The notes under the pieces are model-generated. The model made no database searches, was not told the origin of the DNA, and saw only the letters and a program-made list of their open reading frames with translations. From Podarcis erhardii (lineage: Eukaryota), in assembly GCA_964252035.1 (NCBI GenBank), contig OZ176200.1: a stretch of DNA of 64,000 nucleotides; one strand, 5' to 3'. Numbering within the stretch: position 1 is the first letter of the stretch; each line of letters opens with the position of its first letter. The translations under genes and the position numbers were made by a program. Of the stretch, positions 1 through 64,000 are shown in pieces.

Positions 1-478
1 ATCTTCTCCTTTCAACACATGGCACATTGTAATCTAGATGAGATGACCATTGGAGAACAAGATAATGAAAGATTGTGCTTTGGTGTTGTGGACTGGGTCT
101 CACAAAAGTGAGCTTTGTTCTGGTTCCATGGTTGTATGATATCAGATTTCATATACACATAATATGTTTTGCATTTTTTGCTTTTGAGAACAAAAAGTAG
201 GCTGTACGTTTAAGTAGGTGAGAAGAATTAGTAGGCAACTTTGTAATATGTAGCTGAAATGTATGCATATTCTGCGTATTTGGAAACCTACCATTTGTCA
301 TAATTTTAGCAAAGGTTTAGAGTCTGCGCTATTGAGCAGATCCCCTTTTGCTATTGCAAGAATTAGAATTTGTTTCTTAAAAGAGAGTAGATGCAATGTG
401 GGTGTTCTCCCTTCAGCGAATTAGGTGATGGCTGAAAACTCTTAGAAGTCTAAATACCGCCTTTTCCTCACTTCATAG

Positions 479-46323
<45,845 letters not shown>

Positions 46324-49300
46324 CTAGACAGGTGGCTTGGTCCAGCCAGATGCCTATGTTCTAATGTGCATAACGGGGGGGGGGGGGACCTGCATGTCTG
46401 AGTGTCCCTGGGCACTCCTGGCACCACTCAAAACACTGTTCTCATCTCCACAACACAGCCTTGCTTCTCATTTCCCACCACATCCCCATCTCTCTCCCCC
46501 ACACAACCCAGGGCATCAAGCCAGTGTTTCAGGTAACAAGGCAACATCCCTGCTGCAAGCAGAGCTGCGAGGTGTGTGTCCTTGGTTGGTTCATTGGGAA
46601 TGCAGAGTTCAGCAAGGCTGACCTTGTGTGTGATCATGCTTTGCACACCTCTCTGTGAACAAAGAACTGCTTCAGGGGAGAAGACAGTGTGTCGATTTCA
46701 GGGGCTTTTTATGGAAGAAAGGAGTGAAGCAGGAACCTAGCCCACCCCAAAAGAGAACTGAATGAAAACCATGATGGCTCTGGAGCAATTCTGCTTATCT
46801 CAGAGTTTGGGGAAAATACGTCCTCAGCTCATTGCCAAAAGCCCTGGTTCCCAGAAGCTGCTTTCCCAAATCGTCTGTTGGAATAGAACCGTCATGTGGA
46901 ATTTCACCATCATCTATAGCACAGGCACACCATGCATCAAGATCCAACCCTCATGCTGGAAGTCAGTTTTCTCTTTTCAGCAGGTCTGATGCTCTTCTTT
47001 GCAGGGGCATCTGTGACGTACGCACACACGCATGCACAATACCGTGTCACAAAGCACAGAACTTTCTCACCAAAAGGTTCCACCCAGAGTCCACTGCGTT
47101 GGTGGCGGAATCCTTGCTCGATTATAAATGAATCAGGGTTGCAACCAAAGAGGAGAGCATGACCCATGTTCAGACTTCTGCACTAAATTGGTTAGAATGG
47201 AGACGTGTTAGAAATGTGTGTGTGTGTTTGTGAAAAAGAGAGGAAGTTTGCTCACCCGCTGCAAGCACTAGGAATACAACGAAGCTGAAGTTAGTTGCAG
47301 CTACGCCCCACTGAGAAGCAGCCTGTTGGGTTTCAGGGGACTTTAGCCTCCATTAACTTTTGCTGGATTGTGCCCCACATTACTTGATGAGGTTTTTATC
47401 AGCCCCACTATATTTATGCCGGGGTTAACTTTGTGACTAGGCTGAATCCAGGTGCTCTCCCCTCCCCTGAGCTTTCTGTAAACATCTGTTCTGTGTTGGC
47501 TCAGCTCTCCAGAAGCAAATGGCTCCTCTCTTATCCCTCCGAGGATGCGTTGTGCCCGAGCATGGCCTTTGGTAATCCACTGCACTGCTTACACTTCTGA
47601 AGAATGGAGTGTGGCTTTCTCAGTTACTGTAAATGCAGTCTTAATCCCAACTGCTCCCTTCTGCAGAGACCTCTGCCTGTGATGTGTGGGTGTCTGAATG
47701 GCTGTTTAAAATATATACAGGCACATCTAGCTCTGACCTTATGATAAAGTTCACACGCCCCTTATCCAAGGAAGGAATTCATCATTCCCCCCTCCCAAAG
47801 ACAGATGGCTGCTCAGCTGTATTGCTCTTTTTGGAACATATTGCTGGAGAGCTAATTGCTTTTGACATTGAGTGGAGCCTGGAGATTGCCTTTCCTGCAA
47901 TGGCCTCTTTGCAGCGCTAGTAAGGATTCTGAAAACAGCAGGCTCCCATTCTTCAGTTGTCTTTTGAGCACCCCACCCCTAGGGCTCATTGCGATTTCTA
48001 AACCATGTTTTCTTTGTGGGTGCCATATACCATACAAAAAGTGCCTTAACCTAGGGGCATCCCATTATCATCACTCCAGGAGTGCGCAGGCTCTGTAAAC
48101 ACCATGCACAGATTGGTTTGGATTCTCCTCGCTCGAAAAGGAAGCTATGAAACTGTCTCTTTAAGCAAAAGAGATGGGGTTTGGGGGGGCTGTCTTTGCC
48201 TCACACCCACAGCTGTGGGAAAAAGCAGGGCTTGGCTTGACACTTACTGTCATGGATCCAGGTACCAACAGCTGAGGCTTGAGGTTTTTCCACATGTTAC
48301 CTTTTGTCAAGTCTCAAAAGTGTTAAACTTTTCCAGATCTCCTGGGCTGTAATGGGTAGCTGACAATCAGCTGCCTCACTATTGTGATGAGCAGAGCAGA
48401 TTCTTCCACAATGCTACATTCGAAAAGCCAATACATCTAAATGGTTTTGAATTATAGTGTTCCGGGTTGTGGAGTCTGGTAGCATTAACCCCACTGAACA
48501 TCACCAGTACAGTTATACGACGGCTTAGCTGCCAGCCTTCTCCTTTCTGCCATTATAAAACAATCACTGCCATAAAGGATGATCTTCCCCCTTTTATGTT
48601 CAGAGTAGGATGCACACCTAGGTGACTGCTGAACAGCAGGTTGTACCACAACTCACATCTTGCAAAATTGGGTTTTTAAATATGAAATTAATCAGTAGGT
48701 GCAGGGATGATTGCAAGGGGAGGTGGAGAAGAAAGTTGAAAAGTAGAGCAGGCAGCCATACTAATTAAGCTTCCCTCAATGATGCTGGCAACTGGTGCCA
48801 ATTGAGGGCTGATAGGGCAAAACGCAAGGAGACCTGCAGTAGGCTTAGCCAGAGCCAACTCAATCTGGTTTTGCCAGTGTGTTCTACAAGTGCAAGACCA
48901 AGACTGAGGAGCAGTGCCACACTCTTGACTGGTTCTAAGTGGGAAGGCAGGTAACCATGAGAGCCTTTAGTTCTAATGGAGAAGCTTCCACTGCTTCCAT
49001 AAGCCTTTCTTGCTTCCAGAAGAAGAGCAAGCAGCGCCCATAAGGACCCTCAGTCAGAGCAGTCAACCCACTAATACTTCTCTGTTGCTGCACAGTTTGG
49101 ACACTAGTCAGTGATATAGCATGCTATTACAACAAAGACTTAAATATTGTGGATAATTTGCCACAGCACTGATGTTCAAGGCATGCAGCCCTAGCCTGTG
49201 CAGATAAAGGGGCGCCTAGGCTCACTGAAAGCTTAGGCACATGTGAAACAAGGCCTATTTAAGCAGAATGCCTTTATGCTCCATTTCAAGGCTAAAACAT

Positions 49301-50828
49301 GGAAGGATTCTCTCCACCAGGGTACCAATGGTTATTGCTAGGGAGAGCTCAAAGGTGCAAAAGGGAGGGGGAACTCTTCTCTAGCAAAAACAGTGGGCAC
49401 TCTTAGGAACAAGAGCCCCCAGCCTGCCTGGAATCGGCATTCTTCTGGTGACCTTGCAAAGCTGTGCTGAAAACCTGCAGGCTGCTTATCGTCAGCCTGT
49501 TCATTGGTGCCCAGACGACGATGCCAGCATTGGGAAAGAGCAGTGCGTCTTTGAGCACATGCAGAGGTCTCCCCCCCCCCCCCGCCTGCCTCCCTGCTTG
49601 CAGCTGTGCAGTACTGGCACCTTTTTTTCTAGAAAAGAAAGCACTGCCTGCCATACTTACAATCTGAATGCCCCCAAAGTGGTATTTTCTCCACTCTTCC
49701 AGTCCATGCTTATAGAGGATATACTTTATCAGCCTGCTGAAGTGAGCACAGAATGGCTCAACTAAGGGGAAAAAAAAGGCAGGAGGTTTTGACTTCATTG
49801 TGGGATTTTTAAAAAAATCTTATGTGAGGCAGCTCTGTCTAGGAGAGGCACCAGGCAAGGAATAGTAGGGATCCTGCAAGTTTAGGGTGACCATTTTCTT
49901 TTAGACAACAAAGCACATGAGAATTAGGAGGAGCCGATTCTCCAGCAAATGCCACCAGGAAGAGAAATATTTACTAAACATGCTACCCAACTTCAATTGT
50001 ACAACAAATAATACCTTTGGGACCTCATAAGCATTCTGGCTTTAGCAAGCTCAACCATCCCTTCCCTTCCTGGAGGATATTTTCACCTGTCAACTCCTGA
50101 GTTTCAGGTATGGCAAAATGCTCCTTTTCAGGAAGCTGAAAACACACAAAGCTAAGCTGAAATGTTATTTGAGACTATTCCTGCTGTATGACCACTGCCC
50201 TATACTAGGCTATGTGCTAAATAAGGAAGTTGCTTCAGACCTTATGTGTACTTGTTCTGCTCCCCCGTTTCTTTAACCTTTTGCTTGTGCACAGCACCAT
50301 AAGCTGTGCTCCCAGACCTCTGTTTGGTTTCAGCTTGGCACGTTTCGAGTGCAGTCGTTGTCGGTGTGCCATTTTGTCTCGCTGCATTGTGCTCCTACCC
50401 ATTACAGACCCAGGGAGTGTTACCATTTCCCTAGCAGGAACCATTTACTGTCTGGCAACTTGCAGCCTTCCCGTGCCTGGCTGCGCCTAGCTCTTCCTTC
50501 TTAGATCTAAAGCGACTTCACCTCCGTCAAGCGGCTCCTCCATCAGGCTTAGCTCTCCAAGACCCCACTACTAACGCAGAGGTCAGGACCTGTTAGAAGG
50601 GAGCTCCACATGCACCAGGCCCAGAACATGTTTGCTTCAGAAGAGCAAGGGCTGTTTCTTGGAGATACGGAGAACAGCTAAAGTAGCCCAGGACCTCTCC
50701 TACAGGTTTATAGGGTTTGGGGGTTCATACTCTTTTAAAAACAGCTAGGCACCAAGTTCCACCTGCTCCAATGTGCTTCCACTGTCCAGAGAAAAGAGCT
50801 AAAGCTTCAGAATGTGCTTCAGAAGCAA

Positions 50829-50834
50829 TTTAAT
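50829..50834 (-). terminator. ATTAAA, candidate PLEKHG3 poly(A) signal
   Basis: tttaat on + strand; U-rich stretch downstream on -; no AATAAA found on - between 46324 and 52904 by manual scan; other ATTAAA at 51350-51355 and 51573-51578. Confidence 0.35.
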
Positions 50835-50845
50835 AACATTTTTCT

Positions 50846-50863
50846 AATAAATGAACAAATAAA
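50846..50863 (+). terminator. Tandem AATAAA poly(A) signals, probable end of the long SPTB 3' UTR (~4.5 kb)
   Basis: AATAAA at 50846-50851 and 50858-50863, the first found on + after the SPTB stop, followed by a U/GU-rich stretch (ttggctcctggattttgtgtgc). Confidence 0.6.
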
Positions 50864-52904
50864 CCCTTCTTGGCTCCTGGATTTTGTGTGCAATTTCTGT
50901 TCATTAAGGGCTCACCCACAGTTACCTGCAGTGTGGTTAAAGACACGTGTGAGAGCCTAGGGGCCGGTGTGTAACACCTCTGCTCAAAACTCTAGATGTC
51001 CATTTTCTAACAGGCCAAGTTCAAAGTGTTACTATTGGTATGTAAAGCCTTCACCGGATTGGGACCAGTTTACTTGCGGGATCACCTTACCCCACATGTG
51101 CCCTTTTGATGGCTTGGGTCTGCAGAACTGCCACTGTTACAGGTGTAACATAAGACCTTTTCTGCACTTTTAAGAAATCCACCTTTTCATATTGCAGCAC
51201 CTGCACTTTGAAACTCCCTTCCTATTGACATCAGGCAGGCACCTTTGCTATATTATTTTTGGCGCTTGCTTAAAACATTTCTGTTTAGGCAAGCCTACCC
51301 AGACATGGAGCAGTTACATGTGTTTTATCTCTCTTCAGCTACTGTTGTATTTAATAATACTCTGGATGTTTTAAAATCCCCATACTGAGAATTTAAATGT
51401 TTATATTTTTGTAAACCCCTCAGAGGTGTTCTTACAATCAAGCCATACATAAATTTTGTCAAAATCAAGGAAAAACAAAACACTATGCAGTCATTTTGCT
51501 GCCTGGAACACCCACACCGTTTCCAGCTTACAAAAGAAAAGGGAGCACCCCCAAAAGTTATCTTGAATAGCCTTTAATGCAAAGTATCCTTGAACATGTC
51601 CAGAGATGTTGCCTAAGGACCTCTGGGATAGTCTTTGGCAGGCAGAGAGAGGAATGGAGCAGACCCATGACATTTTCTGTTGTTTGAAACTCACCCTAAG
51701 AAGGTGGGCATTGCTTCTCTGCTGTTTGGTGGAGAAATAACCTCAAATACTTCCCACCCCAGCTGATGAAAACCCACCATTGCACCCTGACTCCTGCCCC
51801 AGAAATCCAGAATGTGTTTGTGCCCTGCTTCTCTCAACCGTCACTGCCTACCCTTCAACCCAACATTCGATAATAAGACTGGGCAGCTGCAGCACTTTCC
51901 TATTTCTCCATACAAAGCTCTCCTCTAGTGGAGCTGCATTGCTTCCTTTGGCAGTGTCCCATCTTAGAGAAACTTGATCTAAAGACATCCAGTAGTGGGG
52001 GTGGGGGCAGTGATCTTTCCAGCCTGACCAGTGAATAGAATAAATCTTCTACCAAGGGATGTGCAGGTCTTTTAAGACCTCCTGGCACTATAGTGGATCA
52101 GAACCACACTAGCGTAAGCCCATGCCACTGGTGAACTTAAGAGAGCTCTGTGATGCTCAAGACTTCTCAATCTTACATCTGCAGTAAAAAATCATAGGCT
52201 GCAATTCCCCCCACCCATTCCCCCCACCCACCCTCCAAGTGAAGAAACCACAGCCACATTTTCTGGTCAAAAGTGGTTATTGCACAGTGCGTACAAACTG
52301 AAATGTGTACACAACTAATATTATTAAGATTATATACTATCAAACTGGGAGTCTTAGATCAACCCTCTGCCAGCCACAGTAAAATCACGCTCTTAAAAAT
52401 AAAAAAGTAAAGATAAAAGATAATTTGGAACAATAACTTATGGTTATCCTATGAGACTGAGCAACAGAAGGCTCATTCATTTCTGCTGTGGCTTGGCAAA
52501 GCAAAGATTTGGTCCTGAAGGGAAAGGAAACACCTTTTCTTAGTGGACCATATGGGTAGCTGCAAAGGAGTCTCTGATTTGTGGTGTGCCTGTCCTGATG
52601 GGAAGCTTCTCAGTGCTTCCCGGAAACGTGTGAAGAGTACTTCCCAACAGCGCAGCCAACAAAGGACAGCAACCACCTGCTTCAGAATGCACAGCCATGA
52701 GCTCAGCAACTTCCCAGAGGGTAGAGGCAGCTGGACACGAAGGTTGGAGCACAATGAGCCAGGTGCAATCCAGGTCAGAGGAGAAGTGACTGTCACCTGT
52801 CCTTTCTCCTCTCAAGGAGCTGGGGGAGAAAATGACATCAACTCCAGAACCATCCTAGTTCATAAAAGAGGGCTTAGCAGCATGGGAGCAACAGACATAG
52901 GAGC

Positions 52905-53713
52905 TCAACTGTTGGAATTGAGGGTCTGGAATTTCTCCCTCAGGTTCTTTACCAGGCTCTGCTGGCTGCTGTCTGTTTTCTCCCGGCAAACCTGCTGAAG
53001 TGCTTTGTGGGGAGCTGCTTCCTGGAGGTCCTCCTCACGCCTGCGGTATTCTTCCGAGTCCTGGTAGGCCTTGCACCTCTCCACCACGGCCTTGAGAGAG
53101 ATCTTCTCCCGGGAAGTAGGGGAGCGAATCTGCACATAGCTCTCGTCTGGATCGACAGTCACATCCAGCAGCTTTTCCATGACAACCACTCGCTGACGGT
53201 TCTCCAGAGAGGTCTCGGCCGTAACGCTCAATTCCTTGTGCGCGTCGCAGGCGTGGCCCTGGAGGATGGAGTCCGGTGGAGCTTCCCTTTTGCAGCCTGG
53301 CATACCCCCTTGCTGGGGTTTGTCCGCTGCCTTCACAATCCTCTTGGAGGACTGGTGTTCCTCCAGAGCTCTACCAGCTGTATCCACCATTTTTTCAGGG
53401 GCTGAGCGGCTCCTGTTGACGGGTTGCGGCCTGCACTTCTGATTCCCTGATGGACAGGAATATTTGGACCTGAGTTCCCGCACATCTGGCCAGTTGAACT
53501 TCTCAGCTACGACGGGGCTGAGGGGGCTGCAAGACAGGGTGCTGCTGGTGGGGGAGGCAAGCCGCGGGCTGCTGGAGGAGGGGCTGAAAGAGAAGCGCTT
53601 GGGGGACTTCTCCAGGGACGAGGTTGACGATGGGGGGAGAGTCAGTGGGCTGGCCTCCTGCAGCAATACTTGCTCGTAAGTATTGGGGAGGGTCAAGGCT
53701 GGCTTCCGTTTGC
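52905..53713 (-). CDS. PLEKHG3: PLEKHG3 terminal coding exon
   Basis: ttcttctag|GC AAA CGG; KRKPALTLP...FNWPDVRELRSKY...YVQIRSPTSREKISLKAVVERCKAYQ...NLREKFQTLNSNS*; phase 1, 809 nt. Confidence 0.93.
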
Positions 53714-56700
53714 CTAGAAGAAAAACCAACAAGGAATGAGTGAGGCAGCAATAAGGCAAGGGGTTTGCTGGGTGGGCAGGCTGCAACGGTGGCCCCCCCT
53801 CACTCCCCAATCACAGTAGCTCCATTTTTGTTGGCTGAACAGCAGCTATGCTGTTTCCCTTTAAAACAGCAAGGAGGGAAGGAGGCTCCCAGAGGCTGTT
53901 CAGCTTGAGAATTGCAAAGTTCTTGGTCACTTTGGTGAGGACCCTTATTAAAACACCCTAGAGGTGGAGGTTTGTCCTGGTGGAAACCTTTCGTATTCAG
54001 ATATATCCAAGCCAGAAAGATCCCTCCCTGTTCACCTCTGCAATCCCCTCTGGGGCCTCCATCAATTCCATCTCAGAGATATACAGTAGCTGGATGGGGC
54101 ACCTGGGGCTTCTCTAACAGAGGGAGAAGCAATGGAATTAATTGAATTAAGCTAAATCAGGATGGAAAACCTTTCTCGGCTCAAGGGCCAGAAACGACTC
54201 CTACCTTTGCACTGTAAACTACATTTCAGAGGTTGTTATAATCCCCCCTGCCCTCTCTAGCCAGGCAAGAAAAGAGGCATTACCACACTTCAAGGGCACA
54301 ATCCGTCAGGAAAGAGCACCTGAGGAAGGTGTGGATCAGGCCTGGATAAGGGCTGCGACCAGGGGAAGGAGGAAGGTGTGTGTGGCTAGGACAGAGAGCT
54401 CTGAGGAGACTGGATACACTGGGGCACGAGTTCCCCCAGCACTGAGAAAAAGGCAGAGTTCAGCAGTGAGTGCAGCCCAATGCAGGAACAGGCTGGAGAG
54501 ACGGAGCCCCCTTCCTTCAGTTCAGACCATTTCAACTTTCTCCTACATACCAGGAAAGAGAGTTTTCTCCCCAGAACGTCTCTTTGTATCTCCAGAATCT
54601 ACAGATCTGCAAAACAGCTCGCTTTGAATGTTTACAAATTGTGCTTTTTCCCAGTTTGGGGGTTGGACAGTGCTCACCAAACACAACTGCCCCAGGGAAA
54701 GAAACAGGAGCATGGAAAGCTGTCTTGAGGATGCTGGGAGGTCTGAAAAACAGGCCACCCACTTGGGCTTTTGCCGTTAAAGTAGCACAGGTTCGTGGTT
54801 TTGAGCAGCCACAAAAATGTGGCGTGTGCACTGCTTCTTGTGTCCTCCCTGCCCAGGTGTTATTCCTCTGGCCCAGCAAGTGGTACTTGGCTCCGGCTGT
54901 CAAAGAGTTCTGCTCTAGAATATAAACTCCTCTGGAAACAGAATCCACTACTACTATTGTAATAAGCATATTTCAGTATTTTTTAAAAATGTGGCTCTTA
55001 AAACATTCAATATACTATATTTTACAACTGTTTTATATCTATCTGACACTTTGTGAATCTTTATTTTTGGTGGATGTTGCTGGTGGGGTGTTTTTAATGA
55101 AGGTTGCTACCTCCCACGAGCCCAAGAGGAAAAGACAAGTCATTAATCTAAAACTTTAAAATATAAGTCACAATGAATCTCCTATATTTATGCTCACAGC
55201 TGTGGCTTCTAGGCACTGCTGAAATTCATATAATATGAACAATGAGGTCCTGCCTGTGATAGCACAGTGCCCTCCTGCCAATACATACCCTTGCTTTTCT
55301 TATCTGCCTCCGGCTGGACAGTCAAGGTATTGCCTTTCATCTCCTCCTCCAGCTCAGCAAGCCTCCTATGCGCTGCAGGCTTCTGGCCCTTGATTCGGAG
55401 GCTGTACTGGCGGGCCAGCTGGTAGACCTTGTTCTTCACCTTCTCCGCCAGCTCTGCCTCCGTCAGGTGGGCCAGCTGCATTATCCGGGGGTGCAAGCGG
55501 GGGAGATACCGATCTTGCTCAGAGCCCCCTAGCTCATGGGCCAGCTTCCAGGGCTTCCTAGAAGGCGCAGCCCGCTCCACGGGAGACTTGCTCTCAGGAG
55601 AGGGCACCGCCGACTCCTCTGTGATGGCCCCAAGATCCTCGTCCTCCAGGATGAGAAGCGGCTCGTGGAGGTCAAAGCCGTTCTCCTGGCCATGGAGCCT
55701 CTCCGTGTGCCGCAGAGAGGAGCCCCCGGCCACCTGCCCATTCGCCGTGCCTGGCCGAGTGACACCTTCAGGCCTCCTACTCCAGCCCTCTCCGCTCGGC
55801 TTCTCCATCTCCTCCCAGATTTTAATCATCTCAGCCGGCGGCCTGAACTCCGCTTCCGTGATGGGCAGGGGGCTTCCAGCAGAGGCTGCCTCGGAGCGGG
55901 GGGCCTGTAGCCCAGGCACGGGCCTATTTGACAACACCCAGGCTGCTGTGGGGCCAGCCCCACCACTGGCAGGGCCCCCCGGCCTCTTGTGCTTCAGCCC
56001 CTCCTGCGCAGGCTCTGGCTGGGGAAGGCTGTTGATCCTGAAGACGGAATTCCTCACCACCCCTTTGGGGATGTAGGACAGGCTCTCCCGCCGCCTGACG
56101 CTGAAGCCGGCATCCTGGTGCTCCGCGTAATCGTAGTAGTTCTTGATCTTGTCTAGCAGTAGGCGGTCCTGATGGGAGAGCATGGACTCCTTCCGCTTGC
56201 AGGAGGCATGGTCCGTCTCAAGCAGCCCAGGAGAGGCAGCCCCGCTGCAGGCACTGCTGGGCTCACCCAGGGGCTCTTGCGGCAGGGAGTCTGTGGTGCT
56301 GTTCGTGCGACATCCTGCCTTCTCGCTGCCGTCCAGGCTCAAGACGCTGCTGCTGCGGCTAGCCTGCTTTGGAGTCAGGTGGCCCTTGCCCTCCTCGAGT
56401 GCCAGGCTGCTGCGGCGAGAGAGGCTGCTGGCAAAGCGCTCTGCAATGACGCTGGCCTGATCCAGTACAGAGAAAGGGAGGATGCTTCTGGCCTGGGGTG
56501 CACGTCTGTCCTCCTCCTCTTCCTCCTCTTCTTCTTCCTCCTCCTCGCTACTAAGCGGCTTCAGTTCAGTATGTTCAGTGGGCTCCAGGCTATCTGAACG
56601 CTGTTGATTCAGGGTTCCCCACTGGCCTGCCATGACTGGCTCCAGGTTGCCCATCGACTCGGGGTCTGAAGGACCCTCTTCCAGGTACTCTTCCTTAAGG

Positions 56701-59700
56701 GGAGAAGCTTCTAAGACCATGCTGAGTTCGATGGCTGACCGCGCCTAAGAAATGTGCCCACAGAAAGAGAAGGAAAGTTTTGCACACTTAACGCATAACC
56801 CAAAAAATGGTGGTCTTGCAGATAAACAGTTTAAGGGCTAAGTTAATAGTCACTACTCAAATGCAACCAACTCTTGAACCCAGCAAATATGTTGGCTTCT
56901 AAGGCAGGGAACCCACCAACTACTAAGCTGACTCAATAGCAGACAGAAATATTGCTCATTTTTATGTTGTATCTTCTGGGGACAATGTGGACCATCCATT
57001 GGAAAAGACTGTGGCATAGAATACTCAGTATGGGAACGGAGTCTGGGAAGTGGAATGTCCAGGAGCCTTTGGCTTTGAATCCTATTTTTAGTGTTAAGGG
57101 CCAAGAGTTTCCCTGTCTCAAAATTGGCATGAGCAGAAATTCCATTCTCCCCAAGGAATGTAAGAAGCTGCCTGACAGAGCAGACAGTCCTAACCTGGAT
57201 GGACCTGTGATCTCCCTGGTTGAGGTTCTCCAGGGTTTCAGAAGGGACATTCCCAGCCCTCTCTGGAGATGCCAGAGACTGAACCTGGGAGCTCTACCCA
57301 CTGAGCAATAGCACTTCCCCAAACAGCAACTCTGCCAACCACCAACCACTCACCTTTGGGACAGATGAGACATTATCCCCGACCCTGTTTTTCTCACCAC
57401 TGCTGCCTGGCGACTGGTATTGCTTGGGCCCTTCCTGTGCCTTGTGGCTCTTGGCCTGAACCAAAACAAAAATATTAGAGAGTTGAGTACATGCTACTGA
57501 GAAGAAGCCATTTGATGAGCAGCCAAACATCCCTAGCCATTGTTATTTGTCATTCTGAAACACCATATGACTTTACAATGTCCCAGATAGCTAAAATGCA
57601 TCACAAGTGCCCACGCAGGTCCAAGTCCAATATTCTAGCCATTGGACGCAGCAACAAAAACCACCTGATGTCACATCCATCAGCCTTGCAAGCAGCAGGT
57701 GAACGCAAGTGCTGGTGGCTCTGGTTTACTTGCTGCCCTGGCACAGAGGAGCCTTGCAGTTGCTTAAGCCAGTCCCAATTTCATCCAGGAACACAGCTTT
57801 CCCGAGCAGACTCTCTACACGTCTTGCTATGGAGTGCCATAGTTAAAAACTGCAGGCTGACAAACTATCTGGAAGGTGCACAGTTAGTGCTGGATCCAGG
57901 GACGGTCCAATAGCACAGGCAACAGGACTTGGAAGAGGTTCCTGCTTAACGTTAGCTTTGTCTCATTATCAAGCTGCTAACGTGGAAGAACCTTCCTGAC
58001 AAGAGGACAGGGAACGGCAGGAAAAGGACCTCCCACAGCTACAGAGATGGTAAGACCCAAAGAGCCTCTTTTGTTATCAAGCCACAAATCTTGTTAGCCC
58101 CCGTGAAGGACTGCACAAAAGCACCAAGTCAGTCAGTAGTATCACTGAAGGGTTAAAACAGCTGCAAAATAAACCACACGGGAACCTCTGGGGCTGTCCC
58201 ACATCTGATTAATGGGAAGATGGCACAGAAGGAACGGAGGGCAGCCACGAGCCATGCACCAAGCCAGCATGCAGGAGGGAGACGCAGCAGGGGTTGAACA
58301 GGCACCTCACCGTGCTGCCCCAGGAGAAAAGCAAAGCGTTGGCCCGATAGTGCCAGCAGTGGAGGACGGCCATCAAGGAGCTTGCAAAGTCTGCCACCTG
58401 CTCCGTTCCTACCAGCCTCTCCTCCTCTTCCTCTTCCTCCTCCTCTTCGTCTTCTTCCTCCGGCCCCATATCCTTCTCGCTGCCATCGCTTTCAGCCAAT
58501 TCTTCCAGAGATTCCTGGGGAAGGGCCTGCCGATCCTGCTGCTGCTGCGGCAAGCTGTTGGTGGGGAGTGAGGGCTCCCCAAACTCCAAAAGGGCTCCAT
58601 CACTGCCTGCATGCTACGTGAAGTGAGGGCAAGCAGGGGCTTTTAGAAAGGCCCCAGAGCTGGGGCACCAACAGAGACACCGCTTAGGGTGCCCTTTCCT
58701 CAACCTGCGCTCGATCGCTGCCTGCTCAACATGTGAGCAGAAGCACACAGCTTGGAGCTGTGAGAAGCTTACTGGCCACCCTGTGGGAGATGGCAGTGGT
58801 CAGAGGGAAATGTCATTTTGTTATTAAAATGAATAATGGCCCCTGCACCAACATTTACCCCAGAGCAGTTTACCTTTAAGGTGGTGTTTTGGTAAGGGAC
58901 CCAAAGCCCATCGCATGTCACCAAAGACTTTAATTTCCTTAGAAAGGGAAGACCCATCTTAATTTCCCTCATTTATTTTGTCTTCTAGAATTTCTGTCTC
59001 TTACCTTTAGTCCTATTGCCAGATTTGTAGCACAGGAAGAAGAAGGGGGGAAAAAGAGGCCATTAGGAAAAAGGTGGGGTCTTGTTTCCCTGCCCAGGTA
59101 GTCTTCCTCCCTATTTCCCAATCTCCATTTCAGGCACACTCTTACTCTTTATAAGCAGCAGACACAGCAAACATGCTGGCAGAGAGCCATTTTTACATCA
59201 CTTATATCTTATTACAGTCCCTTCCAGCGGCTGTGGGTCCCCTGAGAAGGCAGTGGGTCAACCACAAGGCAACAGGAAGAAGTCACTGCTGAAGGAGTGA
59301 CTGAGTAAAGGAACAATTCAGGCTCACACACTTTGAGCAGGGGTGGGGAAACGTCAACCCTTTGCCAGCCTTGCTCTCTGGGGCTGGTGGGAGTCTAGTC
59401 CAACAACATCTGGAGGGCTCCAGGTTCCCCCATCCCTGCCTTTCAGCATCTAAGGTGCCTTGTTTAGCAATATAGAATTGCCCTGTGCTCACAACTGCTA
59501 GCTGTAATAAATCTGAGATAGGAGTGACCATTGGCATAAGGACGGGCACCTGTCAAATCCCACCCACACTGGTCAAGTAAACCTGGGACAGGGAAATCTG
59601 GTCAGTACAGAGCTTCTTCCACCTAGGCTGGGGGGATGTGGGAAAGGGGGACATCCACTCACCTCTGTTGCTCAGTTGCTTGAGAATCTGTTTTGTTGGT

Positions 59701-61641
59701 TCTGCAATGAAAGAAAAGTTTGCGAGATCAGTTCTTGAAATGCTGGTTCAGAGCCCAGAAATACCAGAAAAGGTGGGGAGAACCCCGGCACCAGCCTCAG
59801 CCCACCACCTCTGCCCCTCCAGAAGGAAACACCTTGAAGCATCTGAGTGAAGTGCAGAACAGCACTAGCCTCCTCTGTGCAGTGCAGAACAAGCCTCTCA
59901 GAGAACAGCATCACCAGTCTTTCACCTGTCAAGGACCACACCTAATCCCTCCATCCCTGTCCAATCACAGGCCTTCAGGGGAGTCCCGGTTAGAACTTCT
60001 CCATGGCTCAGACATATGGCTCTTATCCACAAAGAGCAGTGTGTTCAGTATTGTGGACCCAATTTTATAGAATGCCCTTCCAGTTGAGGTCAGACTGGAC
60101 CCCTCCCTGTTGGACTTCCAGTGCCTACAGATGACTTTTAAAATTATTATTCCAACAGGCGCTTTTGGAAGTTTGATTTTCTAGTTTTAACTAGGTTTTA
60201 CCTTTTCTGTATCCTGTTCCTTGCACACTGCTTAAAGACTATTGTAGTTAAGCGGTATATAAATTGTTTAAATTTAAATAAATAAATCTGTGCTTGCAAG
60301 CCACCAAGACTAAATGAACTAGGAGGCCAAATAAACCAGCAGATTTTAAAAAAGTGAGCCCTGTCTCTCACCCAGTCTTCTACAGAAGGGGCTGTGTATA
60401 CTCCAGCAGCAAATAAAAATAAAAATCCAGAATCTGCTGCCCAGAATCAGACACCTCCCCCCTGCAAACTCGGCAGTTTCTTATTATGCAGAATTTATTC
60501 CACTTTGACAATCCAAGTTGGACTGCAAATAAGATGAAAGGAGGCCAAAAGCCCAGGCAGGAAACAGGGTGTCCCATTTTCCAGGTGCCTGAAGCCCTGT
60601 TCGCCCTTCTTAGGCTTCTATGATTTCAAGAGACATTTCCCACATCTTTTCAGAAGCCACAAGAACTTCACATTTACTGTGTCTGGTGCTATTGCATTTC
60701 AAATGGGGAACTTCGGGGTCAGGGGCCCAAATGCAGCCCTCTAGGTCTATCTGAACCTCCAGTCTCTCTCCAGGCCTCATCTTTCAACAGTCTTGCTTTG
60801 ACCCTCCCTTGAGTGTTTTTGCCTGGCTGGAATGTGTCCTTGAACCATGCTAATGCCCCTTACTTGCCTGGAGTGTGTGTCAAAACTGGCCTACTCTACA
60901 GATGTAACCTTCAGCCATTGCTCCACCCACTTTTGCCTCTGGCCCTGCCCACCAATGACATGCGGCCCCTGAAAGATTGTCCAAAAGTGAATGCAGCCCC
61001 TGAGCTAAAAGGGTTTCCCACCCCAGATTTAACATGCACTAATGTAGAATTAATCTAAATAAGCAACTACGAAGAGGGAATGATGTTGGGTAACATATGG
61101 GTGTGATCAGATTTTTGAATATTGAGTTGACTGTATACTGTAATTAGTATTCTTTTGACACATGTGCAAATTAATCGAATTATTGTTCTCCTTGTAGAAC
61201 ATGATTTATTTTCTATGCTGACTTCGCTAAATGAAATTAACTATGTAGGTTCTATAATTAGTAGTAGAGTTGATAAAAGAAAAAGAGAGGAGCAAAAAAT
61301 GGGATTCTCACAATTCTGTGTCACATACCAATTTGTGAACTCATGGAATAAACACAGCCCTGCCTATAGAGCTTAAAAGCCAGCATCATCTATGACGTTC
61401 GCTGGAGACTGAGAGGCATGTTCAGCCAGCATCGTGCCCAGGAGGCAAAGCCCATAAGCTATTCCGCAGTAAGGTTTGACCCAAAGAGCTCCACTTGCTT
61501 GCTCCCAGCCCCACAACACCAGATGGCAGAGCCCCTTCGTGCCACATGCTAAATCAGTGGAGCCCGCACCAGATTTCCTGCGGCCTTTACGCTCGAGTCC
61601 ATCTAGGAGCCTCTCAGCAGTGTTTTTGCCACGGAAAGGCT
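52905..61641 (-). CDS. PLEKHG3: Pleckstrin homology domain-containing family G member 3 (Dbl-family RhoGEF), 3' half; DH-PH exons lie beyond the window end
   Basis: Exons (transcription order) 61641-61570, 59701-59663, 59012-59005, 58613-58311, 57455-57354, 56744-55289, 53713-52905. Motifs VADFASSLMAVLHCWHYRANALLF, SVLDQASVIAERF, DRLLLDKIKNYY, RRRESLSYIPKG, KVYQLARQYSLRIK (actin-binding region), C-terminal KNLREKFQTLNS; synteny with SPTB. Confidence 0.93.
55289..56744 (-). CDS. PLEKHG3: PLEKHG3 large penultimate exon (includes actin-binding motif)
   Basis: tttcttag|GCG CGG...AAG G|gtatgt; 1456 nt; ORF 55209..56720; SVLDQASVIAERF, RRRESLSYIPKG, KVYQLARQYSLRIK. Confidence 0.94.
57158..57320 (-). 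mobile_element. tRNA-derived SINE (Squam3-like), degraded
   Basis: Same head and tail motifs as 18521-18691 (gctcagtgggtagagc...ccaggttca...ggcatctcc...aaaccctggaga). Confidence 0.5.
57354..57455 (-). CDS. PLEKHG3: PLEKHG3 internal exon
   Basis: ttggttcag|GCC AAG...AAG|gtgagt; AKSHKAQEGPKQYQSPGSSGEKNRVGDNVSSVPK; 102 nt, phase 0-0. Confidence 0.8.
58311..58613 (-). CDS. PLEKHG3: PLEKHG3 acidic-tract exon
   Basis: cttcacgtag|CAT GCA GGC...ACG|gtgagg; HAGSDGALLEFGEP...poly-E...VADFASSLMAVLHCWHYRANALLFSWGST; 303 nt. Confidence 0.9.
59005..59012 (-). CDS. PLEKHG3: PLEKHG3 8-nt microexon (GACTAAAG, completes G-L-K)
   Basis: On -: cctaat (branch point) ...ctttttccccccttcttcttcctgtgctac...caatag|GACTAAAG|gtaaga; bridges phase 1 (59663) to phase 0 (58613). 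Confidence 0.72.
59663..59701 (-). CDS. PLEKHG3: PLEKHG3 39-nt exon
   Basis: ttttctttcattgcag|AA CCA...AGA G|gtgagt; (E)PTKQILKQLSNR; resembles mammalian EPTKHLLRQLNEK. Confidence 0.87.
61570..61641 (-). CDS. PLEKHG3: PLEKHG3 72-nt symmetric exon ending GRRKS
   Basis: cctatccttag|AG CCT...TCT G|gtgcgg; (E)PFRGKNTAERLLDGLERKGRRKS; phase 1-1; resembles the mouse ...GLKGRRKS|EPT exon as I recall it. Confidence 0.75.
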
Positions 61642-62839
61642 CTAAGGATAGGATATAAGATACCTGTTAGAGTCAATACCATTCTGCTGGGGATGTTACT
61701 AAAGCCCTGCCTTGCTGGGGCCTGCACCACACTAGGGATGCGGTGACTCAGTGCAGTGATGCACCTGGACCAGTGTCAGCCATCGGCAACCTTGGGCACC
61801 TGCTGAGGATCCATTGCTGCCACCTCTGCTGCCCCAGATTCCCTTGTTTGCCACTTTGATGAACACAATGCTGAATTGCCCACAATGCCCCAGAACAATG
61901 CACTGGGGGCAAGTACAATGGCAACGGCTTGGTACCCAGAGAGGTGCTGCTACCACTGCCCTTGCCTTCCTCCTTTGGTAAGCGTACTTGCCCACCTCAT
62001 GTCCATTGGAATGGGAGGAGGAGGTATTGGTGATGCTAGGAGAGAAGAACTGCCTGCTGCTGGGGGGTGGGGGGAGCATAAGAGGAACCTATGCTGTATG
62101 GTCCTATACTGCTGCCGGTTGCAGTGTGAACTAGATTATTTGTAGGGTCTCCTTCCAACTCTCTGGGCCATTCTAGATTATTTTCAGGGCACAAAGAGCA
62201 TGTTGTTTTGACACTCTTGTTGCAGGCATAAATATTACATTGTGTTTTACTCAGAGCAGACACGACTACATTAGGTCCATAATACCACCCAATAGCTATT
62301 TAAGAGGCCCATTTTCTCAACACTCCTGGATAAAATCTTTTAACGATCTGCTTTTAACAAGCAGGTGCCCTTCAGAAGATCCTCTAGTGAGCTCTCTTTT
62401 TAGAAGCTGTCTAGGCTTGCAGCACCCAAGACTTGAGCTCAGCAGTTCTCTCTTGACACAGCAATCAAACAATGCACACAGGACCTCAGCACACTTTTAC
62501 ACGCCACAAACTCAGCCCAGCACACAGAGACCCATAGGCATCTACTAGAGTTGCGAGTCGCAAAAGCAGGCCATGATGTGTGTGGTTCCCCCCCATCCCA
62601 AAAAAACCTATGCCGTGTAAGAAGTTGTTGACAGCAAGAGCACCCTTTGTTAGGATAAGAAGTCAAGTAGGAATAAAAGGAATTTGGAACGGCTTCCATG
62701 TTTTGGTATGAAAGTACAACACCCAGGAGAGTCAACGAAATGGAACCAGCCTGCCCTGACTTGCACAAGCTTGCCTGACACATTGGTGAAAGGTGGTTTT
62801 TCTACACAACAATCTGAAGAGCAGTCAGAGGGAGCAGTG

Positions 62840-63025
62840 GGAGAGGGGTCACTAGTTCAGTGGTAGACTTCCCAGTTCAGCTCCCAGCCTGCATTTCAGC
62901 TAGAAGGAATGGGAAAGGCCTCTCTACCGGACACCCTGGGATACTGTCTCAGATCAAGGATGCGGATGGAGGACTAGCCTGGTTGAAGTCTGTCAGCTAC
63001 GTGTGTTCAAGGCAGTGTGTCCACC
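62840..63025 (+). mobile_element. tRNA-derived SINE (Squam3-like), degraded
   Basis: gggagaggggtcactagttcagtggtaga head; caccctgggatactg body. Confidence 0.4.
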
Positions 63026-64000
63026 TATCCTAGCCTCCTGAATTTGGAAGCAGATTGGCCTGAATGTTGTGAAAGAATGATAAATACTTCTTGAGTGTGG
63101 AAATTGCATAGGATAGCATTTGCCAAACGTTTGCCTCCAGATGTTTTAGACTACAATTCCCATCAGCCCCAGGTCAGCGAAGACTGTCCTAACAGCAGCA
63201 CTGATGGGTCAGACGAAAAGGCTGAACCAATTCATCACCTTGCTGCCAATAAATAGTCAGGTTGCTATTGCCACAGTTTTTCCACAGTTTAGGCTACTGA
63301 TGGCAGATGCAAGAGGGACCAGGTGAGGGGAGAGGACGAAGTTGTTTACTGGCATGTTCCAACTCTGAATTACCTGTTTCTGAAGCAGAGGTTCAAAACA
63401 GGAAAGAGAACAGGCTCTAGTACTTATTTGAAACAAGACCTCTTTTTAGCTCTATGTGTGTTATTGAATAGTGTGTTTTTTAAAACAAAAGTTCAATATG
63501 GTCTATGACAACCAAAGTTTCGTAGTTTTTATTTTGCATTTATGTATGTAAAAATGTATATGGTATAAATGAGTATTATCCTATGTTTAAGAATCAGTAT
63601 TTCAATGTCCATTAACTCCATTGATAGCAGGTATAACAGATGTTGCTGAACTATCACTCTCAACATCCCTTGCCATCGGCCATGCTTCCTGAGGCTGATG
63701 GAAGTTGTAATGCAGCAACATCTGGAGGGCCAAAGCTTCCCTATACCTGGTCTACAGCTCCTGAAGGGGGAGTATTTCACTCCAAAATGTGTAGAACGAA
63801 AATGAAAAAGTATTCTACCAGTAAGCACTGGACCTGTTCTCCTTTCTGTTTTGATTCTTCATGGTGCTTCCTGTATTGCTGAAGTGAAGGTGACAAGTTC
63901 ACGGTGACAGTGGGAGAAAAATTCCCATAGAACTGTCCAGAACAAATAAAGGTATGTTCTCTGAACATTGTCTGTGTGTGTTTGTGGTGTGCCAGAGGTC

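What the first reader, a model, noticed from the sequence alone, without database searches (positions are those of the whole stretch)
59005..59012. An 8-nt microexon is needed to keep PLEKHG3 in frame
Seen: the exon at 59701-59663 ends in phase 1 and the HAGS exon at 58613 starts in phase 0, so direct joining shifts the frame. On the - strand, GACTAAAG has a CCTAAT branch point, a ~30-nt pyrimidine tract, an upstream UGC, an AG acceptor and a strong AAG|GTAAGA donor, giving SNR-GLK-HAGS, like the mammalian GMK-HAGS I recall. Established: microexons of 3-27 nt are often missed by annotation, and UGC near the 3' splice site is the SRRM3/4 enhancer. Inference: being frame-shifting, its skipping would act as an on/off switch (NMD, or a GEF lacking the actin-binding tail).
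Basis: partly seen in the sequence, partly recalled or inferred. Interest (0 to 1): 0.7.

Follow-up and report, generated by a model that had tools for sequence, protein, structure and literature searches.

The report
Conserved 8-base exon in lizard PLEKHG3
The eight bases GACTAAAG are a genuine, very old, tiny coding exon of the lizard PLEKHG3 gene that keeps the protein in frame; gene models of a closely related lizard and of some birds already include it, so it is real but not new.

Summary
On the minus strand, the 39-nt exon 59701-59663 reads (E)PTKQILKQLSNR and leaves one G. The next large exon starts at 58613 in phase 0. ag|GACTAAAG|gtaaga (59012-59005) restores the frame as G-L-K.

The pattern alone proves little, because 59 other AG...GT frame-restoring candidates lie in the same intron. 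Comparison singles this one out:
- All five Lacerta agilis RefSeq PLEKHG3 isoforms read SNR-GLK-HAGSDGALLEF, and the exon is identical in that genome.
- In a distant squamate contig the intron is 43% identical, yet AG + exon + GTAAGA is a 16-nt exact island.
- A parrot has ag|GCCTCAAG|gt, with synonymous changes only.
- Paddlefish PLEKHG3 has an 11-nt version and camel PLEKHG2 a 17-nt version at the same place, so the exon predates the paralog split.

Several bird models miss it and are flagged LOW QUALITY.

A second candidate (58780-58773) is not conserved. An in-frame acceptor 7 nt inside the HAGS exon exists, but no fetched model uses it.

The proposed SRRM3/4 control and NMD on/off switch are untested. 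This is an annotated kind of feature; interest is low to moderate.

The parts
59005..59012 (-). 8-nt coding microexon GACTAAAG. With the G left by the upstream exon it encodes Gly-Leu-Lys.
   Evidence: Sequence. It is identical in L. agilis at L004:20683-20690 and in a second squamate contig, L003. The parrot has GCCTCAAG, with synonymous changes only. L. agilis residues 515-517 (GLK) are left over between the two flanking tblastn blocks.
58999..59004 (-). 5' splice site gtaaga. With the exon end, AAG|GTAAGA matches 8 of 9 positions of MAG|GTRAGT.
   Evidence: GTAAG is kept in all five PLEKHG3 genomes.
59013..59067 (-). 3' splice region. It holds the candidate branch point CCTAAT (59067-59062), a pyrimidine tract, UGC (59032-59030) and the acceptor AG (59014-59013). 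There is no other AG for 68 nt upstream.
   Evidence: The 30-nt window over the exon is 26/30 identical to squamate contig L003, against 43% for the whole intron.
59663..59701 (-). 39-nt PLEKHG3 exon (E)PTKQILKQLSNR that ends in phase 1 with a G left over.
   Evidence: A 39-nt exon sits at the same place in parrot, squamate L003 and camel PLEKHG2. In paddlefish it is 33 nt.
58374..58613 (-). First 240 nt of the HAGS exon (HAGSDGALLEFGEPS...), phase 0.
   Evidence: L. agilis residues 518-597, 92.6% identity.
58606..58608 (-). Alternative in-frame acceptor inside the HAGS exon, catgcag|G. Joining 59663 to 58606 would give SNR-G-SDG without the microexon.
   Evidence: Sequence. It is also present in L003, L. 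agilis and paddlefish but absent in parrot. None of the proteins fetched uses it.
58773..58780 (-). I rejected it.
   Evidence: In L. agilis the donor is gc, not gt. In L003 the aligned stretch reads AGTGAGAA, which gives an in-frame TGA. No ortholog reads GWP.
61570..61641 (-). Upstream 72-nt in-frame cassette exon (E)PFRGKNTAERLLDGLERKGRRKS. Four of the five L. agilis isoforms fetched (X1, X3, X6, X7) carry it; X2 does not.
   Evidence: tblastn of P0279 residues 478-501, 100% identity. Isoform comparison. Sequence.

Best explanation
GACTAAAG (59012-59005, minus strand) is a real coding microexon of PLEKHG3, a Rho-family guanine-nucleotide exchange factor, and is probably included constitutively.

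It is spliced between the 39-nt exon (59701-59663) and the HAGS exon (58613 onward). Its 8 nt plus the leftover G encode Gly-Leu-Lys and move the phase from 1 to 0, so the whole C-terminal half of the protein depends on it.

The 'LK' it supplies is the start of an LK-H[AT][GD]S[DE]G motif shared by PLEKHG3 orthologs and by PLEKHG1/2-like paralogs.

The same exon, always 3n+2 nt long and in every PLEKHG3 or PLEKHG2 locus examined ending in AAG|gt, exists as:
- 8 nt in squamates and birds;
- 11 nt in paddlefish PLEKHG3;
- 17 nt in camel PLEKHG2.

It is therefore older than the PLEKHG2/PLEKHG3 duplication.

Recognition of so short an exon is inferred to rest on three things: a near-consensus donor, a long pyrimidine tract with a distal branch point and a long AG-free zone, and possibly intronic enhancers in the conserved ~45 nt around it.

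Shown here: the sequence, its conservation, and agreement with gene models. Inferred: actual inclusion in this species' mRNA, and that inclusion is constitutive.
For: - The sequence and phases are as described.
- Lacerta agilis RefSeq isoforms X1, X2, X3, X6 and X7 all read KQLSNR-GLK-HAGSDGALLEFGEPS.
- Mapping X1 on the window leaves exactly G-L-K between the blocks 59705-59661 and 58613-58374.
- In the L. agilis genome the exon and its flanks are identical.
- Against a distant squamate contig (L003), overall intron identity is 43%. The longest exact run in the intron is the 16-nt AGGACTAAAGGTAAGA, and the 30-nt window is 26/30, as good as the two true exon borders.
- The parrot genome has ttgcag|GCCTCAAG|gtaagg between a 39-nt exon and CACGCGGGCAGC. 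Both differences are at third codon positions.
- Colius and hoazin proteins read GEQ-GLK-HAGSDGALL.
- Paddlefish has ggacag|CGATTCTCAAG|gtaaga, encoding AILK.
- Camel PLEKHG2 has a 39-nt exon, then ccccag|CTAAGCCTAGACTCAAG|gtgaga (AKPRLK), then HTGSDGEL.
- PLEKHG3 identity rests on the 503-aa exon, which matches Anolis at 67% and Varanus at 66%.
Against: - I have no RNA evidence from this species.
- The RefSeq and GenBank proteins are predictions, and I could not see how far RNA supports them.
- An in-frame acceptor 7 nt inside the HAGS exon could let some transcripts skip the microexon without a frameshift.
- Constitutive inclusion is inferred only from the absence of skipping models.
Confidence: 0.9

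Rival explanations
1. There is no microexon. The 39-nt exon is spliced straight to an acceptor 7 nt inside the HAGS exon (catgcag|GCAGTGAT, first base 58606), which gives SNR-G-SDGALL in frame.
For: An AG at 58608-58607 shares the same pyrimidine tract, and the join is in frame. The same CATGCAG or CACGCAG is present in L003, L. agilis and paddlefish.
Against: - The His-Ala codons upstream of that AG are conserved, with only synonymous changes: CAT GCA in lizard, CAC GCG in parrot, CAC GCA in paddlefish.
- The parrot has no AG there.
- Every lizard model and every well-formed bird model reads GLK-HAGS.
- This reading does not explain the 16-nt conserved island at the microexon.
- The GCAG is a by-product of Ala (GCA) followed by a G-starting codon.
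Confidence: 0.03
2. The bridging exon is the other 8-nt candidate GGTGGCCA (58780-58773, giving GWP), or the two are mutually exclusive.
For: In this window it has a good pyrimidine tract, an AG acceptor and a gtaagc donor, and it restores the frame.
Against: - In L. agilis the donor reads gc.
- In L003 the aligned sequence has an in-frame TGA, and the literal GGTGGCCA copy has neither AG nor GT next to it.
- No ortholog reads GWP.
- It is one of 59 chance candidates.
Confidence: 0.02
3. The microexon is real but regulated. Tissue-specific inclusion, for example driven by SRRM3/4 through the upstream UGC, would turn full-length PLEKHG3 on. Skipping would give a stop 4 codons into the HAGS exon, and so NMD or a GEF without its C-terminal half.
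For: - UGC lies at -15 to -26 in all five PLEKHG3 genomes, with a long AG-free zone (56-68 nt) and a distal branch point.
- The conserved intronic flanks exceed what the splice sites alone need.
- Skipping does create an early stop.
- The actin-binding domain cited in PMC13703789 would lie downstream of the exon. Its position is from my memory of Nguyen et al. 2016, not from a tool.
Against: - No model that skips the exon is among the 5 L. agilis isoforms or the bird models.
- From my own knowledge, PLEKHG3 acts in non-neural cells. The papers here show only tagged GFP-PLEKHG3 in HeLa cells and a cardiac context (title and abstract only).
- Camel PLEKHG2 has the exon but no UGC in the ~50 nt shown upstream.
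- UGC in a 20-nt window is expected by chance in about a quarter of cases.
- From my knowledge of Irimia et al. 2014, known SRRM4-dependent neural microexons mostly preserve the frame.
Confidence: 0.15

Closest known systems
PLEKHG3 gene models of Lacerta agilis (RefSeq XP_033015402.1, XP_033015403.1, XP_033015404.1, XP_033015426.1, XP_033015432.1)
   Same: The protein junction KQLSNR-GLK-HAGSDGALLEFGEPS is identical. The 8-nt exon, its acceptor region and its donor are identical in the genome (L004:20683-20690). The flanking exons are the same.
   Different: It is a different species. Introns differ by scattered substitutions (estimated by eye) and the exons mapped are 92.6-100% identical at protein level. 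I could not look up whether the window's own genome annotation includes the exon.
Bird PLEKHG3 (Pezoporus flaviventris GenBank model; Colius striatus and Opisthocomus hoazin RefSeq models)
   Same: A 39-nt phase-1 exon is followed by an 8-nt exon encoding G-L-K and then HAGSDGALL. The donor is AAG|gtaag.
   Different: The exon sequence is GCCTCAAG, with two synonymous changes. The parrot introns are only about 110 nt, against 650 and 391 nt here. The parrot has no in-frame alternative acceptor inside the HAGS exon. Many bird models miss the exon and are flagged LOW QUALITY.
Homologous microexon in paddlefish PLEKHG3 and in camel PLEKHG2
   Same: The position is the same, between a phase-1 exon that follows the RRxSEP motif and a phase-0 exon that begins H-[AT]-[GD]-S. 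The length is 3n+2, and the exon ends in CTCAAG|gt.
   Different: The lengths are 11 nt (AILK) and 17 nt (AKPRLK) instead of 8 nt. The beluga PLEKHG3 protein suggests about 20 nt (ARAAGMK) in mammals, but that is inferred from protein only and was not checked in DNA.
SRRM3/SRRM4 (eMIC)-dependent neural microexons
   Same: The exon is tiny, has UGC shortly upstream of the 3' splice site, has the pyrimidine tract and branch point displaced upstream, and has strongly conserved flanks (the defining features are from my own knowledge).
   Different: It shifts the frame rather than preserving it. It sits in a broadly acting gene. No skipping isoform is known, and neither neural specificity nor SRRM dependence was tested. 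No paper in the library links PLEKHG3 with microexons.

Membership tests
PLEKHG3 ortholog (host gene) | Sequence similarity and collinear exons with annotated PLEKHG3 | tested here: met
   The 503-aa exon hits named PLEKHG3 of Anolis, Varanus, turtles and mammals. L. agilis isoform X1 maps collinearly on the window at 92.6-100% identity.
Coding microexon (exon of 3-27 nt) | Length of 27 nt or less, with canonical AG and GT directly flanking | tested here: met
   8 nt, aatag|GACTAAAG|gtaaga.
Coding microexon (exon of 3-27 nt) | Conserved, together with its splice sites and its coding sense, in other species | tested here: met
   It is identical in two other squamate genomes, differs only synonymously in parrot, and has a length-variant homolog in paddlefish and in camel PLEKHG2.
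Coding microexon (exon of 3-27 nt) | Present in mature mRNA of this organism | not testable with these tools
The only indirect support is the predicted proteins of relatives.
SRRM3/4-dependent neural microexon | UGC motif close upstream of the 3' splice site | tested here: met
   UGC lies at -20 in the window and L. agilis, -17 in L003, -15 and -5 in parrot, and -26 and -20 in paddlefish. This is a weak criterion, expected by chance in about a quarter of cases, and camel PLEKHG2 lacks it.
SRRM3/4-dependent neural microexon | Neural or endocrine-specific inclusion that depends on SRRM3/4 | not testable with these tools
   I had no reads, and no paper links PLEKHG3 to SRRM3/4 or to microexons.
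SRRM3/4-dependent neural microexon | Typically preserves the frame (length a multiple of 3) | tested here: not met
   At 8 nt, skipping gives a stop after 4 codons. This is a typical feature of the class, recalled from my own knowledge, and not a strict one.
Splicing-coupled NMD on/off switch | A naturally occurring skipped isoform with a premature stop | tested here: inconclusive
   None of the 5 L. agilis isoforms or the bird models fetched skips the exon. Annotation pipelines rarely list NMD isoforms, and no reads were available.

The most novel reading that the evidence does not exclude
The 3n+2 microexon kept for more than 400 million years in PLEKHG3 and PLEKHG2 is a regulated gate. The conserved UGC-containing flanks would let a tissue-specific factor (SRRM3/4 or another) decide whether the full-length GEF with its C-terminal half is made, or whether the transcript is destroyed by NMD. 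The in-frame acceptor 7 nt inside the HAGS exon would give a third isoform that lacks the LKHAG part of the conserved LK-HAGS motif.
Probability: 0.12. Interest if true: 0.6.

Novelty: already known. Interest (0 to 1): 0.27.

Why it matters
For this genome it settles the gene structure: without these 8 bases any PLEKHG3 model breaks frame. That failure is visible in several bird models, which are flagged LOW QUALITY or patched with odd junctions.

More generally, it is a clean example of a frame-shifting microexon whose length has drifted only in steps of three (8, 11, 17 and perhaps 20 nt) while its 3' end and its position stayed fixed across PLEKHG2 and PLEKHG3. That makes it a useful test case for microexon-aware annotation.

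It is not a new kind of feature, and its regulatory significance remains unshown.

Tried and rejected
**Reads**
No junction evidence could be obtained.
- Queries were cut at 58374, and the local tblastn used the two pieces on either side.
- P0128/L003 is another species' contig that spans the homologous stretch. I read only L003:1-1120 and aligned only 176-1090.

**Run search**
- The look-up of sequencing runs found no holder recorded as RNA.

**Protein searches**
- The word search with the 503-aa exon confirmed PLEKHG3. Because of the length window it returned only one protein that covers the junction (P0106).
- The word search with the 80-aa HAGS piece gave only a genomic read-through ORF (P0128). 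That still supplied a useful second squamate intron.
- Exact look-ups of P0129 and P0135 failed because they are not the longest isoforms.
- The colugo contig L005 starts too far downstream to hold the junction, so the mammalian PLEKHG3 exon was not checked in DNA.
- Exons were searched by reference only.

**Papers**
- No paper combines PLEKHG3 with microexon or SRRM terms.

**Rejected readings**
- The second 8-nt candidate at 58780-58773.
- Direct joining to the inner acceptor at 58606, as the main route.

Full report
**1. What is in the sequence**

The following all lie on the minus strand.
- The 39-nt exon is ttgcag|AACCAACAAAACAG...CAACAGAG|gtgagt at 59701-59663.
  - Of its three frames, one has a stop.
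  - The frame (E)PTKQILKQLSNR is the one found in PLEKHG3 proteins, and it leaves a single G.
- The next large exon begins cacgtag|CATGCAGGCAGTGAT at 58613 and reads HAGSDGALLEFGEPS... in phase 0.
- Joining the two directly gives GCA TGC AGG CAG TGA, a stop after four codons.
- Between them lies aatag|GACTAAAG|gtaaga at 59012-59005. G+GA CTA AAG gives Gly-Leu-Lys and restores the frame.
- Upstream of it are:
  - CCTAAT at 59067-59062;
  - a tract that is 84% pyrimidine from -60 to -16;
  - UGC at -20 to -18;
  - no AG for 68 nt.

**2. Is the pattern more than chance?**

Taken alone it is not. An enumeration of the 1,049-nt intron finds 59 AG...GT-flanked, stop-free segments of 2-56 nt that would also restore the frame. 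The decision has to come from comparison with other species.

**3. Identity of the gene**

The 503-aa exon (55209-56720) matches proteins named PLEKHG3 in Anolis (67%), Varanus (66%), turtles, mammals and frogs.

A search of the representative library used a bird fragment that spans the junction (P0121:340-480). I used this search because the three word searches could not reach full-length squamate proteins. It returned XP_033015403.1, PLEKHG3 isoform X2 of Lacerta agilis.

It gives these collinear blocks:

| L. agilis residues | Window coordinates |
|---|---|
| 478-501 | 61642-61571 |
| 501-515 | 59705-59661 |
| 518-597 | 58613-58374 |
| later blocks | 57455-57351, 56744-55287 and 53714-52908 |

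Identity across the blocks is 92.6-100%. The window therefore comes from a lacertid close to L. agilis.

**4. Evidence for the microexon**

a. Lizard gene models. All five L. agilis isoforms fetched read KQLSNR-GLK-HAGSDGALLEFGEPS. In one search, exactly the residues G-L-K fall between the two flanking blocks.

b. L. agilis genome. The locus (L004) has aatag|GACTAAAG|gtaagaga at 20683-20690, with identical flanks.

c. A distant squamate. L003 is a genomic contig from Logan run SRR13336339.
- Its HAGS-exon protein is only 69% identical to the window's.
- It carries the 39-nt exon (EPTKQILKQLNNK) and acag|GACTAAAG|gtaaga.
- In the pairwise alignment the intron is 43% identical overall.
- The longest exact run within the intron is the 16-nt AGGACTAAAGGTAAGA.
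- The 30-nt window over the exon scores 26/30. The two accepted exon borders score 28/30 and 26/30.

d. A parrot. The Pezoporus locus (L001) holds a 39-nt exon, then ttgcag|GCCTCAAG|gtaagg, then ggtag|CACGCGGGCAGCGAT. The two differences from the lizard exon are both at third codon positions (GGA/GGC, CTA/CTC). The His-Ala codons at the start of the next exon also differ only synonymously.

e. Other bird proteins. Colius and hoazin read GEQ-GLK-HAGSDGALL.

f. Deeper homologs.
- Paddlefish PLEKHG3 (L006) has a 33-nt exon ending in phase 1, then ggacag|CGATTCTCAAG|gtaaga (11 nt, AILK), then CACGCAGACAGT (HADS).
- Camel PLEKHG2 (L007) has a 39-nt exon, then ccccag|CTAAGCCTAGACTCAAG|gtgaga (17 nt, AKPRLK), then HTGSDGEL.
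- The exon is therefore older than the PLEKHG2/PLEKHG3 split. Its length has changed only in steps of three, and in every locus examined it ends in AAG|gt.
- It contributes the 'LK' of an LK-H[AT][GD]S[DE]G motif that is visible in PLEKHG3 orthologs and in PLEKHG1/2-like proteins.
- A beluga PLEKHG3 isoform reads ...SEK-ARAAGMK-GKGRRE.... That suggests a ~20-nt version in mammals, joined there to a different downstream exon. This was not checked in DNA.

**5. Annotation failures**

Several bird gene models (most of them NCBI predictions) handle the junction badly.
- The flamingo, razorbill and ibis models are flagged LOW QUALITY PROTEIN and read QLG-SK-HAGS.
- The Nicobar pigeon model reads GGQ-Q-HAGS.
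- A tawny owl isoform and P0130 read through intron sequence.

**6. Rivals**

- **Inner acceptor.** An AG at 58608-58607 (catgcag|G) would let 59663 join 58606 in frame, giving SNR-G-SDG.
  - It is also present in L003, L. agilis and paddlefish, but not in parrot.
  - It arises simply from Ala GCA followed by a G.
  - The His-Ala codons in front of it are under coding constraint, and none of the proteins fetched uses it.
  - It may at most be a minor alternative.
- **Second candidate GGTGGCCA.** It has a gc donor in L. agilis and an in-frame stop in the aligned L003 sequence. I reject it.

**7. Regulation**

- All five PLEKHG3 genomes share UGC at -15 to -26, an AG-free zone of 56-68 nt, and GTAAG donors.
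- From my own knowledge, this resembles the architecture described for SRRM3/4-dependent microexons.
- Several points weaken that reading:
  - UGC is a weak signal.
  - Camel PLEKHG2 lacks it in the ~50 nt shown upstream.
  - The exon shifts the frame.
  - No paper links PLEKHG3 to microexons or SRRM factors.
  - No skipping model is among those fetched.
- From my own knowledge, PLEKHG3 with its actin-binding domain is studied in non-neural cells. PMC13703789 uses GFP-PLEKHG3 in HeLa cells and cites that domain. The position of the domain downstream of this exon is from memory.
- I therefore take inclusion to be constitutive or nearly so. I give the on/off-switch idea about 0.12-0.15.

**8. 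Limits**

- No RNA reads were obtained.
- Those places were left aside afterwards, and no letters of them were sent to a search tool.
- I did not search the joined spliced model.
- The proteins of relatives are predictions.

**9. Verdict**

The feature is real and its core interpretation is correct. It is already present in public gene models of a close relative and of birds. The regulatory inference is untested.

Noticed in passing
window 61570-61641 (minus strand): A 72-nt in-frame cassette exon, (E)PFRGKNTAERLLDGLERKGRRKS, repeats the RRxSEP motif just before the 39-nt exon. L. agilis isoforms X1, X3, X6 and X7 carry it and X2 does not. Birds have a similar extra exon (PFQCRDRAETLPDRLHGHTGRRQSE).
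   Followed up: partly
Bird PLEKHG3 proteins P0123, P0124, P0125, P0126, P0127, P0130: Six bird gene models misread the microexon junction. Three are flagged LOW QUALITY PROTEIN and read QLG-SK-HAGS, one reads GGQ-Q-HAGS, and two read through intron. This looks like a systematic annotation failure that the 8-nt exon would fix.
   Followed up: partly
L007:5913-5929 (camel PLEKHG2) and L006:69330-69340 (paddlefish PLEKHG3): Homologous microexons of 17 nt and 11 nt sit at the same position, both ending in CTCAAG|gt. PLEKHG1/2-like proteins also share LK-HAGSEGEL. So the tiny exon and the motif predate the paralog duplication, and the function of the motif is unknown.
   Followed up: partly
window 58606-58608 (minus strand): An in-frame AG acceptor lies 7 nt inside the HAGS exon. 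Together with microexon skipping it would remove just five residues (LKHAG) instead of shifting the frame. It is present in squamates and paddlefish and absent in parrot.
   Followed up: partly
They lie in the most conserved part of the HAGS exon. I left them aside, so the 3' end of that exon was not examined.
   Followed up: no
P0135 (beluga PLEKHG3 isoform X10) and fish PLEKHG3 proteins P0141, P0144, P0146, P0151: In these proteins the ...[LM]K end is followed by a different exon (GKGRRE..., DEEIG..., AEDGS...) instead of HAGS. This suggests that the HAGS exon itself is alternative or lost in some lineages, while the microexon is kept.
   Followed up: no
A spectrin-like gene also lies next to PLEKHG3 in the parrot and colugo loci, which is consistent with conserved synteny.
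   Followed up: no
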